Of a stretch of DNA of 39,424 nucleotides, positions 1 to 39,424 are shown one piece after another. The notes under the pieces were generated by a model. It had not been told where the DNA came from, searched no databases, and saw only the letters and a program-made list of their open reading frames with translations. Positions within the stretch are counted from its first letter, which is position 1; each line of letters opens with the position of its first letter. The stretch comes from Escherichia phage ETEP21B. The DNA is taken from the sequence record OR979722.1; one strand, written 5' to 3'. The position numbers and the translations under genes were made by a program.

Positions 1-145
1 GTGTTACCACTAGATATGGGGCTTAGGGTGACTTAGTGATACTATATGTGGGCCTCTATGTGTCCCTATCTGTAATCACCTAGAGTCACCACCTAGAGTC
101 ACCACCTAGAGTCACCACCTAGAGTCACCACCTAGAGTCACCACC
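1..145. repeat. Left direct terminal repeat (DTR); identical to 39280-39424. True repeat probably extends to about 184 because the right copy is cut by the window end
   Basis: Exact match of window start to window end read by eye; core GTGTCCCTATCTGT resembles the T7 terminal-repeat sequence. Confidence 0.85.
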
Positions 146-184
146 TAGAGTCACCACCTAGATTCACCACCTAGAGTCACCACC
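77..184. repeat. Tandem array of about 8 copies of 13-bp unit CACCTAGAGTCAC (one variant copy CACCTAGATTCAC) at the inner edge of the terminal repeat
   Basis: Head-to-tail perfect copies visible directly in the sequence; same unit repeated at 39356-39424. Confidence 0.9.
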
Positions 185-381
185 TTATGTCAGACCAGTG
201 ACCTCTATCCTTATGTTAACCTTCAGTCGGTGCCTTCAGTTTATCAGTGACCAGTAGGCTTAGTCACAAAGGGATTCACTATCTTACTCTGTTTAGCAGT
301 CTCTGAGTAATGAGAGAGACACAAATAGAATTGACTGAGTGCCTATAGTGCCTTAAAGGTGACTAAGAGTCAATCCCTGAT

Positions 382-404
382 TAATGCGACTCACTAATGG
401 GATA
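382..404 (+). promoter_or_regulatory. Phage RNAP promoter (phiOL-like), TAATGCGACTCACTAATGGGATA
   Basis: Match to the T7-type promoter family found 15 times in the window; same position as phiOL in T7. Confidence 0.7.
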
Positions 405-435
405 GGCCGATTATGGTCTAATTATAATCCCTTCC

Positions 436-482
436 TTATAGGCTAACTTAAAGACTACTTAAAGATAACTTAAAGTCTAACT
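436..482. repeat. Three phased copies of ACTTAAAG (about 11-bp spacing) just upstream of the first early promoter
   Basis: aACTTAAAGactACTTAAAGataACTTAAAGtct seen in sequence; two more copies at 38605-38625. Confidence 0.7.
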
Positions 483-487
483 AAGGG

Positions 488-516
488 TTGACTCTAAGAA
501 ACAGCTATGGTTTAAT
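488..516 (+). promoter_or_regulatory. Host sigma70-type early promoter (A1-like): TTGACT, 17-bp spacer, TTTAAT
   Basis: -35/-10 pattern at the position of the T7 A1 promoter; -10 is weak. Confidence 0.45.
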
Positions 517-623
517 AGCTACCAGTTGAGAGACACAACGCTAACAACTACCAGACAAGACCTAGAGTTATCTGGTAAGGCTGAAGGGTCTCAAGTAGTC
601 ATCAACCAGACATACGAAAGTGG

Positions 624-652
624 TTGACTCAACGAAAGCAATAGCGTAGTAT
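624..652 (+). promoter_or_regulatory. Host sigma70-type early promoter: TTGACT, 17-bp spacer, TAGTAT
   Basis: Good -35/-10 hexamers and spacing; early leader region. Confidence 0.55.
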
Positions 653-874
653 AGCAGTCCTCAACACAAAGTAACCCTCTGAAACAACACGAGGTGTCAT
701 GGTGAAACAAGTGTTGATTAGTAGTAAGGTCGCTATCGGCTTCCACGGTAGCAGTTCGGGAAGGCACTAAAGCCTAACAAGTGGTTGACCACCACGAGAC
801 ATTAAGCGCCCACGAGTGGGAACAACGCGGAGTCAGACGGTCGCCCACTGAGGGGCTATAGCTCACAAATCAGG

Positions 875-904
875 TTGACAAGCTGATAAGAAAAGATGTA
901 AGAT
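875..904 (+). promoter_or_regulatory. Host sigma70-type early promoter: TTGACA, 18-bp spacer, TAAGAT
   Basis: Consensus -35 and good -10; resembles T7 A2/A3 promoters (TTGACAACATGAAGTAA...TAAGAT). Confidence 0.6.
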
Positions 905-1001
905 GTACGACATAACGTTCTCGTGAAGTCCCACACTGAAAGGGACTCGGTGCTAACAAACCTGCACTTAAAGCTCTTTAACAATTTGGATAAATAGCAC
1001 T

Positions 1002-1033
1002 CTTGAGATGACGGCACTAGCGATTAACTCAAG
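1002..1033 (+). promoter_or_regulatory. RNase III processing hairpin upstream of gene 0.3 (R0.3-like)
   Basis: CTTGAG...CTCAAG inverted repeat; surrounding leader CTCTTTAACAAT...AACTCAAGG parallels the T7 R0.3 region as I remember it. Confidence 0.5.
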
Positions 1034-1094
1034 GTGACTCGAAAGAGAAGCCTTTATGATAATCACTGTAACCAACATCGAGGAAATCATCACC

Positions 1095-1553
1095 ATGATT
1101 CACACTAAAGAGCAAGCTAACGTTTTCTATGTACTGGTAAGCGCATTCCGTTCTAACCTCGACGATGAGGTCAACATGAGTCGCCACCGTCACATGGTGA
1201 ACAACTTGCGCAACGCACCGGGTCTCTATGGTAGCGTTGAGTCTACTGATTTAACTGGCTGTTACCGCGAAGCCATCTCAAGCGCACCGACTGAAGAGAA
1301 AACAATCCGTGTACGTTGTAAAGACAAGGCACAGGTTCTCAATGTCGCACGTCTGGCTTGTAACGAGTGGGAACAAGATTGCGTACTGGTCTATAAGTCA
1401 CAGACTCACACGGCTGGCTTAGTGTACGCTAAAGGCATCGACGGGTACAAAGCTGAACGTCTGCACGGTAGCTTCCAGCGCATCCCTAAAGGTGCACCAA
1501 TCCAAGGCTGCTTCACGGTTGACGAGTTCGGTAAATACTGGCAGGTAGCATAA
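1095..1553 (+). CDS. 0.3: S-adenosylmethionine-degrading anti-restriction protein (T3 gene 0.3 SAMase type), 152 aa
   Basis: Translation ...ANVFYVLVSAFRSNL..VNMSRHRHMV..GLYGSVESTDLTGCYREAISSAPTEEK..CKDKAQ..NVARLACNEWEQDCVLVYKSQTHTAGLVYAKGIDGYKAERL matches T3 SAMase from memory; start chosen at the ATG after GAGGAA rather than the track start 1056. Confidence 0.8.
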   Translation: MIHTKEQANVFYVLVSAFRSNLDDEVNMSRHRHMVNNLRNAPGLYGSVESTDLTGCYREAISSAPTEEKTIRVRCKDKAQVLNVARLACNEWEQDCVLVYKSQTHTAGLVYAKGIDGYKAERLHGSFQRIPKGAPIQGCFTVDEFGKYWQVA

Positions 1554-1554
1554 C

Positions 1555-1752
1555 ATGGTCGCACTCTTCGTAATCACTGTGTACGCTCTGATTGGGGCGT
1601 ACTTCCTTCGAGACTTCCGCAAGGGTCTCAAGGTACACAAGGCTAACTTCTCGCACTTGAAGTATGGCTTTCTACCACGATTCACAGTCCGTGAACGCAA
1701 TGGGCGCTTTAAGGCTAACAAGGTTGGTATCTTCTATGTTGCAACACACTGA
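1555..1752 (+). CDS. Small early protein, 65 aa, hydrophobic N-terminus (gene 0.4-0.6 region)
   Basis: ORF immediately after gene 0.3 stop (TAACATG); position of T7 genes 0.4-0.6; no homology recognised. Confidence 0.5.
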   Translation: MVALFVITVYALIGAYFLRDFRKGLKVHKANFSHLKYGFLPRFTVRERNGRFKANKVGIFYVATH

Positions 1753-1900
1753 TAGTTTAACTAAGAAAGTTCTGTACACACTGGCATATGGTGCTACCAA
1801 CAAGACTCTAATGAGGGCATTGCACCTGAAGCGGATACCCGCCAGAAAGGTAGCAAAGGCATGTAAAGAAGCACGTTTAATCCTCAATTCTCTTTCTTAA
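1664..1900 (+). CDS. Possible small early protein overlapping the previous ORF in another frame; start uncertain (alternative ATGs at 1700, 1736, 1811)
   Basis: ORF fills the gap before gene 0.7; weak RBS; T7 has overlapping 0.6A/0.6B here. Confidence 0.3.
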   Translation: MAFYHDSQSVNAMGALRLTRLVSSMLQHTDSLTKKVLYTLAYGATNKTLMRALHLKRIPARKVAKACKEARLILNSLS

Positions 1901-1920
1901 ACTCAATAGGACACAATCTA

Positions 1921-3024
1921 ATGAACTACACCGACATTCAGGCACGTCTGGCAATCATCAAGTCACTCCCGCTTAGCGAACTGGACAAGCGCCAGCCTCT
2001 TCTGGTTGCACTGGCTGCTGACATCGTGAACGGTGAGACTAGTGACGGTAACGACACAGACGGGTCGCAGGGTCTTGAGTATCAGGACTGGTGGCACACT
2101 TTGGGTGCACTCATGCGTAATGCTGGGTTCCACCTGCTGGGTAATGGTCACTTCAGTGCGGCCTACTCGCACGAAATGTTACCGGGTCGAGTCATCAAGG
2201 TTGGCTTTAAGAAAGAGGATTCAGGCGCTGCTTACACGGCCTTCTGCCGGATGCACCAAGGTCGAGCGGGTATCCCTAACATCTATCACGTAGCACGTCA
2301 CGCTGGCTGTTATACGGTCGTACTGGACAAGCTGTTAGCATGTGACCGCTATGCTAATGATACACACGGGAACTATGCGAGTGCTGCCCGTGAGTTCATT
2401 GAGTGTACTGGCGGTGATGCTGAAGAGTACGCACAGTTTGTTAGCATGGAGTTCATCGAAACGTGCAAGATGATTCGTGAGTTCTTCTACGGGATTGCAT
2501 CATTCGACATGCACAGCGGTAACATCATGTTCGATGAGAACGATGTCGCTTACATCACTGACCCGGTTAGTTTCTCTCATGACCGTGAACGTGAGGGTGG
2601 TTTCCCGTTAGACCCTGAAGCATTGATTGCAGAGGTCGAGGCGATAGCTAACGAGCGCATCATTGAACGGTGTCGCAACCGTAAGGCAAAGCGTGACCCG
2701 AGCGGCACATTCCGCATCAACCGTAAGGCCAACATGAAGCGCCGCAAGCGTAACCGTAAACACGCCGAACGCGTGGCTAAACGCGACCGCTTACACTTTA
2801 TGGCAATCCGTAGGGAACGTGGTGTAATCGAACGAAACGAGCGCCGCGCTGAGATGCTCATGGGGTCTGATTGGCATAACTTCTGGTTGCACAATGGCAA
2901 CGCAACGGTACGCAAGGTTGACCAAGTGAACGGCCTTAAGTGGCAACTAGGGGACCGCCTAGCAATCCAAGCTGGTCTCCCTCTGAATATCGACAAGGTA
3001 CTTGACGCTCAACTGATGGGCTGA
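1921..3024 (+). CDS. 0.7: Serine/threonine protein kinase and host transcription shut-off protein (gp0.7), 367 aa
   Basis: Strong similarity to T7 gp0.7 (NGHFSAAYSH, VIKVGFKKEDSGAAYTAFCRM, FDMHSGNIMF, YITDPVSFS). Confidence 0.92.
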   Translation: MNYTDIQARLAIIKSLPLSELDKRQPLLVALAADIVNGETSDGNDTDGSQGLEYQDWWHTLGALMRNAGFHLLGNGHFSAAYSHEMLPGRVIKVGFKKEDSGAAYTAFCRMHQGRAGIPNIYHVARHAGCYTVVLDKLLACDRYANDTHGNYASAAREFIECTGGDAEEYAQFVSMEFIETCKMIREFFYGIASFDMHSGNIMFDENDVAYITDPVSFSHDREREGGFPLDPEALIAEVEAIANERIIERCRNRKAKRDPSGTFRINRKANMKRRKRNRKHAERVAKRDRLHFMAIRRERGVIERNERRAEMLMGSDWHNFWLHNGNATVRKVDQVNGLKWQLGDRLAIQAGLPLNIDKVLDAQLMG

Positions 3025-3097
3025 TAAGGTGTATCTTCAAGGTCGGCACTGACTGCTGGCCTTTATAGATAAACTTTCTTAACAACGTGAGGCAACA

Positions 3098-5749
3098 ATG
3101 ACTAACGTAATCAACGCACCAAAGAATGACTTCTCTGACATCGCTAACGCAATCCAGCCGTACAACATTCTGGCTGACCATTACGGTGCACAGCTTGCAG
3201 CTACACAGCTTGAGTTGGAACATGAAGCGCACACTGAGGGCGAGAAGCGTTTCCTTAAGGCAATGGAACGTCAAATCAAAGCGGGTGAGTTCGGTGATAA
3301 CGCAGTAGCTAAACCTCTCCTGTCATCCCTCGCACCGAAGTTCATCGAAGCGTGGGGCGCATGGTTCACCGAGGTGGAAGCGAAGCGTGGCAAGCGTCCA
3401 GTAGCCTACAATCTGGTACAGAAGGTTGCACCTGAAGCGGCAGCTTTCATCACATTGAAGGTCACACTAGCTTGTTTGACGAAAGAAGAGTTCACCAATC
3501 TGCAATCGGTCGCCACTAAGATTGGTCGAAGCATTGAGGATGAACTGCGTTTTGGTCGCATCCGTGACGAAGAGGCGAAGCACTTTAAGAACCACGTACA
3601 GGAGGCACTGAACAAGCGCGTTGGTATCGTCTACAAGAAAGCATTCATGCAAGCCGTAGAAGGCAAGATGCTTGATGCTGGTCAACTGCAAACCAAGTGG
3701 ACTACATGGACACCTGAAGAGACTATCCACGTTGGTGTGCGCATGTTGGAACTGCTCATAGGGTCTACTGGTCTCGTTGAGTTACACCGACCGTTTGCTG
3801 GTAACGTTGAGAAGGATGGCGAGTACATCCAGTTAACCGAGCAATACGTTGACCTGTTATCTAAACGTGCTGGCGCTCTGGCTGCGATTGCACCGATGTA
3901 TCAACCTTGTGTAGTCCCTCCGAAGCCTTGGACTTCTCCGGTCGGTGGTGGCTATTGGGCGGCTGGACGCAAGCCTCTCTCTCTGGTTCGCACTGGTTCC
4001 AAGAAGGGACTTGAGCGTTACAACGATGTGTACATGCCTGAAGTCTACAAGGCGGTGAACATCGCACAGAATACTCCTTGGAAGATTAACAAGAAGGTTC
4101 TGGCAGTGGTCAACGAGATTGTGAACTGGAAGCATTGCCCGGTTGAAGATGTCCCTGCTCTGGAACGTGGTGAACTGCCTGTCAAACCTGAAGACATCGA
4201 CACGAACGAGGCGTCACTCAAAGCGTGGAAGAAAGCGGCCTCCGCAATCTACCGCAAAGAGAAGGCACGAGTGTCACGCCGCATGAGCATGGAGTTCATG
4301 TTAGGTCAGGCCAATAAGTTCGCACAGTTTAAAGCTATCTGGTTCCCGATGAACATGGACTGGCGCGGTCGAGTGTATGCAGTCCCAATGTTTAACCCGC
4401 AAGGCAACGACATGACCAAAGGGCTGCTGACCTTGGCTAAAGGTAAACCAATCGGTGTCGATGGGTACTACTGGCTGAAGATTCACGGTGCTAACACTGC
4501 TGGTGTGGACAAGGTGGACTTTGCAGAACGCATCAAGTTCATTGAGGACAATCACGAGAACATCATGAGCGTTGCGGCTGACCCTATCGCTAACACTTGG
4601 TGGGCTGAACAAGACTCTCCGTTCTGCTTCCTCGCGTTCTGCTTTGAGTATGCGGGAGTCCAGCACCACGGGATGAACTACAACTGCTCTTTACCGCTGG
4701 CGTTCGATGGCTCTTGCTCTGGTATTCAGCACTTCTCCGCGATGCTCCGCGATGAGGTCGGTGGTCGTGCGGTTAACCTGCTTCCAAGCAAAGAGGTCCA
4801 AGACATTTACCGCATCGTTGCTGAACGTGTGAATGAGATTATGCAACAGGATGTAATCAACGGCACTGATAACGAAGTGGAAACCGTGACCAATAAGGAC
4901 ACTGGAGAAATCACTGAGAAGCTCAAGCTAGGAACGAAGGAACTGGCTGGTCAATGGTTGGCATATGGTGTGACTCGCAAGGTCACTAAGCGTTCCGTGA
5001 TGACCTTGGCTTATGGTTCCAAAGAGTACGGCTTCCGTGACCAAGTTCTTGAGGACACCATTCAGCCAGCTATTGACGATGGCAAGGGATTGATGTTCAC
5101 TCAACCGAACCAAGCGGCTGGCTACATGGCTAAACTGATTTGGAACGCGGTAACAGTGACAGTGGTCGCAGCGGTTGAAGCGATGAACTGGCTGAAGTCT
5201 GCGGCTAAACTTCTGGCTGCTGAAGTCAAGGACAAGAAGACCAAAGAGGTGCTTCGCAAACGTTGCGCAGTACATTGGGTAACTCCCGATGGCTTCCCGG
5301 TCTGGCAGGAATACAAGAAGCCAGTACAGACCCGCTTGAACCTGATGTTCCTAGGCCAGATTCGTCTGCAACCTACCGTGAACACCAACAAGGATAGCGG
5401 CATTGATGCACGTAAACAGGAGTCAGGCATCGCACCGAACTTTGTCCACTCAATGGATGGAAGCCACCTGCGAATGACTGTAGTGCGCTCCAATGAGGTC
5501 TACGGTGTGGAATCCTTCGCACTGATTCATGACTCCTTTGGTACTATCCCGGCTGACGCTGGCAACCTGTTTAAAGCTGTACGTGAAACGATGGTGAACA
5601 CCTACGAAGAAAACGATGTACTCGCAGACTTCTATGAACAGTTCGCTGACCAGTTGCACGAGTCACAGCTTGACAAGATGCCTGAGATGCCAGCTAAAGG
5701 CTCCCTCGACCTGCAAGAAATCCTCAAGTCAGACTTCGCGTTTGCTTGA
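3098..5749 (+). CDS. 1: Single-subunit DNA-directed RNA polymerase (T7 RNAP family), 883 aa
   Basis: Collinear with T7 RNAP over its whole length (same 883 aa; motifs PMYQPCVVPPKPW, RGRVYAV, DGSCSGIQHFSAM, specificity loop QPTVNTNKDSGIDA, C-terminal FAFA). Confidence 0.98.
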   Translation: MTNVINAPKNDFSDIANAIQPYNILADHYGAQLAATQLELEHEAHTEGEKRFLKAMERQIKAGEFGDNAVAKPLLSSLAPKFIEAWGAWFTEVEAKRGKRPVAYNLVQKVAPEAAAFITLKVTLACLTKEEFTNLQSVATKIGRSIEDELRFGRIRDEEAKHFKNHVQEALNKRVGIVYKKAFMQAVEGKMLDAGQLQTKWTTWTPEETIHVGVRMLELLIGSTGLVELHRPFAGNVEKDGEYIQLTEQYVDLLSKRAGALAAIAPMYQPCVVPPKPWTSPVGGGYWAAGRKPLSLVRTGSKKGLERYNDVYMPEVYKAVNIAQNTPWKINKKVLAVVNEIVNWKHCPVEDVPALERGELPVKPEDIDTNEASLKAWKKAASAIYRKEKARVSRRMSMEFMLGQANKFAQFKAIWFPMNMDWRGRVYAVPMFNPQGNDMTKGLLTLAKGKPIGVDGYYWLKIHGANTAGVDKVDFAERIKFIEDNHENIMSVAADPIANTWWAEQDSPFCFLAFCFEYAGVQHHGMNYNCSLPLAFDGSCSGIQHFSAMLRDEVGGRAVNLLPSKEVQDIYRIVAERVNEIMQQDVINGTDNEVETVTNKDTGEITEKLKLGTKELAGQWLAYGVTRKVTKRSVMTLAYGSKEYGFRDQVLEDTIQPAIDDGKGLMFTQPNQAAGYMAKLIWNAVTVTVVAAVEAMNWLKSAAKLLAAEVKDKKTKEVLRKRCAVHWVTPDGFPVWQEYKKPVQTRLNLMFLGQIRLQPTVNTNKDSGIDARKQESGIAPNFVHSMDGSHLRMTVVRSNEVYGVESFALIHDSFGTIPADAGNLFKAVRETMVNTYEENDVLADFYEQFADQLHESQLDKMPEMPAKGSLDLQEILKSDFAFA

Positions 5750-5756
5750 TGTGAAC

Positions 5757-5779
5757 TAATACGACTCACTAATGGGAAC
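5757..5779 (+). promoter_or_regulatory. Phage RNAP promoter (phi1.1A-like), TAATACGACTCACTAATGGGAAC; transcript begins with hairpin GAACCC-TTTG-GGGTTC (5776-5791)
   Basis: Consensus match; perfect 6-bp inverted repeat immediately at +3. Confidence 0.85.
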
Positions 5780-5841
5780 CCTTTGGGGTTCTCTAACTTT
5801 AAGATACACTTTAAGTTCTAACTCTAAGAGGAAACAACATT

Positions 5842-5991
5842 ATGCGTACCAACTTTGAACCAACCACTAAGCGCAACAACGTAATCAACGAACACGGCGC
5901 TGAATGGCAGGAACGTAAAGACCGCATGAAGAAGCGTCACAAGACACAACGCGGCAACGCTGAGAAACGCAACTGGAAGGAGGCACTCTAA
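5842..5991 (+). CDS. 1.1: Gene 1.1-like small basic protein, 49 aa (not in supplied ORF track; below length cut-off)
   Basis: ATG 8 nt after AGAGGAAAC; translation MRTNFEPTTKRNN...KRHKTQRGNAEKRNWKEAL resembles T7 gp1.1; stop overlaps start of gene 1.2. Confidence 0.7.
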   Translation: MRTNFEPTTKRNNVINEHGAEWQERKDRMKKRHKTQRGNAEKRNWKEAL

Positions 5992-6263
5992 TGGGTCGCT
6001 TATACAGTGGTAACTTAATAGCATACAAAGACGCTATCGAACGACTTAAAGAAGACCATGATGTAAGCGTGGTCGAAGAGACATTCCGTTATGAGAACTA
6101 TGCACAACGCCGCTGGGTATCCGGTGAGACTCTCCGCATTGTTCTACGCAATGGCCTCATACTGACATCCAAGTGTTTCGAACAGTCAGACGAAGATGTC
6201 CGGTGCAACGCACAGACCGAGTGGCTCCGCAAGGTACACGCAGACCTGAAGCACTGGAAGTAA
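5991..6263 (+). CDS. 1.2: gp1.2-like protein (T7 gp1.2 inhibits host dGTPase), 90 aa
   Basis: N-terminus MGRLYSGNL and C-terminus ...DLKHWK match T7 gp1.2. Confidence 0.8.
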   Translation: MGRLYSGNLIAYKDAIERLKEDHDVSVVEETFRYENYAQRRWVSGETLRIVLRNGLILTSKCFEQSDEDVRCNAQTEWLRKVHADLKHWK

Positions 6264-6283
6264 TACGACTCACTATTGCGAAA
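6261..6283 (+). promoter_or_regulatory. Phage RNAP promoter (phi1.3-like), TAATACGACTCACTATTGCGAAA; initiating region is GCGA rather than GGGA
   Basis: Perfect -17 to -5 consensus; overlaps the gene 1.2 stop as in T7. Confidence 0.75.
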
Positions 6284-6331
6284 GAGTTAAACTAAAGGTC
6301 ATCTTCACGGGCGGCCTTTGTGATTAACTTT
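6283..6331 (+). promoter_or_regulatory. RNase III-type processing element (R1.3-like): imperfect hairpin with internal loop; second near-identical copy at 12638-12684
   Basis: AGAGTTAAACTAAAGGTCATCT...GGCCTTTGTGATTAACTTT repeated at two sites that correspond to T7 R1.3 and R4.7. Confidence 0.6.
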
Positions 6332-6364
6332 GTTTACTTAATAACCAACAATAGGAGTTCCATA

Positions 6365-7384
6365 ATGGAAATCACATTCAAGACTAACCCTTTTAAAGCT
6401 GTATCCTACGTTGAGTCTGCCATTAAGAAAGCACTCGACAAAGCTGGCTACCTGATTGCTGACACTAAGCATGATGGTGTACGTGGTAACATCGTGGTTG
6501 ACAATACGGCTGACTGCCTGTGGCTATCCCGTGTCTCTAAGACCATCCCCGCGCTTGAGCACCTTAATGGGTTCGACCAACGCTGGGCTAATGTTCTCAA
6601 AGATGACCGCTGGATTTTCCCTGATGGTTTCATGCTGGATGGTGAACTGATGGTCAAAGGCGTAGACTTCAACACAGGGTCTGGCCTACTGCGTACCAAG
6701 TGGCTCAAGAAGACAAACTGTGAATTTGATATTGGTGGAGTAGAACCTCTCAAGGGGAGTAAAGTAGACTTCTGCTTAGACCCTAAGAAACTTAAGGTTG
6801 TATTGTATGCTGCTATGCCATATCACGATATGATAGAAGGCAAAGAGTATGACGTTATGTCCCTCCTGATGCAAGAGCATGTGCGTTCCCTCATTCCGGT
6901 TCTTAGTGAACACTTCCCGGAAATCACATGGGAACTCTCTGAAGCCAAGGAAGTCTACGACATGGTAGAACTTCAGGCTCTCTATGAGAAAGCTCGTGCC
7001 GATGGACACGAAGGTCTGGTTGTCAAAGACCCTCTGGAAGTCTACAAGCGAGGCAAGAAGTCTGGCTGGTGGAAGATGAAGCCTGAGAATGAAGCTGATG
7101 GTATTATCGTTGGTATCAATTGGGGGACTAAAGGTCTCGCTAATGAAGGCAAAGTGATTGGCTTCGAGGTTCTCTTGGAGTCCGGTCGTGTAGTTAACGC
7201 CAACAACATTAGTCAAGAGTTGATGAATGAGTTCACTAACACAGTGAACATTGAGGGTGCTACCTTCTACAATGGACATCAATGTCAGGTTGCCTACATG
7301 GAGGAAACTCCTGATGGTTCTCTGCGTCACCCATCGTTCGTTATGTTCCGTGGTGTCGAGTCAGACCCAATGGTCAAGATGTAA
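6365..7384 (+). CDS. 1.3: ATP-dependent DNA ligase, 339 aa
   Basis: Strong similarity to T7 ligase (TNPFKAVSYVESAIKKALD, KHDGVRGNI, LSRVSKTIPALEHLNGF, DGELMV, EGLVVKDP, SGWWKMKPE, MEETPDGSLRHPSFVMFRG); start at ATG after AGGAG instead of track start 6320. Confidence 0.95.
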   Translation: MEITFKTNPFKAVSYVESAIKKALDKAGYLIADTKHDGVRGNIVVDNTADCLWLSRVSKTIPALEHLNGFDQRWANVLKDDRWIFPDGFMLDGELMVKGVDFNTGSGLLRTKWLKKTNCEFDIGGVEPLKGSKVDFCLDPKKLKVVLYAAMPYHDMIEGKEYDVMSLLMQEHVRSLIPVLSEHFPEITWELSEAKEVYDMVELQALYEKARADGHEGLVVKDPLEVYKRGKKSGWWKMKPENEADGIIVGINWGTKGLANEGKVIGFEVLLESGRVVNANNISQELMNEFTNTVNIEGATFYNGHQCQVAYMEETPDGSLRHPSFVMFRGVESDPMVKM

Positions 7385-7394
7385 ATAAATCAAC

Positions 7395-7423
7395 GGTCAG
7401 TCCTTAGCGGGTCTGGCCTTTTT
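7395..7423 (+). terminator. Candidate intrinsic terminator after the ligase gene (TE-like): stem GGTCAGTCC/GGGTCTGGCC then TTTTT
   Basis: Hairpin with one mismatch and a G-U pair followed by a T-run; same location as T7 early terminator TE. Confidence 0.5.
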
Positions 7424-7429
7424 GCGTTT

Positions 7430-7452
7430 CTATACGACTCACTATGGAGGAA
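7430..7452 (+). promoter_or_regulatory. Phage RNAP promoter variant (phi1.5-like), CTATACGACTCACTATGGAGGAA
   Basis: Core CGACTCACTA retained; downstream region one base shorter than consensus. Confidence 0.55.
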
Positions 7453-7459
7453 CAACCTC

Positions 7460-7540
7460 ATGCTATTTCTAATTGTATCCGTCATTGCGGCGACTGCCGC
7501 TTGCATTATCATTGACGACAAGTTCTGGCCTGATTGCTAA
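7460..7540 (+). CDS. Tiny hydrophobic peptide, 26 aa (MLFLIVSVIAATAACIIIDDKFWPDC), between two promoters
   Basis: ATG 9 nt after GGAGGAA; single predicted transmembrane-like segment; not in ORF track. Confidence 0.4.
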   Translation: MLFLIVSVIAATAACIIIDDKFWPDC

Positions 7541-7560
7541 TACGACTCACCTATGGAGGA
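7538..7560 (+). promoter_or_regulatory. Phage RNAP promoter variant (phi1.6-like), TAATACGACTCACCTATGGAGGA
   Basis: Consensus -17 to -5 with altered -4 to +3. Confidence 0.6.
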
Positions 7561-7567
7561 AACACTT

Positions 7568-7831
7568 ATGTTACGACTACACTTCAACAAATCAAATGGC
7601 ATCTTCTCTGCCCGTGGCGCTGACCGTTCAACCGTTCTGGCCTCTGAGAAACATGCAGTCATCCCTAAAGTGCTTGGCTCGACCATTGAGTTAGCACCTC
7701 GTGTTCACGCTGTAATCACCACTGGCTTATATAAAGAAGCGACCACTGGCTCCCGGCCTTTCATTCCGGTTCTCGTCACCCGTTTCCCTAAAGTCCGTCT
7801 GGTAATTGCGCGTATCAAGGAGGTGCTCTAA
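7568..7831 (+). CDS. Gene 1.6-like hypothetical protein, 87 aa
   Basis: ORF with GGAGGA 8 nt upstream; position as T7 gene 1.6; no function recognised. Confidence 0.6.
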   Translation: MLRLHFNKSNGIFSARGADRSTVLASEKHAVIPKVLGSTIELAPRVHAVITTGLYKEATTGSRPFIPVLVTRFPKVRLVIARIKEVL

Positions 7832-8142
7832 TGGTCTGCATGGCATGTTTAGAGAATGATGACCGCTGCCCACATACCTGTGAACCTGTAGCTAAACCAC
7901 AAGATATAGAGGGTGTTCGCAAGCCGAGCCACTATATGTTGTTTGATGACATTGAGGCTATCGAGGTGATTGCCCGTTCGATGACCCGTGAACAGTTCAA
8001 AGGTTACTGCTTAGGGAACATCCTTAAGTACCGCCTACGTGCTGGCAAGAAATCCGAACTGGCATTCTTAGAGAAGGACATGGCTAAAGCTGGGTTCTAT
8101 GGTGAACTGTTCGAGAAACATAAGGACAAGTGCTATGCTTAA
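7831..8142 (+). CDS. 1.7: gp1.7-like protein (nucleotide kinase family in T7), shortened to 103 aa
   Basis: N-terminal CxxC-HTC motif and C-terminal [67 protein letters not shown] match T7 gp1.7; central about 90 aa of T7 protein absent. Confidence 0.8.
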   Translation: MVCMACLENDDRCPHTCEPVAKPQDIEGVRKPSHYMLFDDIEAIEVIARSMTREQFKGYCLGNILKYRLRAGKKSELAFLEKDMAKAGFYGELFEKHKDKCYA

Positions 8143-8233
8143 GCCAAGCGAATGGTGTGAGCGCATGTTCGAGAAGACAGGCAACACCGACTACTTAGAG
8201 TTATACAACCTGTGGAAAGGGAGAGGACAATGA
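8135..8233 (+). CDS. 1.8: Gene 1.8-like small protein, 32 aa (not in ORF track)
   Basis: Translation [32 protein letters not shown] resembles T7 gp1.8; overlaps ends of flanking genes. Confidence 0.6.
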
Positions 8234-8421
8234 GCAATTTAAACAAAGGGTCACTGGTTAACGGTGACAAGAAGTTCTTCGCAACGGTCGAAGGCCAAGG
8301 CCAATCGTTCGAAGTACCTGTGTTCGCTGAGTCTCTTGAAGAGGCCAACGAGTTAGCCGAGTGGCAATACGTCCCGGCTGGCTTCGCAGTGACACGCATC
8401 CGTCCAGACCGTAAGGTTTAA
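8230..8421 (+). CDS. 2: Host RNA polymerase inhibitor Gp2, 63 aa
   Basis: [59 protein letters not shown] matches T7 Gp2; start at internal ATG with GGGAGAGGA RBS. Confidence 0.9.
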
Positions 8422-8441
8422 TTGGACTCACTAATGGGAGA
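8419..8441 (+). promoter_or_regulatory. Phage RNAP promoter (phi2.5-like), TAATTGGACTCACTAATGGGAGA
   Basis: Consensus match with two substitutions upstream. Confidence 0.75.
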
Positions 8442-8488
8442 CACATCGTTTCCCGCTTTTAACTTTCAGAAACTTAAGGAGAAACATC

Positions 8489-9196
8489 ATGGCTTTCAAC
8501 AAACGTAAAGTATTCACTTCCGCTCGTGGCGTTGCTGAACCATACTGCTATCTGGCTAAGCCGGACTTCGGTAGTGGTGACTTCAAGAACGAACGCGGTG
8601 TCTACAAAGTGTCACTTACTGTATCCAACGACGACCCTCGCTGTCAGAAAATGATTGACGAGATTGTCGAAGCCCACGAAACGGATTACGCTGCACGTCT
8701 GGAAGAGTACGAAGCGAACCCGCCGAAGGTAGTCAAGGGCAAGAAACCGCTGAAGCCATACGTTGGCGACATGCCGTTCATGGATAACGAAGATGGAACC
8801 ACAACGTTCAACTTCAAGTGCTACGGTTCGTTCACTGACAAGAAGACTGGTGAGAATAAACCAATCGACTTGGCTATCGTGGACTCCAAAGGTAAGCGCA
8901 TTCGCGGCGAGCGTCCAGCTATCTCTGGCGGCTCTGAACTGAAAATCAAATACACCCTGTTCCCATATGGCTGGTCTGCTGTGGCTGGTGCAAGCGTTAA
9001 GCTGCAACTGGATTCCGTAATGCTGATTAAGCTGGTCGAGTTCGGTGGTGGTGATGACGATTGGGGCGATGAAGTCGAAGAAGACGGCTACGTTGCTGAT
9101 GAGTCTCAGACCCGTCAACGTCCGCAGAATGATTCTGGTTGGGGCGAAGAAGAAGCTGAGGAGTCTGAAGACGAAGATGAAGATGGCGACTTCTAA
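8489..9196 (+). CDS. 2.5: Single-stranded DNA-binding protein gp2.5, 235 aa, acidic C-terminal tail ending DGDF
   Basis: Similarity to T7 gp2.5 including the characteristic acidic C-terminus. Confidence 0.93.
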   Translation: MAFNKRKVFTSARGVAEPYCYLAKPDFGSGDFKNERGVYKVSLTVSNDDPRCQKMIDEIVEAHETDYAARLEEYEANPPKVVKGKKPLKPYVGDMPFMDNEDGTTTFNFKCYGSFTDKKTGENKPIDLAIVDSKGKRIRGERPAISGGSELKIKYTLFPYGWSAVAGASVKLQLDSVMLIKLVEFGGGDDDWGDEVEEDGYVADESQTRQRPQNDSGWGEEEAEESEDEDEDGDF

Positions 9197-9642
9197 TGGC
9201 TAAGGGATATGCAGGTCGGGGCACTCGCGTGGGTGCCTTTCGCTCTGGCTTGGAGGATAAGGTAAGTAAGCAACTCGAAGGGAAGAACATCAAGTTCGAT
9301 TATGAGCGTTGGCGAGTACCTTATGTTATTCCTGCAAGCAACCATACCTATTGCCCGGACTTCCTGTTACCTAATGGAATCTTTGTGGAAACCAAAGGTC
9401 TGTGGGACAGTGACGACCGCAAGAAGCACTTGCTGATTCGTGAACAGTATCCTGAACTTGATGTACGCATCGTGTTCTCTTCTAGTCGCTCCAAGCTGTA
9501 CAAAGGGTCTCCGACCAGTTACGGTGAGTGGTGTGAGAAGCATGGCATTCTGTTCGCTGACAAATTAATTCCAGTTGATTGGCTTAAAGAGCCTTCTAAG
9601 GATGTTCCATTCGATAAATTTAAAGAGGTGAAGAAGAAATGA
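9196..9642 (+). CDS. 3: Endonuclease I (Holliday junction resolvase), 148 aa
   Basis: VGAFRSGLEDKVSKQLE, VPYVIPASNHTY.PDFLLPNGIFVETKGLW.SDDRKKHLLIREQ.PEL match T7 gp3. Confidence 0.95.
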   Translation: MAKGYAGRGTRVGAFRSGLEDKVSKQLEGKNIKFDYERWRVPYVIPASNHTYCPDFLLPNGIFVETKGLWDSDDRKKHLLIREQYPELDVRIVFSSSRSKLYKGSPTSYGEWCEKHGILFADKLIPVDWLKEPSKDVPFDKFKEVKKK

Positions 9643-10094
9643 GTAAGGTACAATTCAAACCACGCGCTGTGACAGAAGCAATCTTTGTCCACTGTAGCGC
9701 AACTAAGGCGACCATGAACGTTGGTCTGCGTGAAATCCGTCAGTGGCATAAAGAACAGGGCTGGCTTGATGTAGGCTACCACTTCATTATTCGCCGTGAT
9801 GGTACAATCGAAGAAGGCCGTCCGGTCGATGTCGTTGGGTCTCATGTGAAAGACTGGAACAGTAAGTCAGTCGGTGTGTGTCTCGTTGGTGGTATCGACG
9901 AAAAGGGCAAACACGAAGCTAACTTTACTCCAGCACAGATGCAGTCTCTTAAAGAGAAACTGGCAGACCTGAAAGACCTGTACCCGGATGCTGAAATCAA
10001 AGCGCACCACGATGTCGCACCTAAAGCATGTCCAAGTTTTAACTTGAGTCGCTGGCTGAAGACTGGTGAATTAGTAACAAGTGATTGGGGTTAA
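9639..10094 (+). CDS. 3.5: Lysozyme / N-acetylmuramoyl-L-alanine amidase (also the RNAP inhibitor in T7), 151 aa
   Basis: VQFK.R..T.AIFVHCSATK...NVG.REIRQWHKEQGWLDVGYHFII.RDGT, HEVAPKACPSF match T7 lysozyme. Confidence 0.95.
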   Translation: MSKVQFKPRAVTEAIFVHCSATKATMNVGLREIRQWHKEQGWLDVGYHFIIRRDGTIEEGRPVDVVGSHVKDWNSKSVGVCLVGGIDEKGKHEANFTPAQMQSLKEKLADLKDLYPDAEIKAHHDVAPKACPSFNLSRWLKTGELVTSDWG

Positions 10095-10114
10095 TAGAAC
10101 TCACTATGGGAGGA
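10092..10114 (+). promoter_or_regulatory. Phage RNAP promoter variant (phi3.8-like), TAATAGAACTCACTATGGGAGGA
   Basis: Consensus core; GAAC replaces CGAC. Confidence 0.65.
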
Positions 10115-10164
10115 CCGAAAGGTTTCTCCCTTTGTTCGCTAAAATTGTATAAGGAGTAACCACT

Positions 10165-11974
<1,810 letters not shown>

Positions 11975-12040
11975 CAGTCATTGGGTAGACCAGTGGGAAG
12001 AACTGAATGAGCGCGAACAGGCGCTCGACAGGAAGCAATC

Positions 12041-12063
12041 AATAGAACTCACTAATGGGACAG
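12041..12063 (+). promoter_or_regulatory. Phage RNAP promoter (phi4.3-like), AATAGAACTCACTAATGGGACAG
   Basis: Consensus match downstream of gene 4. Confidence 0.7.
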
Positions 12064-12105
12064 ACATTCTGTTCCCACTCATCAATCCACTTAAGGAGAA
12101 TCACA

Positions 12106-12318
12106 ATGTTTAAATTCATCAACACTCTTGGTAAGCTGGTCGTTAAGATGTACTTCCGTGAAGCTAAACGTCTGAACAACAAGGCACGTAAAGACGCTGA
12201 ACAGGCACAACGCTTGGCTAAACAGGCGCGTCTGCTGTCTGAAGATGCGAGCAATGGCGTGACCTCTGCTGCCAAGATTGCAGCGAAAGCAACCGACCTC
12301 AACAAATTCTTCGCTTAA
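12106..12318 (+). CDS. 4.3: gp4.3-like protein, 70 aa
   Basis: MFKFINTLGKLVVKMYFREAKRLNNKARKDAEQ... resembles T7 gp4.3 (same length); AAGGAGAA RBS. Confidence 0.8.
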   Translation: MFKFINTLGKLVVKMYFREAKRLNNKARKDAEQAQRLAKQARLLSEDASNGVTSAAKIAAKATDLNKFFA

Positions 12319-12331
12319 GGAGTAACATAAC

Positions 12332-12637
12332 ATGGCTATTAAATTCCCCGGCAATACCATCCGTCTGTCTGACACCGTTGACCAGTATGCTCGTCGAGTC
12401 CACATCAACGTTCGCAATGGCAAGGTCACTCTGGTCTACCGTTGGAAAGACCATAAGTCCACCAAGGCGCACACACAGCGTGTGACTCTGGATGACACAC
12501 AGGCAGGTCGTCTGCTGGCCTCCGTTGCTGTAGCTGCTACTGTGGCTGTAGGTGAAGACAAGACCCGCGAACTTCTGCTGTCCAAGGTGGTAGGAGAAGA
12601 GGGCATGGTTCTGGCTGAGAAGTCTGAACTGCACTAA
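12332..12637 (+). CDS. 4.5: gp4.5-like hypothetical protein, 101 aa
   Basis: ORF with AAGGAG RBS at the T7 gene 4.5 position. Confidence 0.7.
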   Translation: MAIKFPGNTIRLSDTVDQYARRVHINVRNGKVTLVYRWKDHKSTKAHTQRVTLDDTQAGRLLASVAVAATVAVGEDKTRELLLSKVVGEEGMVLAEKSELH

Positions 12638-12684
12638 GAGTTAAACTAAAGGTCATCTCCGGGTGGCCTTTGTGATTAACTTTT
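12638..12684 (+). promoter_or_regulatory. RNase III-type processing element (R4.7-like), second copy of the 6283-6331 element
   Basis: Near-identical about 47-bp sequence; T7 has R4.7 at this position. Confidence 0.6.
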
Positions 12685-12693
12685 GTATGAAAA

Positions 12694-12716
12694 CTATTCA
12701 ACTCACTAATGGGAGA
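12694..12716 (+). promoter_or_regulatory. Phage RNAP promoter (phi4.7-like), CTATTCAACTCACTAATGGGAGA
   Basis: Consensus core and initiation region. Confidence 0.7.
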
Positions 12717-12724
12717 ACGAAACT

Positions 12725-13141
12725 ATGCGTAACCGTAATGTAATCGAATCTGAAATCTCTAAGCTGCAAGCTGAACTGGCTGATGTCAAAGAGTATGAAT
12801 GTGCTCGTGACTCTGCGGTACACATCCTGAAGAACTTAGGGTGGACTCGCGTTCGTGGTCAATGGGTGAAACCTAAATCCACTAGCGGTAGCGTTGGCTA
12901 TCAGACCTTCGACGCAAACAAGATGACCCACATCAAGCCCGGTGACTTCTGCACCTCTCTGAGTAACGCAGACATCTGGTACGTTCGCAAAGTGGAAGGC
13001 ATCGACGTGTGGTGTTCCCGTGTGACTCGCATTGATGCTATGGGAACTGTGGCTGGCATTCAGTACCACAAGATGAACCACAAGAACCTGCGTGTGGTTG
13101 ACCCTAAGAACTTCATGGGATACCGCAAATCTACATTTTAA
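12725..13141 (+). CDS. 4.7: gp4.7-like hypothetical protein, 138 aa
   Basis: ORF at the T7 gene 4.7 position with similar length. Confidence 0.7.
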   Translation: MRNRNVIESEISKLQAELADVKEYECARDSAVHILKNLGWTRVRGQWVKPKSTSGSVGYQTFDANKMTHIKPGDFCTSLSNADIWYVRKVEGIDVWCSRVTRIDAMGTVAGIQYHKMNHKNLRVVDPKNFMGYRKSTF

Positions 13142-13153
13142 GGAGTAAACACA

Positions 13154-15268
13154 ATGTTACTATCCGACATCGAAACAAACGGGTTGCTGCACAACGTTAG
13201 TCAATTTCACTGTGCGGTGACTTACGACTACACAACTGACCAGTACATCCGTTACCGACCTGATGACTTTGGGGCGTACATTGATGCACTCGAAGCCGAG
13301 GTTGCTCGTGGTGGTCTCATTGTGTTCCACAACGGTCACAAGTATGACGTTCCTGTTATCGAGAAGCTGGCGAAGCTGATTCTGAATCGTGACGTTAAGT
13401 TCCCGAAAGAGAACGTTTTGGATACCCTCGTGATGTCCCGCTTGATTTACTCTAACATCAAAGACACCGATGCTGGTCTGCTCCGTGCTGGTAAGCTGCC
13501 GGGTAAACGCTTTGGTTCCCACGCTCTGGAGGCTTGGGGTTATCGCTTAGGCGAAATGAAGGGTGAGTACAAGGACGACTTCAAGGCTTCACTGGCTGAG
13601 TCTGGTGAAGAATACGTTGATGGTATGGAATGGCTCCTGTTCAACGAAGACATGATGGAATATAACGTTCAAGACGTTGTAGTCACCAAGGCTCTCTTCG
13701 AGAAACTCTGTAGCAACACATTCTATTTCCCTAACGAGACACCTGCTGGAAGCACAGAAGCAGACCGTTTCTGGAATGGTAGCCTTGAGGCTGTCAAACT
13801 GGAACATGATGCTGCGTGGTTGTTAGCCAAGATGGAACGTAACGGTTTCCCGATTGACGTCAAGTCTCTTGAGAACCTGTACGCAGAACTCGCTGGTCGC
13901 CGTGGTGAGCTACTCGTAGAGTTAACCAATACGTTTGGCTCATGGTACTCCGCTAAAGGCGGTGTGGAAGCATTCAGGCACCCTCGTACCGGAAAGCCAC
14001 TCACTAAGTATCCTCGTGTGAAGTATCCGAAACAGGGTGGCATCTTTAAGAAGCCGAAGAACAAGAAGCAACGTGAAGGTCTGGAACCTTGTGAACTGGA
14101 CACTCGTGATTATGTAGAGGGCGCTCCGTATACGCCTGTAGAGCACGTTGTGTTTAACCCTGCAAGTCGTGACCACATCACCCGTGTGCTTACCAAAGCT
14201 GGATGGGTTCCCGTTGAGTTCACTCCGAGTGGTGCACCAAAGGTAGACGATGAGGTCTTAGAGCACGTTAAGGTAGACGACCCTGATGCACAGCGTTGCA
14301 TTGAGTTGATTAAAGAATACCTTATGATTCAGAAACGTATCGGTCAGGTTGCTGAGGGTGATAACGGCTGGCTCCGAATGATTGGAGACGATGGTCGTAT
14401 TCACGGAAGCGTTAACCCGAACGGTGCGGTAACTGGTCGTGCAACTCATAGTTTCCCTAACGTGACACAGGTGCCTTCCATCCGTGCTGCATATGGCGAA
14501 CCTTGCCGTGCTGCTTTCGGTGCCGAGCACAACATGAAAGACGGTAAGCCAGACCCTTGGATTCAAGTTGGTGTGGATGCGTCCGGCCTTGAGCTACGCT
14601 GCTTGGGTCACTTCATGTATCGCTATGATGAGGGTGAGTACGTTGAGACCATCCTAACTGGTGACATCCATACGAAGAACCAGTTGGCTGCTGGTCTACC
14701 AACTCGTGACAACGCTAAGACGTTTATATATGGGTTCCTCTATGGCGCTGGTGCTGCGAAGATTGGACAGATTGTTGGGGGTACTGCCGAAGACGGTAAG
14801 CGACTCATCAAGAACTTCCTTGAGCAAACTCCGGCTATCGCTGCGTTACGTGAAGCAATCACAGGGACACTCGTCAAGGACTCTAAGTGGGTCGGTGGCG
14901 AACAGAAAGTAACTTGGAAGCGCCGATGGGTTCGTGGGTTGGATGGTCGTAAAGTCCATGTCCGTAGTCCTCATGCTGCGCTGAACACCTTGTTGCAGTC
15001 TGCTGGTGCACTTATTTGTAAACTGTGGATTGTCAAGACAGAAGAGATGCTCCTTGAGATGGGCTATAAGCACGGCTGGGATGGTGACTTCTGCCTCATG
15101 GGGTGGATACACGATGAGCAACAGCTTGCTTGCCGTACTGAAGAGATTGCCAAAGTTGTAATCGAAGTATCTCAACAGGCTATGCGCTGGGTTGGAGACC
15201 ACTTTAACTTCCGGTGCCAACTGGATACTGAAGGAAAGATGGGGCCGAATTGGGCTGTATGCCACTGA
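13154..15268 (+). CDS. 5: DNA polymerase gp5 (family A, with 3'-5' exonuclease), 704 aa
   Basis: Collinear with T7 DNA polymerase (same 704 aa; DIETNGL exo motif, GLIVFHNGHKYDVP, KTFIYGFLYGAG, HDE motif, C-terminal GPNWA.CH). Confidence 0.98.
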   Translation: MLLSDIETNGLLHNVSQFHCAVTYDYTTDQYIRYRPDDFGAYIDALEAEVARGGLIVFHNGHKYDVPVIEKLAKLILNRDVKFPKENVLDTLVMSRLIYSNIKDTDAGLLRAGKLPGKRFGSHALEAWGYRLGEMKGEYKDDFKASLAESGEEYVDGMEWLLFNEDMMEYNVQDVVVTKALFEKLCSNTFYFPNETPAGSTEADRFWNGSLEAVKLEHDAAWLLAKMERNGFPIDVKSLENLYAELAGRRGELLVELTNTFGSWYSAKGGVEAFRHPRTGKPLTKYPRVKYPKQGGIFKKPKNKKQREGLEPCELDTRDYVEGAPYTPVEHVVFNPASRDHITRVLTKAGWVPVEFTPSGAPKVDDEVLEHVKVDDPDAQRCIELIKEYLMIQKRIGQVAEGDNGWLRMIGDDGRIHGSVNPNGAVTGRATHSFPNVTQVPSIRAAYGEPCRAAFGAEHNMKDGKPDPWIQVGVDASGLELRCLGHFMYRYDEGEYVETILTGDIHTKNQLAAGLPTRDNAKTFIYGFLYGAGAAKIGQIVGGTAEDGKRLIKNFLEQTPAIAALREAITGTLVKDSKWVGGEQKVTWKRRWVRGLDGRKVHVRSPHAALNTLLQSAGALICKLWIVKTEEMLLEMGYKHGWDGDFCLMGWIHDEQQLACRTEEIAKVVIEVSQQAMRWVGDHFNFRCQLDTEGKMGPNWAVCH

Positions 15269-15279
15269 GGAGGTAAACT

Positions 15280-15615
15280 ATGGGAGGCGTTACTACGCTT
15301 AGGTTTCACACTATGCCGACTGGCTGTGTCGTCTGCGTCTCCCATAAGAGGAACAAAGATGGTTACTTCCGGTACAGCGTAGGGTCATCCAGAAAGGGTG
15401 AGAAGATGGCGTTTATGTTCCACCGATTCGTGTGGGAGAACGTCAACGGAAAGATACCAGAAGGGTATGAGATAGACCATCTATGCCTAAACCGTGGGTG
15501 CTGTAACGTAGAGCACCTACAGTGTATCCCCAAGCGGGAACATGTAATCAAGACTAACCGAGAGCGGAAGGTCATCACATTGAAAGCAAAGGAGAAATAT
15601 CATGGCTATTACTAA
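15280..15615 (+). CDS. HNH endonuclease (homing-endonuclease-like), 111 aa
   Basis: HNH motif EIDHLCLNRGCCNVEHLQ with upstream HRFVWE; GAGGAGG RBS; lies between DNA polymerase and gene 5.5. Confidence 0.8.
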   Translation: MGGVTTLRFHTMPTGCVVCVSHKRNKDGYFRYSVGSSRKGEKMAFMFHRFVWENVNGKIPEGYEIDHLCLNRGCCNVEHLQCIPKREHVIKTNRERKVITLKAKEKYHGYY

Positions 15616-15886
15616 ACGTTTTAAAGTATCATTTGAAGTTACCGCTGTAATCAACTCTGAGATGGAGAAAGGCTTCACCGAGGAACTGGTTCATTTGGCT
15701 AAGAAGGCTGCGGCTGGTGAGAAGATTAGTCCTCGTGACCGTGAACTTCTGGTACAAGCGCTGACTCATGGTGTCGAGGGTGCTATCTCCTTTGCCGCCA
15801 AACAGGGTATGCGAGAGTTCATTCGTACCGAGTTACCGGAAGATGGTCTGAAGGTTTCTCCAGCAACTATCCGTGAGGTGAAGTAA
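15602..15886 (+). CDS. 5.5: gp5.5-like protein (H-NS-binding protein in T7), 94 aa
   Basis: MAITKRFKVSFEVTA...SPATIREV resembles T7 gp5.5. Confidence 0.85.
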   Translation: MAITKRFKVSFEVTAVINSEMEKGFTEELVHLAKKAAAGEKISPRDRELLVQALTHGVEGAISFAAKQGMREFIRTELPEDGLKVSPATIREVK

Positions 15887-16095
15887 TGGGTGAATATCTT
15901 CGTGTACTGGCGGCTATCAAAAGCTGCCCTAAGACCTTTCAGTCTAACTACGTGCGCAACAATGCGTCACTGGTGGCTGAGGCTGCGAGCCGTGGTCATA
16001 TCTCTTGCCTATCAGTCGATGGGCGTAATGCTGGCGCTTGGGAAGTAACAGGCGCTGGCGTCCGTTTCCTGAAGAAGATGGGAGGTTGCGTATGA
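15886..16095 (+). CDS. 5.7: gp5.7-like protein, 69 aa
   Basis: LAAIKSCPKTFQSNYVRNNASLVAEAASRGHISCL matches T7 gp5.7. Confidence 0.9.
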   Translation: MGEYLRVLAAIKSCPKTFQSNYVRNNASLVAEAASRGHISCLSVDGRNAGAWEVTGAGVRFLKKMGGCV

Positions 16096-16277
16096 GTCTG
16101 CACACAGACAACGTTACAGTGACCCGTGAGGCGTGGAACGACATGCAAGCATACATTCAATCACTGGAGAAGAAAGCTGAGAAGCTGGACGCTCTGGAGG
16201 CTGGTGGTGTGGACAATTGGTCCGGCTACTGGTTCTCTATGGAAGAGGCTGGTCTCACAGGGGAGGACGACTTATGA
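16092..16277 (+). CDS. 5.9: gp5.9-like protein (RecBCD inhibitor in T7), 61 aa
   Basis: AWNDMQAYIQSLEKK resembles T7 gp5.9; start at ATG after GGAGG. Confidence 0.75.
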   Translation: MSLHTDNVTVTREAWNDMQAYIQSLEKKAEKLDALEAGGVDNWSGYWFSMEEAGLTGEDDL

Positions 16278-17188
16278 GTGCAATTACATTGAAGGAGTTC
16301 TATGAGTTACGCCAAGGCAAATCCGATAAGGGTGTCTTGGTCATGGATGGTGACTGGCTTGTCTTTCAGGCTATGGCTGCAAGTGAAGTAGAGACCGATT
16401 GGGGTGATGACTGCTGGACATTAGAGTGCGACCATGCGAAGGCGTGGAACATTCTCGTTGACTCCATCAAGTCCTATGCGAGCCGTAAGAAGGCTTGGCG
16501 TGCTGCACCTATCATATTGGCCTTCACCGACTCTGTGAACTGGCGTAAGGAATTAGTCGACCCAACCTATAAGGAGAACCGTAAGGCATCCCGTAAGCCT
16601 GTAGGCTACCGTGCGTTCGTCGAGCGTGTTCAAGCCTGTGAGGACTGGACGTCTATCCTTGAGGACCGACTTGAGGGTGATGACGTAATGGGAATCATTG
16701 GGTCTGGTGCTAAACATTTTGGTTTCAAGAAGGCTGTGTTGGTCTCCTGTGATAAGGATTTTAAGACCATCCCTGATTGTGACTTCTTGTGGTGCACAAC
16801 TGGTAACATCTTGACTCAAGACCAGACTACTGCTGACTACTGGCACATCTATCAGACCATTAAAGGTGACTTGACAGATGGCTATGGTGGCATTCCGGGC
16901 TGGGGTGAGACTACCGCTGAGTGGCTGGAGAACCCGTATGCCTTTGAACAGGTTGAGAAAACCTTTAAGTCTGGTGCCCGTAAGGGTCAGACGGTTCTCG
17001 AATGGAAGAAGGTTGACATGGGTGAGCGAACCTTATGGGAAGCCATTGTGACACTTGGCGCGAAAGCTGGGATGACCGAAGAGGAAATCATTAAGCAGGG
17101 CCAGATGGCTCGCATCCTGCGTTTCGAAGAGTACAACTTTATCGACAAGGAGATTTACCTATGGTCGCCGGAACAGTTGCGTTCGTGA
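16274..17188 (+). CDS. 6: 5'-3' exonuclease gp6, 304 aa
   Basis: KEFYELRQGKSDKGVLVMDGDWLVFQAM, VSCDKDFKTIPDCDFLWCTTGNILTQ, GMTEEEIIKQGQMARILRFEEYNFIDKEIYLW match T7 gp6. Confidence 0.96.
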   Translation: MSAITLKEFYELRQGKSDKGVLVMDGDWLVFQAMAASEVETDWGDDCWTLECDHAKAWNILVDSIKSYASRKKAWRAAPIILAFTDSVNWRKELVDPTYKENRKASRKPVGYRAFVERVQACEDWTSILEDRLEGDDVMGIIGSGAKHFGFKKAVLVSCDKDFKTIPDCDFLWCTTGNILTQDQTTADYWHIYQTIKGDLTDGYGGIPGWGETTAEWLENPYAFEQVEKTFKSGARKGQTVLEWKKVDMGERTLWEAIVTLGAKAGMTEEEIIKQGQMARILRFEEYNFIDKEIYLWSPEQLRS

Positions 17189-17247
17189 TGTTCGCAATCG
17201 TAGCCTTCGCTATGGTGTGGGCCGCATTTATAGCTAAGAGTGTGTAA
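17161..17247 (+). CDS. 6.3: gp6.3-like tiny hydrophobic peptide, 28 aa, overlapping the end of gene 6
   Basis: AGGAG 8 nt upstream; MVAGTVAFVMFAIVAFAMVWAAFIAKSV; T7 has small gene 6.3 here. Confidence 0.5.
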   Translation: MVAGTVAFVMFAIVAFAMVWAAFIAKSV

Positions 17248-17275
17248 CTCTAGGCATTCTTCTCGACAGTGAAAT

Positions 17276-17298
17276 CAATACGACTCACTATTGAGAGG
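17276..17298 (+). promoter_or_regulatory. Phage RNAP promoter (phi6.5-like), CAATACGACTCACTATTGAGAGG
   Basis: Consensus -17 to -1; initiation region GAGA. Confidence 0.75.
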
Positions 17299-17349
17299 GG
17301 TGCCTATATGATACCTACTTTAAGTTTAACTTTAAGGAGAATATTAATT

Positions 17350-17595
17350 ATGTTAACCCCTATCAAGAAGTATATGGAGAACCCACAAGATATTCCTAAT
17401 GTGCCTCGTGCAACTATGGAGTACCTACAGGTTCAATACAATGCTGGATATGCTATTCAGTCAGGACTAATCAACCGATTAAAACAGGCTGGATGGTCTG
17501 AAAGCTACATCGCTGGGTTCCTCGCGGGTCTCAACTATGCGTCTCAAACCTTAGACGACATGGAGGCAATCCGTAAGGAACAGGCTGAGTCCTAA
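17350..17595 (+). CDS. 6.5: gp6.5-like protein, 81 aa
   Basis: MLTPI...NPQDIPNVPRATMEYLQV resembles T7 gp6.5; AGGAGA RBS. Confidence 0.8.
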   Translation: MLTPIKKYMENPQDIPNVPRATMEYLQVQYNAGYAIQSGLINRLKQAGWSESYIAGFLAGLNYASQTLDDMEAIRKEQAES

Positions 17596-17610
17596 TCGTA
17601 TGGAGGTCTT

Positions 17611-17883
17611 ATGTGCTTTTCACCAAAGATTAAGACACCTAAAGTAAAGACAGATACTGTCCGAGCTATTGACCCAGCGCCACTGACTGAGGAACCGAAA
17701 GGTATTCTCTTTGGAGGCGATGAGGACACAGATAGCGGAACCTCTTCTGAGGTGCCAACGGGTGGCAAGAAGTCCCTTAAGGTGAAACTGGATGACTCCG
17801 TTGAGAAGTCCAAGAAGGCTGATGATGCAGCCAAGAAGAAGTCCAAGTCTGGTATCCGTACCAGTATCTTTAAGAAGAAATAA
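17611..17883 (+). CDS. 6.7: gp6.7-like virion protein, 90 aa
   Basis: MCFSPKIKTPK... N-terminus matches T7 gp6.7. Confidence 0.85.
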   Translation: MCFSPKIKTPKVKTDTVRAIDPAPLTEEPKGILFGGDEDTDSGTSSEVPTGGKKSLKVKLDDSVEKSKKADDAAKKKSKSGIRTSIFKKK

Positions 17884-17897
17884 TTAGGAGGTTTATC

Positions 17898-18263
17898 ATG
17901 GGTTGGGGTAAAAAGATTCGCAAATCAGTTAAGAAGGCTGTCAAGAAAGTAACCAAGCCTATCGAGAAGGTAGTTAAGGAAACAGGTAAGGCAGTTGAGA
18001 AGGTTGGTAAGGAAGCTGGGAAAGTCGTTGGAGGCGTTGCTGGTGCTCTGTCTGGTGGTAAGCCTGATGTTCAAGTCGTTGAGACACCTGCTGCTGCTGT
18101 TCAAGCTGCACCTCCTGCTGCACAGATTATCGAGCCACCAAGTAAAGACGATGTAGACTCCGATGATGATGCACAGACTGAATCAGGTAAGAAGAAAGCC
18201 CGTGCTGGCGGTAAGAAATCTCTGAGTGTCGCTCGCAGTTCTGGCGGTGGTCTTAACATTTAA
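17898..18263 (+). CDS. 7.3: gp7.3-like virion protein, 121 aa
   Basis: Lys-rich N-terminus and C-terminus TESGKKKARAGGKKSLSVARSSGGGLNI match T7 gp7.3. Confidence 0.88.
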   Translation: MGWGKKIRKSVKKAVKKVTKPIEKVVKETGKAVEKVGKEAGKVVGGVAGALSGGKPDVQVVETPAAAVQAAPPAAQIIEPPSKDDVDSDDDAQTESGKKKARAGGKKSLSVARSSGGGLNI

Positions 18264-18275
18264 TAAGGAGGCACT

Positions 18276-19877
18276 ATGGCAAGCTCACAGAAACGTGAAG
18301 GCTTCGCGGAGAATGGTGCCAAGGCGGTGTATGACGCATTGAAGAACGACCGGAACTCCTACGAGACCCGTGCGGAAAACTGTGCGAAGTACACCATACC
18401 TTCGTTGTTCCCTAAAGACTCCGACAACGCCTCTACTGACTACACCACTCCGTGGCAAGCAGTTGGCGCTCGTGGCTTGAACAACTTGGCCTCTAAGCTC
18501 ATGCTCGCTCTGTTCCCTATGCAGACGTGGATGAAGCTGACCATCTCTGAGTTCGAAGCGAAACAATTGGTTGCACAGCCAGCCGAACTAGCGAAGGTCG
18601 AAGAAGGTCTCTCAATGGTCGAGCGAATCTTGATGAACTACATCGAGTCCAACTCGTACCGTGTGACACTCTTTGAGACCCTCAAGCAGTTGGTCGTTGC
18701 AGGTAACGCTCTGCTCTACATTCCTGAACCTGAAGGTGCTTACAATCCCATGAAGCTATACCGCCTGTCTTCTTATGTTGTCCAACGAGACGCATTCGGC
18801 ACGGTGCTACAGATTGTAACCTTAGATAAGACTGCCTATGCAGCACTTCCAGAAGACGTGCGAAACGCTATGGACTCCGGTCAGGAACATAAAGGCGACG
18901 AAATGATTGATGTGTACACTCACATTTATCTTGACGAAGAATCAGGAGAATACCTCAAGTACGAAGAGATTGATGGTGTTGAAGTCGATGGTACAGATGC
19001 TTCTTATCCGGTGGACGCTTGTCCTTATATCCCGGTTCGCATGGTACGCATTGATGGAGAATCATATGGTCGTTCTTACTGTGAGGAATACTTAGGTGAC
19101 TTACGGTCCCTTGAGAACCTCCAAGAAGCTATCGTTAAGATGTCAATGATTAGTGCAAAAGTTATCGGCTTGGTTAACCCTGCTGGTATCACACAGGTTC
19201 GTCGTTTGACCAAAGCACAGACAGGTGACTTCGTGTCCGGTCGTCCAGAAGACATCTCGTTCCTTCAGCTTGAAAAGGCCGCAGACTTCTCTGTAGCGAA
19301 AGCTGTGAGTGAACAGATTGAGGGCCGATTGTCTTATGCCTTTATGCTGAACTCTGCTGTGCAACGTACTGGTGAGCGTGTGACTGCCGAAGAGATTCGA
19401 TATGTCGCATCTGAACTCGAAGATACCCTTGGTGGCGTCTATTCGATTCTCTCACAGGAACTTCAGTTGCCAATGGTTCGTGTCCTGCTGAAGCAACTTC
19501 AAGCAACCAATCAGATTCCTGAGTTACCGAAAGAGGCCGTTGAGCCTACTATCAGTACCGGGATGGAAGCATTGGGTCGTGGTCAAGACCTCGATAAGCT
19601 GGAACGTTGTATTGCTGCGTGGTCTGCTCTTGCTCCTATGCAGAATGACCCTGACATCAACATTGCGACCATTAAGTTGCGCATTGCGAATGCTATCGGC
19701 ATCGACACTTCTGGTATCCTTAAGACACCTGAAGAGAAGCAACAGGAGATGGCTGAGGCCGCTCAAGGCACTGCTATGGAGAACGCTGCTGCGTCTGCTG
19801 GTGCTGGTGCTGGTGCTCTGGCTACTGCAAGCCCTGAGAACATGCAAGCTGCGGCTGAACAGGCTGGCATGATTTAA
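18276..19877 (+). CDS. 8: Head-to-tail connector (portal) protein gp8, 533 aa
   Basis: Long collinear identity blocks with T7 gp8 (YTIPSLFPKDSDNASTDYTTPWQAVGARGLNNLASKLMLALFPMQTWM...). Confidence 0.97.
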   Translation: MASSQKREGFAENGAKAVYDALKNDRNSYETRAENCAKYTIPSLFPKDSDNASTDYTTPWQAVGARGLNNLASKLMLALFPMQTWMKLTISEFEAKQLVAQPAELAKVEEGLSMVERILMNYIESNSYRVTLFETLKQLVVAGNALLYIPEPEGAYNPMKLYRLSSYVVQRDAFGTVLQIVTLDKTAYAALPEDVRNAMDSGQEHKGDEMIDVYTHIYLDEESGEYLKYEEIDGVEVDGTDASYPVDACPYIPVRMVRIDGESYGRSYCEEYLGDLRSLENLQEAIVKMSMISAKVIGLVNPAGITQVRRLTKAQTGDFVSGRPEDISFLQLEKAADFSVAKAVSEQIEGRLSYAFMLNSAVQRTGERVTAEEIRYVASELEDTLGGVYSILSQELQLPMVRVLLKQLQATNQIPELPKEAVEPTISTGMEALGRGQDLDKLERCIAAWSALAPMQNDPDINIATIKLRIANAIGIDTSGILKTPEEKQQEMAEAAQGTAMENAAASAGAGAGALATASPENMQAAAEQAGMI

Positions 19878-19897
19878 TACGACTCACTAATGGGAGA
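19875..19897 (+). promoter_or_regulatory. Phage RNAP promoter (phi9-like), TAATACGACTCACTAATGGGAGA; transcript 5' end can form hairpin GGGAG...CTCCC
   Basis: Perfect consensus, overlaps portal stop codon as in T7. Confidence 0.9.
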
Positions 19898-19953
19898 GAC
19901 AATACGTCCTCCCTTTGAGTTCAACTTTATGAAATCTAAAGGAGATAACAATT

Positions 19954-20865
19954 ATGGCTGGTGAATCTAACGCTGACGTATACGCATCTTTCGGTGTGAA
20001 CTCTGCGGTTGTTGGTGGGTCTACTCCTACTGAACACGAACAGGCTATGCTTGAACTCGATGTTTCTGCCCGTGATGGTGATGATGCAATCGAGCTAGTT
20101 AGCAACGATGACCCTTATGGCAATCCAGACCCATTCGGTGAAGAGGATGAGAGTCGTACTGAGATTCGCATCTCCACTGATGGTGAACCTGAAGTAACCG
20201 AAGAAGGTGAAATCGACTATGAAGGAACCGAAGATGAAGGCTCCGAAGAGTTTGAACCAGTTGGTGACGTTCCAGATGAACTGAACGAAGCCTCAAGTCA
20301 ACTCGAAGAGCACGAAGCTGGTTTCGAAGAGATGGTCAATCAGGCGGCTGAACGTGGTCTGTCAGAAGAAACCATCGTGCGTATCCAACAGGAATACGGA
20401 GAGGACGGTCTGTCTGAAGAGTCTTACGAAGAGCTAGCCAAAGCTGGTTACTCCAAGTCGTTTGTTGACTCCTACATCCGCGGTCAGGAAGCACTGGTAG
20501 AACAGTATGTTCAGTCCGTTATGGAGTACGCTGGCGGTGAAGCACAGTTCCAAGCAATCTACAATCATCTCGAAGTGTCCAACCCGGATGCTGCTGAGTC
20601 TCTGATTAGTGCCTTGGAGAACCGTGACCTCGCAACAGTTAAGGCTATCGTCAATCTCGCTGGTGCAAGCCGTGCGAAGACTTTCGGTAAACCTGCTGCC
20701 CGTAGTATCTCTAAACGTGCCGTACCCGCTGCACCTGTACGCACCAAACAGTCTGGCTTTGAGTCACAGGCTGAGATGATTGCTGCAATGTCCGACCCTC
20801 GCTATCGCCACGACAGTAAGTTCCGTGCGGAAGTTGAGCGCAAGATGATGTACAGTCAGTTCTAA
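19954..20865 (+). CDS. 9: Capsid assembly (scaffolding) protein gp9, 303 aa, highly acidic
   Basis: ESNADVYASFGVNSAV, DSYIRGQEALVEQYV, NRDLATVKAI.NLAG.SRAK, MSDPRYR match T7 gp9. Confidence 0.95.
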   Translation: MAGESNADVYASFGVNSAVVGGSTPTEHEQAMLELDVSARDGDDAIELVSNDDPYGNPDPFGEEDESRTEIRISTDGEPEVTEEGEIDYEGTEDEGSEEFEPVGDVPDELNEASSQLEEHEAGFEEMVNQAAERGLSEETIVRIQQEYGEDGLSEESYEELAKAGYSKSFVDSYIRGQEALVEQYVQSVMEYAGGEAQFQAIYNHLEVSNPDAAESLISALENRDLATVKAIVNLAGASRAKTFGKPAARSISKRAVPAAPVRTKQSGFESQAEMIAAMSDPRYRHDSKFRAEVERKMMYSQF

Positions 20866-20868
20866 AAT

Positions 20869-20891
20869 TAATACGACTCACTATTGGGAGA
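20869..20891 (+). promoter_or_regulatory. Phage RNAP promoter (phi10-like), TAATACGACTCACTATTGGGAGA; transcript 5' hairpin GGGAGAG...TCTCCC
   Basis: Consensus; long AT-rich leader with strong RBS AGAAGGAGA before the capsid gene. Confidence 0.9.
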
Positions 20892-20998
20892 GACATTACG
20901 TTCTCCCACTTTGAGTGATACACAATGAGAACCAACTCGTTTCAAGTAGTACCTCACATTTAAACTTTTTCATATAAATCAACAGAAGGAGATTCAAC

Positions 20999-22042
20999 AT
21001 GGCTAACATGAATGGTGGACAGCAGATGGGTAAAGACCAAGGTAAAGGCATGAGCGCTGGTGACAAACTGGCTCTGTTCCTGAAGGTCTTCGGTGGTGAA
21101 GTTCTGACTGCATTTACCCGTACCTCCGTAACTATGAACAAACACCTTGTGCGTTCTATTCAGTCCGGTAAGTCCGCGCAGTTCCCTGTGCTGGGTCGTA
21201 CCAAAGCTGCTTACCTGCAACCGGGTGAGAACCTCGATGACAAACGTAAAGACATGAAGCACACTGAGCGTACCATTAACATTGATGGCCTGCTGACTGC
21301 TGACGTTCTGATTTACGACATCGAAGACGCAATGAACCACTATGACGTGCGTTCTGAGTACACCGCACAGTTGGGTGAGTCTCTGGCTCTGGCTGCTGAT
21401 GGTGCGGTTCTGGCTGAAATGGCTAAACTGTGTAACCTTCCGTCCGCAAGCAACGAGAACATCGCTGGCTTGGGTACTGCAAGTGTACTGGAAGTTGGTG
21501 AAGCTGAAGCACTGCGAGCCGACCAAGTGAAGCTGGGTCAGGCAATCATCGCACAGTTGACTCTGGCTCGTGCACGACTGACTAAGAACTATGTTCCGGC
21601 TGCGGACCGTACCTTCTACACCACTCCTGATAACTACTCTGCGATTCTGGCTGCTCTGATGCCTAACGCGGCAAACTATCAGGCGCTGATTGACCCGGAA
21701 ACTGGTTCTATCCGCAACGTGATGGGCTTTGAGGTTATCGAAGTTCCGCATCTGACCGCTGGTGGTGCTGGCGAAGACCGTCCAGAAGAAGGTGTGAACC
21801 CGACTGGTCAGAAACACGCGTTCCCTGAGACCGCTAGTGGTGACACTAAGGTTGCTCTGGACAACGTTGTAGGTCTGTTCTGCCACCGCTCTGCCGTTGG
21901 TACTGTTAAGCTGAAAGACATGGCGCTGGAACGTGCTCGTCGTGCAAACTATCAGGCTGACCAGATTATCGCTAAATACGCGATGGGTCACGGTGGTCTG
22001 CGACCTGAAGCAGTAGGTGCGCTGGTTTTTCAAACGGCTTAA
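20999..22042 (+). CDS. 10A: Major capsid protein gp10A, 347 aa
   Basis: Collinear with T7 gp10A (GGQQMG, DKLALFLKVFGGEVLTAF, SGKSAQFPVLGRT, IDGLLTADVLIYDIEDAMNHYDVRSEY, KYAMGHGGLRPEA). Confidence 0.98.
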   Translation: MANMNGGQQMGKDQGKGMSAGDKLALFLKVFGGEVLTAFTRTSVTMNKHLVRSIQSGKSAQFPVLGRTKAAYLQPGENLDDKRKDMKHTERTINIDGLLTADVLIYDIEDAMNHYDVRSEYTAQLGESLALAADGAVLAEMAKLCNLPSASNENIAGLGTASVLEVGEAEALRADQVKLGQAIIAQLTLARARLTKNYVPAADRTFYTTPDNYSAILAALMPNAANYQALIDPETGSIRNVMGFEVIEVPHLTAGGAGEDRPEEGVNPTGQKHAFPETASGDTKVALDNVVGLFCHRSAVGTVKLKDMALERARRANYQADQIIAKYAMGHGGLRPEAVGALVFQTA

Positions 22043-22176
22043 CTTCTCGCAAACTCGTGGGGGACATTGAGTCCCTTACTGAAGTTGAGCAAGAGCTAAC
22101 GCCACAACAGAAAGCTGCCCGTACCCGTGCGGCAAACAAGGCTCGAAAGGAAGCTGAGTTAGCTGCGTCTATGTAA
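20999..22176 (+). CDS. 10B: Minor capsid protein gp10B made by programmed -1 frameshift near the end of 10A (slippery G GTT TTT C at 22024-22031); about 50-aa C-terminal extension
   Basis: -1 frame stays open from the slippery site to TAA at 22174-22176; same arrangement and extension length as T7 10A/10B. Confidence 0.65.
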
Positions 22177-22187
22177 CAACTATATGA

Positions 22188-22228
22188 AACCCCTTGGGTG
22201 CCTTCACGGGTGCTTGAGGGGTTTTTTT
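22188..22228 (+). terminator. Tphi-like late terminator: G-U-rich hairpin ACCCCTTGGGTGCC...GGGTGCTTGAGGGG followed by T7 run
   Basis: Sequence and position closely resemble T7 Tphi (AACCCCTTGGGGCCTCTAAACGGGTCTTGAGGGGTTTTTTG). Confidence 0.85.
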
Positions 22229-22248
22229 CGCTACAAGGAGACACACTT

Positions 22249-22839
22249 ATGCGTTCCTATGAAACAACCCTAGAGACAGGTGAAGAGTTGGCTGCTGTCA
22301 ATGACATCTTGGCCTCTATCGGTGAACCGCCAGTATCGACTCTGGAGGGTGACTCTAACGCCGATGTTGCCAACGCCCGTCGAGTTCTCAATAAGATTAA
22401 CCGACAGATTCAGTCTAAGGGCTGGACGTTCAACATTGAGGAAGGTCAACAATTGGTCCCCGATGTGTTCAACGGTCTGATTCCCTATATGTCCGACTAC
22501 CTGTCTGTGCTCTCTCAAGGCGACGCGACTGCTTACGTCAACCGTGGTGGGTACGTCTTTGACAGGACCACTGGCACCGATGTGTTCCAGAACCCTATCA
22601 CAGTGACTATCATCAAACTGAGAGAGTTCTATGAGATGCCTGAATGCTTCCGCTACTGGATTGTCACTAAGGCCGCTCGCCAGTTCAACAACCGATTCTT
22701 CGGTGCACCTGAGATTGACGCAGTGTTGGCTGAAGAAGAACAAGAAGCGAAGATGCAGTGTCATGAGTACGAACTGGACTTCGGTAACTTCAACATGCTT
22801 GATGGTGATGCCTTCACTGGTGGTCTACTGTCTCGTTAA
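22249..22839 (+). CDS. 11: Tail tubular protein A (gp11), 196 aa
   Basis: [75 protein letters not shown] match T7 gp11; start at ATG after AAGGAG. Confidence 0.96.
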
Positions 22840-22861
22840 TAACAACTCAAGGAGGTCTCTA

Positions 22862-25240
22862 ATGGCTCTTATTTCACAATCCGTCAAGAACCTAAAAGGC
22901 GGTATCAGTCAACAGCCTAACATCTTAAGGTTCCCCGAACAGGGTTCCGAACAGATTAACGGCTGGTCATCCGAGACCGAGGGCTTACAGAAGCGTCCAC
23001 CTTTTGTCTTCACTAAGACCATTGGAGACCAGAATGCCCTTGGTGCTAAGCCGCTTGTTCACCTCATCAACCGCGATAGCGTCGAACAGTATTACGTTGT
23101 GTTCACCGGACAGGGAGTCCGAGTGTTTGACCTGAATGGTAAAGAGTATGCTGTGAAGGGTGACTTGTCATATGTCAAAGTTGGGAACCCTCGTGATGAC
23201 CTGCGAATGGTCACAGTGGCTGACTACACGTTTATCGTTAACCGCAACATGGTTGTACGTGCTGACACTGCTCCTATCTATACCCTGAAGGAGAATGGTG
23301 ACTGCTTGATTAACGTGCGTGGTGGACAGTATGGTCGCACCTTGGCTTTTGTAATCAACGGTGTTCGTACCGAGTACAAAATCGCACAGGGTGATAAGCC
23401 AGAACACGTACAGGAGACTGACGCGCAGTGGCTCGTTAAGAAACTTGCTGGACTCGCTCGCGCCAATGACGCTTTCAAGGACTGGAAGTTCAACGAGGGT
23501 GCTGGATTCATTCATGTGATTGCTCCGGGAAACCAGACGATTAACTCTCTGTCAACCGAGGATGGCTACGCTAACCAATTGATGAACGCAGTGATGCACA
23601 CCAGCCAGTCATTCAGTAAGTTGCCAATCGAGGCTCCTAATGGGTACACTGTGAAGATTGTTGGCGACACCTCTAAGACTTCCGATATGTTCTATGTCCA
23701 GTATGACAACGTGAAGAAAGTCTGGAAGGAAGTCGCCGGATGGGGAGTTGAGAAGGGTCTCAATGGTGCCACTATGCCACACGCTTTGGTACGTCAATCA
23801 GACGGTTCCTTCCAGATGCAGGTTCTACCGTGGGCACAGCGCTCATGTGGGGACATGGACACTAACCCGACTCCTTCTATCGTAGACCAGAAGATTAACG
23901 ATGTGTTCTTCTTCCGTAACCGCTTAGGGTTCCTCGCTGGTGAGAACATTGTGATGTCCCGTACCTCCAAGTATTTCTCACTGTTCCCTGCGTCAGTGGC
24001 TAACCTGTCAGATGATGACCCGATTGATGTGGCTGTATCTCACAACCGTATCTCAATCCTGAAGTATGCCGTACCGTTCTCCGAAGAGTTGCTGCTATGG
24101 TCTGACCAAGCACAGTTCGTTCTGTCTGCCTCTGGTATCCTCTCACCGAAGTCTGTAGAGTTGAACCTTACGACTGAGTTCGATGTGTCCGACCGTGCGC
24201 GCCCTTATGGTGTTGGCCGTGGTGTGTATTTTGCGTCACCTCGTGCCTCCTATACATCACTGAACCGCTACTATGCTGTACAGGACGTAAGTTCAGTTAA
24301 GTCTGCTGAGGATATGAGTGCTCACGTTCCAAGCTATATCCCCAACGGTGTGTTCTCCATTCGTGGTTCTGGTACTGAGAACTTTATCTCTGTGCTCTCT
24401 GCGAACGCCCCAAGTAAAATCTTCCTGTACAAATTCCTGTACCTAAACGAAGAGATTGCACAACAGTCGTGGTCACATTGGGAACTTGGAAGTAACGTAA
24501 CGGTTCTGGCTTGTGACTCTATAGGCTCAACGATGTACCTAGTGTTGCGCAATCAGTCACACACTTGGATGTGCCGAGCACACTTTACGAAGAACAGCAT
24601 TGACTTCGACAGCGAGCCTTACCGCTTGTATATTGACAACAAGATAAAGTATGTGATTCCTAAAGGTGCCTACAACGATGACACTTACACGACCACTATC
24701 AAGCCTGTGGACATCTATGGGATGAAGTATTGGAAGGGTAAGTTCTACATCGTAGCATCTGACGGTCTGGTCTCGTGGTTCGAGCCACCTCGTGGTGGAT
24801 GGCCTAATGGTGTCCCTGTGTTGTCAATGAGTGGGAACCGAGAGGGTGAGACGATTTACATTGGGTTGGCTATAGACTTCCGTTATGTGTTCTCTAAGTT
24901 CCTCATTAAGAAGACCGCCGATGATGGTTCGACAGCTACCGAGGATATTGGGCGCTTGCAGCTTCGCCGTGCGTGGGTCAACTATGAGGACTCCGGTGCG
25001 TTCACTGTGGAGGTTGAGAACACCTCTCGACTCTTCAGATACGACATGGCTGGTGCTCGCTTGGGTTCCAATGCTCTACGTGCTGGTGGACTTAACGTTG
25101 GCACTGGTCAGTTCCGATTCCCGGTTGCTGGAAACGCACAGTTGAACGAAGTAAGGATTATCTCTGACCACACTACACCGCTTAACGTGATTGGTTGTGG
25201 CTGGGAAGGTAACTACCTACGACGCTCTTCTGGTATCTAA
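22862..25240 (+). CDS. 12: Tail tubular protein B (gp12), 792 aa
   Basis: N-terminus MALISQSVKNLKGGISQQP typical of gp12; size matches T7; start at ATG after AGGAGG rather than track start 22631. Confidence 0.93.
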   Translation: MALISQSVKNLKGGISQQPNILRFPEQGSEQINGWSSETEGLQKRPPFVFTKTIGDQNALGAKPLVHLINRDSVEQYYVVFTGQGVRVFDLNGKEYAVKGDLSYVKVGNPRDDLRMVTVADYTFIVNRNMVVRADTAPIYTLKENGDCLINVRGGQYGRTLAFVINGVRTEYKIAQGDKPEHVQETDAQWLVKKLAGLARANDAFKDWKFNEGAGFIHVIAPGNQTINSLSTEDGYANQLMNAVMHTSQSFSKLPIEAPNGYTVKIVGDTSKTSDMFYVQYDNVKKVWKEVAGWGVEKGLNGATMPHALVRQSDGSFQMQVLPWAQRSCGDMDTNPTPSIVDQKINDVFFFRNRLGFLAGENIVMSRTSKYFSLFPASVANLSDDDPIDVAVSHNRISILKYAVPFSEELLLWSDQAQFVLSASGILSPKSVELNLTTEFDVSDRARPYGVGRGVYFASPRASYTSLNRYYAVQDVSSVKSAEDMSAHVPSYIPNGVFSIRGSGTENFISVLSANAPSKIFLYKFLYLNEEIAQQSWSHWELGSNVTVLACDSIGSTMYLVLRNQSHTWMCRAHFTKNSIDFDSEPYRLYIDNKIKYVIPKGAYNDDTYTTTIKPVDIYGMKYWKGKFYIVASDGLVSWFEPPRGGWPNGVPVLSMSGNREGETIYIGLAIDFRYVFSKFLIKKTADDGSTATEDIGRLQLRRAWVNYEDSGAFTVEVENTSRLFRYDMAGARLGSNALRAGGLNVGTGQFRFPVAGNAQLNEVRIISDHTTPLNVIGCGWEGNYLRRSSGI

Positions 25241-25267
25241 ATGAAACACCCCGACTCAATAAGTGAA

Positions 25268-25290
25268 CAATACGACTCACTATTGGGAAG
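25268..25290 (+). promoter_or_regulatory. Phage RNAP promoter (phi13-like), CAATACGACTCACTATTGGGAAG
   Basis: Consensus match immediately upstream of gene 13. Confidence 0.85.
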
Positions 25291-25317
25291 GGGGTTTATA
25301 CTTAAAGGAGAAACTCT

Positions 25318-25731
25318 ATGTTAATAATCAGACCTACCAAAGAATCAGACTTCGGGAGATTCACACCATCACCTGAAGACATCGCTGAGGCAAAAGCCTA
25401 CGGGATTGAACCATCATTTCCACCAGCTAACGAGTGCGTCACTATGTCACTTCATGGTATGCCAGTGGCTATCGGTGGTAATTGTGGCGACCAAGTGTGG
25501 TTCGTAACGTCCGCTCGTGTCTGGAAACTAAGTATGAAGACCCGAAGAGAGTTCCGAAAGCTCATTCTGGAGTATCGTGATACCATGCTCAAACAGTATC
25601 CGATTATCTGGAACTACGTTTGGGTTGGCAATAAGTCCCACATTAGGTTCTTGAAGTCTATTGGTGCGGTGTTCCATAATGAGTTTACTGGCGACAGTAA
25701 TCAATTCCAACTATTCACTATAGGAGGTTAA
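25318..25731 (+). CDS. 13: Internal virion protein gp13, 137 aa
   Basis: Position, size and AAGGAG RBS as T7 gene 13. Confidence 0.8.
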   Translation: MLIIRPTKESDFGRFTPSPEDIAEAKAYGIEPSFPPANECVTMSLHGMPVAIGGNCGDQVWFVTSARVWKLSMKTRREFRKLILEYRDTMLKQYPIIWNYVWVGNKSHIRFLKSIGAVFHNEFTGDSNQFQLFTIGG

Positions 25732-25733
25732 CT

Positions 25734-26339
25734 ATGTGCTGGATGGCTGCAATCCCAATCGCCATGCAAGGTGCGTCTATGGTAATGGGCGGTATGCAGG
25801 GTGAACAGGAAAAGGCCGCACAGATTGACCAAGGTCGTCGACAAAGCTGGCAGATGATTAAGGAGATGAACTACAACGATGCTAACCTTAAGTTAGAATC
25901 TCGTGACCTCATCGACTCGACTGTCCAAGAGATGACCCAAGCGAATATGAACCGTGTGCGAAACATGGGGACTATCCGTGCGGCAATCGGTGAAGGGATG
26001 CTTGAAGGTAACTCAATGGAACGTGTAGCTCGCGTTACTGAGGGTGACTTCCTTCGAGAGTCTCAAGGTCTCACCGAGAACTACCAACGTGACTACAGTG
26101 TCATCTTAGGGAAGCGTTTAGCTAACCGTGAGAACACCGTAAGTCAAATCAATGAAATCAACAAGTCCGAACCTCGACTGAAAGGCAAGCTGGAACAAAT
26201 CATTGACCCATTAGGCTTAGGCTTAACGAAGCTGGTCGATGTGGCAACTGCTGGTAGCCCTCTGACTAACAAGCTGGGTAAGAAGGCTGCTTCCAAGGTT
26301 AAGGCTTCAGATGCTAAGTCTACCGGACAAGGCAGGTAA
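25734..26339 (+). CDS. 14: Internal core protein gp14, 201 aa
   Basis: MCW.AAIPIA...IRAAIGEGMLEGNSMERV.RVTEG.F.RE resembles T7 gp14. Confidence 0.9.
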   Translation: MCWMAAIPIAMQGASMVMGGMQGEQEKAAQIDQGRRQSWQMIKEMNYNDANLKLESRDLIDSTVQEMTQANMNRVRNMGTIRAAIGEGMLEGNSMERVARVTEGDFLRESQGLTENYQRDYSVILGKRLANRENTVSQINEINKSEPRLKGKLEQIIDPLGLGLTKLVDVATAGSPLTNKLGKKAASKVKASDAKSTGQGR

Positions 26340-26356
26340 ACACAGGAGGTAACTGT

Positions 26357-28636
26357 ATGAGTAAGTTAGCACAAGCATTAGGTAACATGGGTGCTCCTGC
26401 TGCAAGCCGACTCCGTGGTACTGGTCGTATGGAGGTTAAGGCTGCGACTGTCTATGAAGACCCTAGCTATGCCAATAAGTCCGCACTGATTGGGACTGTA
26501 GGTAAACTTGCTGAGATGGGTGCTGATGCGTACATGAAGTATGACCAGAAGCAGAAGGACAAGGCAGATGAGCGCTCCAACGAGATTATCCGCAAGTTGA
26601 CTCCTGAGCAGCGCCGAGAGGCCATTAAGAATGGAACACTTCTGTATCAGGACGACCCTTACGCAATGGAAGCATTGAAGATTAAGACTGGTCGTAACGC
26701 GGCCTACTTGGTTGACGATGAGGTTGCACAGAAGGTTAAGAACGGTGAGTTCCGTACTCGTCAAGAGTTGGAAGAGTTCCGTCACAGCCGACTTCAAGAA
26801 GCCGCTAAGAACTATGCGGAACAGTTCGGTATCAATGAGTCAGATGAGTTTTATCAGAAGGGTTTCAACTCCGACATCACTGAACGTAACATCGCCCTCT
26901 ATGGTGCTCATGATAACTTCCTGAGTGACCAAGCTAAGAAGGGTGCCGTTATCAACAGCCGTGTCGAACTGAACTCTGTACTCAACGACCCTGAGACCCT
27001 GCGTTCCCCATATGCTGGTGAGTTCTTTGAGAACTACTTCACGGCTGGCTTGACCACTGGAAGTATCCCTAGTGATGACCAAGCATTCACGATGATTAGC
27101 CAAGGTCTATCTGACGTGGTTAACCGTGAAGGTGGCGGTCAGTTCCTGCAACAGATTGAGAACCGTAAGGTGAAACTCCACGGAAAAGAGACAACCTTCA
27201 AGGAACTGATGGGTGCCGAACAGTGGAACAATCTGATGGTTAAGGCTCAACATAATGAGTTCCAGTTGAATGCTAAGAAGACCGAGGCGTTCCAACTTAA
27301 TGTGAACTCTGCGTTGAACCAAGAGAACGTGAACACTGGCTGGGAACAGTTGCAATCCATCAAGGCTGAACTGGACACACTGCAACCGGGCGAAGAGATG
27401 ACACCTGAACGTCAGGCGTTAATCAATGCACAGACGCAGATGCAGGACAGGATGAAGCGGGAGACCGCTGAGTTAGCCAAGCAGATGGACAAGCAACAGA
27501 AGTCGATGAACAAGATGAACGTCATTGACGCACAGTTCCAGAAGAGACTGAATGGTCAGTATGTGTCTACTGCGTATGGCGATATGCCTACCAACGAGAA
27601 CACTGGTGAGTTCACCCATAGTGACATGGTTAACTATGCGAACAAGAAGTTAGCCGACATTGACGCTATGGACATCCCTGCTGAACAGAAGGACCGAATG
27701 AAGCTGGACTACCTCAAGGCTGACTCCGAGAAGGGTGCTTTCCGTACTGCGGTAGGTGAACTGATTGGGGACGCTGAGAAGGAATGGACATCTGCTGTGA
27801 TTAACGGGAAGATGCCTGAAGATGGAGGTGTGGCTCTTAACGCTCTTCGTCGTGTTCGTAATGCTGACCCTGAGTTATTCGCTGCACTCTATCCTGATAA
27901 AGCCGAGATGTTCCTCACTATGGACATGATGGACAACCAAGGGATTGACCCGCAGATTCTCTTAGATGCAGATAAGGCCCGGCAGTCTCTGACCAAGGAT
28001 ATGCAGTACGAGGATGACAAGGCATGGGCTGCTCTCAAGAACAACTCACAGTCTCCTGAACTGTCCCGTATGCCAGCAACACTTGATGCAGGTGCCCGTA
28101 AGATTTACGACTCCGTTAAGTACCGCACAGGTAACGCTGACATGGCAATGCAACAGGTCGATAAGTATCTCAAAGAGAACACAACGACTCTCACTGGTGA
28201 TGATGTTGATGGTGATACCATTGGTGTCTTAACGAGAAACTCTCTGCGTGTGTCCGATGACCCGGACTCTTGGAAACAAGGTAAGGACATCATCGACCAA
28301 GCCGCTAAGAAACTCGCTGAGACGAACCCTTGGGTGACTAATAAGCAACTCACTGTGTTCGAGCGTGGTGACTCTATCTACCTGATGGACACTACCGGAC
28401 AGGTTAACGTAAGGTATGACAAGCAGTTGCTCTCGAAGATGTACCAAGAGAATCAGGCCAAGTTGGATGCGGAAGCACGAGACAAGGCACTCAAAGATGC
28501 CAACAAGCGAACCCTGCATACACGAGCTATGAACCGTAAGCGTGAACGTGAAGCCAAGAAACCTAAGCGTTCTGGTAGCATGTACGATTCGGTGAGTGGT
28601 AAAGGTATTCTGGACACGCTGACTGGTAAAGACTAA
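26357..28636 (+). CDS. 15: Internal core protein gp15, 759 aa
   Basis: ERSNEIIRKLTPEQRREA..NGTLLYQDDPYAMEAL.IKTGRNAAYLVDD, HSDMVNYANKKLA, TNKQLT...GDSIYLMDTTGQV.VRYDK.LLSK match T7 gp15. Confidence 0.95.
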   Translation: MSKLAQALGNMGAPAASRLRGTGRMEVKAATVYEDPSYANKSALIGTVGKLAEMGADAYMKYDQKQKDKADERSNEIIRKLTPEQRREAIKNGTLLYQDDPYAMEALKIKTGRNAAYLVDDEVAQKVKNGEFRTRQELEEFRHSRLQEAAKNYAEQFGINESDEFYQKGFNSDITERNIALYGAHDNFLSDQAKKGAVINSRVELNSVLNDPETLRSPYAGEFFENYFTAGLTTGSIPSDDQAFTMISQGLSDVVNREGGGQFLQQIENRKVKLHGKETTFKELMGAEQWNNLMVKAQHNEFQLNAKKTEAFQLNVNSALNQENVNTGWEQLQSIKAELDTLQPGEEMTPERQALINAQTQMQDRMKRETAELAKQMDKQQKSMNKMNVIDAQFQKRLNGQYVSTAYGDMPTNENTGEFTHSDMVNYANKKLADIDAMDIPAEQKDRMKLDYLKADSEKGAFRTAVGELIGDAEKEWTSAVINGKMPEDGGVALNALRRVRNADPELFAALYPDKAEMFLTMDMMDNQGIDPQILLDADKARQSLTKDMQYEDDKAWAALKNNSQSPELSRMPATLDAGARKIYDSVKYRTGNADMAMQQVDKYLKENTTTLTGDDVDGDTIGVLTRNSLRVSDDPDSWKQGKDIIDQAAKKLAETNPWVTNKQLTVFERGDSIYLMDTTGQVNVRYDKQLLSKMYQENQAKLDAEARDKALKDANKRTLHTRAMNRKREREAKKPKRSGSMYDSVSGKGILDTLTGKD

Positions 28637-28659
28637 CAGACCACAATAGGAGGTTCCAA

Positions 28660-31600
28660 GTGGATAAGTATAACCCGAACGAACCGCATGAATATGATGC
28701 GTTATTTCAACAAGCTGCTGACACACATGGAGTCTCCTATGGCCTTCTTCGGAAGGTCGGTTGGGTAGAGTCCCGATTCAAACCTACGGCCCAATCTCCA
28801 ACAGGGCCACGAGGTGTCATGCAGTTCACTAAGGCAACTGGTCAGGCTTATGGTCTCCAGAACGATGAGGACTTCAACGACCCGGCTAAGTCTATTGATG
28901 CTGGTGCTCGTTACCTTGCAGACCTCGTTAAGAAATACAACGGGGATGAACTCAAAGCTGCCCTAGCGTACAACCAAGGTGAGGGACGTAATGGTAAACC
29001 TCAATTGGAAGCCTACGACTCCGGTAACTTTGCTGGCATCGGTGATGAGGGGCGCAACTATCTCCGCTCACTTCTGGATGTCGCTAAGTCTCCTAAGAGT
29101 GGTGACATTGAGTCATTCGGTGGTATCACCCCAAAGGGTAAAGGGATTCCGTTCGATACTGCTATGAGTGGTATCGGGAAGAAAGGAAAGGTAACTACAG
29201 AACTCCCTGAGTCTCACTCAATGTCCTTTCAAGGTAAAGAACAGGCCGCTCCCAATCAGCCGTTCGGAAAAGACTATTGGGAAGAAAAAGGAACTACACT
29301 CGACGAAGCCAATGAGCGTTCAACCTTCTTCGGATTCGGTAATGCTACTGAAGCAGAACTCTCCAACTCAACCTTGGGTGTGGCCTTCCGTGCTGGTAAG
29401 CGTGATAATGGTTTCGATGTTGTTACTGATGTACTTCAACCAACACGGTTTAACAGCCACATTTGGTCGCCCGAAGAACTCGAAAGGATTCGCAACGAAG
29501 TGAAGAACCCTGCGTACATGAACGTAGTGCTTGGAGGTTCCTCTGATAATCTGGATGAACTCATCAAGTTAGCCAATGAGAACTATGAGTTGGACGCTAA
29601 GGCCGCTGATGCTGGACTTGGTGCGAAACTATCTGCTGGGATTATTGGTGCTGGTGTTGACCCTCTTACCTACGTTCCAATCGCTGGGACTGCGGCTAAG
29701 GGATTCAAACTGGTGAACAAGGCGCTGATTGTGGGTGCACAGGCAGGTGCTCTTAACGTTGCCTCTGAGGGTCTGCGTACATCGGTGGCTGGTGGTGATG
29801 CTCACTACGCAGAAGCTGCCCTTGCTGGTATGCTGTTCGCTGGTGGACTGACCGCTATCGCTGATGGTGTTGCCGCAGGTCTCCGTAAGTCTGGCGCTGA
29901 ACAGATTGAGAACCCGTTTGCTGCTGCACAGATGCGCTTTGAGGCCCGTGAGACTGCCCGTAACACTGGTGGACATGACGCAAGTCGTATGCCTCCTAGT
30001 GAAGACCGAGTGTTCTCACAGCACAACGGCGTTGAGTATTCACCTCTTGAGACCGAACCGGGTGCCGTAGTGTTGCGTGATGGTTCCATTATCAGTGACA
30101 CCAACTTAGCTAACCCTATGACAGCCAAAGAGTTCGCCGAGGTAGACCCTGAACGTGCTGCGTGGGGATTGCCTATGCGTGGACTGAGTGAAATCGGCTT
30201 GAGGACTTTACGTTCTGAACATGCTGAAATCCGTGGTCTCGCTAAGGACTTAATTCGTTCACCTACAGGGATGGAGTCTGGCTCACATGGTAAGTTCGGT
30301 GCTACCGCATCTGACATCAAAGAGCGACTACACAGTACCAACCAGCGAACCTACAATGACCTCTATGATGCAATGAAGGAAGCAATGGCTGACCCTGAGT
30401 GGTCCGTGGGTATGTTCAAGCGTGGTTCTCAAGGTGCCCGTCAGGAAATCTATCGTCGTGCTGCTATCGCTATTGAGCGTCCAGAACTTCAAGCAAACTT
30501 AACGAAGGCTGAACGTAAGGTTATGGACATCATGAAGGAACACTTCGACCTCAAGCGTGAGATGATGGAGAACCCGGCTATGTTCGGTAACAAGGCAACT
30601 TCCATCTTCCCTAACAGCCGTCACAAAGGGACTTACGTTCCTCATGTGTACTCACGGGAAGCCAAGCAATTGTACTCACAGGCTCTTGGTGGCTCTGATG
30701 GTTTACAGGAAGCTATCGCCGCAAGCTGGATGACCTCTTACCGTTCACGTCCTGAAGTTAAGGCTCGTGTGGATGAGCATCTAGCGGAGACCTTGGGTAT
30801 CGACCCGAAGGCTGTAACCGAAGAGATGGTGATGAAACATGCCAGCGACAAGGCTTATGGTATTGCGAAGACAGATGAGTTCAACTCTTCAAGTGTCATC
30901 GACGATAACATTGAGGGTCTCGTAGGGATTGAGAACAACTCGTTCCTTGAAGCCCGTAACCTGTTCGATTCTGACATGCCAGTCACTTTACCGAATGGAC
31001 AACAGTTCTCTGTGAATGACCTCCGTGACTTCGATATGAAGCATGTGATGCCAGCCTATGACCGCCGTGTTGATGGTGACATTGCTATCATGGGTGGTAC
31101 AGGAAAGACTACTGCTGAACTCAAGGATTCCATTATGGCTCTCGATAAGAAGTCAGAAGGGAAGGGTACGATGAAAGGTGAAGTTGAAGCACTCAAGGAT
31201 ACCGTTAAGATTCTCACAGGTCGTGCTCGACGCAATCAGGATACTATGGGTGACACTATGGTTCGCGCTCTGTCCGATATGTCCTTCTTTACGAAGAACG
31301 CATACATGGGCTTGCAGAACCTAACTGAAATCTCTGGTCTCTTGGCGAAGGGTAACACCCGTGCGATGCTGCATGGCATTCCTGCTCTGCGTGACCTAGC
31401 GTTCCGTAACAAGCCAGTGTCCGGTAAGGAACTTAAGGAACTACATTCTATGGTGTTCGGTAAAGAGTTCGATGACTTGATCAGACCGACACGTCAGGAC
31501 ATCATTCAGCGACTCCGTGAATCTACGGATACACCTGATGTTGCCGCTAAGGTTGTTGGTACGGTTAAGCACACCACTCAAGAGTTGGCTGCTCGCTCTC

Positions 31601-32607
31601 CGTTCACTAAGTTCCTCAATGGTACTTCCAACTACATTCTGGACATGGCCCGTCAAGGTGTCATGGGAGATGTGGTAACTCATGCCATTACTGGTAAGGG
31701 TGCCAACAAGTGGATTAAAGGCGACATGCTGAAATCTGCGAGTATCTCTAAGGAACAGTGGGAAGGCATTCAGAACCTAATCCGTGAGAACGTCACTCAA
31801 GGTGCTGATGGCAAATATACCTTCAAGGATAAGCGCAAGCTGGCTAATGACCCGCGAGCTATGGACCTGTGGCGTCTGGCTGATAAGGTAGCTGATGAAA
31901 CAATGCTGAGACCACACAAGGTGTCCTTACAGGATTCCCATGCGTTCGGTGCTGCTGCTAAGTTGGTCCTTCAGTTCAAGTCTTTCGTAATCAAGTCGAT
32001 GAACTCTAAGTTTATCCGCTCCGGTAACGAAGCATTTAAGAACCATAGGGCTATGGACATGGCGCTGACCTACGCAATCTCTGGAGGCATCGCTGGTTCC
32101 TACTATGTGGCACAGGCCCACTTGAAGGCTGCTGGTCTACCTAAAGAGCAACAGAAGGACTACTTGAAGAAAGCCCTTGACCCTAAGATGATTGCCTATG
32201 CTGCTGCGTCCCGAAGTTCACACCTTGGGTCGCCTCTGAGTATCGCAAACTTCGCTATGGGTGCTGCTGGTTATGACCAAGGTCTCATGGTCCGCTCTAC
32301 GATTCTCCCGAAAGGTGAGGACAAGCGGGAACGGAACAAGGCGGTAACTTCTCGTGACATGAGTGACTCCATCATGGGCGCATTAGGTGAACAGATTCCT
32401 GCTCTTGGATTCGCCGGGGCAACCTTTGCTGCTGGTCGAAATGCTTATGGTGTCCTTACAGCTCCTAATAAAGTGACCGAGCGTGAGATGATGACTGGCC
32501 TAATGAACGCTCATCGTGAGATGGTTCCGAATGACCCTATCACTCAACAGATGCTCATTAAGTTCTATGAGGCTAACGGTGTTCACCTGAAGTCTGACAA
32601 GAAGTAA
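28660..32607 (+). CDS. 16: Internal core protein gp16 with N-terminal lytic transglycosylase domain, 1315 aa; GTG start
   Basis: MDKY...GVSY.LLRKV.W.ESRF.PTA.S.TGP.G.MQFTKAT, LAYNQGEGR, ELAARSP.TK.LNGT.NY, NDP.TQQ...K.YEANGV collinear with T7 gp16; AGGAGG 5 nt upstream of GTG. Confidence 0.95.
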   Translation: MDKYNPNEPHEYDALFQQAADTHGVSYGLLRKVGWVESRFKPTAQSPTGPRGVMQFTKATGQAYGLQNDEDFNDPAKSIDAGARYLADLVKKYNGDELKAALAYNQGEGRNGKPQLEAYDSGNFAGIGDEGRNYLRSLLDVAKSPKSGDIESFGGITPKGKGIPFDTAMSGIGKKGKVTTELPESHSMSFQGKEQAAPNQPFGKDYWEEKGTTLDEANERSTFFGFGNATEAELSNSTLGVAFRAGKRDNGFDVVTDVLQPTRFNSHIWSPEELERIRNEVKNPAYMNVVLGGSSDNLDELIKLANENYELDAKAADAGLGAKLSAGIIGAGVDPLTYVPIAGTAAKGFKLVNKALIVGAQAGALNVASEGLRTSVAGGDAHYAEAALAGMLFAGGLTAIADGVAAGLRKSGAEQIENPFAAAQMRFEARETARNTGGHDASRMPPSEDRVFSQHNGVEYSPLETEPGAVVLRDGSIISDTNLANPMTAKEFAEVDPERAAWGLPMRGLSEIGLRTLRSEHAEIRGLAKDLIRSPTGMESGSHGKFGATASDIKERLHSTNQRTYNDLYDAMKEAMADPEWSVGMFKRGSQGARQEIYRRAAIAIERPELQANLTKAERKVMDIMKEHFDLKREMMENPAMFGNKATSIFPNSRHKGTYVPHVYSREAKQLYSQALGGSDGLQEAIAASWMTSYRSRPEVKARVDEHLAETLGIDPKAVTEEMVMKHASDKAYGIAKTDEFNSSSVIDDNIEGLVGIENNSFLEARNLFDSDMPVTLPNGQQFSVNDLRDFDMKHVMPAYDRRVDGDIAIMGGTGKTTAELKDSIMALDKKSEGKGTMKGEVEALKDTVKILTGRARRNQDTMGDTMVRALSDMSFFTKNAYMGLQNLTEISGLLAKGNTRAMLHGIPALRDLAFRNKPVSGKELKELHSMVFGKEFDDLIRPTRQDIIQRLRESTDTPDVAAKVVGTVKHTTQELAARSPFTKFLNGTSNYILDMARQGVMGDVVTHAITGKGANKWIKGDMLKSASISKEQWEGIQNLIRENVTQGADGKYTFKDKRKLANDPRAMDLWRLADKVADETMLRPHKVSLQDSHAFGAAAKLVLQFKSFVIKSMNSKFIRSGNEAFKNHRAMDMALTYAISGGIAGSYYVAQAHLKAAGLPKEQQKDYLKKALDPKMIAYAAASRSSHLGSPLSIANFAMGAAGYDQGLMVRSTILPKGEDKRERNKAVTSRDMSDSIMGALGEQIPALGFAGATFAAGRNAYGVLTAPNKVTEREMMTGLMNAHREMVPNDPITQQMLIKFYEANGVHLKSDKK

Positions 32608-32608
32608 T

Positions 32609-32631
32609 CAATACGACTCACTATTGGGAAG
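32609..32631 (+). promoter_or_regulatory. Phage RNAP promoter (phi17-like), CAATACGACTCACTATTGGGAAG
   Basis: Consensus match directly after gene 16 stop. Confidence 0.85.
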
Positions 32632-32677
32632 GCTCCCACAGCTTCCCTCTATTTACCTAACCGAAAGGAGGCTACAG

Positions 32678-34645
32678 ATGGCTAACAAAATTTCCACTGT
32701 GCGTACTTACCCACTTAATGGTGCCGTGAACTTCACAATCACCTTTGAGTATCTGGCCCGTAAGTTCGTGCAAGTAACCCTAATTGGTAAAGACCGTAAG
32801 GAACTGGTACTTAATCAGGACTATCGCTTTACCTCTAAGACGCAAATCACAACCTCTCGTACTTGGACTGCCGCAGATGGCTACCAGATGATTGAGATTC
32901 GTCGATTCACTTCAGCTACTGACCGTCTGGTTGACTTTGCCGATGGCTCTATCCTTCGTGCGTATGACCTGAACATCTCACAGATTCAGACTCTGCACGT
33001 TGCTGAGGAAGCACGAGACCTCACTGCTGATACTATCGGTGTCAACAACGATGGTCACTTAGATGCCCGTGGTCGTAAGATTGTGAACCTTGCGTTCGCT
33101 ACTAATGACTATGATGCTGTCCCTCTGAAGCAGATTAAAGAGCGTGAGACCTCTGCGTGGAATGCTGTTACTAAGGCAAACGAACATGCTGACCGTTCTA
33201 ATCGAGAGGCTAATCGTTCTCGTGATGAGGCTAACCGTGCTCAACGCGAAGCTGACCGTTCAACTCAACAGGCAGGTATCTCTACGGCACAAGCGGTTGA
33301 GTCCAAGAAGCAAGCTGACCGTTCCAACTCTGAGGCTAACCGAGCTAAAGGATATGCTGATAGTATGACCGCAAGTGTCGCTGAGGCCAAGAAGCAAGCT
33401 GACCGTTCCAACTCTGAGGCCAATCGTGCCCGTGATGAGGCCAACCGTGCTGCCGGAGAAGTGACTAAAGCTGCTGCTGAGGTTGCCAAGGCTGCTGCAC
33501 ATGTTGAGACCGCTAAGGGACATGCTGACCGAGCCAACACTGAGGCAAACCGCTCTAAGAGTGAAGCCGACCGTGCAAAGACCGAGGCCGATAAGTTGGG
33601 GAACATGAATGAATTAGCTGAGGCCATCGACAGGGTTGATGCTCCTGATGTTTACTTCAAGAGGAATGTTGTCGCCGGACACAGATTGGAGACTTCTGGA
33701 GGATCACATCTTCACCCTAATGAGATTAAATTGGTTAACAATAAATCTCCAGACCAGCACTTCATTGTACAGGCGTGGGGAACTGGAGACCCTAATGATA
33801 GGTCGCAGGTGTTTGAGTTAAAGGATAACTTGGGTCCGTACGCATTCTATATCCAGCGCCAGAAGAAGACAGACCAAACTTGGCAAATGAGTGTGAACGG
33901 TACTGTTAGCTGCGTATCCATCGAGGCTGGCAAGGGTTTCATCTCTAAGGACCGTACAGGCTCCATTCAGATGAAGACTTGGGGAGGTAGTTGGGGCCAA
34001 TGGACTTCTAATGCTGTTCCTGACATTCAGCACGATATTGAGGCCCAACATGATGCTGCTTATCTTCTGGAGAGGGCTACCATTTGGGGTAAGGAGCATT
34101 TATACGCAAAACAACTGTACAACAATGGCACTGGCGCAAACTTCTTTATCAGACACTATCTCCGTGGGACTTACTTTGACTTCCGCTCTGATGGTACTCT
34201 TATCAGTTCCACCGGATGGAATATCCCGGCAGATGGTAACCTGTACATCAAGAAATATGGAACGTATATTGACGCATGGGTAAACAAGCGCCTAAGCGAA
34301 CATGCCTACAACAAGAGCGAGACAAACAACCTAGTGAATGGTCGATTGACACAAGCCCAAGCTGATGGGCGATACGTCCGTAAGAATGCGGGGTGGACTG
34401 AAGTGTGGAAAGGAAGCGCTGGCGGTGGTACCTCGGTAGGTCTCTCACAGGATGTTCGTTGGAGAACCATCTGGATTCAAACTCAAGGCAGATGGAACCC
34501 TGTTCAGATTGGTGATAATGGTGCTTACTACATCTCGTCGATGGGCGGTTGGTTGCAGTTTACCATCTCGAATAATGGTAGAACATTCCGTAACGATGTG
34601 GATAGAAGCTCTGTTCCTACGAGAATCTTGGTTCAAAACCAATAA
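32678..34645 (+). CDS. 17: Tail fiber protein gp17, 655 aa: conserved N-terminal tail-attachment domain, repetitive Arg/Ala-rich shaft, distinct C-terminal receptor-binding part
   Basis: N-terminal 150 aa collinear with T7 gp17 (FEYLARKFV.VTLIG.DRK, DRLVDF.DGSILRAYDLN..QIQT.HVAEEARDLT.DTIGVNNDGHLDARGR.IVNLA); C-terminus WKGSAGGG.SV..SQD also T7-like; middle differs. Confidence 0.93.
   Translation: MANKISTVRTYPLNGAVNFTITFEYLARKFVQVTLIGKDRKELVLNQDYRFTSKTQITTSRTWTAADGYQMIEIRRFTSATDRLVDFADGSILRAYDLNISQIQTLHVAEEARDLTADTIGVNNDGHLDARGRKIVNLAFATNDYDAVPLKQIKERETSAWNAVTKANEHADRSNREANRSRDEANRAQREADRSTQQAGISTAQAVESKKQADRSNSEANRAKGYADSMTASVAEAKKQADRSNSEANRARDEANRAAGEVTKAAAEVAKAAAHVETAKGHADRANTEANRSKSEADRAKTEADKLGNMNELAEAIDRVDAPDVYFKRNVVAGHRLETSGGSHLHPNEIKLVNNKSPDQHFIVQAWGTGDPNDRSQVFELKDNLGPYAFYIQRQKKTDQTWQMSVNGTVSCVSIEAGKGFISKDRTGSIQMKTWGGSWGQWTSNAVPDIQHDIEAQHDAAYLLERATIWGKEHLYAKQLYNNGTGANFFIRHYLRGTYFDFRSDGTLISSTGWNIPADGNLYIKKYGTYIDAWVNKRLSEHAYNKSETNNLVNGRLTQAQADGRYVRKNAGWTEVWKGSAGGGTSVGLSQDVRWRTIWIQTQGRWNPVQIGDNGAYYISSMGGWLQFTISNNGRTFRNDVDRSSVPTRILVQNQ
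33303..33420 (+). repeat. Two perfect 34-bp direct repeats (CCAAGAAGCAAGCTGACCGTTCCAACTCTGAGGC) 84 bp apart inside gene 17, within a wider degenerate repeat region (about 33180-33600)
   Basis: Exact nucleotide repeat read from sequence; encodes repeated KKQADRSNSEAN blocks. Confidence 0.85.
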
Positions 34646-34689
34646 TGGAATACAACGAGGCCACGGATGGCTGACACTAGGAGGACATA

Positions 34690-34896
34690 ATGTTGTCATT
34701 GGATTTTAACAACGAGGTAGTGAAGGCTGCTCCGATTGTAGGGACAGGGGTTGCCGATGGTGCTGCCAGACTGTTCTTCGGCCTGTCACTTAACGAGTGG
34801 TTTTATGTAGCCGCAATTGCCTACACAGTGGCTCAAATTGGTGCCAAGGTAGTCGATGTGGTTATCAAATGGAAGAAGGAGGGTAAAGATGTCTAA
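34690..34896 (+). CDS. 17.5: Class II holin gp17.5, 68 aa
   Basis: MLSLDFNNE..KAAPIVGTGVAD..ARLFFGLSLNEWFYVAAIAYTV.QIGAKVVD nearly identical in pattern to T7 holin. Confidence 0.95.
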   Translation: MLSLDFNNEVVKAAPIVGTGVADGAARLFFGLSLNEWFYVAAIAYTVAQIGAKVVDVVIKWKKEGKDV

Positions 34897-35158
34897 CGAT
34901 AAATCTTTGATTCAATTCCTTGAGATGCTGGACACTGAGATGGCTCAACGTATGCTGAAAGACCTTCAGGATGACGAGAAGCGAACGCCTCAACTGTACA
35001 ACGCAATCGGGAAGCTGTTAGAACGCCACAAGTTCCAAGTCTCCAAGTTACAGCCAGACCGTAACATCCTTGGTGGACTTGCTGATGGACTTCAGGAGTA
35101 TCAGAACCTCGTAGGTGACGATGGTCTAACTGAAGATGAGAAGTACACGCTGAACTGA
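34889..35158 (+). CDS. 18: Terminase small subunit gp18, 89 aa
   Basis: Position between holin and spanins, size identical to T7 gp18, AGGAGGG RBS. Confidence 0.85.
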   Translation: MSNDKSLIQFLEMLDTEMAQRMLKDLQDDEKRTPQLYNAIGKLLERHKFQVSKLQPDRNILGGLADGLQEYQNLVGDDGLTEDEKYTLN

Positions 35159-35171
35159 TGGAATAACTCAA

Positions 35172-35191
35172 GGCCACTAGATGTAGTGGTC
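35172..35191 (+). promoter_or_regulatory. Hairpin GGCCACTA-GATG-TAGTGGTC in the gene 18 / 18.5 intergenic region (R18.5-like RNase III site or attenuator)
   Basis: 8-bp stem with one G-U pair; no following T-run, so probably not a terminator; T7 has R18.5 here. Confidence 0.4.
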
Positions 35192-35256
35192 TTTATGATA
35201 TTTCAACACAACTCACGGTGACGCTACGTGAAATCTGAAAATACGGGAGGGTAGTT

Positions 35257-35697
35257 ATGCTCAAGAATTTAAAGAGCTACGCCATAATTGCTGCGTTTGC
35301 CTTGGGTATTACCCTTGCGTATAACCACGGATATGACAAAGCTAACACTAAATGGGAACAGGAGGTGCACAATGAGTACGTTAAGAAAGTTAAGGCGACT
35401 GAGGATAAACAGGCTGCTATCAACGAAGTCTCACGACAATACCAAGAAGACCTTGCGGCGTTGGAAGGCAGCACTGATAGGGTCATTAATGATTTGCGTA
35501 ACGATGGTAAGCGGCTGCGTGTCAAGCTGTCAAACACCTCACGAGAACTCCAAGCTAACGGTGGATGCCTCGCTGATGGTCGAGCCGAACTTGACGAAGA
35601 GTTTAGTAAGCGTCTTATCGGAGTAACTCAAAGAGGGGATGCGTGGATTAGAGCGCTCCAAGGTACAATAACTGAAATGCAACGTAAGGAGAAATAA
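35257..35697 (+). CDS. 18.5: Inner-membrane spanin (Rz-like, gp18.5), 146 aa
   Basis: N-terminal transmembrane segment, coiled-coil body; T7 gp18.5 position and size. Confidence 0.88.
   Translation: MLKNLKSYAIIAAFALGITLAYNHGYDKANTKWEQEVHNEYVKKVKATEDKQAAINEVSRQYQEDLAALEGSTDRVINDLRNDGKRLRVKLSNTSRELQANGGCLADGRAELDEEFSKRLIGVTQRGDAWIRALQGTITEMQRKEK
35372..35626 (+). CDS. 18.7: Outer-membrane lipoprotein spanin (Rz1-like, gp18.7), 84 aa, fully embedded in gene 18.5 in the +1 frame
   Basis: MSTLRKLR...KKTLRRWKAALIGSLMICVTMVSGC...SLMVEPNLT resembles T7 gp18.7; signal peptide plus Cys lipobox; GGAGGTG RBS. Confidence 0.85.
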   Translation: MSTLRKLRRLRINRLLSTKSHDNTKKTLRRWKAALIGSLMICVTMVSGCVSSCQTPHENSKLTVDASLMVEPNLTKSLVSVLSE

Positions 35698-35698
35698 C

Positions 35699-36256
35699 AT
35701 GGCTACTGTAAACTCAAGAACCCGTACCATCTGGACTATCAATGGTCGCTCACCGGACAGCCGGGATATGTACGACCGAAACAATGTGGGCCTTCGTGTT
35801 GGGCGTATCGACATCCCAGCTTCAGAAATGGTCAAGGTAGATGGCTATGACAAGGTTGAATATGTTGTTCAACTGAGTGACGGCACAACCGAGCAACATG
35901 CTACCTTTGAGACCCTGATGTCCACTTGGGGTGGCTCCGTCGAGTCTAAACCGGGTAGTGGGTTCATGACTGTATTTCTGGATGAGCAAAGCTCTGAGCG
36001 TCTCGGTATGGTTCGAATCGACGTATACAAAGAGTGGACTGGTGCTGACCCTGAACCGGAAGGCGGTATGGATTCGCTAGTTAGTGCAACGCTTTCTGCG
36101 TCTGATAGTGCATTTGGTACACAGTTCGTGGACAGCGAAGGAAAGAGCGCTTCCGTTATGTTCCAGCCTAGTAACATCGACGGGGCTGTATCTAAGACAG
36201 ACACCATCAAGGCTCTGGAGAAGCGCATCGCTGCCTTAGAGAAACCTGCCGAGTAA
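35699..36256 (+). CDS. Hypothetical protein, 185 aa, acidic, no recognisable motif; extra gene between spanins and terminase
   Basis: Clean ORF with AAGGAG 8 nt upstream, start overlapping the 18.5 stop (TAACATG); I recall no gene at this position in T7 or T3. Confidence 0.7.
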   Translation: MATVNSRTRTIWTINGRSPDSRDMYDRNNVGLRVGRIDIPASEMVKVDGYDKVEYVVQLSDGTTEQHATFETLMSTWGGSVESKPGSGFMTVFLDEQSSERLGMVRIDVYKEWTGADPEPEGGMDSLVSATLSASDSAFGTQFVDSEGKSASVMFQPSNIDGAVSKTDTIKALEKRIAALEKPAE

Positions 36257-36271
36257 CAATAGGAGGCCACA

Positions 36272-38032
36272 ATGTCACAATCCCAAGAAGCTAAGAACGC
36301 GCTAATCATTGCGCAACTTAAGGGTGACTTCGTGGCCTTCCTGTTCGTCTTATGGAAGGCTCTGAACTTACCTAAACCAACCAAGTGTCAGATTGATATG
36401 GCACGAACACTCGCTAATGGAGACCACAAGAAGTTTATCCTTCAGGCGTTCCGTGGTATCGGCAAGTCCTTTATCACCTGTGCGTTCGTTGTGTGGGTAT
36501 TATGGCGTGACCCTCAACTTAAGGTGCTCATTGTGTCTGCCTCTAAGGAACGTGCGGATGCTAACTCCATCTTCATCAAGAACATCATCGACCTCTTACC
36601 GTTCCTCTCTGAGTTGAAACCTCGACCGGGACAGCGAGACTCCGTGATTAGCTTTGATGTTGGCTTGGCTAAACCCGACCACTCACCTTCTGTGAAGTCT
36701 GTGGGTATCACTGGTCAGTTGACTGGTAGCCGTGCTGACATCATTATTGCAGATGACGTTGAGGTTCCCGGTAATAGCTCTACGAGTTCTGCCCGTGAGA
36801 AGCTCTGGACGTTGGTAACTGAGTTTGCTGCATTACTTAAGCCGCTGCCTACCTCTCGTGTTATCTACCTTGGGACACCTCAAACCGAGATGACTCTCTA
36901 CAAGGAACTCGAAGATAACAAAGGGTACAGCACCGTAATCTGGCCTGCACAGTATCCACGCAATGATGCTGAGGCTCTCTACTATGGGGACCGCTTGGCT
37001 CCTATGCTGAAGGCTGAGTACGATGAAGGCTTTGAGTTACTCCGTGGTCAACCTACTGACCCTGTTCGATTCGATATGGATGACCTCCGTGAACGTGAAC
37101 TCGAATATGGTAAAGCTGGTTACACTCTTCAGTTCATGCTTAACCCTAACCTTAGTGATGCCGAGAAGTACCCACTACGACTCCGTGACGCTATCGTGTG
37201 CGCTGTGGACCCTGAACGTGCCCCATTGTCTTACCAGTGGTTGCCGAACCGTCAGAACCGCAATGAGGAACTCCCTAACGTTGGTCTGAAGGGTGATGAC
37301 ATTCACAGCTTCCATGTGTGTTCCTCTAAGACCGCTGAGTACCAGCAAAAGATTCTCGTCATTGACCCATCGGGTCGTGGTAAGGATGAAACAGGTTACG
37401 CAGTCCTCTACACCCTTAACGGCTACATCTACTTGATGGAAGTCGGTGGGTTCCGTGGTGGCTACGATGACCCTACCTTAGAGAAGCTCGCTAAGAAGGC
37501 CAAGCAGTGGAAGGTACAGACGGTCGTACACGAGAGTAACTTCGGTGATGGTATGTTCGGTAAGGTATTCTCTCCGGTTCTCCTGAAGCACCACAAGTGT
37601 GCCTTAGAAGAGATTCGTGCTCGTGGCATGAAGGAGATGCGTATCTGCGATACTATCGAACCGTTGATGGGTGCACACCGCCTTATCATCCGTGACGAAG
37701 TAATCCGTGAGGACTACCAGACCGCTCGTGACCTCGATGGGAAACATGATGTTCGCTACAGTGCGTTCTATCAGATGACCCGTATGACTCGCGAGAAGGG
37801 CGCTGTGGCACACGATGACAGACTTGATGCTATCGCATTGGGTATCGAGTTCCTTCGTGAAGGGATGCAGGTGGACTCTAAGGTGGGCGAAGAAGCTATG
37901 ACCCTTGAGTTCCTTGAGCACCACATGGAGAAACCTATCATCGGTGGTGACATGGCTCGTGAGTTAGTGTCTGGCGGCGTGGACATCTACTACGAGGATG
38001 ATGGTGATGGAGAGTGCTTCATTGAGTGGTAA
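36272..38032 (+). CDS. 19: Terminase large subunit gp19 (ATPase/nuclease), 586 aa
   Basis: Collinear with T7 gp19 (same 586 aa; [91 protein letters not shown]-terminal FIEW). Confidence 0.98.
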
Positions 38033-38055
38033 TGACAACTAATTAAGGAGGTAAT

Positions 38056-38505
38056 ATGAGAGTGGCAATTGACCCTATCAGTGGTTGCCACAACTTCCTT
38101 GGGTGTAAGACTTCGGGTGGCTACGGTAGAATCCGTGTAGGTGGTGTCCATTGGATGGCCCACAGATACGCTCTATCAGTTCACCTGAAGCGTCCACTAG
38201 AGGAAGGCTGTGTGGTAATGCACTTATGTGATAACCCTGCCTGTGTTAACCCTGAGCATCTCAGAGAGGGAACTCAGAAGGAGAACATGCAGGACTGTAA
38301 GGACAAGGGAAGGATGCACAAGGCTACAGGCCCTAGAGCACCTCGTCGTCCGTACATCAATAAAATCAACCAGCGATACAATGAGAGACTTAAGGCTGTC
38401 CTTGAGGCCGATGGGTCTGACTTGCAGGTCGCTAAGAAGCTGGGCCTGAACCTACAGTGGGTCAAGAAGGCTCGTAAAGGTAAACTAGTTATGCAAGAAG
38501 TGTGA
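38056..38505 (+). CDS. HNH endonuclease with C-terminal helix-turn-helix-like region, 149 aa
   Basis: Motif GYGRIRVGGVHWMAHRYA...HLCDNPACVNPEHL..GTQKEN; AAGGAGGT RBS; immediately downstream of terminase. Confidence 0.8.
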   Translation: MRVAIDPISGCHNFLGCKTSGGYGRIRVGGVHWMAHRYALSVHLKRPLEEGCVVMHLCDNPACVNPEHLREGTQKENMQDCKDKGRMHKATGPRAPRRPYINKINQRYNERLKAVLEADGSDLQVAKKLGLNLQWVKKARKGKLVMQEV

Positions 38506-38571
38506 ATAGTTAAGCACATCATGAGGCCCTTCCAGTGAACTATAAAAACCTAATGAAATCAAGGGTGTACC

Positions 38572-38594
38572 TAATACGACTCACTATTGGGAAG
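38572..38594 (+). promoter_or_regulatory. Phage RNAP promoter (phiOR-like), TAATACGACTCACTATTGGGAAG
   Basis: Consensus match near the right end, as phiOR in T7. Confidence 0.85.
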
Positions 38595-38750
38595 GGCCCC
38601 CTAAGACAACTTAAAGACACTTAAAGACTGCATATGCAAAGTGCATACTTAGTGACTACTCTTAGAGACCATTACAGTGAGGGATGATGGTAATAGTAAT
38701 TACATCCCTACTATCAGTGTAACCATCAAGTATAACAAGGAGGACGCTCT

Positions 38751-38906
38751 ATGCGCTTACTATCCGTGCTCAAGACACTGGCAACGCATCGAGTGACTTA
38801 CAAATTTCTCGTTGTACTTGCTGCTTCCATTGGTCTCGCATCTAGTGCTGAACACATCGGTGAACTGGAGACTCTGCTTTGTTCTCTACTCACTTGTGTT
38901 CCTTAG
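38751..38906 (+). CDS. 19.5: gp19.5-like small hydrophobic protein, 51 aa (not in ORF track)
   Basis: AAGGAGGA 6 nt upstream of ATG; last gene before the right end, as T7 gene 19.5. Confidence 0.55.
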   Translation: MRLLSVLKTLATHRVTYKFLVVLAASIGLASSAEHIGELETLLCSLLTCVP

Positions 38907-39279
38907 ACTGCTCATCGGCGCTTAGTGCGCTCTTAGTGATAATGGTCGATATACATCTTCCCTATTATCACTGTAAGAAGTCAACTCTAAGAGTAACCCT
39001 TATGTACCCTATGGTCTACAGGGTCTCTTAGGGTCTCTCACGTAGTCTCACCGCTATGCTCCTGCGTAGCACCTTATGATAGCCACCCTGTGGTGAACCT
39101 TATGAGACTTGATGTACCCTTTAAGAATCCTACAGAAAATCTGAGTGGGTATCTCATAGTTCATACAAAGTGTTTCCCCCCCCTATGGCCTCCTTCAGTC
39201 CACTCAAAGAGTGCCACCCTATGGTAACTTATGGTTTACTTAATGTCAATCCTTATATGTGACATTGGGTTAACTCTAG

Positions 39280-39424
39280 GTGTTACCACTAGATATGGGG
39301 CTTAGGGTGACTTAGTGATACTATATGTGGGCCTCTATGTGTCCCTATCTGTAATCACCTAGAGTCACCACCTAGAGTCACCACCTAGAGTCACCACCTA
39401 GAGTCACCACCTAGAGTCACCACC
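39280..39424. repeat. Right direct terminal repeat (truncated by window end), includes at least 5 copies of the 13-bp tandem unit from 39356
   Basis: Exact identity to 1-145. Confidence 0.85.

What the first reader, a model, noticed from the sequence alone, without database searches (positions are those of the whole stretch)
77..184. Perfect 13-bp tandem array forming the inner part of the terminal repeat
About eight head-to-tail copies of CACCTAGAGTCAC lie between the conserved GTGTCCCTATCTGT core and the unique left region, and are repeated at the right end. T7 has dispersed CCTAAAG heptamers in the equivalent place as I recall; here the unit is longer and strictly tandem. Such arrays are candidate binding or pausing sites for concatemer processing and packaging. 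Copy number may differ between the two ends (one variant copy on the left), and tandem repeats commonly mis-assemble.
Basis: partly seen in the sequence, partly recalled or inferred. Interest (0 to 1): 0.45.

Follow-up and report, generated by a model that had tools for sequence, protein, structure and literature searches.

The report
T7-type junction repeats, homogenised into array
The 13-base tandem array is real, but it is this phage's version of the short repeats that T7-like phages carry just outside their terminal repeat, so it is an ordinary feature, and the 145-base "terminal repeat" in this record is probably an artefact of how the genome was cut open.

Summary
Positions 77-185 carry 8.4 head-to-tail copies of CACCTAGAGTCAC with one G>T change at 163. 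The first 5.3 copies recur at 39356-39424, where the record ends.

The interpretation does not hold. The window is a Berlinvirus-type T7-like phage, about 92% identical to PhiV-1, 285P, BA14, Kvp1 and FE44. In relatives with mapped or annotated ends (T7, T3, BA14, Kvp1, FE44) the terminal repeat (TR) starts at TCTCAYAGT and ends at ...GTGTCCCT. Those landmarks sit at 39152 and at 39346 (=67). The true TR is therefore predicted to be 39152-39346 (195 bp), and the array begins 10 nt beyond it. The 145-bp end redundancy is most likely a linearisation overlap.

The array is the positional and sequence counterpart of T7's "SRL" heptamers, which are themselves phased at 13 bp. Near-perfect arrays of 13, 26 or 27 bp occupy the same place in Bas103, Citrof5, AP5, FE44, CarlSpitteler, SEqdws-315 and CR8. 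BA14 and Kvp1 have none.

The most likely origin is recent slippage amplification of one SRL unit. A role as redundant protein-contact sites during concatemer maturation is only inferred.

This is a new member of a known kind, of low interest.

The parts
77..185 (+). 13-bp tandem array: 8 full units of CACCTAGAGTCAC (unit 7 has G>T at 163) plus 5 nt. It is an SRL-type repeat block lying outside the predicted terminal repeat.
   Evidence: position relative to the relatives' TR
39356..39424 (+). Second copy of the first 5.3 array units, cut off by the end of the record. It is part of the 145-bp end redundancy.
1..145 (.). End redundancy of the record, identical to 39280-39424. Both limits are set by the record's ends, and neither coincides with a conserved T7-group terminus. 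It is probably a linearisation or assembly overlap.
39152..39346 (+). Predicted true direct terminal repeat, 195 bp, from TCTCATAGTT... to ...CTATGTGTCCCT. Window 1-67 is a second copy of its last 67 bp.
   Evidence: Alignment to the BA14, Kvp1 and FE44 ends: 169/195, 171/195 and 168/195 identical. T3 read-end termini from PMC3896407.
60..73 (+). Conserved concatemer-junction core GTGTCCCTATCTGT (also at 39339-39352). The predicted mature right end falls after T67 (39346). ATCTGTA at 68-74 resembles the class II RNA polymerase pause signal ATCTGTT.
   Evidence: signal definition from bioRxiv 10.1101/2021.01.11.426313
181..245 (+). Degenerate SRL units following the array: CCTTATG at 183 and 209, CCTTCAG at 220 and 233.
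38998..39135 (+). SRR-type same-strand CCTNNNG motifs to the left of the predicted TR (CCTTATG three times, CCTATGG, CCTGTGG, CCTACAG).
39273..39292 (+). Inverted, imperfect 1.5-unit copy of the array unit inside the predicted TR (16/20 complementary, with a perfect 10-mer).
379..402 (+). Phage-RNA-polymerase promoter in the position of T7 phiOL, downstream of the array.
   Evidence: family D3; compare T7 phiOL at 405 and BA14 phiOL at 353-375
38569..38592 (+). Last phage promoter (phiOR-like). Its transcripts would run through the junction and into the array on concatemers.
   Evidence: family D3; the direction of transcription through the junction is inferred from T7 biology

Best explanation
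The array is this phage's 'SRL' block. SRL is the run of same-strand CCT-NNN-G motifs, phased about 13 bp apart, that T7-group phages carry immediately to the right of the terminal repeat at the concatemer junction. Here one unit, CACCTAGAGTCAC, has been amplified and homogenised to about 8 copies. The likely cause is replication slippage or unequal exchange among the 13-bp-phased units. The array lies outside the real terminal repeat, which is predicted to be 39152-39346. It starts 10 nt beyond the predicted right-end cleavage point and 3 nt after the pause-signal-like ATCTGTA. The record is a permuted linearisation of the junction with a 145-bp overlap. These points are shown: position, homology, periodicity, strand bias, non-coding status and lack of secondary structure. 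This point is inferred: as in T7, the motifs act as redundant, copy-number-tolerant protein-contact sites that help the maturation machinery (terminase gp18/gp19, with the paused phage RNA polymerase) act at the adjacent cut site.
For: Identity of the phage: about 92% identity over 23 kb to the Berlinviruses PhiV-1, 285P, BA14, Kvp1 and FE44. TR limits in relatives: T7 1-160 and FE44 1-193 both end ...GTGTCCCT|ATCTGT. BA14 TR is 1-194 with 'concatemeric junction' annotated at 193-200, and its right end stops at ...CTCTGTGTCCCT. Kvp1 has 194 bp by primer walking. T3 termini from read pile-ups are TCTCATAGTTCAAG... and ...CTCTATGTGTCCCT. Alignment A1 places these landmarks at window 39152 and 39346/67. 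Homology to SRL: TRF calls T7's own SRL a period-13 array, and T7 motif spacing is 13 bp in 9 of 14 intervals, with the heptamer conserved and the spacers not. The T7 unit CCTAAAGTCACCT differs from the window's CCTAGAGTCACCA at 2 of 13 positions. Motif field: CCTNNNG occurs 20 times on the + strand and 3 times on the - strand in the 640-bp junction (31/kb against 4.8/kb elsewhere), including sites left of and inside the TR. Recurrent homogenisation at the same place: Bas103 13 bp x10.1 at 100%, Citrof5 13 bp x12, AP5 26 bp x5.8, FE44 26 bp x4.5, CarlSpitteler 26 bp x4.8, SEqdws-315 27 bp x5.2, and CR8, which is annotated '(acctacagtcaac)3'. Single CCCTAGAGTTAAC and CTCTTAGAGTCAT units occur at this place in relatives L072 and L023. 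Not coding, not RNA, not a hairpin: no ORF of 20 aa or more, no Rfam hit, and a ssDNA fold of -3.3 kcal/mol with z=+2.64.
Against: No reads are available, so the physical ends are inferred from homology only. The functional part is not tested. BA14 and Kvp1, about 91% identical, have no array here and PhiV-1 has only two units. Many copies and the exact unit are therefore dispensable, which fits a neutral slippage product equally well. A 13-bp spacing is out of phase with the DNA helix, which is awkward for simple one-face protein binding. I could not read the papers that mapped the T3/T7 pac sequences (Chung & Hinkle 1990; Hashimoto & Fujisawa 1992), so I do not know whether they show SRL to be required or dispensable.
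Confidence: 0.72

Rival explanations
1. One reading: the record's ends are the physical ends, the terminal repeat is the 145+ bp shared by both ends, and the array is its inner part.
For: Window 1-145 is identical to 39280-39424. Real direct terminal repeats also begin and end at the record's ends.
Against: The conserved left terminus TCTCATAGTTCATAC lies at 39152, inside the window. Window position 1 aligns to the middle of the TRs of BA14, Kvp1 and FE44. The relatives' right ends stop at GTGTCCCT, upstream of any repeat. The 128 bp at 39152-39279, homologous to the left part of the relatives' TR, would then occur only once. That architecture is unlike phages about 92% identical. Other records in this group are visibly cut at arbitrary places: PhiV-1 inside a C-run, and CarlSpitteler with the junction at 4.2 kb.
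Confidence: 0.04
2. The array is a neutral minisatellite. It is a slippage product of the repeat-prone junction region, with no function beyond that of any spacer DNA.
For: Copy number and unit differ widely among close relatives: none in BA14 and Kvp1, two units in PhiV-1, 26-27-bp units in FE44, CarlSpitteler and SEqdws-315. The exact 26-mer of two units is absent from three large collections. Other simple repeats nearby also vary, for example (GA)16 in CarlSpitteler against (GA)4 here.
Against: The underlying CCTNNNG motif, its strand and its roughly 13-bp phase are kept across genera (T7, T3-like, KP32-like, Berlinvirus, CR8). In T7 the heptamer is conserved while the spacers drift. This argues for selection on the motif field, though not on this array's length.
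Confidence: 0.2
3. Assembly artefact: the array, or its copy number, was produced or distorted by short-read assembly of a tandem repeat.
For: The record's overlap ends inside the array. A 109-bp array is near the limit of what short reads can span. Published experience shows that assemblers mishandle T7-like termini (PMC10438801).
Against: The array has a unique variant unit and clean, homologous flanks on both sides. Comparable arrays occur in many independently sequenced phages. The existence of the array is therefore credible, and only the copy number is uncertain.
Confidence: 0.04

Closest known systems
T7 'SRL' short repeats, the CCTAAAG heptamers at T7 175-340 just right of the terminal repetition (named by Dunn & Studier 1983; name and citation from my own knowledge, sequence read)
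   Same: Same position, starting within about 10-20 nt of the TR's right boundary and the GTGTCCCTATCTGT core. Same strand and the same 13-bp phase. A closely similar unit: CCTAAAGTCACCT against CCTAGAGTCACCA. Non-coding, and upstream of the phiOL-type promoter and the early host promoters.
   Different: In T7 the spacers differ between units (81-82% matches by TRF) and the block is about 165 bp. Here 7 of 8 units are identical, the motif is CCTAGAG rather than CCTAAAG, and the homogeneous block is 109 bp, followed by a few degenerate CCTTATG/CCTTCAG units.
Homogenised junction arrays in other deposited T7-like phages: Bas103 (PQ850602), Citrof5 (PP554395), AP5 (KM253764), FE44 (KF700371), CarlSpitteler (MZ501055), vB_SEqdws-315 (OK663600), CR8 (HG818824)
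   Same: Near-perfect tandem arrays that begin 2-20 nt after the same core. Periods are 13, 26 or 27 bp, with 4.5-12 copies, and units contain CCT-NNN-G plus GTCA.
   Different: The unit sequence is different in each phage, and the window's unit is not found elsewhere. Most Berlinvirus relatives use a double unit of 26-27 bp, whereas the window uses a single 13-bp unit.
Class II pause/termination signal of T7 RNA polymerase at the concatemer junction (ATCTGTT, pausing 6-8 nt downstream)
   Same: ATCTGTA at 68-74 occupies the same place in the same conserved core. A pause 6-8 nt downstream would fall in the first array unit.
   Different: The seventh base is A, not T, in this phage and in all Berlinvirus relatives seen. 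The signal is described as intolerant of any base change for T7 RNA polymerase. It is a neighbour of the array, not the array itself.
Multi-site terminase recognition regions, such as lambda cosB R sites and pac sites of SPP1/P22 (from my own knowledge)
   Same: Reiterated short motifs lying next to the terminase cleavage site.
   Different: No binding data exist for T7-group SRL motifs. The spacing of 13 bp is not helical. Copy number varies from 0 to 12 among relatives.

Membership tests
T7-group SRL-type junction repeats | Lies immediately to the right of the terminal repeat's right boundary and the conserved junction core | tested here: met
   The array starts at 77. The core is at 60-73, and the predicted TR end at 67 is taken from alignment with the T7, FE44, BA14, Kvp1 and T3 ends.
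T7-group SRL-type junction repeats | Reiterated CCTNNNG-type heptamer on the top strand at about 13-bp spacing | tested here: met
   CCTAGAG lies every 13 bp. The junction holds 20 motifs on the + strand against 3 on the - strand. T7 spacing is 13 bp in 9 of 14 intervals. TRF periods of 13 or 26 bp dominate among 23 junctions.
T7-group SRL-type junction repeats | Non-coding, upstream of the phiOL-type promoter and the early host promoters | tested here: met
   No ORF of 20 aa or more overlaps 77-185. There is a phage promoter at 379-402 and a sigma-70-like site at 624-652.
T7-group SRL-type junction repeats | Counterpart motif field (SRR) on the other side of the terminal repeat | tested here: met
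   There are six CCTNNNG motifs on the + strand at 38998-39129, left of the predicted TR start at 39152.
T7-group SRL-type junction repeats | Role in concatemer processing or packaging | not testable with these tools
   No experimental data are available.
Direct terminal repeat of T7-like phages | Begins at the conserved left terminus TCTCA(C/T)AGT | tested here: not met
   The window's redundancy begins at GTGTTACC. TCTCATAGTT lies at 39152.
Direct terminal repeat of T7-like phages | Ends at ...GTGTCCCT, inside the junction core | tested here: not met
   The window's redundancy runs 78 nt past this point into the array and stops only at the end of the record.
Direct terminal repeat of T7-like phages | Physical ends shown by read pile-up, doubled coverage or run-off sequencing | not testable with these tools
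   No reads are available.
Class II T7 RNA polymerase pause signal (neighbouring element) | Exact heptamer ATCTGTT preceded by A, C or T | tested here: not met
   The window has T-ATCTGTA, a 6/7 match. Whether the cognate polymerase of this phage pauses here is unknown.

The most novel reading that the evidence does not exclude
The array could be a tunable functional module rather than a passive slippage product. In that reading its copy number sets how efficiently, or where, the terminase and paused-polymerase complex matures the right end. In this lineage, right-end cleavage might even occur within the array and give terminal repeats of variable length. The inverted partial unit inside the TR (39273-39292) could then pair with array units to bracket the cut site.
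Probability: 0.06. Interest if true: 0.5.

Novelty: new member of a known kind. Interest (0 to 1): 0.17.

Why it matters
The main value is as a correction. The record's apparent 145-bp terminal repeat should not be taken as the physical terminal repeat. By homology the ends should be at 39152 and at 39346 (=67), giving a 195-bp repeat and a mature genome of about 39,474 bp.

There is also a modest biological point. The 13-bp phase of the junction motifs is conserved across T7-group genera, and single units have been independently amplified into near-perfect arrays in several lineages. These natural copy-number variants, from 0 to 12 units, could be used to test what the repeats flanking the T7 terminal repeat do. 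I found no account of their function in the literature I could search.

Tried and rejected
**Exact-match searches.** Searches for two array units (26-mer) in IMG/VR, the metagenome collection and the genome collection found nothing. A BLAST search of 56-200 against phages found nothing above 83% identity. No copy-number series for this exact unit could therefore be built.

**Hairpin or cruciform.** The ssDNA fold of 60-200 is weaker than all 200 shuffles (z=+2.64). This was rejected for the array on its own.

**Structured RNA.** There is no Rfam match in 1-900 at E<=1.

**Coding sequence.** No ORF of 20 aa or more overlaps the array. Each unit carries CTAG, so stop codons rotate through all frames.

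**Promoter inside the array.** The consensus scan found none.

**Primase-site idea.** T7 primase sites are GGGTC, TGGTC and GTGTC (from memory). Units contain only GAGTC, and the GTC is not conserved among T7 SRL units, so I dropped this.

**One unit per subunit of a terminase ring.** I considered this and set it aside, because a 13-bp spacing is out of helical phase.

**Literature.** Searches for SRL/SRR, for pacB (swamped by 'PacBio') and for CCTAAAG gave no description of SRL function. The phiYeO3-12 and phiA1122 genome papers were not held.

Full report
**1. What is in the sequence**

Positions 77-185 hold a head-to-tail array of the 13-mer CACCTAGAGTCAC. Tandem Repeats Finder gives 8.4 copies, 97% matches and no indels.

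Unit by unit, the array reads as follows:
- six perfect units at 77-154;
- one variant unit at 155-167 (CACCTAGATTCAC, G>T at 163);
- one perfect unit at 168-180;
- a degenerate unit CACCTTATGTCAG at 181-193.

The first 5.3 units recur at 39356-39424, where the window ends. Window 1-145 is identical to 39280-39424.

Allowing two mismatches, the 13-mer occurs 18 times against 1.44 expected, and none of 100 shuffles reached that count. The conserved core GTGTCCCTATCTGT is at 60-73.

**2. What genome this is**

A 23-kb stretch is 90-92% identical to the Berlinvirus members PhiV-1, 285P, CarlSpitteler, BA14, Kvp1 and FE44 (Autographiviridae, Studiervirinae). The window carries a dozen T7/T3-type phage promoters (family D3). 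No record in the phage collection is the same phage.

**3. Where the real terminal repeat is**

The relatives give consistent limits for the terminal repeat (TR):
- T7's TR is 1-160 and ends ...CTCTGTGTCCCT, immediately before ATCTGT.
- FE44's annotated repeat is 1-193 and ends at the same place.
- BA14's is 1-194, with "concatemeric junction" annotated at 193-200. The BA14 record ends ...CTCTGTGTCCCT.
- Kvp1's 194-bp repeat was verified by primer walking on phage DNA (PMC2579914).
- T3's physical ends, mapped by read pile-ups, are TCTCATAGTTCAAG... and ...GTACATCTCTATGTGTCCCT (PMC3896407).

All of these genomes begin with (T)CTCA(C/T)AGT.

In alignment A1, the left ends of BA14, FE44 and Kvp1 align to window 39152 (gggta|TCTCATAGTTCATACAAAG). 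BA14's right end aligns to window 39346, which equals 67 in the left copy. Window position 1 aligns to the middle of the relatives' repeat.

The predicted TR is therefore 39152-39346. It is 195 bp long and matches the TRs of BA14, Kvp1 and FE44 at 169, 171 and 168 of 195 positions. The predicted mature genome is 39279 + 195 = 39474 bp, compared with 39472 for Kvp1.

The array starts 10 nt beyond the predicted right end. It is outside the terminal repeat, not its inner part.

The record's 145-bp redundancy starts and stops only where the record does, and it matches neither conserved terminus. The simplest reading is a junction-spanning contig linearised with an overlap. Other records of this group are also cut arbitrarily. 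PhiV-1 is cut inside a C-run, and CarlSpitteler has the junction 4.2 kb into the record. A published workflow paper describes this failure for T7-like phages (PMC10438801). All of this is inference from homology, because no reads were available.

**4. What the array corresponds to**

They are not dispersed.
- Their start-to-start spacing is 13, 13, 12, 13, 13, 10, 18, 13, 13, 13, 13, 13, 11, 12.
- TRF scores them as period-13 arrays with 81-82% matches.
- The heptamer positions are conserved while the spacers are not.
- The T7 unit CCTAAAGTCACCT differs from the window's CCTAGAGTCACCA at two positions.

In the window, the array sits in a wider field of same-strand CCTNNNG motifs. There are 20 on the + strand and 3 on the - strand in the 640-bp junction. 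That is 31 per kb, against 4.8 per kb in the rest of the genome. The field includes sites to the left of the repeat (38998-39129), inside it, and after the array (183-233).

This is the T7 arrangement of short repeats on both sides of the terminal repeat. The names SRL and SRR are from Dunn & Studier 1983, as I recall them.

**5. The same thing elsewhere**

I scanned IMG/VR for the 14-nt core and ran TRF downstream of it. I also inspected BLAST hits of the array region. Near-perfect arrays at the same place are recurrent:

| Phage or locus | Period (bp) | Copies | Matches | Unit or note |
|---|---|---|---|---|
| EmilieLinder_Bas103 | 13 | 10.1 | 100% | ACCTCCTAAAGTC |
| Citrof5 | 13 | 12 | 91% | CACCCTGAGTCAT |
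| AP5 | 26 | 5.8 | 99% | |
| FE44 | 26 | 4.5 | 96% | |
| CarlSpitteler | 26 | 4.8 | 97% | |
| vB_SEqdws-315 | 27 | 5.2 | 100% | |
| CR8 | 13/26 | | | annotated "(acctacagtcaac)3" |
| IMG/VR contig L105 | 21 | 11.4 | 95% | |

Among 23 distinct junctions, the best period was 13 bp in seven and 26 bp in five. The remaining periods found were 12, 24, 25, 27 and 36 bp, and six junctions had no array.

The close relatives BA14 and Kvp1 have only degenerate units, and PhiV-1 has two. Single units such as CCCTAGAGTTAAC and CTCTTAGAGTCAT occur at this place in relatives L072 and L023.

The window's own unit is not found as a dimer in IMG/VR, in the metagenome collection or in the genome collection. Nothing in the phage collection exceeds 83% identity over the array.

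The pattern is independent, recent amplification of one unit of a pre-existing 13-bp-phased field. Slippage or unequal exchange is the obvious mechanism, but this is inferred.

**6. What it is not**

- It is not coding. No ORF of 20 aa or more on either strand overlaps it, and each unit contains CTAG.
- It matches no known RNA family.
- It has no sigma-70-like promoter or terminator.
- It is not a hairpin. The single strand folds at -3.3 kcal/mol, weaker than all 200 shuffles (z=+2.64).

**7. How it most likely works**

*Shown.* The array abuts the junction core. The mature right end is predicted to fall after T67. The following ATCTGTA (68-74) resembles the class II pause signal of T7 RNA polymerase, ATCTGTT, at which the enzyme stops 6-8 nt downstream (bioRxiv 10.1101/2021.01.11.426313; 10.64898/2026.02.12.705533). 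A pause at that distance would fall in the first array unit.

[quoted passage not shown] This is Zhang & Studier 2004, as summarised in PMC3276506. Terminase gp18 is said to recognise PacB, and gp19 to cleave at PacC (PMC9860248).

*Inferred.* The CCTNNNG field, including this array, provides redundant contact sites or spacing for that machinery. Conservation of motif, strand and phase across genera supports selection on the field. The wide range of copy number among relatives about 92% identical shows that a long homogeneous array is not required. I put about 0.35 on a real role in maturation for the motif field. I put about 0.2 on the array being wholly neutral.

Two points weigh against simple binding models. 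A 13-bp spacing is out of helical phase. The signal's seventh base is A, not T, in all the Berlinviruses seen, although the signal is described as intolerant of change for T7 polymerase.

**8. Comparison and novelty**

By position, motif, phase, strand, non-coding status and the presence of a counterpart field, the array meets every testable feature of the T7-group SRL repeats. It fails both sequence-testable features of a T7-type terminal repeat.

The kind of element has been known since the T7 sequence was published. Homogenised versions are already in GenBank, and one of them is annotated. What is new is only this unit sequence and this copy number. The verdict is a new member of a known kind, of low interest.

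The practical result is that the record's termini are probably misplaced.

**9. Limits**

- There are no reads, so the termini and the copy number are unverified.
- The primary pac-mapping papers could not be read.
- Full-text searches found no statement on SRL function.

Noticed in passing
window 39273-39292 versus array units (e.g. 39356-39378; equivalent to 77-99): There is an inverted, imperfect 1.5-unit copy of the array unit inside the predicted terminal repeat. ACTCTAGGTGTTACCACTAG is 16/20 complementary to CTAGAGTCACCACCTAGAGT, with a perfect 10-mer. The predicted right-end cut site lies between the arms. Kvp1 shares the TR segment without having the array.
   Followed up: partly
window 68-74 (and 39347-39353): The junction signal reads ATCTGTA rather than the canonical class II pause heptamer ATCTGTT. 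All Berlinvirus relatives examined share the A, while the T7-like, T3-like and KP32-like junctions examined have T. It is unknown whether the cognate polymerase still pauses here.
   Followed up: partly
window 39175-39182: There is a C8 homopolymer inside the predicted terminal repeat. Relatives have 5-8 C here, and the PhiV-1 record (MT542512) is cut exactly in this run. It is a likely site of sequencing or assembly length error.
   Followed up: no
window 446-479: There is an 11-bp repeat ACTTAAAGACT x3.1 (78% matches) between the phiOL-like promoter and the early host promoters. T7 and FE44 have ACTTAAAG motifs at the same place.
   Followed up: no
window 38056-38505 (+): A 149-aa ORF upstream of the last phage promoter (38569-38592) matches the HNH endonuclease family (Pfam HNH_3, E=1e-9). 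It is probably a homing endonuclease.
   Followed up: partly
window 33188-33591, within ORF 32624-34645 (+): There are in-frame 21-bp and 105-bp repeats (GCTGACCGT...GAGGCTAACCGT...) inside a 673-aa ORF. I presume this is a repetitive segment of a late structural protein such as the tail fibre, but I did not check.
   Followed up: no
L003 (CarlSpitteler MZ501055) about 1030-1062, equivalent to window about 313-321: CarlSpitteler has a (GA)16 microsatellite where the window has (GA)4. It is a second hypervariable simple repeat in the non-coding left end of these phages.
   Followed up: no
L131 (Citrobacter phage CR8, HG818824) 99-252 and 334-444: CR8 carries a perfect 21-bp x7.3 array upstream of the junction core as well as a 13/26-bp array downstream. 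Its annotated 189-bp terminal repeat does not coincide with the conserved core. Its ends may also need re-examination.
   Followed up: no

What the first reader, a model, noticed from the sequence alone, without database searches (positions are those of the whole stretch)
1095..1553. T3-type SAM-degrading anti-restriction gene in an otherwise T7-like early region
The first expressed gene encodes a 152-aa protein matching T3 gene 0.3 (SAMase, now described as a SAM lyase) rather than the T7 DNA-mimic Ocr. Yet the surrounding leader, including the R0.3-like hairpin, parallels the T7 leader, which indicates modular exchange of anti-restriction strategies. SAM depletion also affects host methylation and SAM-dependent defences.
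Basis: partly seen in the sequence, partly recalled or inferred. Interest (0 to 1): 0.55.

Follow-up and report, generated by a model that had tools for sequence, protein, structure and literature searches.

The report
T3-type SAM lyase in BA14-like phage
The first gene of this complete T7-family phage genome encodes the well-known T3-type enzyme that destroys the host's S-adenosylmethionine to escape restriction; this is the ordinary, already annotated state for its genus (Berlinvirus, BA14-like), not a T3 gene dropped into a T7 genome.

Summary
Observation confirmed. ORF 1095-1553 (+) encodes 152 aa and is a T3-type SAM lyase (Pfam PF23780, E 8e-44). It matches the solved T3 enzyme 7OCK/8BB1 at E 5e-92, is 136/152 identical to T3 gp0.3 and shows no similarity to T7 Ocr. 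Every residue with published mutational or structural evidence for catalysis (E68, Q94, D95) or MetK binding (T4, N9, Q103, T104, H105) is kept.

The window is a whole BA14-like Berlinvirus genome. Its gp0.3 is 100% identical to that of BA14, BP12A and vB_CECAV_058, and the gene order 0.3-0.6-0.7-1 is the T3 order. T7 genes 0.3, 0.4 and 0.5 are absent. The R0.3 hairpin is shared equally by T3 and T7. Only the RNA polymerase specificity loop and the phage promoter core are T7-like.

Relative to BA14 and BP12A the gene is inherited with its flanks (dS 0.10-0.12). Across the genus the slot is modular. Y. pestis phages lack the gene, Shigella A7 and E. coli P151 carry Ocr and SAMase in tandem, and SAMase alleles differ by dS about 1.0-1.1 where the polymerase differs by 0.32-0.41. 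The breakpoints examined lie at hairpin or gene ends.

Already known; low interest.

The parts
1095..1553 (+). Gene 0.3: T3-type S-adenosylmethionine lyase (SAMase), 152 aa
   Evidence: Pfam PF23780 E 7.8e-44. PDB 7OCK/8BB1 E 5.2e-92. 136/152 identical to T3 gp0.3 and 100% identical to BA14 gp0.3. E67, E68, Q94, D95, I2, T4, K5, A8, N9, Q103, T104, H105 and T106 are all kept; F3 is H.
1080..1084 (+). Shine-Dalgarno GAGGA, 10 nt upstream of ATG 1095
   Evidence: Read from the sequence. T3 and BA14 have GAGGT/GAGGA at the matching place.
1176..1553 (+). Probable in-frame internal start (Met28) with its own GAGG at 1167-1170, giving a 125-aa product
   Evidence: The T3 record annotates 'in-frame internal initiation' at the homologous ATG. 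The motif GATGAGGT(C/G)AA(C/T)ATGAG is conserved in the window, BA14 and T3. Use of this start here is inferred.
1018..1068 (+). R0.3-type RNase III hairpin in the 5' leader of gene 0.3
   Evidence: Aligns with the annotated T3 stem-loop R0.3. Consensus fold of 8 sequences gives 17 pairs, 4 with compensatory changes. Single-sequence fold of 985-1100: z = -2.3. Cleavage was not tested.
875..904 (+). Host sigma-70-type early promoter candidate (TTGACA-18-TAAGAT)
   Evidence: Consensus scan, 10 of 12 matches. Corresponds to the fourth 'host RNAP promoter' annotated in BA14. The scan as a whole is not enriched over shuffles.
624..652 (+). Host sigma-70-type early promoter candidate (TTGACT-17-TAGTAT)
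   Evidence: Consensus scan. Aligns with the BA14 promoter at 595-631.
488..524 (+). Host early promoter candidate (TTGACT at 488); -10 element uncertain
   Evidence: Aligns with the BA14 'host RNAP promoter' at 460-496. Not picked up by the consensus scan.
382..404 (+). Phage RNA polymerase promoter phiOL (TTAATGCGACTCACTAATGGGAT)
   Evidence: The core CGACTCACTAATGGGA occurs 12 times in the window against 0.38 expected. BA14 annotates phiOL at the matching place.
1555..1752 (+). Gene 0.6 (65 aa), starting 2 nt after the 0.3 stop codon; no R0.5 hairpin between them
   Evidence: 98% identical to BA14 gp0.6A and 65% to T3 gp0.6; no significant match to T7 gp0.6A. PHROG 2385. Junction sequence.
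1921..3024 (+). Gene 0.7 protein kinase, the next conserved early gene and right-hand anchor of the variable slot
   Evidence: 51% identical to T3 and 52% to T7. 95% to BP12A and 73% to BA14.

Best explanation
Gene 0.3 of a BA14-like Berlinvirus encodes a T3-type SAM lyase, and this is the normal state for that lineage.

Proposed course of events:
1. As the left genome end enters the cell, host RNA polymerase transcribes from the A-type promoters (about 488, 624 and 875).
2. RNase III cuts the early transcript in the R0.3 hairpin (1018-1068). This removes the spurious upstream ATG at 1056.
3. Translation starts at ATG 1095, and probably also at Met28 (ATG 1176).
4. The 17-kDa beta-barrel protein binds host MetK through its N-terminal tail and the beta4-beta5 loop. 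It cleaves SAM to methylthioadenosine and homoserine lactone, and it also blocks SAM synthesis.
5. Loss of SAM disables SAM-dependent defences (type I restriction-modification, BREX) before the rest of the genome enters.

What is shown here: the ORF, its family membership, conservation of the functional residues, the conserved hairpin, and synteny. What is inferred from work on T3 and T7: transcription, RNase III cleavage, enzyme activity, MetK binding and the anti-defence effect.

Evolution: the gene was inherited together with its flanks within the BA14/BP12A lineage. The slot itself is a recombination-prone cassette site across the genus.
For: - Family and identity.
- Residues with published evidence are all present. 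E68 and Q94 are needed for catalysis, and the double mutant is inactive (bioRxiv 10.1101/2023.02.27.530186; PMC7877911). T4, N9, Q103, T104 and H105 are strictly conserved MetK-binding or tail-stabilising residues.
- Purifying selection: dN/dS of 0.079 against T3 is the lowest of the 13 genes, out of 17 compared, for which the ratio could be computed.
- Identical protein in other phages: BA14, BP12A and vB_CECAV_058 are 100% identical, and 14 phage records are at least 99% identical.
- Vertical inheritance: 0.3 is 97.8% nucleotide-identical to BA14, with the leader at 94.5% and 0.6 at 96.9%. A single 95.6% block covers window 874-3300 against BP12A. SAMase dS is 0.10-0.12, against 0.155-0.24 for the RNA polymerase.
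- Leader hairpin.
- The T3-like early region of this phage group is published (PMC2579914).
- Anti-BREX and anti-type I function of the T3 enzyme: and PMC8406200.
Against: - No experiment on this protein: activity, MetK binding and anti-restriction are extrapolated from an enzyme that is 89.5% identical.
- F3, a MetK-contacting residue in T3, is H here, and P7 is Q.
- Published work disagrees on the form of the MetK complex: filaments (PMC8406200) or a 4:4 complex.
- The host promoters are consensus matches only, and the scan is not enriched over shuffles (3 found against 3.7 expected).
- The spacer between the Shine-Dalgarno sequence and ATG 1095 is 10 nt, longer than the 8 nt in T3 and BA14.
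Confidence: 0.9

Rival explanations
1. Recent module swap. On this view a T7-like phage lost Ocr and recently gained the T3 SAMase gene by recombination in the conserved leader.
For: - The slot does vary within the genus. Berlin-type phages lack 0.3, with homology breaking at window 1067, the 3' end of the hairpin. A7 and P151 carry Ocr and SAMase in tandem, with hairpin repeats at the module edges.
- The window's SAMase is closer to T3 (89%) than to the SAMases of other Berlinviruses (82% and 68%), although their RNA polymerases are 97-99% identical.
- The polymerase specificity loop and the promoter core are T7-like.
Against: - There is no T7-specific early gene and no Ocr remnant anywhere in the window.
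- gp0.6, next to the SAMase, is also T3-type.
- dS against T3 is 1.16, near saturation, so T3 is not a recent donor.
- Against its nearest relatives the gene is collinear with both flanks at the same identity.
- The R0.3 leader is no closer to T7 than to T3.
Confidence: 0.07
2. The protein acts mainly as a stoichiometric MetK inhibitor, a binding protein that blocks SAM synthesis, with SAM cleavage secondary.
For: The catalytically dead T3 E68Q/Q94A mutant keeps partial anti-BREX activity and binds MetK. The MetK-contact residues are conserved here.
Against: The catalytic residues are equally conserved. In T3, both activities are needed for full effect, and T4A, which weakens MetK binding but keeps cleavage, also reduces the effect. 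This is therefore a question of weighting within the same mechanism, not a separate function.
Confidence: 0.1
3. It is a SAM-dependent methyltransferase, as RefSeq records and PHROG 2226 label this family.
For: Only the database label.
Against: The solved T3 protein is a nine-stranded beta-barrel lyase with no methyltransferase fold. Its products are MTA and homoserine lactone (PMC7877911). The Pfam family is 'S-Adenosylmethionine lyase'. The label is a naming error.
Confidence: 0.01

Closest known systems
Bacteriophage T3 gp0.3 SAM lyase (SAMase; PDB 7OCK, 8BB1)
   Same: Same length (152 aa) with 136/152 identical residues and no gaps. Same position as the first early gene behind an R0.3 hairpin. 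Same internal Met28 start. Catalytic and MetK-contact residues are conserved.
   Different: 16 substitutions: F3H, P7Q, C23D, S36N, T37N, A40N, V71I, A81V, P124H, E129R, V130I, L136I, I142V, R147K, R148Y, Q152A. There is no R0.5 hairpin or promoter B after the gene, and 0.6 starts 2 nt after the stop codon. The genome belongs to another genus: polymerase 75% and kinase 51% identical to T3.
gp0.3 of Escherichia phage BA14, Salmonella phage BP12A and vB_CECAV_058 (genus Berlinvirus)
   Same: Protein 100% identical. Gene 97.8% nucleotide-identical to BA14. Same flanks and same gene order.
   Different: Nothing at the protein level. The genome as a whole is 90-96% identical to these phages and mosaic: the kinase is 95% identical to BP12A but 73% to BA14, and the late region is closest to PhiV-1 at 93.7%.
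T7 gp0.3 Ocr (DNA mimic)
   Same: Same slot, same R0.3-type leader and the same targets (type I restriction-modification, BREX).
   Different: No sequence similarity (E = 39) and a different mechanism: Ocr is a DNA mimic that binds the restriction enzyme, whereas this protein depletes the cofactor. Ocr is absent from the window.
Svi3-3 / Orf1 environmental phage SAM lyases (PMC7877911)
   Same: Same chemistry, a unimolecular lyase reaction giving MTA and homoserine lactone. An equivalent glutamate (E69 in Svi3-3, E68 here) and glutamine position the substrate.
   Different: Barely detectable sequence similarity. Svi3-3 is a trimer with active sites between subunits. It lacks the MetK-binding residues.

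Membership tests
T3-type SAM lyase (Pfam PF23780 S-AdoMet_lyase) | Significant full-length match to the family profile, above the curated cut-off | tested here: met
   149.3 bits against a cut-off of 28, E 7.8e-44, profile positions 1-132 of 133.
T3-type SAM lyase (Pfam PF23780 S-AdoMet_lyase) | Close sequence relationship to the structurally and enzymatically characterised T3 enzyme | tested here: met
   E 5.2e-92 to 7OCK/8BB1; 136/152 identical, ungapped.
T3-type SAM lyase (Pfam PF23780 S-AdoMet_lyase) | Substrate-positioning residues E68, Q94 and D95 (T3 numbering) | tested here: met
   E67, E68, Q94 and D95 are present at identical positions.
T3-type SAM lyase (Pfam PF23780 S-AdoMet_lyase) | MetK-binding residues T4, N9, Q103, T104 and tail-stabilising H105, which are strictly conserved in homologues of at least 30% identity | tested here: met
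   All present. Of the wider contact set M1, I2, F3, T4, K5, A8, N9, Q103, T104 and T106, only F3 differs (H).
T3-type SAM lyase (Pfam PF23780 S-AdoMet_lyase) | Cleaves SAM to MTA and homoserine lactone; binds and inhibits MetK | not testable with these tools
   Needs an enzyme assay and a pull-down. Inferred from 89.5% identity to T3 gp0.3.
T3-type SAM lyase (Pfam PF23780 S-AdoMet_lyase) | Nine-stranded beta-barrel fold with two outer helices | not tested
   No model was built. At 89.5% ungapped identity to a solved chain, the fold is taken as given.
Ocr DNA-mimic anti-restriction protein (T7 gp0.3) | Sequence similarity to Ocr; small, very acidic protein | tested here: not met
   BLASTP E = 39. 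tblastn of Ocr against all six frames of the window: best E 1.7.
T7-type (Teseptimavirus) early region | Genes 0.3 (ocr), 0.4, 0.5 and 0.6A/B upstream of 0.7 | tested here: not met
   No hits for Ocr, gp0.4, gp0.5 or gp0.6A in the window (E at least 0.17). The gp0.6 present is T3-type at 65% identity.
Genus Berlinvirus (BA14-like Studiervirinae) | Genome-wide collinearity and high identity to type members | tested here: met
   Most proteins are 90-99% identical to BA14 against 36-84% to T3 or T7, gp0.3 excepted at 90% to T3. The best DNA hits are all Berlinvirus records.
RNase III processing site of the T7 group (R0.3) | Conserved hairpin with an internal loop upstream of gene 0.3, homologous to the annotated T3 R0.3 | tested here: met
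   Alignment with many invariant columns. 17-pair consensus structure with 4 compensatory pairs.
RNase III processing site of the T7 group (R0.3) | Cleavage by host RNase III | not testable with these tools
   Needs 5'-end mapping in rnc+ and rnc- hosts.

The most novel reading that the evidence does not exclude
The gene 0.3 position of Berlinvirus and related Studiervirinae is a hairpin-delimited anti-defence cassette site. On this reading, RNase III-type hairpins (about 50 nt, 77-88% identical between copies) act as portable homology arms. Recombination at these arms would let SAM lyase alleles and the Ocr-0.4 module be added, stacked in either order, or lost. Several ancient SAMase allele lineages (dS about 1.0-1.1 to each other and to T3) are shuffled among genomes whose polymerases differ by dS of only 0.32-0.41. 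The window shows the minimal one-cassette state.
Probability: 0.4. Interest if true: 0.35.

Novelty: already known. Interest (0 to 1): 0.15.

Why it matters
For this window it matters little. The gene is a textbook anti-restriction enzyme, identical in protein sequence to annotated genes of BA14 and several Salmonella and E. coli phages. The T3-like early region of this phage group has been in print since 2008.

There are three practical points:
- The RefSeq/PHROG label 'SAM-dependent methyltransferase' for this family is wrong.
- The 165-aa start used in some records (for example BP12A) is probably wrong.
- A phage carrying this gene can be expected to resist type I restriction-modification and BREX, which is relevant to host-range prediction and phage therapy.

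The wider pattern is a modest lead on how T7-family phages trade anti-defence genes: the gene is lost in Y. pestis phages, Ocr and SAMase are stacked in A7 and P151, and hairpin repeats sit at the module edges.

Tried and rejected
- Ocr hidden elsewhere in the genome: tblastn of T7 Ocr, gp0.4, gp0.5 and gp0.6A against all six frames found nothing.
- Recent transfer from T3: rejected, since dS is 1.16 against T3, in the range of other conserved genes (0.79-1.46).
- The longer 165-aa ORF from ATG 1056: rejected, because that ATG lies in the invariant 3' internal loop of the R0.3 hairpin, which is also present in T3 and T7 where it is not a start codon.
- Rfam scan of the whole window: no family reached its gathering score, and no hit was returned for the R0.3 hairpin.
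- Promoter and terminator consensus scan of 1-3200: not enriched over shuffles, so promoters are assigned only by homology to the BA14 annotation.
- Literature search for BA14 together with SAMase: no open-access hit. My recollection that Hausmann's group reported SAMase induction by BA14 is unverified and is not used.
- Structure prediction and the large protein-database searches were not run, because 89.5% identity to a solved structure already settles the fold and the family.

Full report
**1. What is at 1095-1553**

The + strand holds an ORF from ATG 1095 to TAA 1551-1553, giving 152 aa.
- It matches Pfam PF23780 (S-adenosylmethionine lyase family) over the whole profile, at 149 bits against a cut-off of 28 and E 7.8e-44. 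It also matches PHROG 2226 at E 8e-55.
- Against all PDB chains its only real match is the T3 SAM lyase (7OCK, 8BB1), at E 5.2e-92 over residues 1-151.
- Aligned with T3 gp0.3 taken from NC_003298, it has 136 of 152 identical residues and no gaps.
- It has no similarity to T7 Ocr (BLASTP E = 39). Ocr, gp0.4, gp0.5 and gp0.6A of T7 are not encoded anywhere in the window.

**2. Is the enzyme likely to be functional?**

Published mutagenesis of the T3 enzyme points to two sets of residues.
- E68 and Q94 (and D95) matter for SAM cleavage, and the E68Q/Q94A double mutant is inactive (PMC7877911; bioRxiv 10.1101/2023.02.27.530186).
- The N-terminal tail (M1, I2, F3, T4, K5, A8, N9) and the beta4-beta5 loop (Q103, T104, T106) contact the host SAM synthase MetK. 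T4, N9, Q103, T104 and H105 are strictly conserved among homologues of at least 30% identity.

All of these residues are present in the window protein except F3, which is H.

Compared with T3, the gene has dN/dS of 0.079. This is the lowest of the 13 genes, out of 17 compared, for which the ratio could be computed. No other protein in the genome is as similar to its T3 counterpart: 90% here against 36-84% elsewhere. The gene is intact and under strong purifying selection.

**3. Expression signals**

- A GAGGA at 1080-1084 precedes ATG 1095.
- The T3 record annotates an in-frame internal start at Met28. The same ATG (1176) with its own GAGG (1167-1170) is conserved here and in BA14.
- Upstream, 1018-1068 folds into a hairpin that aligns with the annotated T3 R0.3 RNase III site and with the equivalent T7 region. 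In a consensus fold of eight sequences (window, BA14, BP12A, T3, T7, Berlin and two copies from Shigella phage A7), 17 pairs are predicted and 4 of them show compensatory changes.
- The in-frame ATG at 1056, which creates the 165-aa ORF listed and annotated in BP12A, lies in the invariant CCTTTATGAT motif of the hairpin's 3' internal loop. From my own knowledge of T7, not tested here, RNase III cuts R0.3 in this loop, so 1056 is very unlikely to be a start codon.
- Host-type promoters are assigned by homology to the BA14 annotation, at about 488, 624 and 875. Two of them also match the sigma-70 consensus. The scan itself is not enriched over shuffles, so these are candidates only.

**4. What genome is this?**

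- The first 145 bases recur at 39280-39424, so the window is a complete linear genome with a terminal repeat.
- Most of its proteins are 90-99% identical to Escherichia phage BA14 (genus Berlinvirus), against 36-84% to T3 or T7 (gp0.3 excepted, at 90% to T3).
- The best DNA matches are all Berlinvirus records: BP12A at 95% over the early region and PhiV-1 at 93.7% over the late region. No record in the collection is identical.
- gp0.3 is 100% identical to that of BA14, BP12A and Salmonella phage vB_CECAV_058. Fourteen phage records have a protein at least 99% identical.

**5. Is the region 'otherwise T7-like'?**

Largely not.
- The early gene set is the T3 set: SAM lyase, gp0.6 (65% identical to T3 gp0.6, no significant match to T7 gp0.6A), a gp0.65-like ORF, the gp0.7 kinase and the gp1 polymerase.
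- The two genes common to all three phages are equidistant from T3 and T7. The kinase is 51% and 52% identical, and the polymerase 75% and 76%.
- The leader segment 901-1094 is 74.7% identical to T3 and 78.6% to T7. The hairpin is thus a shared feature of the subfamily and not a T7 mark.
- Two traits are specifically T7-like. The polymerase specificity loop reads QTRLNLMFLGQ, with the T7 N748-type Asn, where T3 has QKRLDMIFLGQ. The phage promoter core is CGACTCACTA(A/T)TGGGA, found 12 times against 0.38 expected, where T3 has CCCTCACTA (the T3 and T7 promoter consensus sequences are from my own knowledge).
- One difference from T3: there is no R0.5 hairpin or promoter B after the gene, and gene 0.6 starts 2 nt after the stop codon.
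- The T3-like early region of this phage group was described for Kvp1 in 2008 (PMC2579914).

**6. Modular exchange**

In this genome there is no sign of a recent swap.
- Against BA14, the leader, 0.3 and 0.6 are 94.5%, 97.8% and 96.9% nucleotide-identical.
- Against BP12A, a single block of 95.6% identity runs from 874 to 3300.
- The synonymous divergence of 0.3 is 0.10-0.12, no higher than that of the polymerase (0.155-0.24).
- Against T3, dS is 1.16, near saturation and within the range of other conserved genes. T3 is not a recent donor.

Across the genus the slot is clearly variable.
- Yersinia pestis phages such as Berlin have no gene 0.3. Homology to the window stops at 1067, the 3' end of the hairpin, and resumes at 1621.
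- Shigella phage A7 has Ocr followed by a SAM lyase, with hairpin copies before, between and after the two genes.
- Escherichia phage P151 has an intact but unannotated SAM lyase ORF followed by a T7-like ocr-0.4 module. That module is flanked by 51-nt direct repeats, 88% identical, which are hairpin sequences.
- The SAM lyases of A7, P151 and PYPS50 are 82%, 82% and 68% identical to the window's, less than T3's 89%. Their dS is 1.0-1.1, while the polymerase N-terminal 360 residues are 97-99% identical with dS 0.32-0.41.

Several old SAM lyase allele lineages are therefore shuffled among otherwise closely related genomes, and the breakpoints seen in these few genomes lie at hairpin or gene ends. 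Its specific reading, a T3 gene in a T7 background, does not.

**7. Mechanism**

The mechanism is inferred from T3 and T7.
1. Early transcription by host RNA polymerase runs from the A promoters as the DNA enters.
2. RNase III cleaves at R0.3.
3. Translation starts at 1095, and probably also at 1176.
4. The protein binds MetK and cleaves SAM to methylthioadenosine and homoserine lactone.
5. The resulting lack of SAM disables type I restriction-modification and BREX.

The steps shown here are the sequence features and their conservation. The biochemical steps are extrapolated from an enzyme that is 89.5% identical.

**8. Verdict**

The feature is real, correctly identified and already known. 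The framing as a T3 module in a T7-like region is not supported. Interest is low. The cassette pattern at the 0.3 slot in related phages is a modest lead that lies outside this window.

Noticed in passing
window 77-185 and 39356-39424: A 13-bp tandem array (CACCTAGAGTCAC) has 8.4 copies at the left end and 5.3 copies running off the right end. The terminal repeat (1-145 = 39280-39424) ends inside the array, so the true repeat is probably longer (BA14 has 194 bp) and was trimmed or collapsed in assembly.
   Followed up: partly
window 1056-1058; L009 (BP12A) 669-1166: An in-frame upstream ATG extends the ORF to 165 aa, and the BP12A record annotates that version. The ATG lies in the invariant internal loop of the R0.3 hairpin, so this start is probably a misannotation.
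   Followed up: yes
RefSeq records of T3, BA14, Kvp1 and others; PHROG 2226: The T3-type SAM lyase family is labelled 'SAM-dependent methyltransferase' in RefSeq phage records and in PHROGs. This is a naming error that keeps being propagated.
   Followed up: no
L010 (Escherichia phage P151) 1463-2567: An intact 152-aa SAM lyase ORF (1463-1921) is not annotated in the record. It is followed by a T7-like ocr (92% identical to T7 Ocr) and 0.4 (82%). This module is flanked by 51-nt direct repeats at 1921-1971 and 2517-2567 (88% identical) that are RNase III-type hairpins.
   Followed up: partly
L008 (Shigella phage A7) 975-1983: Ocr (1075-1419) and SAM lyase (1488-1946) sit in tandem, in the opposite order to P151. 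Hairpin copies lie at about 1000-1054, 1406-1452 and 1937-1983.
   Followed up: partly
L007 (Yersinia phage Berlin) 855-1263, and about 11 Y. pestis phage records: Y. pestis Berlinviruses have neither SAM lyase nor Ocr. Homology to the window ends exactly at the 3' end of the R0.3 hairpin and resumes in gene 0.6 and gene 0.7. A 76-aa hypothetical ORF fills the gap.
   Followed up: partly
window 728-873: This 146-bp segment of the promoter leader is absent from BP12A, A7 and P151, whose alignments jump from 727 to 874. It contains a TTGACC at 785. It may be an extra promoter module or an indel between repeated promoter units.
   Followed up: no
window 15280-15615 and 38056-38505: Two HNH homing-endonuclease ORFs (Pfam HNH_3). 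The first is 76% identical to T3 gp5.3 and has only a weak match (38%), at a different position, in BA14. The second lies after the terminase gene 19.
   Followed up: partly
window 1921-3024: The gp0.7 kinase is mosaic among close relatives. It is 95% identical to BP12A but only 73% to BA14, while the flanking polymerase is 99% identical to both.
   Followed up: partly
window 3098-5749 and 12 promoter sites (387, 5762, 6266, 8424, 12045, 12699, 17281, 19880, 20874, 25273, 32614, 38577): The RNA polymerase specificity loop is identical to T7's (N748 type). The promoter core is CGACTCACTA(A/T)TGGGA, which is T7-like from -12 to -3 but differs at -2/-1.
   Followed up: partly
window 16092-16277: A gp5.9-type RecBCD inhibitor (Pfam PF25708, E 6e-17) is present here. 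tblastn did not find it in BA14.
   Followed up: no
window 35699-36256: A 185-aa ORF between genes 18.5 and 19 has no Pfam match. It is shared with BA14 (91%) but absent from T3 and T7.
   Followed up: no
window 1664-1900: An ORF overlapping the end of gene 0.6 in another frame matches PHROG 10380 over residues 25-78 and is weakly similar to T3 gp0.65 (39%). The real start is probably internal, near 1736, as in BP12A_02A.
   Followed up: partly

What the first reader, a model, noticed from the sequence alone, without database searches (positions are those of the whole stretch)
15280..15615. Second HNH endonuclease between DNA polymerase and gene 5.5
A 111-aa protein with the motif EIDHLCLNRGCCNVEHLQ follows gene 5 with a strong RBS. 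This is the slot of T7 gene 5.3. Together with the terminase-proximal HNH gene the genome carries at least two free-standing HNH genes, a hallmark of intron-less homing elements that mediate marker exclusion between related phages.
Basis: partly seen in the sequence, partly recalled or inferred. Interest (0 to 1): 0.5.

Follow-up and report, generated by a model that had tools for sequence, protein, structure and literature searches.

The report
T3-type gene 5.3 homing endonuclease
This is an intact copy of a known selfish gene of T3/T7-like phages: a small DNA-cutting enzyme gene beside the DNA polymerase gene that spreads into related phages, so it is real but ordinary.

Summary
Window 15280..15615 (+) is a 111-aa ORF with a GGAGGT ribosome-binding site, lying between gene 5 (DNA polymerase) and gene 5.5. 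It matches Pfam HNH_3 (E 5e-18).

The window is a Berlinvirus genome (T7-like, Autographiviridae). The protein is 81% identical to phage T3 gp5.3 and 98% identical to an annotated HNH endonuclease of phage Carena. It is 48-53% identical to the I-TslI-type HNH encoded inside the group I intron that splits gene 5 at motif C in other T7-like phages. It is not homologous to T7's own gp5.3, which is a PD-(D/E)XK nuclease in the same slot.

Most close relatives lack the gene and have only about 20 nt between genes 5 and 5.5. In the window it sits in a roughly 0.6-kb block, made of the last 234 nt of gene 5 plus the HNH gene. That block is 98-99% identical to Carena, inside a 285P/PhiV-1-like backbone that is 34% divergent over the gene 5 part of the block.

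Every free-standing carrier examined, from four genera, has TGGATH or TTTGTC just 5' of the intron-insertion-site equivalent (window 15112|15113). Intron-bearing genes and most HNH-less genes have TGGGTN there. dN/dS is 0.05-0.2.

Verdict: a functional free-standing homing endonuclease of a known kind. A second HNH gene lies at 38056..38505.

The parts
15280..15615 (+). T3-type gene 5.3: a free-standing HNH (HNH_3) homing endonuclease, 111 aa. The stop codon TAA (15613-15615) overlaps gene 5.5 by 14 nt.
   Evidence: ORF. Pfam HNH_3 E 5e-18. 81% identity to T3 gp5.3. 98% identity to the Carena HNH endonuclease. All family-invariant residues are present: C16, D66, H67, C69, C74, N76, H79, H88, N93.
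15269..15274 (+). Shine-Dalgarno sequence GGAGGT of the HNH gene, 5 nt upstream of the ATG. It abuts and overlaps the gene 5 stop codon (15266-15268).
   Evidence: Read directly from the sequence.
15104..15118 (+). Equivalent of the I-TslI-type intron insertion site in gene 5 (motif C, W-I-H|D-E; the junction is 15112|15113). This is the inferred recognition region of the enzyme, present here as the variant TGG ATA CAC GAT GAG. The Ile codon is 15107-15109; sensitive-type genomes have GTN there.
   Evidence: The intron position was mapped in L008, L044, L073, L074 and L095-L101. That this is the cleavage site is inferred from the literature on the T3 ortholog (PMC2790892, PMC3984707).
15035..15268 (+). 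The last 234 nt of gene 5, inherited as one block with the HNH gene. All 61 informative sites match the Carena/S523/Yepe2 allele. There are 79/234 mismatches to 285P but only 5/234 to Carena.
13154..15268 (+). Gene 5, DNA polymerase. It is uninterrupted (704 aa), with no intron at either motif B or motif C.
   Evidence: No Rfam match in 14900-15950.
15590..15641 (+). Right-hand junction. It holds the gene 5.5 RBS AGGAGA (15590-15595), which lies inside the HNH coding sequence, and the almost invariant first ~35 nt of gene 5.5. The sequence switches from the Carena-like type back to the 285P/PhiV-1/Kvp1-like type between 15591 and 15634.
   Evidence: Alignment A1. Informative sites.
15602..15886 (+). 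Gene 5.5 (H-NS inhibitor family), the downstream flank. It is 99% identical to 285P, PhiV-1 and Kvp1, and 66% identical to Carena.
   Evidence: Pfam Phage_T7_55. Mismatch counts.

Best explanation
[quoted passage not shown] It has no phage promoter of its own. It is transcribed with gene 5 and gene 5.5 and translated from its own strong RBS.

Inferred mechanism: in a mixed infection with a related phage that lacks the gene, the enzyme nicks or cuts that phage's DNA polymerase gene at the conserved motif-C sequence (...TGG GTN CAY|GAY GA...). This site lies about 170 bp upstream of the empty 5/5.5 intergenic site. It is the same position where I-TslI-type group I introns are inserted in other T7-like phages.

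Repair then uses the carrier genome as template. The homology arms are gene 5 on the left and the conserved start of gene 5.5 on the right. Repair copies the HNH gene and the neighbouring 3' end of gene 5 into the recipient.

The carrier is inferred to be protected from its own enzyme because its copy of the site reads TGG ATA CAC (Val to Ile in the polymerase).

Shown here: homology, position, sporadic distribution, the linked block, the site variant in all carriers, and purifying selection. Inferred: the cleavage position, nicking versus double-strand cutting, and immunity through the G-to-A change.
For: (1) Family: Pfam HNH_3 E 5e-18. 81% identity to T3 gp5.3 and 81% to phiYeO3-12 gp5.3.

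(2) Relation to the intron enzyme: 48-53% identity to the 131-138-aa HNH ORF inside a 601-nt group I intron (Rfam Intron_gpI, full-length match, E 2.6e-7). That intron splits gene 5 between WVH and DE in L008, L044, L073/74 and L095-L101. Its size and ORF length match the published I-TslI intron of phages PhiI and W31 (PMC1995217).

(3) Sporadic distribution: of 114 phage records matching the locus, only 8 cover the HNH gene. Yepe2, Berlin, BSP161, 285P and many others have 16-27 nt between gene 5 and gene 5.5.

(4) Linked block in the window: 61/61 informative sites in 15035-15268 are of the Carena/S523 type. There are 79/234 mismatches to 285P there, against 3/285 in gene 5.5. Carena shows the opposite pattern: 5/234 in the gene 5 end, 2/321 in the HNH gene and 97/285 in gene 5.5. 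The last 252 nt of gene 5 are 68% identical to Kvp1 and PhiV-1, against 93-96% for the rest of the gene.

(5) Site variant: all free-standing carriers examined have TGGATH or TTTGTC, never TGGGTN. These carriers come from Berlinvirus, Teetrevirus, Kayfunavirus and Przondovirus. All 8 distinct intron-bearing exon junctions read TGGGTGCAT|GATGA. Thirty of 49 distinct HNH-less alleles read WVH (Fisher p = 0.003 on distinct alleles, an upper bound on independence). Within the Kayfunavirus-like set (25 loci, two of them only 44% identical and unscored, so genus was not checked) the counts are 4/4 against 4/18.

(6) dN/dS is 0.05-0.2 among orthologs, and all invariant residues are intact.

Against: There is no biochemical or genetic test of this particular protein. 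The primary paper on T3 gp5.3 (Bonocora & Shub 2009, Curr Biol 19:223) could not be read here, so the exact cleavage coordinates and the basis of self-immunity come from secondary citations and my memory of its abstract.

The WIH allele also occurs in 16 of 49 distinct HNH-less alleles, so it is not specific to carriers. Some of the association may reflect shared ancestry.

These genomes are mosaic in many places. Other identity switches occur at 13300-13400 and 13900-14200, so a recombination boundary next to the gene is not unique evidence.

The ββα-metal fold was not confirmed structurally. The single-sequence AlphaFold model had pLDDT 48, and PDB sequence searches gave nothing significant.
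Confidence: 0.85

Rival explanations
1. It is a decaying or inactive remnant of a homing endonuclease gene that is no longer mobile and is simply carried along.
For: Homing endonuclease genes are expected to degenerate once fixed. The free-standing proteins lack the ~35-aa C-terminal helix-turn-helix-like extension of their intron-encoded relatives. C-terminal lengths vary among orthologs from 97 to 120 aa.
Against: The ORF is intact and every family-invariant residue is present. dN/dS is 0.05-0.2, even between genera whose synonymous sites are saturated. Near-identical copies (2/321 mismatches to Carena) sit in otherwise diverged flanks, which indicates recent movement. T3 gp5.3, which also lacks the extension, is reported to be active (secondary citations PMC10448857 and PMC2790892; my memory of Bonocora & Shub 2009).
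Confidence: 0.05
2. It is a domesticated nuclease that benefits the phage, for example by excluding co-infecting relatives or acting on host or competitor DNA, and is maintained for that benefit rather than by homing.
For: Purifying selection is compatible with a selected function. Cutting a competitor's polymerase gene would itself be exclusionary. A second, unrelated nuclease family (PD-(D/E)XK, T7 gp5.3) occupies the same slot in other phages.
Against: The gene is absent from most close relatives, which grow without it. The linked block and the site variant are what homing predicts. Exclusion and homing are two outcomes of the same cleavage, so this is more an added benefit than a true alternative.
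Confidence: 0.08
3. It is a packaging-associated HNH protein of the kind that assists terminase in HK97-like phages.
For: It is a small HNH protein in a phage genome. Such proteins are cited in PMC8845596.
Against: It lies 20 kb from the terminase, among DNA-metabolism genes. Most Berlinvirus genomes lack it. T7-like phages package from concatemers with terminal repeats and need no HNH partner (established knowledge).
Confidence: 0.01

Closest known systems
Phage T3 gp5.3 (and phiYeO3-12/SH2 gp5.3), a free-standing HNH homing endonuclease next to gene 5 (Bonocora & Shub 2009, Curr Biol 19:223)
   Same: 81% amino-acid identity over 99 residues. The gene sits in the same position, directly after the gene 5 stop and before gene 5.5. 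It has the same HNH_3 domain. The Ile variant at the motif-C site is the same.
   Different: The window protein has a 10-residue longer C-terminus that reads through the gene 5.5 RBS and start codon. It is in a Berlinvirus rather than a Teetrevirus. Activity has not been tested for this copy.
I-TslI, the HNH endonuclease encoded in the 601-nt group I intron of the DNA polymerase gene of phages PhiI and W31 (PMC1995217; described as a nicking enzyme with a 9-bp core in PMC8136825)
   Same: It is homologous (48-53% identity to the I-TslI-like ORFs). It shares the invariant residues. It is reported to act at the same position of intron-less polymerase genes (secondary citations).
   Different: I-TslI lies inside an intron at motif C and has an extra ~35-aa C-terminal HTH-like region. 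The window gene is free-standing, about 170 bp downstream of that site, and the window polymerase gene has no intron.
Phage T7 gp5.3 (also Kvp1 gp5.3)
   Same: It occupies the same slot between gene 5 and gene 5.5 and is also a nuclease-family protein.
   Different: It has a different fold family (Pfam PDDEXK_5, E 1e-10) and no detectable sequence similarity.
I-HmuI (phage SPO1 DNA polymerase intron; PDB 1U3E), the structural paradigm of HNH_3 nicking homing endonucleases
   Same: It belongs to the same Pfam family type and targets a phage DNA polymerase gene.
   Different: Sequence similarity is only marginal (E 0.29). I-HmuI is larger (174 aa), intron-encoded, and found in a Bacillus phage.
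Phage T4 free-standing endonucleases (MobE, Seg proteins)
   Same: They are free-standing genes that cut a neighbouring conserved gene in relatives lacking them and spread with co-conversion of flanking markers (PMC2790892, PMC2988022).
   Different: The phage lineage is unrelated. MobE does not cut at an intron insertion site (PMC2790892).

Membership tests
HNH (His-Me finger) nucleases, Pfam HNH_3 | Profile match above the curated threshold across the whole domain | tested here: met
   HNH_3 E 5e-18, 64.9 bits against a cut-off of 24.8, profile positions 2-45 of 46.
HNH (His-Me finger) nucleases, Pfam HNH_3 | Conserved catalytic and metal-binding residues (the D-H pair and downstream N/H) and structural cysteines | tested here: met
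   D66, H67, N76, H79, H88 and N93 and C16, C69 and C74 are invariant across 17 free-standing and intronic homologs, and all are present in the window protein. The roles of individual residues are inferred from their position in the motif.
HNH (His-Me finger) nucleases, Pfam HNH_3 | ββα-metal fold | tested here: inconclusive
   The single-sequence AlphaFold model had mean pLDDT 48.5 and was unusable. There was no significant PDB sequence match.
HNH (His-Me finger) nucleases, Pfam HNH_3 | Nuclease activity | not testable with these tools
   Requires biochemistry.
T3 gp5.3-type free-standing homing endonuclease | Orthology to T3 gp5.3 | tested here: met
   81% identity, E 9e-66.
T3 gp5.3-type free-standing homing endonuclease | Location immediately downstream of gene 5 and upstream of gene 5.5, not inside an intron | tested here: met
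   No Rfam hit in 14900-15950.
T3 gp5.3-type free-standing homing endonuclease | Presence/absence polymorphism among close relatives with clean empty sites | tested here: met
   Empty sites of 16-27 nt occur in BSP161, 285P, Yepe2, Berlin and many others. Kayfunavirus-like set: 4 loci with the gene and 18 without.
T3 gp5.3-type free-standing homing endonuclease | Flanking sequence co-inherited with the gene (a co-conversion tract) | tested here: met
   The block 15035-15600 is shared with Carena (7 mismatches in 555 nt) inside a 285P-like backbone. The same linkage is seen in the Kayfunavirus-like loci.
T3 gp5.3-type free-standing homing endonuclease | The carrier's own target site differs from the site in genomes lacking the gene | tested here: met
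   All carriers examined have TGGATH or TTTGTC. All intron-bearing alleles and most HNH-less alleles have TGGGTN. That this difference confers immunity is inferred.
T3 gp5.3-type free-standing homing endonuclease | Cleavage of HNH-less polymerase genes at the intron insertion site, and super-Mendelian spread in crosses | not testable with these tools
   Known for the T3 ortholog only through secondary citations (PMC2790892, PMC3984707, PMC10448857).
Intron-encoded homing endonuclease (I-TslI type) | The ORF lies inside a group I intron that interrupts gene 5 | tested here: not met
   The window gene 5 is one continuous 704-aa ORF. There is no Intron_gpI match in 14900-15950. The control intron in L008 was detected.
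T7 gp5.3 family (PD-(D/E)XK) | Sequence or profile similarity to T7 gp5.3 / PDDEXK_5 | tested here: not met
   BLASTP found nothing meaningful. Pfam assigns T7 and Kvp1 gp5.3 to PDDEXK_5 and the window protein to HNH_3.

The most novel reading that the evidence does not exclude
The single G-to-A change upstream of the intron-insertion-site equivalent (TGGGTN to TGGATH, Val to Ile; in the FVH alleles GG to TT, Trp to Phe) may be the immunity determinant against this endonuclease family. It sits in polymerase motif C, next to the catalytic Asp-Glu. If so, a selfish nuclease is driving amino-acid change in the active-site motif of an essential replicase across four genera. HNH-less phages that carry WIH would then be 'vaccinated' survivors or former carriers. 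Part of this may already be in the primary T3 paper, which I could not read.
Probability: 0.5. Interest if true: 0.3.

Novelty: already known. Interest (0 to 1): 0.15.

Why it matters
It matters little for discovery. The gene family, its position and its homing behaviour have been described for T3, and near-identical copies are already annotated as HNH endonuclease in GenBank. Its practical value is in annotation and in explaining mosaicism. It marks a recombination block at the 3' end of the polymerase gene. It also predicts that this phage will convert or exclude HNH-less relatives in mixed infections, which is relevant to phage cocktails and to phylogenies built from gene 5. The carrier-specific motif-C variant gives a simple, testable candidate for the enzyme's recognition and immunity determinant.

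Tried and rejected
(1) Homology to T7 gp5.3 was rejected. BLASTP found nothing, and Pfam places T7 and Kvp1 gp5.3 in PDDEXK_5.

(2) Homology to the ORF in the Yepe2/Berlin polymerase intron was rejected. That ORF is an Endonuclease_7 protein in a different intron, at motif B. My first guess that motif B (window 14725|14726) was the target site was therefore dropped in favour of motif C.

(3) Rfam at gathering threshold found no intron in L008 or L002. The permissive search did recover a full-length Intron_gpI match in L008.

(4) PDB sequence searches with the protein and with a 17-sequence profile gave no significant relative. I-HmuI scored only E 0.29.

(5) The single-sequence AlphaFold model was too poor to use (pLDDT 48.5), so no fold search was run.

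(6) The primary papers (PMC2856452, PMC529087, PMID 19200727) are not held. Searches for 'F-TslI' and for T3-specific text found nothing.

(7) A search for a phage promoter belonging to the gene found none between 10092 and 17276.

(8) A role as a terminase-associated packaging HNH was rejected on position and distribution.

Full report
**1. Observation**

The window contains an ORF at 15280..15615 (+) of 111 aa. It begins at the first ATG after an in-frame stop. A GGAGGT Shine-Dalgarno sequence at 15269-15274 lies 5 nt before the ATG and abuts the gene 5 stop codon (TGA, 15266-15268). The quoted motif EIDHLCLNRGCCNVEHLQ is residues 64-81.

Upstream is an uninterrupted 704-aa DNA polymerase (13154..15268). 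Downstream is gene 5.5 (15602..15886; Pfam Phage_T7_55, E 4e-18), followed by gene 5.7. The HNH stop codon (15613-15615) overlaps gene 5.5 by 14 nt, and the gene 5.5 RBS AGGAGA (15590-15595) lies inside the HNH reading frame.

The ORF matches Pfam HNH_3 at E 5e-18, with 64.9 bits against a cut-off of 24.8. It also matches PHROG endonuclease families, the best at E 2e-27.

**2. What genome this is**

The first 25 kb are 90-92% identical over 93-97% of their length to Berlinvirus phages such as PhiV-1, 285P, Carena and BSP161 (Autographiviridae, Studiervirinae). No phage promoter consensus lies between 10092 and 17276. The gene therefore has no promoter of its own and is transcribed with its neighbours.

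**3. What the protein is related to**

- It is 98% identical to the annotated HNH endonuclease of phage Carena.
- It is 81% identical to gp5.3 of phiYeO3-12 and 81% identical to gp5.3 of T3, in the same genomic position.
- It is not related to T7 gp5.3 or Kvp1 gp5.3. Those occupy the same slot but belong to the PD-(D/E)XK family (PDDEXK_5, E 1e-10 and 4e-11).
- It is 48-53% identical to a 131-138-aa HNH ORF inside an intron that splits gene 5 between ...WVH and DE... (polymerase motif C). This is seen in the Teseptimavirus AH67C600_Q5 and in several IMG/VR contigs.

That intron is 601 nt long and gives a full-length Rfam Intron_gpI match (35.4 bits, E 2.6e-7; below the gathering score, as expected for an intron with an inserted ORF). 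Its size and ORF length equal those published for the I-TslI intron of phages PhiI and W31 (PMC1995217).

The intronic proteins carry an extra ~35-residue C-terminal region with weak helix-turn-helix matches. The free-standing proteins lack it.

In a 17-sequence alignment of both groups, C16, N25, D27, G28, Y29, R31, H48, R49, D66, H67, C69, R72, C74, N76, H79, H88, N93 and R96 are invariant. All are present in the window protein.

**4. Distribution**

- Of 114 phage records matching window 14800-16100, only 8 cover the HNH gene.
- In IMG/VR loci chosen with the polymerase C-terminus, most Studiervirinae have 16-27 nt between the gene 5 stop and the gene 5.5 start.
- The slot is otherwise filled by the T3-type HNH, by the T7-type PD-(D/E)XK gene, or by a ~230-270-nt insert encoding a 75-aa ORF of unknown function, as in PhiV-1.
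- The HNH gene occurs in Berlinvirus, Teetrevirus, Kayfunavirus and Przondovirus.
- In some of these genomes it is more conserved relative to the window (77-84% aa) than the adjacent polymerase C-terminus (58-61%).

**5. Linked block in the window**

Sliding-window comparison and a multiple alignment show that the window resembles 285P, PhiV-1 and Kvp1 on both sides of the locus but not within it.

| Region | vs 285P (mismatches) | vs Carena (mismatches) |
|---|---|---|
| 14300-15000 (gene 5) | 29/701 | 34/701 |
| 15035-15268 (last 234 nt of gene 5) | 79/234 | 5/234 |
| 15280-15600 (HNH gene) | gene absent | 2/321 |
| 15602-15886 (gene 5.5) | 3/285 | 97/285 |

In 15035-15268, 61 of 61 informative sites match the Carena/S523/Yepe2 allele.

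Over the whole polymerase gene, the last 252 nt are 68% identical to Kvp1 and PhiV-1, against 93-96% for the rest. In that segment the window is closer to phiYeO3-12 (77%) than to its own genus mates.

The left switch lies between 14998 and 15035. The right switch lies between 15591 and 15634, inside the almost invariant first ~35 nt of gene 5.5. So a ~0.6-kb block, made of the 3' end of gene 5 plus the HNH gene, travels as a unit and is joined to at least three different gene 5.5 alleles (window/285P type, S523/BSP161 type, Carena/JSS1 type).

A caveat applies. These genomes are mosaic elsewhere too, for example at 13300-13400 and 13900-14200. The boundary alone is therefore not proof of homing.

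**6. Target-site analysis**

The I-TslI-type intron insertion site corresponds to window 15112|15113, 167 nt upstream of the HNH start codon.

- **Intron-bearing genomes:** all 8 distinct exon junctions read TGGGTGCAT|GATGA.
- **Free-standing carriers:** every carrier examined reads TGG-ATH-CAY (Trp-Ile-His) or TTT-GTC-CAY (Phe-Val-His), never TGG-GTN. The carriers are:
  - Berlinvirus: the window, S523, Carena and JSS1.
  - Teetrevirus: T3, T7M, phiYeO3-12, LL2 and 10164RH.
  - Przondovirus: two Klebsiella phages.
  - Kayfunavirus: SD6, TH16, UFJF_EcSW4, EcoIv10b, LM33P1 and CHRF_30001.
  - Several further IMG/VR contigs.
- **HNH-less, intron-less genomes:** 30 of 49 distinct alleles read Trp-Val-His. 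Fisher p = 0.003 when distinct alleles are treated as independent, which overstates their independence.
- **Within the Kayfunavirus-like set of 25 loci (two of them only 44% identical and unscored; genus not checked):** 4 of 4 carriers are non-WVH, against 4 of 18 non-carriers. Those four non-carriers share the carriers' whole C-terminal polymerase allele.

I infer that the G residues of TGGGT are part of the recognition sequence, and that the carrier alleles are the immune form. This is inference, not demonstration.

**7. Selection**

Nei-Gojobori dN/dS among orthologs is 0.05-0.2, including pairs whose synonymous sites are saturated. All orthologous ORFs inspected are intact. The protein is under purifying selection and is not a decaying remnant.

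**8. Literature**

From memory of its abstract, Bonocora & Shub (2009, Curr Biol 19:223) showed three things. T3 gene 5.3 is a free-standing homolog of the intron-encoded I-TslI. It spreads efficiently into empty sites of related phages. Both enzymes cleave intron-less polymerase genes at identical positions. The paper is not held in the library.

Papers I could read say the following:
- I-TslI nicks sites with a 9-bp core (PMC8136825).
- phiYeO3-12/SH2 gp5.3 is a homing endonuclease missing from the sister phage SH1 (PMC4925675).

**9. Mechanism**

The best explanation is that the gene is a working free-standing homing endonuclease. It is expressed with the DNA-metabolism genes. In mixed infection it nicks or cuts the motif-C site of a relative's polymerase gene. 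The break is repaired from the carrier genome, using gene 5 and the conserved start of gene 5.5 as homology arms. Repair installs the HNH gene together with the immune 3' end of gene 5.

- **Shown here:** family membership, orthology, position, sporadic distribution, the linked block, the site variant in carriers, and purifying selection.
- **Inferred:** the exact cut site, nick versus double-strand break, and the immunity mechanism.

Rivals: an inactive remnant is argued against by selection and by near-identical copies in diverged flanks. A domesticated exclusion nuclease is compatible with the data, but is really a consequence of the same cleavage. A packaging-associated HNH is excluded by position and by dispensability.

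**10. Second HNH gene**

ORF 38056..38505 (+), 149 aa, matches HNH_3 at E 1.1e-9. It lies directly after the terminase large subunit (36272..38032) and before a phage promoter at 38572. It is only distantly related to the gene 5.3 protein (phmmer E 5e-5) and closer to the Kvp1 '2.8' endonuclease (E 2e-16). Relatives annotate it as an HNH homing endonuclease or gp7.7 homolog. No third HNH ORF was found.

**11. Verdict**

However, this is a known gene family with an experimentally characterised ortholog and near-identical annotated copies. Novelty: already known. Interest: low. The one modestly interesting product of this check is the carrier-specific substitution in polymerase motif C. It is a concrete candidate for the recognition and immunity determinant.

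Noticed in passing
window 38056-38505 (+): A second free-standing HNH gene (149 aa, HNH_3 E 1.1e-9) lies immediately after the terminase large subunit and just before a phage promoter at 38572. It is closer to the Kvp1 '2.8' endonuclease than to gp5.3. Relatives annotate it as an HNH homing endonuclease or gp7.7 homolog. Some relatives match only in two pieces, which suggests further polymorphism.
   Followed up: partly
slot between gene 5 and gene 5.5: L007 2984-3340 (T7), L003 3486-3866 (Kvp1), L136 3969-4196 (PhiV-1), L014-L016, L030, L038: The same intergenic slot holds four alternative states in close relatives: empty, the T3-type HNH, the T7-type PD-(D/E)XK nuclease, or a ~230-360-nt insert (in PhiV-1 a 75-aa ORF with no Pfam match). 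It is a hotspot of gene turnover next to the polymerase.
   Followed up: partly
L002 2245-2924 (Yepe2), L040 (IMG/VR contig; phage identity not checked), L064; L097 1753-2012 and 2404-3023: A different intron interrupts gene 5 at motif B (after ...DNAKTF). In Yepe2 and L040 it carries an Endonuclease_7-type ORF (E 4e-23). L097 appears to have two introns in gene 5: an ORF-less one at motif B and the I-TslI-type one at motif C. The window has neither.
   Followed up: partly
L012 about 3110-3160 (IMG/VR contig, HNH-less): This polymerase allele is a recombinant. It is carrier-type up to ...CLMGWIHDEQQLA and non-carrier-type from ARTQEIADK onward. The crossover lies within about 20 nt downstream of the intron-insertion-site equivalent, where a repair-associated junction would be expected.
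   Followed up: no
L010 (BSP161), L011, L002 (Yepe2), L040, L154, L158, L166, L167: These HNH-less genomes carry the carrier-type (Trp-Ile-His) polymerase 3' allele with a clean empty site. They could be former carriers that lost the gene, or genomes that acquired only the resistant allele.
   Followed up: no
window about 16095-16277 (+): A gp5.9 (RecBCD inhibitor) homolog (Pfam Phage_T7_Gp5_9, E 1.3e-16) is present here and in PhiV-1 and Kvp1, but absent from S523, Carena, BSP161 and 285P. This is another presence/absence polymorphism about 0.5 kb downstream of the HNH gene.
   Followed up: partly
L137 3981-4316 (JSS1); L139 (10164RH); L144 (UFJF_EcSW4); L140 (SD6): Public annotations miss this gene. 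In JSS1 the intact HNH ORF is unannotated. In 10164RH and UFJF_EcSW4 an opposite-strand ORF is annotated in its place. In SD6 only a truncated ORF is annotated.
   Followed up: yes
alignment A2 columns 101-151 (L008, L095, L097, L099, L101, L073): The intron-encoded homologs share a conserved C-terminal ~35 aa (...YW..T.CTGT.L...F.VSFSAAC.WIREWKA, weak HTH matches) that all free-standing gp5.3 proteins lack. How the shorter free-standing enzyme achieves site recognition is unclear.
   Followed up: no

What the first reader, a model, noticed from the sequence alone, without database searches (positions are those of the whole stretch)
22022..22176. Programmed -1 frameshift producing a capsid 10B extension
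The capsid gene ends ...CTG GTT TTT CAA ACG GCT TAA. The heptamer G GTT TTT allows tandem -1 slippage, after which the -1 frame stays open for about 48 codons to a TAA at 22174-22176, right before the Tphi-like terminator. This mirrors the T7 10A/10B arrangement and extension length.
Basis: partly seen in the sequence, partly recalled or inferred. Interest (0 to 1): 0.45.

Follow-up and report, generated by a model that had tools for sequence, protein, structure and literature searches.

The report
T7-type capsid 10A/10B frameshift site
This is the well-known trick of T7-like phages in which a fraction of ribosomes slip back one base near the end of the major capsid gene and add a 48-residue tail, seen here in a new Berlinvirus-type phage with a one-off spelling of the slippery site (GGTTTTT instead of GGTTTTC).

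Summary
Gene 10A (20999-22042) ends CTG GTT TTT CAA ACG GCT TAA. The -1 frame is open only from 22009 to TAA 22174-76, and G_GTT_TTT (22024-30) is the only slippery motif in the 34-nt overlap.

- The window is a Berlinvirus-group T7-like phage.
- The 48-aa tail is homologous to the T7 10B tail (E 1e-11) and to PHROG 12582.
- Its conserved core varies almost only at third codon positions of the -1 frame.
- N_GTT_TTC sits at the same place in 37 of 41 distinct relatives.
- In Kvp1 (same genus, capsid 93% identical) the trans-frame protein was found in virions by mass spectrometry.
- The predicted product is 392 aa (41.9 kDa), against 347 aa (37.1 kDa) for 10A.

The T5 spelling (UUU rather than UUC as A-site codon) was not found in any other sequence searched. 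A stable two-tier hairpin (22037-22090, -23.5 kcal/mol) starts 6 nt after the heptamer, encloses the 10A stop codon, and keeps its pairing through compensatory changes in divergent relatives. It is a likely local stimulator.

Overall this is an ordinary, already annotated kind of feature, so interest is low.

The parts
20869..20891 (+). phi10-type phage RNA polymerase promoter (TAATACGACTCACTATTGGGAGA) that drives the gene 10 mRNA
   Evidence: Read directly. BA14 and Kvp1 annotate a promoter 3 nt after the end of gene 9, and the window's motif starts 3 nt after its gene 9 stop. The likeness to the T7 promoter consensus rests on my own knowledge. Function is inferred.
20999..22042 (+). Gene 10A, major capsid protein, 347 aa, 37.1 kDa, stop TAA 22040-22042
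   Evidence: ORF. Pfam PF21703 Gp10A-like, E 3.6e-107. 90-95% nt identity to Berlinvirus capsid genes. Mass.
22024..22030 (+). Slippery heptamer G_GUU_UUU (P-site Val GUU 22025-27, A-site Phe UUU 22028-30). It is the only slip-prone motif in the 0/-1 overlap 22009-22042.
   Evidence: 37 of 41 distinct relatives have N_GTT_TTC at the same position. The T5 spelling was not found elsewhere. G_GU is listed as the T7 gene 10 variant of X_XX in PMC5009743. U_UUC and U_UUU are among the three most shift-prone tetramers in E. coli (PMC4066793).
22030..22176 (+). 10B-specific coding region in the -1 frame: 48 codons (SNGLTSRKLVGDIESLTEVEQELTPQQKAARTRAANKARKEAELAASM) plus TAA 22174-76. The full trans-frame product is 344+48 = 392 aa, 41.9 kDa.
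   Evidence: BLASTP to the T7 10B tail gives E 1e-11. PHROG 12582 'head protein', E 7e-20. In the 16-codon core, variable columns by codon position are 5/3/14. AF2 predicts a helix at tail residues 25-47 with pLDDT around 90 and a low-confidence linker.
22031..22036 (+). 6-nt spacer (CAAACG) between the heptamer and the base of the downstream hairpin
22037..22090 (+). Two-tier RNA hairpin. Outer stem 22037-46/22081-90 (10 bp, contains the 10A stop UAA), a 10-nt internal loop, inner stem 22057-65/22071-79 (9 bp) and a 5-nt loop. It is a candidate 3' stimulator of the shift.
   Evidence: -23.5 kcal/mol, z -4.52, 71% of the ensemble. RNAalifold finds it independently on 12 sequences. 98.2% of cells are paired, 5 pairs have changes on both sides, 0/500 shuffles reach the observed pairing, and slid controls reach 30-51%. 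The same fold is predicted in the divergent L020 and L110. A stimulatory role is inferred, not shown.
22186..22229 (+). Tphi-type intrinsic terminator: 18-bp hairpin 22186-22225 with CCCC at 22190-93, and a U7 run at 22223-29
   Evidence: -25.5 kcal/mol, z -5.05. Annotated as a terminator at the homologous place in BA14, FE44, Kvp1 and T7. A CCCC in the T7 terminator is reported to take part in gene 10 frameshifting (PMC5009743).

Best explanation
The feature is a programmed -1 ribosomal frameshift of the T7 gene 10 type.

The gene 10 mRNA runs from the phi10 promoter to the Tphi terminator. Most ribosomes read 10A to UAA 22040-42 and make the 347-aa major capsid protein. A minority slip back one base. 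With peptidyl-tRNA-Val on GUU (22025-27) and Phe-tRNA on UUU (22028-30), they re-pair on GGU-UUU (22024-29). They then read UCA at 22030, pass the 10A stop out of frame and terminate at UAA 22174-76. The product is a 392-aa 10B: residues 1-344 of 10A plus a 48-aa tail.

The tail is an acidic, probably flexible linker followed by a basic Ala/Lys/Arg-rich helix. By analogy with T7 and Kvp1, it is displayed on a minority of capsid subunits.

The slip is probably promoted by the two-tier hairpin 22037-22090, whose base lies 6 nt from the heptamer, at the ribosome's mRNA entrance. The terminator may also contribute, as reported for T7.

Shown here: the sequence anatomy, homology of the tail, coding selection in the -1 frame, conservation of the slip site, and conservation of the hairpin. 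Shown in relatives: the trans-frame protein in virions (Kvp1) and about 10% shifting in T7, as cited in PMC1635266 and PMC6498945. Inferred: that this particular G_GUU_UUU spelling shifts, at what rate, and that the hairpin is the stimulator.
For: - Anatomy.
- The window belongs to the Berlinvirus group, 90-95% identical across the capsid region. Relatives annotate 10B, a slippage site, or 'similar to the C-terminal tail of gp10B' at the same place. T7 and T3 carry joined 10B CDSs.
- Kvp1 10B was identified by MALDI MS/MS of a 43.6-kDa virion band, with the -1 shift placed at TTTTCA (PMC2579914).
- Tail homology: T7 10B, E 1e-11; PHROG 12582, E 7e-20. 133 database proteins match the tail profile, and those that carry names come from T7-like phages of Escherichia, Yersinia, Pectobacterium, Klebsiella, Erwinia, Pantoea, Morganella, Dickeya and Aeromonas.
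- Coding selection: in the core LTPxQxAARTRAANKA across 18 distinct sequences, minimum changes by codon position are 5/3/26.
- Slip site: GTT TTC is invariant in 37 of 41 distinct sequences, while flanking codons vary synonymously and the last three 10A codons vary freely.
- U_UUU is shift-prone in E. coli, slightly less so than U_UUC (PMC4066793).
- Hairpin.
Against: - No experiment exists on this phage.
- The exact heptamer G_GTT_TTT was found nowhere else: 0 of 40 other distinct relatives, 0 exact matches to a 20-base pattern in IMG/VR, and no 28-mer match among 50,697 phage records. Its efficiency is therefore untested.
- The tail is dispensable in at least some relatives. Yep-phi carries an in-frame TAG inside it.
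- Pairwise dN/dS against the closest relatives is near 1, because there are very few substitutions and the alignment includes the overlap region.
- Covariation for the hairpin rests on only three divergent sequences. One lineage with the same slip site (L112/L118) shows no comparable fold.
- The published T7 stimulator is a distant terminator element, not a local hairpin.
Confidence: 0.85

Rival explanations
1. The tail ORF is an inherited relic. In this phage the changed heptamer and 3' context (GGTTTTTCAAAC instead of GGTTTTCAAAAC) have reduced frameshifting to background. The tail stays open only because the change is recent, or because the RNA hairpin and terminator constrain the sequence.
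For: The spelling is unique. U_UUU is somewhat less shifty than U_UUC in E. coli. The tail is truncated by a stop in Yep-phi, so it can be lost. T7 10B is generally regarded as non-essential (my own knowledge).
Against: The tail is intact with no stop or indel. Its total length and frame relations match those of relatives. U_UUU is still among the three best tetramers in E. coli, and after the shift the A-site tRNA re-pairs on an identical UUU codon. The hairpin and spacer are unchanged.
Confidence: 0.08
2. The tail is made as a separate small protein (39 aa) by independent initiation at GTG 22057, as many database records imply by annotating a stand-alone 'capsid and scaffold protein' or 'hypothetical protein'.
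For: An ORF 22057-22176 with a GTG start is listed. Dozens of 30-55-aa stand-alone entries exist in the protein database.
Against: There is no Shine-Dalgarno sequence upstream of 22057 (CTTCTCGCAAACTC). In all listed close relatives that codon is GTA, not a start codon. Amino-acid conservation in the -1 frame runs upstream of it, back to the slip site. GTG 22057 lies inside the inner stem of the hairpin. In Kvp1 the tail peptides came from a 43.6-kDa band that also gave 70% coverage of Gp10.
Confidence: 0.02
3. The longer protein arises from transcriptional slippage. The phage RNA polymerase would delete one U in the T5 run, giving an mRNA in which the tail is in frame.
For: The window has a T5 run where relatives have T4. 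Long homopolymer runs are known sites of transcriptional slippage (PMC4066793; PMC5009743).
Against: A 5-nt run is far shorter than the runs that give appreciable polymerase slippage (my own knowledge; about 7-9 or more). Relatives make 10B with only T4. The conserved features (heptamer phase, 6-nt spacer, hairpin) are those of ribosomal, not transcriptional, slippage.
Confidence: 0.03
4. It is a chance open reading frame with no product.
For: 5.9% of mononucleotide shuffles of the segment are stop-free, so length alone is unremarkable.
Against: Homology to the T7 10B tail. Third-position-dominated variation. A conserved slip site. Mass-spectrometric proof in Kvp1.
Confidence: 0.01

Closest known systems
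Kluyvera phage Kvp1 gene 10A/10B (Berlinvirus), PMC2579914
   Same: Same genus-level group, with a capsid 93% identical. The 10A and 10B lengths are the same (347/392 aa). The tail is the same apart from a few residues. The hairpin and terminator are the same. 10B was proven in virions by MS, with the shift at TTTTCA.
   Different: Kvp1 has G_GTT_TTC AAC AAG. The window has G_GTT_TTT CAA ACG. The tail ends ...AATE in Kvp1 and ...AASM here.
Phage T7 gene 10A/10B -1 frameshift (Condron, Atkins and Gesteland 1991, as cited in PMC5009743, PMC1635266 and PMC6498945)
   Same: A G_GU-type heptamer sits 16 nt before the 10A stop. The tail core LTPxQxAARTRAANKARKEAELAA is homologous. The Tphi terminator with CCCC follows the tail. 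A two-tier hairpin enclosing the stop codon is predicted 7 nt downstream. About 10% shifting is reported for T7.
   Different: The A-site codon is UUC in T7 and UUU here. The T7 tail is 56 aa with a different linker. The T7 overlap window is 64 nt against 31 nt before the stop here. In the T7 group the hairpin is supported only by one-sided changes.
Phage T3 / phiYeO3-12 gene 10A/10B
   Same: A -1 shift occurs near the end of the homologous capsid gene, and two capsid products result.
   Different: The shift is on a lysyl-type heptamer C_CCA_AAG, and the tail is an 84-aa Ig-like Big_2 domain (Pfam E 4.7e-10). Neither feature is present here.
Escherichia phage BA14 gene 10
   Same: Same Berlinvirus tail, hairpin and terminator.
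   Different: BA14 reads CTG GTT TTA AAA AAG. This puts the classical A_AAA_AAG heptamer in phase, 3 nt downstream of the usual site.
E. coli dnaX and IS-element -1 frameshift cassettes
   Same: In-phase slippery heptamer, a 5-7-nt spacer, and a stable 3' stem-loop (PMC4066793, PMC5009743).
   Different: There is no convincingly placed upstream Shine-Dalgarno-like stimulator. AGGTG at 22015-19 lies only 4 nt upstream and is not conserved, being AGGCG in BP12A and P483. The heptamer is G_GUU_UUU rather than A_AAA_AAG.

Membership tests
T7-type gene 10A/10B capsid -1 frameshift (Studiervirinae) | The upstream gene is a T7 gp10A-type major capsid protein | tested here: met
   PF21703 Gp10A-like, E 3.6e-107, residues 61-343. 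90-95% nt identity to Berlinvirus capsid genes.
T7-type gene 10A/10B capsid -1 frameshift (Studiervirinae) | A -1 frame ORF overlaps the last codons of 10A and extends about 40-55 codons beyond its stop | tested here: met
   The -1 frame is open 22009-22173, with 44 codons beyond the 10A stop.
T7-type gene 10A/10B capsid -1 frameshift (Studiervirinae) | An in-phase slippery heptamer N_GUU_UUY lies within the overlap, 16-19 nt before the 10A stop | tested here: met
   G_GTT_TTT at 22024-30, 16 nt before the stop. 37 of 41 distinct relatives have N_GTT_TTC at -16 or -19. The window differs in the last base.
T7-type gene 10A/10B capsid -1 frameshift (Studiervirinae) | The tail is homologous to the T7 10B tail and under purifying selection in the -1 frame | tested here: met
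   BLASTP E 1e-11. PHROG 12582, E 7e-20. Core variable columns by codon position are 5/3/14.
T7-type gene 10A/10B capsid -1 frameshift (Studiervirinae) | A Tphi terminator with a CCCC element lies downstream of the tail (reported long-range stimulator in T7) | tested here: met
   The element is present at 22186-22229, with CCCC at 22190-93, about 160 nt from the heptamer (PMC5009743). Only its presence was tested, not its function.
T7-type gene 10A/10B capsid -1 frameshift (Studiervirinae) | A trans-frame protein is actually made and incorporated into capsids | not testable with these tools
   Shown for Kvp1 and cited for T7. Not shown for this phage.
T3-type capsid frameshift (lysyl heptamer, Ig-like tail) | A C_CCA_AAG-type heptamer and a Big_2 Ig-like tail | tested here: not met
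   The window has no CCAAAG in the overlap. The tail has no Pfam hit, whereas the T3 tail hits Big_2.
dnaX-type cassette (5' SD-like element + heptamer + 3' stem-loop) | A Shine-Dalgarno-like stimulator about 10-14 nt upstream of the heptamer | tested here: not met
   The only SD-like run is AGGTG 22015-19, 4 nt upstream. It lies within a Gly codon and is not conserved in relatives. The spacing rule comes from my own knowledge.
dnaX-type cassette (5' SD-like element + heptamer + 3' stem-loop) | A stable 3' stem-loop 5-9 nt after the heptamer | tested here: met
   Hairpin 22037-22090, 6-nt spacer, -23.5 kcal/mol, covariation-supported.
Rfam-curated frameshift elements | A match to any Rfam covariance model | tested here: not met
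   Only a chance-level lncRNA hit (E 0.48) in 21900-22300.

The most novel reading that the evidence does not exclude
The conserved two-tier hairpin that starts 6-7 nt after the heptamer and encloses the 10A stop codon may be the main local stimulator of gene 10 frameshifting in Berlinvirus, and probably in the T7 group as well. In that case the linker part of the 10B tail would be shaped more by RNA pairing than by protein function.

I did not find this element described in the papers I could read. They name only the slip site, a 'potential pseudoknot' at the terminator (Kvp1), and a CCCC in the T7 terminator.

The window's unique G_GUU_UUU CAA spelling would then be a natural allele for asking how the A-site codon and its 3' neighbour tune the 10A:10B ratio.
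Probability: 0.3. Interest if true: 0.35.

Novelty: new member of a known kind. Interest (0 to 1): 0.15.

Why it matters
For annotation: gene 10 of this phage should carry a joined 10B CDS (20999..22030, 22030..22176). The 39-aa GTG ORF should not be called as a separate gene, an error visible in many database records.

For biology it adds little. The 10A/10B arrangement has been known since 1991 and is experimentally verified in the same genus.

Two modest points of value remain. First, this is a natural UUU-for-UUC variant of an otherwise almost invariant slip site. Second, comparative evidence points to a local hairpin stimulator, which could explain how T7-like phages set the 10A:10B ratio. 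That could also be useful for T7-type display vectors, which exploit this site.

Tried and rejected
1. Within-genome baseline of -1 extension lengths. It was uninformative: 14 of 41 genes have extensions of 40 codons or more, mostly because the next gene lies in that frame.
2. Whole-ORF pairwise dN/dS. It is confounded by the overlap with 10A and by very few substitutions among close relatives. I replaced it with codon-position counts on the non-overlapping core.
3. Exact-pattern search for the T5 spelling in IMG/VR and a 28-mer megablast in 50,697 phage records. Neither found anything.
4. Rfam scan. No family matched.
5. PDB sequence search. Only 10A-length chains matched, and no solved tail.
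6. Pfam on the tail. No hit.
7. An upstream SD-like stimulator. Rejected: wrong spacing and not conserved.
8. Pairing between the G-run 22059-63 and the terminator CCCC. Not pursued, because the G-run is not conserved in T7 relatives.
9. The primary T7 papers (PMC209055, PMC328964, PMC5952207) are not held. What I say about them comes from the papers that cite them or from memory, and is marked as such.
10. The metagenome scan added few new capsid-linked tails. Most of its hits were unrelated proteins that share the short motif.

Full report
**What is in the sequence**

The window is a complete-length (39.4 kb) T7-like phage genome. The long ORF 20999-22042 encodes a 347-aa protein that matches Pfam Gp10A-like, the major capsid protein, at E 3.6e-107.

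The -1 frame has a TGA at 22006-08 and is then open to TAA 22174-76. Any change of frame that reaches the tail must therefore happen within 22009-22042. The only slip-prone motif there is G_GTT_TTT at 22024-30.

A shift on that heptamer gives ...GALVF then SNGLTSRKLVGDIESLTEVEQELTPQQKAARTRAANKARKEAELAASM. That is 48 added residues, for a 392-aa, 41.9-kDa protein against 37.1 kDa for 10A. Nine nucleotides after the tail's stop codon begins an 18-bp terminator hairpin with a U7 run (22186-22229; -25.5 kcal/mol, z -5.05). Upstream, TAATACGACTCACTATTGGGAGA at 20869-91 is a phi10-type phage promoter.

**Is it more than chance?**

Length alone is not convincing. 5.9% of mononucleotide shuffles of the segment are stop-free. 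The real -1 frame of gene 10A does carry 36 stops in 346 codons, which gives P about 0.0024 for 55 open codons. A within-genome comparison was confounded by neighbouring genes. The decisive evidence is comparative.

**Relatives**

The capsid region is 90-95% identical to Berlinvirus phages such as Carena, ErnstBeyeler, P483, Kvp1, BA14, FE44 and BP12A. No record is identical. These records treat the site as follows:
- Kvp1 and FE44 carry a joined 10B CDS.
- BP12A has a 'potential frame slippage site'.
- BA14 has a note, 'similar to C-terminal tail of gp10B'.

T7 and T3 have their classical joined 10B CDSs.

I collected 41 distinct sequences in which an AARTRAANKA-type tail follows a capsid gene. 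Of these, 37 have N_GTT_TTC in phase, 16 or 19 nt before the 10A stop. Meanwhile the codons on either side vary synonymously, and the last three 10A codons vary freely. That pattern is nucleotide-level selection on the slip site.

The tail core LTPxQxAARTRAANKA is invariant or nearly so at the protein level across 18 distinct DNA sequences. Minimum changes by codon position are 5, 3 and 26, and 14 of 16 third positions vary. That pattern is protein-coding selection in the -1 frame.

Further homology:
- The window tail aligns to the T7 10B tail at E 1e-11.
- It matches PHROG 12582 'head protein' at E 7e-20.
- A profile search found 133 database proteins. The named ones are short ORF calls from T7-like phages of nine host genera.

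**Experimental anchor**

In Kvp1 a 43.6-kDa virion band gave 70% coverage of Gp10 plus three peptides unique to the -1 tail. The authors concluded programmed -1 frameshifting at TTTTCA (PMC2579914). Their peptide at m/z 2244.12 fits the Kvp1 counterpart of window peptide LVGDIESLTEVEQELTPQQK, with Thr in place of Ile. This is my own mass arithmetic.

For T7, about 10% frameshifting is cited in PMC1635266 and PMC6498945. The review PMC5009743 lists G_GU as the T7 gene 10 form of X_XX. It also notes that a CCCC in the terminator more than 200 nt downstream is involved.

**What is particular to this window**

Relatives read GGTTTTCAAAAC/GGTTTTCAAAAAG. The window reads GGTTTTTCAAAC. The total length is unchanged: either two adjacent substitutions or a T insertion plus an A deletion relative to P483. 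The A-site codon is therefore UUU instead of UUC, and the first tail residues are S-N instead of Q-N/Q-K.

This spelling occurs in none of the other 40 distinct sequences. A 20-base pattern spanning it has no exact match in IMG/VR. No 28-mer match exists among 50,697 phage records.

After the slip the Phe-tRNA re-pairs on an identical UUU. In E. coli, U_UUC and U_UUU are the second and third most shift-prone tetramers, after A_AAG (PMC4066793). I therefore expect the site to work, perhaps at a somewhat different rate. This is inference.

**A likely stimulator**

Folding the RNA downstream of the heptamer gives a two-tier hairpin with these parts:
- a 6-nt spacer;
- a 10-bp outer stem (22037-46 with 22081-90) that contains the 10A stop codon;
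- a 10-nt internal loop;
- a 9-bp inner stem (22057-65 with 22071-79);
- a 5-nt loop.

Its energy is -23.5 kcal/mol, z is -4.52, and it makes up 71% of the ensemble.

RNAalifold found the same structure on its own in an alignment of 12 sequences. When I counted that structure on the alignment, 98.2% of cells were paired, against 30-51% when the 3' partners were slid. Five pairs had changes on both sides, and 0 of 500 shuffles reached the observed pairing. The divergent L020 and L110 fold identically despite different arm sequences.

The T7 group shows the same architecture, with a 7-nt spacer and a stem enclosing UAA, but only one-sided changes. Several other lineages (L022, L023, L107/L108, L064) also have strong hairpins starting 0-3 nt after the heptamer. 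One lineage (L112/L118) does not.

Caveats. The covariation rests on three divergent sequences. The structure was first seen in one of the aligned sequences. The region also codes for the tail linker.

**The tail itself**

A single-sequence AlphaFold model gives a confident helix for tail residues 25-47 (pLDDT around 90) and a low-confidence N-terminal linker. The linker is acidic (pI 4.4) and the helix very basic (pI 11). No solved structure covers it and Pfam has no model for it.

Its function is unknown. By analogy it decorates a minority of capsid subunits. It appears dispensable in some phages, since Yep-phi has an in-frame TAG inside it.

**Rivals**

- Independent initiation at GTG 22057. 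There is no SD. The codon is GTA in close relatives. Conservation extends upstream of it. It lies inside the hairpin stem. The Kvp1 tail peptides came from a 43.6-kDa band.
- Transcriptional slippage on T5. This is unlikely, because the run is short and relatives make 10B with T4.
- A relic tail with a dead slip site. This cannot be excluded without an experiment. It is disfavoured by the intact ORF, spacer and hairpin.
- A chance ORF. This is excluded.

**Verdict**

This is a new member, with a unique slip-site spelling, of a well-known and already annotated kind, and interest is low. The hairpin evidence is the only part that might add to what is known.

Noticed in passing
L001 (BA14, EU734171) 1350-1368: BA14 replaces GTT TTC AAA AAG with GTT TTA AAA AAG. 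This puts the classical, highly efficient A_AAA_AAG heptamer in phase, 3 nt downstream of the usual site. The same tail is thus reached through a different slip site.
   Followed up: partly
L016 / L087 (Yersinia phage Yep-phi, HQ333270), in-frame TAG about 46 nt after the 10A stop (exact locus coordinate not verified): The 10B tail frame is interrupted by an in-frame TAG (GAG to TAG, ...LTEV*QELTPQQ...). Any frameshift product therefore lacks the conserved basic helix, which suggests the tail is dispensable in that phage.
   Followed up: partly
L017 (Pectobacterium phage PP74, KY084243) and L074: Capsids 93% and 78% identical to the window's keep the N_GTT_TTC heptamer (GGTTTTC in L017, AGTTTTC in L074). 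The -1 tail, however, is a quite different 89-98-aa sequence with no Pfam hit. DNA around the PP74 gene 10 end (capsid 3' end plus tail, 401 nt) matches 302 phage records over at least 80% of its length, many from Klebsiella and some annotated 'minor capsid protein'. T3's tail is a Big_2 Ig-like domain. Tails appear to be swapped as modules behind a fixed shift site.
   Followed up: partly
P0052, P0064, P0067, P0071, P0072, P0075, P0089; L109/L135, L115, L130, L133, L134, L137: The short motif ELTP(A/Q)QKAA(R)TRA(A/R)NKA, preceded by an acidic stretch, also occurs in unrelated proteins. Examples are 80-100-aa proteins (some with DUF7210), a protein on 108-230-kb contigs, a small protein encoded next to an unidentified 149-aa ORF, and what looks like the N-terminal region of a sigma-70-type factor. 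It may be a portable basic-helix module, or it may be compositional convergence.
   Followed up: partly
protein database hits P0001-P0062: Many T7-like phage records annotate the tail as a stand-alone 30-55-aa 'capsid and scaffold protein', 'head protein' or 'hypothetical protein' rather than as a joined 10B CDS. This is a systematic annotation artefact.
   Followed up: no
L019 (Yersinia phage PYPS50 type), after the tail stop; also H46-H49, H60-H70: In PYPS50 and some Yersinia pestis phages, about 170 nt with its own SD-ATG ORF is inserted between the 10B stop and the terminator. The terminator is therefore not always adjacent to the tail.
   Followed up: no
L112, L117-L123: A lineage with the same GGTTTTC site and a 39-aa tail shows no stable hairpin after the heptamer (z about 0). 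Either its stimulator differs, or the hairpin is not required everywhere.
   Followed up: no
window 20869-20915: The phi10 promoter differs from the T7 class III consensus at a single base. It is followed by a 5' stem-loop (GGGAGA...TCTCCC), as in the T7 gene 10 leader. The comparison with T7 is from memory.
   Followed up: no
L126 (metagenome OEQX01000092): One Berlinvirus-like metagenomic sequence has GTCCCTTCC instead of GTCCCTTAC. This breaks the second pair of the inner stem (U-A to U-C) and changes Leu to Pro in the tail. It is the only clear pair-breaking change I saw in the close group.
   Followed up: no

What the first reader, a model, noticed from the sequence alone, without database searches (positions are those of the whole stretch)
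33180..33600. Repetitive, recombinogenic shaft in the tail fiber gene and a mosaic receptor-binding region
Gene 17 contains two perfect 34-bp direct repeats 84 bp apart (33303-33336 and 33387-33420) plus further degenerate copies (for example CGTGATGAGGCTAACCGTGC at about 33221 and 33431), encoding reiterated ADRSNxEANR blocks. The N-terminal 150 aa and the extreme C-terminus are T7-like, but the middle and distal parts differ. Slippage between the repeats would change fiber length, and the domain mosaic suggests host-range switching by recombination.
Basis: seen in the sequence. Interest (0 to 1): 0.5.

Follow-up and report, generated by a model that had tools for sequence, protein, structure and literature searches.

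The report
Coiled-coil repeats in T7-like tail fibre
The repeats are real, but they are the DNA footprint of the 23-heptad coiled-coil rod of an already published T7-like tail fibre (phage ETEP21B), whose length is constant in sequenced relatives while the module behind it is swapped by recombination: an ordinary, largely known feature.

Summary
Two perfect 34-bp copies lie at 33303-33336 and 33387-33420, inside a 21-nt-periodic stretch of gene 17 (32678-34645, 655 aa). The window is the complete genome of Escherichia phage vB_EcoP_ETEP21B, a Berlinvirus. Its fibre was published in 2024 as adaptor, coiled coil, pyramid and tip.

The repeats encode 23 uninterrupted heptads (aa 160-320). These form the alpha-helical proximal rod and are built from four older multi-heptad blocks of 6, 4, 6 and 6 heptads.

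The mosaic reading holds for the family. The same N-domain and rod are joined to at least nine unrelated distal modules, with breakpoints at the rod end (~33612) and near 34190. It does not hold for this gene, which is collinear over its full length with BA14, PhiV-1 and CarlSpitteler gp17 (90-94.5% aa). The tip is conserved and T7-like; the part that varies is the middle, pyramid region.

The slippage idea is weakly supported. None of 66 sequenced phages with this rod has a length change, and 45 homologous proteins share its length. One metagenomic relative lacks exactly one heptad between 14-nt repeats. Across the wider family rod lengths differ mostly by whole heptads; T7 is six shorter.

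No RNA element or promoter explains the region. Verdict: already known and ordinary; low interest.

The parts
32609..32631 (+). phage RNA-polymerase promoter phi17 upstream of gene 17
   Evidence: CAATACGACTCACTATTGGGAAG is identical to the annotated phi17 promoter of BA14. No other phage-promoter match lies inside gene 17.
32678..34645 (+). gene 17, tail fibre protein gp17 (655 aa, ATG start, stop included)
   Evidence: collinear with the annotated gp17 of PhiV-1, BA14 and CarlSpitteler; the exact protein is UniRef A0AAU6PXS7, tail fibre protein of Escherichia phage ETEP21B.
32678..33139 (+). N-terminal tail-attachment (adaptor) domain, aa 1-154
   Evidence: PF03906 Phage_T7_tail, E 7e-49. 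T7 gp17 N-terminal cryo-EM chains (7boz, 8e4g, 8dsp) match.
33155..33637 (+). proximal rod: 23 uninterrupted heptads (aa 160-320), predicted alpha-helical coiled coil
   Evidence: identity at lag 7 is 0.34 against 0.11 in shuffles (z = 10). Position 1 is A/S in 21 of 23 heptads and position 5 is A/V in 21 of 23. AlphaFold2 gives one continuous helix, aa 151-316. T7 has 17 heptads in the same register.
33167..33292 (+). super-unit A (6 heptads, aa 164-205: VTKANEH ADRSNRE ANRSRDE ANRAQRE ADRSTQQ AGISTAQ)
   Evidence: families D2 and D3.
33293..33376 (+). super-unit B (4 heptads, aa 206-233), carries the first 34-mer
33377..33502 (+). super-unit C (6 heptads, aa 234-275), carries the second 34-mer
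   Evidence: Its head is replaced by an AKGH-type head in Yepe2 and PYps50T.
33503..33628 (+). super-unit D (6 heptads, aa 276-317), ends in the family-wide conserved EADKLGNMNxLAxAI motif
33303..33336 (+). perfect 34-bp direct repeat, copy 1
33387..33420 (+). perfect 34-bp direct repeat, copy 2
   Evidence: An exact B-C run of 22-42 nt is also present in 13 of 15 relatives.
33416..33450 (+). two 14-nt repeats (GAGGCCAAYCGTGC at 33416-33429 and 33437-33450) 21 nt apart; they flank the heptad ARDEANR that is absent from metagenomic relative P0034
33262..33510 (+). nucleotide-identity island shared by 13 of 15 relatives at 97-100%, including Teseptimavirus-like SYGE1, EG1 and EmilieLinder
   Evidence: Against five genomes it ranks 51st of 1668 windows of 240 nt, so it is high but not unique.
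33638..34190 (+). variable middle (pyramid-region) module, aa ~321-505; type shared only with PhiV-1, BA14 and CarlSpitteler (second half also with FE44, SYGE1, Yepe2)
   Evidence: There is no T7 or PDB match by sequence. The AlphaFold2 model is beta-rich.
34191..34645 (+). conserved C-terminal part: GWNIPADGNLYIKKYG segment, helical neck, and T7-like tip domain (aa ~573-655)
   Evidence: 4a0t/4a0u match aa 555-655, E 1e-23. Foldseek against 4a0t/4a0u gives TM(target) 0.6 over about 220 columns.

Best explanation
The repeated DNA encodes the alpha-helical coiled-coil proximal rod of the trimeric gp17 tail fibre of a T7-like podovirus, Berlinvirus ETEP21B.

The rod is 23 heptads of the form (A/S)-x-x-(E/Q)-(A/V)-(D/N)-(R/K). 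It arose by old internal duplications of multi-heptad blocks (6-4-6-6 heptads), so DNA similarity recurs at multiples of 21 nt.

The perfect 34-mer is the best-preserved part of the block B / block C pair. It is most likely a short intragenic gene-conversion tract laid over an older duplication (inferred). It is inherited by most members of the group and is not special to this phage.

Functionally the rod is a spacer of fixed length, about 24 nm against about 18 nm in T7, between the tail-binding N-domain and the distal half-fibre.

Host range evolves by homologous recombination in conserved sequence at three junctions: the end of the N-domain (~33010-33100), the end of the rod (~33600-33625) and the start of the conserved C-terminal neck and tip (~34190-34215). 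This exchanges the middle module. Changes in repeat number are not the route.

Shown: the repeats, the heptad register, the helix prediction, the collinearity, the mosaic pattern and the length constancy. Inferred: trimeric coiled coil (by homology with T7), the conversion origin of the 34-mer, and the role of the junctions in exchange.
For: - Repeats and 21-nt spacing.
- 23 uninterrupted heptads, z = 10 at lag 7.
- Single helix aa 151-316 in the AlphaFold2 model.
- The T7 rod aligns in the same register with 17 heptads. T7's proximal region is described as a triple coiled coil (bioRxiv 10.1101/2025.10.22.683886).
- The published AlphaFold-multimer model of this very protein has adaptor, flexible coiled coil, pyramid and tip (PMC11267873).
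- The rod has the same length in 45 of 46 related proteins with this rod type and in 66 of 66 phage records.
- Mosaic breakpoints lie at the rod end and near 34190, with at least 9 distal module clusters on the same N-domain plus rod.
- The 34-mer core has 0 of 10 codons differing, while the flanking repeat codons differ mainly at synonymous sites.
- Yepe2 and PYps50T carry a different head in block C, and P0034 a different head in block B.
- No Rfam hit, no promoter or terminator, and no RNA structure (z = +1.5) in the region.
Against: - The core positions are small or polar (Ala, Ser, Val), which is unusual for a stable trimeric coiled coil. No experimental structure of this rod exists.
- My AlphaFold2 model is a monomer with pLDDT of only about 60-70 in the rod.
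- The conversion origin of the 34-mer is not proven. Where one copy has mutated in a lineage (285P, PhiV-1, PZJ0206, CarlSpitteler, EG1) the change was not copied to the other copy, so there is no sign of ongoing homogenisation.
- The identity island at 33262-33510 has no specific explanation beyond recent horizontal spread.
Confidence: 0.85

Rival explanations
1. The repeats act as a length-switching (contingency-type) locus. Misalignment between the 34-mers (minus or plus 84 nt, 4 heptads) or between the 21-nt-spaced 14-mers (plus or minus 1 heptad) regularly produces in-frame fibre-length variants, and these are selected on hosts with different surface-glycan thickness.
For: - All repeat spacings are multiples of 21 nt, so every such event stays in frame and in heptad register.
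- One natural relative, P0034 on Logan contig L024, has this rod minus exactly one heptad, bounded by the 14-nt repeats.
- Across 122 gp17 homologues, 84 differ from this rod by a multiple of 7 residues. T7 is 42 aa shorter, which equals one 6-heptad block. These counts are not phylogenetically independent.
- From my own knowledge, not checked here: in T7, deletion between direct repeats rises steeply with repeat length (Pierce, Kong and Masker 1991). A 34-bp repeat should therefore delete at a measurable rate.
Against: - No indel in this rod in 66 phage records or in 45 protein clusters.
- No 84-nt deletion junction in IMG/VR or JGI metagenome contigs. Only four known isolates matched the pattern.
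- The copies are not head-to-tail tandem repeats and TRF finds none.
- The 34-mer has persisted in most lineages without deletion, which points to purifying selection on length.
Confidence: 0.1
2. The near-identity of 33262-33510 across phages reflects a nucleotide-level functional element (RNA structure, internal promoter or terminator, or an overlapping or antisense gene) embedded in the rod-coding sequence.
For: - Thirteen of 15 relatives are 97-100% identical here while the flanks are 75-90%.
- Long antisense and +2-frame ORFs overlap the region: 33265-33627 on the minus strand (120 aa) and 33144-33368 on the plus strand (74 aa).
Against: - No Rfam family matches.
- The RNA fold is weaker than shuffles (z = +1.46).
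- There is no phage-promoter match inside gene 17, and sigma-70 promoter and terminator matches are at or below chance.
- Antisense ORFs are expected in GCN/GAN/CGN-rich periodic coding sequence, and T7-like phages transcribe one strand only (my own knowledge).
- The island ranks 51st of 1668 windows, so similar islands exist in genes 3.5, 5 and 19.
- Yepe2 and PYps50T differ freely within it.
Confidence: 0.03
3. Chance or low-complexity artefact: the repeats are only compositional bias of an Ala/Arg/Glu/Asn-rich segment.
For: The rod is compositionally biased, with 40 Ala among 161 residues. A rod-only protein search returned nothing, probably because of bias filtering.
Against: A 34-nt exact match has an expectation of about 2.6e-12. 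The lag-7 periodicity is 10 sd above shuffles of the same composition.
Confidence: 0.01

Closest known systems
Tail fibre (ORF38, gp17) of Escherichia phage vB_EcoP_ETEP21B as published (Appl Environ Microbiol 2024, PMC11267873)
   Same: It is the same molecule. The exact protein sequence matches, and so do the genome length (39,424 bp) and GC content (49.1%). The paper describes adaptor, flexible coiled coil, pyramid and tip. [quoted passage not shown]
   Different: The paper does not mention the DNA repeats, the heptad or block organisation, the mosaic relationships or recombination.
Bacteriophage T7 gp17 (PDB 4A0T/4A0U tip and pyramid; 7BOZ, 8DSP, 8E4G N-terminal part)
   Same: The architecture is the same: a PF03906 N-domain, a heptad coiled-coil rod ending in EADKLxNxNxLAxAIDxV, and a C-terminal tip beta-sandwich.
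   Different: The rod here has 23 heptads of the ADR/ANR type, against 17 in T7 with aromatic residues (FRNEAET and similar). The middle region aa 339-555 has no sequence match. About 23 extra residues form a helical neck before the tip. Overall identity is 36%.
BA14 / PhiV-1 / CarlSpitteler (Bas68) gp17, Berlinvirus fibre type
   Same: Collinear over the full length, 655 aa each, 90-94.5% aa identity, with the same rod and the same middle module.
   Different: Nucleotide identity is patchy, 72-100% per 60 nt. The first 935 nt are closest to nasanit and 285P (96-98%), which carry a different middle module. A short patch at about 33878-33940 is only 38-63% identical to CarlSpitteler.
Published observation on PYps50T versus Yep-phi tail fibres (Front Microbiol 2022, PMC8762354)
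   Same: The authors state that the first 320 aa are very similar and the next ~180 aa diverge. They also note repetitive sequences close to the transition point that might have caused the break. This is the same gene family and the same idea as the finding.
   Different: It was made on other phages, at dot-plot level, without heptad or block analysis or a test for length variants.
Modular tail-fibre evolution by recombination at conserved segments or short repeats (T3 as a T7/phiYeO3-12 recombinant; T4 gp37 His-box duplications)
   Same: A constant virion-attachment part is combined with exchangeable distal modules, and short conserved sequences serve as crossover sites.
   Different: These comparisons rest on my own knowledge (Pajunen et al. 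2002; Tetart et al. 1996) and were not tested here. In T4 the duplications lie in the adhesin itself and do change host range. Here the repeats lie in the spacer rod and no host-range effect is known.

Membership tests
T7-type gp17 tail fibre (Autographiviridae, Studiervirinae) | N-terminal Phage_T7_tail domain (PF03906) that docks on the gp11/gp12 tail | tested here: met
   E 7e-49, aa 1-154; 7boz, 8e4g and 8dsp match aa 1-188.
T7-type gp17 tail fibre (Autographiviridae, Studiervirinae) | Gene position between gene 16 and the gene 17.5 holin, behind a phage-polymerase promoter phi17 | tested here: met
   One search gives the ORF order. Searches give the annotations of relatives. One search places the promoter at 32609-32631.
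T7-type gp17 tail fibre (Autographiviridae, Studiervirinae) | Heptad-periodic alpha-helical proximal rod | tested here: met
   23 heptads, z = 10; helix aa 151-316; same register as T7.
T7-type gp17 tail fibre (Autographiviridae, Studiervirinae) | C-terminal pyramid and tip fold as in PDB 4A0T | tested here: met
   sequence match aa 555-655, E 1e-23. Foldseek E 9e-14, TM(target) 0.6 over about 220 columns. The model is a monomer of moderate confidence.
T7-type gp17 tail fibre (Autographiviridae, Studiervirinae) | Homotrimer, six fibres per virion | not testable with these tools
   Only monomer prediction was available. A multimer model is reported in PMC11267873.
BA14-type Berlinvirus fibre | Full-length collinearity, including the middle module aa 321-505 | tested here: met
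   PhiV-1 94.5%, BA14 93% and CarlSpitteler 90% aa, all 655 aa.
Repeat-number-variable (slippage/contingency) locus | Head-to-tail tandem repeats of high identity | tested here: not met
   TRF finds none. The copies are interspersed and 64-92% alike, apart from the 34-nt core.
Repeat-number-variable (slippage/contingency) locus | Copy-number polymorphism among close relatives or within populations | tested here: inconclusive
   No indel in 66 phage records and the same rod length in 45 homologous proteins. One metagenomic relative is one heptad shorter. Within-population variation could not be tested.

The most novel reading that the evidence does not exclude
The in-register repeats (34-mers 84 nt apart, 14-mers 21 nt apart) may continuously seed a minority of fibre-length variants in every lysate, shorter or longer by 4 heptads or by 1 heptad. 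Rod length would then tune how far the tip reaches through O-antigen. That could contribute to ETEP21B's unusual ability to infect smooth O149 strains. Separately, the near-identical 250-nt rod segment shared across genera may serve as the docking homology for swapping distal modules.
Probability: 0.1. Interest if true: 0.5.

Novelty: already known. Interest (0 to 1): 0.15.

Why it matters
It matters little beyond this phage. It gives a precise anatomy (heptads, blocks, junction coordinates) of a fibre that is a candidate for veterinary phage therapy against porcine ETEC.

For engineering, it shows that the rod is a length-conserved adaptor and marks three natural junctions where modules can be swapped: about 33010-33100, 33600-33625 and 34190-34215.

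If the length-variant idea were true, it would give a simple, testable route by which T7-like phages adjust fibre reach. The comparative data argue that such variants are selected against.

Tried and rejected
1. A protein search with the rod alone returned no hit, probably because of composition filtering. The full-length query was used instead.
2. TRF found no tandem repeat, so the region was not treated as a tandem array.
3. I suspected that the identity island 33262-33510 was exceptional. The genome-wide control puts it at rank 51 of 1668, behind islands in genes 3.5, 5 and 19, so I dropped it as a special element.
4. RNA or regulatory element in the rod: no Rfam hit, fold z = +1.46, no phage promoter, no excess of sigma-70 promoters or terminators.
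5. Ongoing concerted evolution of the two 34-mers: rejected as a current process, because single-copy mutations in 285P, PhiV-1, PZJ0206, CarlSpitteler and EG1 are not homogenised. An old conversion event remains plausible.
6. A search for an 84-nt deletion junction or further wild-type loci found four known isolates in IMG/VR and nothing in JGI metagenomes, which is uninformative.
7. Clustering of distal modules chains the four Berlinvirus middle types into one cluster through shared sub-blocks. The count of nine clusters is therefore a lower bound.
8. I could not retrieve Pierce, Kong and Masker 1991 on T7 deletion rate against repeat length. That point rests on memory.
Full report
**Identity of the window.**
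- The window is a complete T7-like genome. It carries a perfect 145-bp terminal repeat (1-145 = 39280-39424) and 13 T7-type phage promoters.
- It is about 90-93% identical to Berlinvirus genomes such as PhiV-1, BA14, 285P and FE44.
- The gene 17 product is, residue for residue, the tail fibre protein of Escherichia phage ETEP21B (UniRef A0AAU6PXS7).
- The paper describing that phage gives a genome of 39,424 bp and 49.1% GC, exactly as here.

**The observation.**
- Gene 17 is 32678-34645 (+), 655 aa.
- The two 34-mers at 33303-33336 and 33387-33420 are identical and cannot be extended. By chance about 3e-12 such pairs are expected, and they are the longest exact repeat outside the terminal-repeat zone.
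- The repeat finder shows ten copies of a 23-nt unit and longer 48-nt and 76-nt families. All spacings are multiples of 21 nt.
- TRF reports nothing, because the copies are too divergent and are not strictly tandem.

**What the repeats encode.**
- From aa 160 to 320 (33155-33637) the protein reads as 23 heptads with no stutter. Position 1 is Ala or Ser in 21 of 23, position 5 is Ala or Val in 21 of 23, position 4 is mostly Glu or Gln, and position 7 is mostly Arg or Lys.
- Residue identity at lag 7 is 0.34, against 0.11 +/- 0.02 in shuffles.
- AlphaFold2 (monomer, 40-sequence alignment) gives one uninterrupted helix for aa 151-316.
- T7 gp17 aligns in the same register with 17 heptads and ends in the same EADKLxNxNxLAxAIDxV motif. 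T7's proximal half-fibre is described as a triple coiled coil.
- The ETEP21B paper describes a flexible coiled-coil region in its multimer model.
- At about 0.148 nm per residue the rod is roughly 24 nm, against 18 nm in T7 (inference).
- At a higher level the rod consists of four blocks that each begin x-x-x-(A/S)-(K/N)-x-(H/Q) ADRxNxE ANRxxxE:
  - A: 33167-33292, 6 heptads
  - B: 33293-33376, 4 heptads
  - C: 33377-33502, 6 heptads
  - D: 33503-33628, 6 heptads
- This block structure explains the 84, 126 and 210-nt spacings.

**Origin of the perfect 34-mer.**
- Blocks B and C share 48 nt at 92% identity. The ten central codons are identical, while the flanking repeat codons differ mainly at synonymous sites. 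That is the pattern expected of a short conversion tract over an older duplication (inference).
- The tract is not specific to this phage. An exact B-C run of 22-42 nt is present in 13 of 15 relatives.
- It is absent in Yepe2 and PYps50T, whose block C has an AKGH-type head like block D. The metagenomic relative P0034 has the AKGH-type head in block B.
- Mutations that hit one copy in single lineages were not transferred to the other copy, so there is no sign of continuing homogenisation.

**Does rod length vary?**
- Among 16 codon-aligned genes the rod has no indel.
- Among 67 phage records that match the rod, 66 cover it in one piece. In every row listed the query span equals the record span.
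- Among 122 homologous proteins with both anchor motifs, 45 have exactly this rod length.
- One protein, P0034 (Logan contig, locus L024), has this rod minus exactly one heptad (ARDEANR). At DNA level this is a clean 21-nt gap between two 14-nt repeats at 33416-33429 and 33437-33450.
- In the wider family, rod lengths fall into classes. Of the 122, 84 differ from this one by a multiple of seven residues. T7 and T3 are 42 aa shorter, the size of one 6-heptad block. These counts are not phylogenetically independent.
- No relative has the 84-nt deletion predicted from the 34-mers. Pattern scans of IMG/VR and JGI metagenomes added nothing.
- Whole-heptad changes therefore happen over evolutionary time, plausibly through such repeats. 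Within this fibre type, length is held constant.

**Mosaicism.**
- Sliding-window identity and the alignments show three recurrent junctions:
  1. SYGE1, EG1 and EmilieLinder have a T7-like N-domain (50-80% identity) but switch to a Berlinvirus-type rod at about 33010-33100.
  2. nasanit and 285P are 96-98% identical to the window up to about 33612, the end of ADKLGNMN, and then become unalignable.
  3. All types converge again at about 34190 (GWNIPADGNLYIKKYG) and share the neck and tip.
- Between junctions 2 and 3 the Berlinviruses carry at least four mutually unalignable middle modules.
- Taking all proteins with this rod, the distal parts fall into at least nine clusters. Precomputed Pfam hits among the homologues include PF13884 and PF07484.
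- The window's own gene is collinear with PhiV-1, BA14 and CarlSpitteler. It is a patchwork only at fine scale.
- The tip (aa ~573-655) matches T7's 4A0T tip by sequence. By fold the match extends over about 220 residues.
- The variable part is therefore the middle, pyramid region. The ETEP21B authors propose that region as a possible second receptor-binding site.

**Alternatives at the nucleic-acid level.**
- The 250 nt around the 34-mers (33262-33510) are 97-100% identical in 13 of 15 relatives. In a five-genome control this window ranks only 51st of 1668.
- There is no Rfam family, no stable RNA fold (z = +1.46), no phage promoter and no excess of host promoter or terminator motifs.
- The antisense ORFs are the expected by-product of periodic GCN/GAN/CGN codons.

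**Prior knowledge.**
- The architecture of this exact fibre is published (PMC11267873), although that paper is silent on repeats and mosaicism.
- For close relatives, Hammerl et al. (PMC8762354) wrote that the first 320 aa are similar and the next ~180 diverge. They also noted repetitive sequences near the transition that might have caused the break.
- The finding therefore restates known features. What this analysis adds is the heptad and block map, the junction coordinates, the demonstration of length constancy, and one natural single-heptad variant.

**Verdict.** The feature is an ordinary, already described coiled-coil rod plus modular distal region of a T7-like tail fibre. Interest is low.

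Noticed in passing
window 1-162 and 39280-39424: A perfect 145-bp terminal direct repeat. It contains a 13-bp tandem array (CACCTAGAGTCAC, about 6.6 copies at 77-162) that runs past the end of the left repeat and is repeated at 39356-39424. It probably corresponds to the concatemer-junction arrays of T7-like phages.
   Followed up: partly
window 33878-33940: A short patch of the middle module (aa ~400-425, VSCVSIEAGKGFISKDRTGSIQM) is only 38-63% identical to CarlSpitteler, while both flanks are 93-98% identical. This may be a hypervariable surface loop in the proposed second receptor-binding region.
   Followed up: no
window 34300-34390 versus EG1 (L009), T7 (L015) and T3 (L016): Berlinvirus-type fibres have about 23 extra residues (SEHAYNKSETNNLVNGRLTQAQADGRY) between the conserved GNLYIKKYG segment and the tip. 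These are absent in T7 and T3, and EG1 has a 13-aa gap there. AlphaFold2 models this stretch poorly (pLDDT below 50 for aa 542-566).
   Followed up: no
window 35699-36256 (+): A 185-aa ORF between gene 18.5 and gene 19. Its counterparts are annotated only as unknown product or hypothetical protein in BA14, FE44 and PhiV-1 (558 bp in each). Its function is unknown.
   Followed up: no
window ~10081-10360, ~14181-14600, ~38581-38980: These are the most conserved 240-nt windows against five Berlinvirus genomes (minimum identity 0.96-0.975). They lie above the rod island and, by the relatives' annotation, fall in the regions of genes 3.5, 5 and 19.
   Followed up: no
L001 / L019 (PhiV-1 MT542512) gene 17, C-terminal part: The deposited PhiV-1 gp17 translates with two X residues (NDXDRXSVP), meaning ambiguous bases in the record. 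Identity figures near the 3' end of the gene are therefore slightly uncertain.
   Followed up: no
L024 3295-3741 and L017 3310-3837: Relatives with the same N-domain and rod but an EmilieLinder-type distal module carry an extra small gene directly after gene 17, where the window has the holin gene 17.5. It is annotated as a tail fibre assembly protein in EmilieLinder. The swapped module thus brings its own chaperone.
   Followed up: no

What the first reader, a model, noticed from the sequence alone, without database searches (positions are those of the whole stretch)
35257..35697. Embedded two-component spanin pair
The outer-membrane lipoprotein spanin gene (35372-35626) lies entirely inside the inner-membrane spanin gene in the +1 frame, with its own GGAGGTG RBS and a signal peptide/lipobox (MICVTMVSGC). 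This is expected for T7-like phages but confirms a complete holin-amidase-spanin lysis system split across the genome.
Basis: partly seen in the sequence, partly recalled or inferred. Interest (0 to 1): 0.25.

Follow-up and report, generated by a model that had tools for sequence, protein, structure and literature searches.

The report
Embedded T7-type spanin gene pair

Summary
The window is a complete T7-like (Berlinvirus) phage genome, about 92% identical to known phages.

- **i-spanin:** ORF 35257-35697 (146 aa) is an Rz-like i-spanin (PHROG 1327, E 1e-60; Pfam Phage_lysis).
- **o-spanin:** ORF 35372-35626 (84 aa) lies wholly inside it in the +1 frame. GGAGGTG sits 4 nt upstream of its ATG. 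It matches Pfam O_Spanin_T7 (E 3e-24).
- **Lipoprotein signal:** it has a hydrophobic core, a VSGC lipobox (Cys49), Val at +2, and a 36-aa mature part.

ORF length alone is weak evidence (P about 0.01-0.05). Stronger evidence comes from relatives:
- All 30 relatives examined, down to 30% i-spanin identity, keep the open frame, the lipobox Cys and a VDASLMVEPN motif.
- 1164 phage records match the embedded frame by tblastn.
- i-spanin wobble positions are constrained where the mature o-spanin is encoded.

The holin (34690-34896) and amidase (9639-10094) are present, so the split lysis system is complete.

The close relative BA14 is already listed in SpaninDB with the same geometry. Two points remain open, both minor. 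The o-spanin start codon is not proven, though it does not affect the mature product. A private Tyr-to-Cys change adds a second cysteine.

Verdict: already known, low interest.

The parts
35243..35249 (+). Shine-Dalgarno (GGGAGGG) of the i-spanin gene, 7 nt before ATG 35257
   Evidence: Read directly in the sequence. The same GGAGG-gtagtt-ATG arrangement is listed for BA14 gp18.5 in SpaninDB.
35257..35697 (+). i-spanin gene (gp18.5 / Rz-like), 146 aa
   Evidence: ORF. Matches PHROG 1327 'Rz-like spanin' at E 1.3e-60 and Pfam PF03245 Phage_lysis at 32.3 bits against a cutoff of 25.4. It is 94.5% identical to the vB_EcoP_S523 protein and 54% to T7 gp18.5.
35269..35325 (+). N-terminal transmembrane segment of the i-spanin (about residues 5-23, LKSYAIIAAFALGITLAYN), preceded by K3 and K6
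   Evidence: This is the only 17-residue window with mean Kyte-Doolittle hydropathy above 1.6. The AF2 model places a helix at residues 3-23, at low confidence.
35566..35568 (+). Single periplasmic cysteine of the i-spanin (C104), in the linker between the two helical segments
   Evidence: A Cys at or very near this position (NGGC/DGQC/NGRC) is found in all 26 sequences from phages of enterobacteria and relatives (Escherichia, Yersinia, Salmonella, Klebsiella, Pectobacterium, Pantoea, Providencia) in the alignment; the two Pseudomonas phages lack it.
35361..35367 (+). [quoted passage not shown]
   Evidence: A GGAG-type SD plus ATG/GTG/TTG at, or one codon from, the homologous position is present in 25 of 28 distinct relatives.
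35372..35626 (+). o-spanin gene (gp18.7 / Rz1-like), 84 aa precursor, +1 frame, fully embedded (0.26 L to 0.84 L of the i-spanin gene)
   Evidence: Matches Pfam PF17531 O_Spanin_T7 at E 3.2e-24 (residues 25-83) and PHROG 4306 at E 1.8e-37. BA14 has the same geometry in SpaninDB: offset 115, 84 aa.
35465..35518 (+). Signal-peptide hydrophobic core (KAALIGSLMICVTM) and lipobox VSGC (35507-35518); the acylated Cys49 codon is 35516-35518
   Evidence: Hydropathy and lipobox regex. The Cys is invariant in all 30 relatives.
35516..35623 (+). Mature o-spanin, 36 aa (CVSSCQTPHENSKLTVDASLMVEPNLTKSLVSVLSE). Val at +2 implies outer-membrane sorting. A second Cys (C53, codon 35528-35530) is private to this phage.
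   Evidence: The i-spanin wobble positions over this DNA are constrained. No IMG/VR contig carries the Cys version.
34690..34896 (+). Holin (gp17.5 type), 68 aa
   Evidence: Pfam PF10746 Phage_holin_2_2 at E 3e-31 and PHROG 920 holin. Syntenic with the annotated holins of T7, BA14 and CarlSpitteler.
9639..10094 (+). Endolysin: N-acetylmuramoyl-L-alanine amidase (gp3.5 type), 151 aa, 25 kb upstream of the holin
   Evidence: Pfam PF01510 Amidase_2 at E 3.6e-18. It follows endonuclease I (PF05367), as in T7.
35159..35205 (+). Conserved two-tier RNA hairpin between gene 18 and the i-spanin gene (expression context; at the position of the T7 RNase III site R18.5)
   Evidence: In 11 Studiervirinae, 10 of 17 pairs keep pairing through changes on both sides. 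That R18.5 is a strong RNase III site in T7 comes from bioRxiv 10.1101/106799. Cleavage here is inferred, not shown.
32606..32629 (+). Nearest upstream phage-RNA-polymerase promoter copy (AATCAATACGACTCACTATTGGGA), the likely source of the late transcript carrying the holin, gene 18 and the spanins
   Evidence: Belongs to a 12-copy direct-repeat family with a T7-promoter-like consensus. No copy lies between 32629 and 38569. Promoter function is inferred from the consensus.

Best explanation
This is a two-component spanin of the embedded architecture, orthologous to T7 gp18.5/gp18.7 and BA14 gp18.5/18.7.

**Expression.** Both proteins are translated from the same late mRNA, each from its own Shine-Dalgarno site.

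**i-spanin.** The 146-aa protein inserts into the inner membrane through an N-terminal transmembrane helix (N-in, C-out). It extends a mostly helical periplasmic domain: helix, Cys-containing linker, helix.

**o-spanin.** The 84-aa precursor is read in the +1 frame. It is exported by Sec, lipidated on Cys49 of the VSGC lipobox and cleaved by signal peptidase II. [quoted passage not shown]

**Action.** The C-terminal parts of the two subunits bind, forming a complex that spans the periplasm through the peptidoglycan mesh. The gp17.5 holin permeabilises the inner membrane and the gp3.5 amidase degrades the murein. The freed complexes then disrupt the outer membrane, by inner-outer membrane fusion in the current model, and release the progeny.

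**Shown here:** the gene geometry, the family membership, the sorting signals, and conservation and dual-coding constraint.

**Inferred from lambda and T7 work:** topology, lipidation, complex formation and the fusion step.
For: - **Geometry and signals:**
- **Family membership:** PF17531 at 85.1 bits (cutoff 25), PF03245 at 32.3 bits (cutoff 25.4), PHROG 1327 at E 1e-60 and PHROG 4306 at E 2e-37.
- **Synteny:** holin, small terminase, i/o-spanin and large terminase lie in the same order as in annotated T7, BA14, CarlSpitteler, fPS-59, JeanTinguely, BIS33 and EcoDS1, each with an annotated 18.7/o-spanin in the same position.
- **Conservation of the embedded frame:** all 30 relatives, at 98% down to 30% i-spanin identity, keep an open +1 frame of 83-122 codons (the one locus cut by a contig end shows 77) with a lipobox Cys. 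The +2 frame has 7-25 stops.
- **Dual coding:** over the DNA encoding the o-spanin hydrophobic core and mature part, i-spanin third-position entropy is 0.76 against 1.48 outside the overlap in distant relatives (Mann-Whitney p 4e-12), and 0.09 against 0.32 in close ones (p 3e-4). In the 11 comparisons below 70% identity, the mature o-spanin is more conserved than the i-frame reading of the same DNA; the two closest relatives differ only marginally the other way.
- **Breadth:** tblastn finds the embedded product in 1164 phage records.
- **Start site:** the SD plus start at 35361-35374 is conserved in 25 of 28 relatives.
- **i-spanin architecture:** the AF2 secondary structure gives a TMD helix 3-23, helices 29-82 and 114-145, and a linker 83-113 carrying C104 (low confidence). 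It agrees with the SpaninDB Jpred and coiled-coil data for the 93%-identical BA14 protein: 65% helix, coiled coil 43-82.
- **Literature:** lambda and T7 are the experimentally tested embedded +1 spanin systems (PMC6139136). The C-terminal 10 residues of T7 gp18.7 bind the C-terminal 50 residues of gp18.5 (PMC3276506). The spanin model is described in PMC6139136.
- **Partner genes:** holin and amidase are present.
Against: Nothing contradicts the assignment. The weak points are these:
- ORF length alone is not significant beyond about P 0.01-0.05.
- With the ATG 35372 start, the signal peptide is 48 aa with a 31-aa, strongly basic n-region (11 K/R). That is far longer than a canonical lipoprotein signal. 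The Pfam model starts only at residue 25, and distant relatives align only from about residue 17-30.
- The AF2 model of the i-spanin is low confidence (pLDDT 49.7).
- NCBIfam has no model hit for either protein.
- No experiment on this phage exists. Lipidation, topology, complex formation and lytic function are all inferred.
Confidence: 0.94

Rival explanations
1. The o-spanin is real but is translated from a different start codon than ATG 35372. One candidate is TTG 35453, giving a 57-aa precursor with a canonical 22-aa lipoprotein signal peptide (LRRWKAALIGSLMICVTMVSG|C). The other is ATG 35333, giving 97 aa as annotated in CarlSpitteler. The mature 36-aa lipopeptide would be identical in every case.
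For: - TTG 35453 would give a textbook signal peptide, and the gene would then start at 0.44 L of the i-spanin gene. About 70% of embedded o-spanins start at 0.4-0.5 L (PMC6139136).
- SpaninDB lists the o-spanin of the close relative 285P as 57 aa, Berlin as 67 aa and BA14 as 84 aa, so curators disagreed.
- CarlSpitteler annotates a 294-nt gene, equivalent to ATG 35333.
- The N-terminal extension is not constrained in the o-frame among distant relatives: i-pos3 entropy is 1.38 against 1.48 (p 0.11).
- The Pfam model starts at residue 25.
Against: - TTG 35453 has no recognisable SD (upstream CCAAGAAGACC) and is lost in fPS-59 and Bubbas.
- ATG 35333 has no SD (CCACGGAT).
- ATG 35372 has a perfect GGAGG at optimal spacing, and the SD plus start is kept, as ATG, GTG or TTG, in 25 of 28 relatives across several genera.
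- In close relatives, i-spanin third positions over the extension are as constrained as over the mature part: 4 of 31 variable against 27 of 61 outside the overlap (p 0.0025).
Confidence: 0.2
2. The embedded +1 ORF is a chance open frame in a gene rich in GAR/AAR/CAR codons, and only the outer gene is functional.
For: Open +1 stretches of 84-126 codons occur by chance in other, longer genes of this genome. Synonymous recoding of the i-spanin gives >=84 open codons in 5% of trials.
Against: - Pfam and PHROG hits lie far above threshold.
- A lipoprotein signal is present, a feature almost absent from other open stretches.
- The frame, Cys and VDASLMVEPN motif are kept in relatives down to 30% i-spanin identity.
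- There is a dual-coding constraint on i-spanin wobble positions.
- T7 18.5/18.7 has been tested experimentally (PMC6139136).
Confidence: 0.01
3. The outer gene encodes a murein endopeptidase ('endopeptidase Rz'), as many database records still call it, acting enzymatically on peptidoglycan rather than as a membrane-bridging spanin.
For: Many phage records annotate the homolog as 'endopeptidase' or 'endopeptidase Rz'. PMC3276506 repeats the older proposal.
Against: - There is no peptidase domain. The only family hits are Rz-like spanin families.
- The predicted architecture is a TMD plus long helices, not an enzyme fold.
- Current literature assigns Rz the i-spanin role (PMC6139136).
- The amidase gp3.5 already supplies the murein hydrolase.
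Confidence: 0.02

Closest known systems
Escherichia phage BA14 gp18.5/gp18.7 (Berlinvirus; SpaninDB entry 'BA14, Emb, +1')
   Same: Identical geometry: o-spanin offset 115 nt, 84-aa precursor, 36-aa periplasmic part, 0.26 L to 0.83 L. It has the same SD/ATG, about 93% i-spanin identity and 92% mature o-spanin identity. The flanking genes are the same, including the 185-aa unknown ORF downstream.
   Different: The window's i-spanin is one residue shorter (146 against 147 aa). The mature o-spanin has Cys instead of Tyr at position 5 (VSSCQT against VSNYQP), plus a few other substitutions.
Phage T7 gp18.5/gp18.7 (Pfam PF17531 O_Spanin_T7; experimentally tested embedded spanin)
   Same: Same architecture, frame and SD-ATG context (GGAGGTACACAATG). 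Same MSTLR... start, lipobox ISGC/VSGC, SLMVEPNLT motif and a single i-spanin periplasmic Cys. The synteny holin - gene 18 - R18.5-like hairpin - 18.5/18.7 is shared.
   Different: Only 54% i-spanin and 47% mature o-spanin identity. In T7, gene 19 follows directly; here a 185-aa ORF is inserted. T7 gp18.7 has no second Cys.
Phage lambda Rz/Rz1 (prototype embedded two-component spanin)
   Same: An o-spanin lipoprotein gene lies wholly inside the i-spanin gene in the +1 frame. The i-spanin has a TMD, two helical segments and a linker. Periplasmic cysteines are available for homotypic disulfides. The i-spanin matches Pfam PF03245, the Rz family.
   Different: - There is no detectable sequence similarity between the o-spanins; they belong to different Pfam families.
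- Lambda's lysis genes form one cassette (S-R-Rz/Rz1), while here the amidase is 25 kb away and gene 18 separates the holin from the spanins.
- Rz1 is Pro-rich (10 of 40 residues), whereas this mature o-spanin has 2 Pro in 36.
- Lambda Rz has two periplasmic Cys, here there is one.
Phage T1 gp11 (unimolecular spanin)
   Same: Same role in lysis (outer-membrane disruption) and use of an outer-membrane lipoprotein signal (PMC6139136).
   Different: T1 gp11 is a single polypeptide with an N-terminal lipobox and a C-terminal TMD. Here there are two separate subunits from overlapping genes.

Membership tests
Two-component spanin, embedded architecture (Rz/Rz1 type; Summer 2007, Kongari 2018) | o-spanin gene lies entirely within the i-spanin gene in an alternative reading frame | tested here: met
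   35372-35626 lies inside 35257-35697 at an offset of 115 nt, which is +1.
Two-component spanin, embedded architecture (Rz/Rz1 type; Summer 2007, Kongari 2018) | i-spanin has a single N-terminal transmembrane domain (type II, N-in/C-out) | tested here: met
   There is one hydrophobic segment, residues about 5-23, with K3 and K6 on the N side, and an AF2 helix at 3-23. The orientation itself is inferred from the positive-inside rule.
Two-component spanin, embedded architecture (Rz/Rz1 type; Summer 2007, Kongari 2018) | i-spanin periplasmic domain is largely alpha-helical or coiled-coil, with a linker | tested here: inconclusive
   DSSP on the AF2 model gives helices 29-82 and 114-145 with a linker at 83-113, but mean pLDDT is only 49.7. 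SpaninDB Jpred and Pepcoil for the 93%-identical BA14 protein give 65% helix and one coiled coil at 43-82. No coiled-coil predictor was run on this sequence.
Two-component spanin, embedded architecture (Rz/Rz1 type; Summer 2007, Kongari 2018) | o-spanin has a lipoprotein signal peptide with a lipobox and an invariant Cys | tested here: met
   The hydrophobic core ALIGSLMICVTMV has mean KD 2.4, and the strict lipobox VSGC places Cys at residue 49. The Cys is invariant in 30 relatives. SignalP and LipoP were not available.
Two-component spanin, embedded architecture (Rz/Rz1 type; Summer 2007, Kongari 2018) | Outer-membrane sorting signal (no Asp at +2 of the mature lipoprotein) | tested here: met
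   Residue +2 is Val and +3 is Ser. The rule itself is established knowledge of Lol sorting in E. coli.
Two-component spanin, embedded architecture (Rz/Rz1 type; Summer 2007, Kongari 2018) | At least one periplasmic Cys for homotypic intermolecular disulfide (507 of 528 systems) | tested here: met
   The i-spanin has C104 and the mature o-spanin has C53. The requirement is described in PMC6139136. Disulfide formation itself was not tested.
Two-component spanin, embedded architecture (Rz/Rz1 type; Summer 2007, Kongari 2018) | i- and o-spanin bind through their C-terminal regions and are required for outer-membrane disruption | not testable with these tools
   Known only for the homologs: T7 two-hybrid data (PMC3276506) and lambda/T7 complementation (PMC6139136).
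Pfam PF17531 O_Spanin_T7 / PF03245 Phage_lysis | Whole-protein score above the curated gathering threshold | tested here: met
   PF17531 scores 85.1 bits against 25.0, and PF03245 scores 32.3 bits against 25.4.
T7-type (Studiervirinae) lysis system | gp3.5-type amidase, gp17.5-type holin and gp18.5/18.7 spanins in T7 gene order, on one strand | tested here: met
   The amidase at 9639-10094 follows endonuclease I. The holin at 34690-34896, gene 18 and the spanins follow in order. The order is the same as in T7 and BA14. The genome is a Berlinvirus relative.

The most novel reading that the evidence does not exclude
The conserved, strongly basic 31-residue extension in front of the canonical o-spanin signal peptide may be a functional element rather than a by-product of where a good RBS happens to sit inside the i-spanin gene. 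Its start is fixed by an SD plus ATG kept in 25 of 28 Studiervirinae. It could, for example, delay or tune Sec export or the stoichiometry of the o-spanin relative to the i-spanin.

Separately, the private Tyr53-to-Cys change creates a second lipobox-like VSSC and a membrane-proximal Cys. This could alter the acylation site or add an o-spanin homodimer disulfide in this phage.
Probability: 0.12. Interest if true: 0.3.

Novelty: already known. Interest (0 to 1): 0.07.

Why it matters
It matters little beyond correct annotation. Embedded o-spanin genes are routinely missed by gene callers. PMC6139136 reports 196 of 528 missing. Here, most of the 1164 phage records with the embedded frame annotate only the outer gene, and the 5.8-billion-protein collection returned only 6 o-spanin homologs against 182 for the i-spanin. 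Confirming the pair shows that this phage has a complete three-step lysis system (holin, amidase, spanin), which is useful for annotation or for phage engineering. It raises no new biological question.

Tried and rejected
- **AF2 on the i-spanin.** Run as a monomer with a 30-sequence alignment, it gave pLDDT 49.7. Only the secondary-structure pattern is usable, so no fold search was made on it.
- **NCBIfam.** No model hit for either spanin.
- **Rfam at E<=1 over 34500-36500.** Nothing found.
- **Protein-collection search with the o-spanin.** It returned only 6 clusters because embedded genes are rarely called. tblastn against phage genomes was used instead.
- **T3 promoter consensus with up to 3 mismatches.** No match. 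The promoters were found as a repeat family instead.
- **Sigma-70 and terminator scan.** Counts were no higher than in shuffled sequence.
- **Search for other phages with the Tyr-to-Cys o-spanin variant in IMG/VR.** None found.
- **Per-substitution classification in close relatives.** It was meant to decide whether the N-terminal extension is under selection in the o-frame. The result was mixed: 10 changes i-nonsynonymous/o-synonymous, 6 the reverse and 9 nonsynonymous in both. It does not settle the start codon.
- **Antisense ORFs overlapping the locus** (35277-35537, 35539-35835, 34893-35177, 35869-36384). They have no PHROG hit and are taken as chance, since all genes of this phage type lie on one strand.
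- **The downstream 185-aa ORF.** It got a usable AF2 model, but the PDB and BFVD fold searches matched nothing named.
Full report
**What the window is.** The 39,424-bp window is a complete T7-like podophage genome. It has 145-bp direct terminal repeats (1-145 = 39280-39424) and a family of at least 12 T7-type promoter copies, TAATACGACTCACTA[AT]TGGGA. It is about 92% identical over 25 kb to Escherichia phages PhiV-1, CarlSpitteler and 285P, all genus Berlinvirus, Studiervirinae.

**The observation.**
- The sequence shows an ATG at 35257 preceded by GGGAGGG, and an ORF running to TAA at 35695-35697 (146 aa).
- In the +1 frame there is an ATG at 35372 preceded by GGAGGTG (35361-35367, 4-nt spacer), and an ORF running to TAA at 35624-35626 (84 aa).
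- The +1 frame is open for 112 codons, while the +2 frame has 23 stops.
- The embedded product reads MSTLRKLRRLRINRLLSTKSHDNTKKTLRRWKAALIGSLMICVTMVSG|CVSSCQTPHENSKLTVDASLMVEPNLTKSLVSVLSE.
- It has a strongly hydrophobic core (mean Kyte-Doolittle 2.4), a strict lipobox VSGC with Cys49, Val at +2, and a 36-residue mature part.

**Is it more than chance?**
- ORF length alone is not compelling. Recoding the i-spanin synonymously with this genome's codon usage gives >=84 open +1 codons in 5% of trials and >=112 in 1.2%. Longer genes of the window have chance +1 stretches of up to 126 codons.
- The 84-aa product scores 85.1 bits on Pfam O_Spanin_T7 (cutoff 25) and E 1.8e-37 on PHROG 4306. The outer product scores E 1.3e-60 on PHROG 1327 (Rz-like spanin) and passes Pfam Phage_lysis.
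- Of 418 open stretches of >=40 aa in six frames, only this locus and one antisense stretch pass a simple lipoprotein-signal test.
- In 30 related loci, at 98% down to 30% i-spanin identity, from Escherichia, Yersinia, Salmonella, Klebsiella, Pectobacterium, Pantoea, Providencia and Pseudomonas phages, the +1 frame is always open. It always carries a lipobox Cys and ends in a (V/I)(D/E)(A/S)SLMV(E/K/T/P)(P/S)(N/T) motif.
- tblastn with the embedded product finds 1164 phage records, against 1213 for the i-spanin.

**Dual coding.** In this arrangement the i-spanin third codon position is the o-spanin second position.
- Over the DNA encoding the o-spanin hydrophobic core and mature part, i-spanin third-position entropy is halved relative to the non-overlapped parts of the same gene. 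In distant relatives it is 0.76 against 1.48 (Mann-Whitney p 4e-12). In close relatives it is 0.09 against 0.32 (p 3e-4).
- The most variable position there becomes i-position 1, which is the o-spanin wobble.
- In the 11 comparisons below 70% identity, the mature o-spanin is more conserved than the i-frame reading of the same DNA, for example 47% against 39% versus T7. In the two closest relatives the difference is marginal and goes the other way.

**The i-spanin.**
- It has one hydrophobic segment at residues about 5-23, with Lys3 and Lys6 before it.
- An AF2 model is low confidence (pLDDT 49.7). It gives a helix at 3-23, helices at 29-82 and 114-145, and a non-helical linker at 83-113 that carries the single periplasmic Cys104.
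- This matches SpaninDB's predictions for the 93%-identical BA14 protein: 65% helix, coiled coil 43-82.
- A Cys at or very near the position of Cys104 is found in all 26 sequences from phages of enterobacteria and relatives in the alignment.

**Rest of the lysis system and context.**
- The holin is at 34690-34896 (PF10746, E 3e-31).
- Gene 18 (small terminase) follows at 34889-35158.
- The amidase endolysin is at 9639-10094 (PF01510, E 3.6e-18), directly after endonuclease I as in T7.
- The order holin - gene 18 - 18.5/18.7 - large terminase matches the annotated T7, BA14, CarlSpitteler, JeanTinguely, fPS-59, BIS33 and EcoDS1 records. Each of these annotates an embedded o-spanin (18.7, Rz1) at the equivalent place.
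- No promoter copy lies between 32606-32629, just before the tail-fibre gene, and 38569. The spanins are therefore presumably part of the late transcript from that promoter.

**Mechanism.** The best-supported explanation is the standard one (PMC6139136; PMC3276506).
1. The i-spanin sits in the inner membrane.
2. The o-spanin is lipidated at Cys49, cleaved and sorted to the outer membrane.
3. The two bind through C-terminal regions and span the periplasm.
4. After holin triggering and murein degradation by the amidase, they disrupt the outer membrane, probably by membrane fusion.

The geometry, the signals, family membership and selective constraint are shown here. Topology, lipidation, complex formation and fusion are inferred from lambda and T7.

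**The one open point: the o-spanin start codon.**
- With ATG 35372, the signal peptide is 48 aa with a 31-aa n-region carrying 11 Lys/Arg, and the gene begins at 0.26 L. Most embedded o-spanins begin at 0.4-0.5 L.
- TTG 35453 would give a canonical 22-aa signal peptide. SpaninDB in fact lists the o-spanin of 285P at 57 aa, Berlin at 67 aa and BA14 at 84 aa. CarlSpitteler is annotated from the equivalent of ATG 35333.
- In favour of 35372: a perfect GGAGG at optimal spacing, kept with an ATG, GTG or TTG at or one codon from the same position in 25 of 28 relatives. TTG 35453 and ATG 35333 have no SD, and the TTG is lost in fPS-59 and Bubbas.
- Close relatives show constraint on i-spanin wobble positions across the extension (4 of 31 variable against 27 of 61, p 0.0025). 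Distant ones do not. A per-substitution tally is mixed.
- I put about 0.75-0.8 on ATG 35372. Whichever start is used, the mature lipopeptide is the same.

**A private substitution.** A single A-to-G change at 35529 is synonymous in the i-spanin and turns Tyr53 of the o-spanin into Cys. None of 27 other distinct sequences has it, and no IMG/VR contig does either. It adds a second periplasmic Cys four residues from the acylated Cys and creates a second lipobox-like VSSC. Its significance is unknown and probably nil.

**Comparison and novelty.**
- This is the Berlinvirus ortholog of T7 gp18.5/gp18.7.
- The BA14 pair, with identical geometry (offset 115 nt, 84 aa, 36-aa periplasmic part), is already catalogued in SpaninDB.
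- T7's pair is one of the two experimentally tested embedded systems.
- It works like lambda Rz/Rz1. It shares the i-spanin Pfam family with lambda, but its o-spanin belongs to a different family.
- All testable membership criteria are met, apart from the coiled-coil character, which rests on a low-confidence model and on predictions for a close relative.
- The finding is already known and its interest is low.

**Surroundings, noted in passing.**
- The 98-nt spacer before the i-spanin gene holds a two-tier hairpin (35159-35205). It is conserved with compensatory changes in 10 of 17 pairs across 11 Studiervirinae. It lies at the position of the strong T7 RNase III site R18.5 (10.1101/106799).
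- Directly after the spanins lies a 185-aa ORF (35699-36256) that T7 lacks. It has no family, PDB or named structural match. It has a confident beta-sandwich N-terminal domain and a C-terminal helix.
- The same slot holds a homing endonuclease in fPS-59 and a small ORF in EcoDS1.
- An HNH endonuclease gene follows the large terminase.

Noticed in passing
window 35159-35205 (+): A conserved two-tier RNA hairpin lies in the spacer between gene 18 (stop at 35158) and the i-spanin ATG. In 11 Studiervirinae, 10 of 17 pairs keep pairing through changes on both sides. It sits where T7 has its strong RNase III site R18.5. There is no Rfam family for it. For the single sequence the folding z-score is only -1.6.
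   Followed up: partly
window 35699-36256 (+): A 185-aa ORF of unknown function (phrog_20446) is wedged between the spanins and the large terminase. T7 lacks it, while Berlinvirus relatives have it. It has no Pfam, NCBIfam or PDB-sequence hit. The AF2 model (pLDDT 77) shows a beta-sandwich at residues 1-120 and a C-terminal helix at 158-181. Fold searches match only uncharacterised phage proteins. Relatives of 250-300 aa carry an extra middle domain. The same slot holds an HNH homing endonuclease in fPS-59 and a small ORF in EcoDS1, so this junction looks like an insertion hotspot.
   Followed up: partly
window 35528-35530 (+): There is a private Tyr-to-Cys substitution at residue 53 of the o-spanin (mature position 5), synonymous in the i-spanin frame. 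It creates a second lipobox-like VSSC and a second periplasmic Cys. It is absent from the 27 other distinct sequences examined and from IMG/VR.
   Followed up: partly
window 38056-38505 (+): A 149-aa ORF after the large terminase gene carries an HNH_3 endonuclease domain (E 1e-9), so it is a likely homing endonuclease.
   Followed up: no
window 1-192 and 39280-39424: The genome has 145-bp direct terminal repeats (1-145 = 39280-39424). A 13-nt tandem repeat, CACCTAGAGTCAC, forms an array of about 9 units at 77-192, partly inside the left terminal repeat, and about 5 units at 39356-39419 inside the right one.
   Followed up: no
window 33170-33600 (+), inside the tail-fibre gene 32624-34645: Periodic 21-nt and 105-nt direct repeats encode reiterated ADRSNxEANRA-type heptad-like units in the middle of a 673-aa tail fibre.
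   Followed up: no
window 379-402, 5754-5777, 6258-6281, 8416-8439, 12037-12060, 12691-12714, 17273-17296, 19872-19895, 20866-20889, 25265-25288, 32606-32629, 38569-38592: Twelve copies of a T7-like phage promoter consensus, TAATACGACTCACTA[AT]TGGGA, were found, with further weaker copies near 7429, 7538 and 10091. The T3 consensus gave no match with up to 3 mismatches.
   Followed up: no
public databases: The embedded o-spanin is badly under-annotated. The protein collection returned only 6 homologs, against 182 for the i-spanin. In most of the 1164 phage records where tblastn finds it, the only feature under the match is the i-spanin. Annotated start codons also differ among close relatives (84, 97, 57 and 67 aa).
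   Followed up: partly
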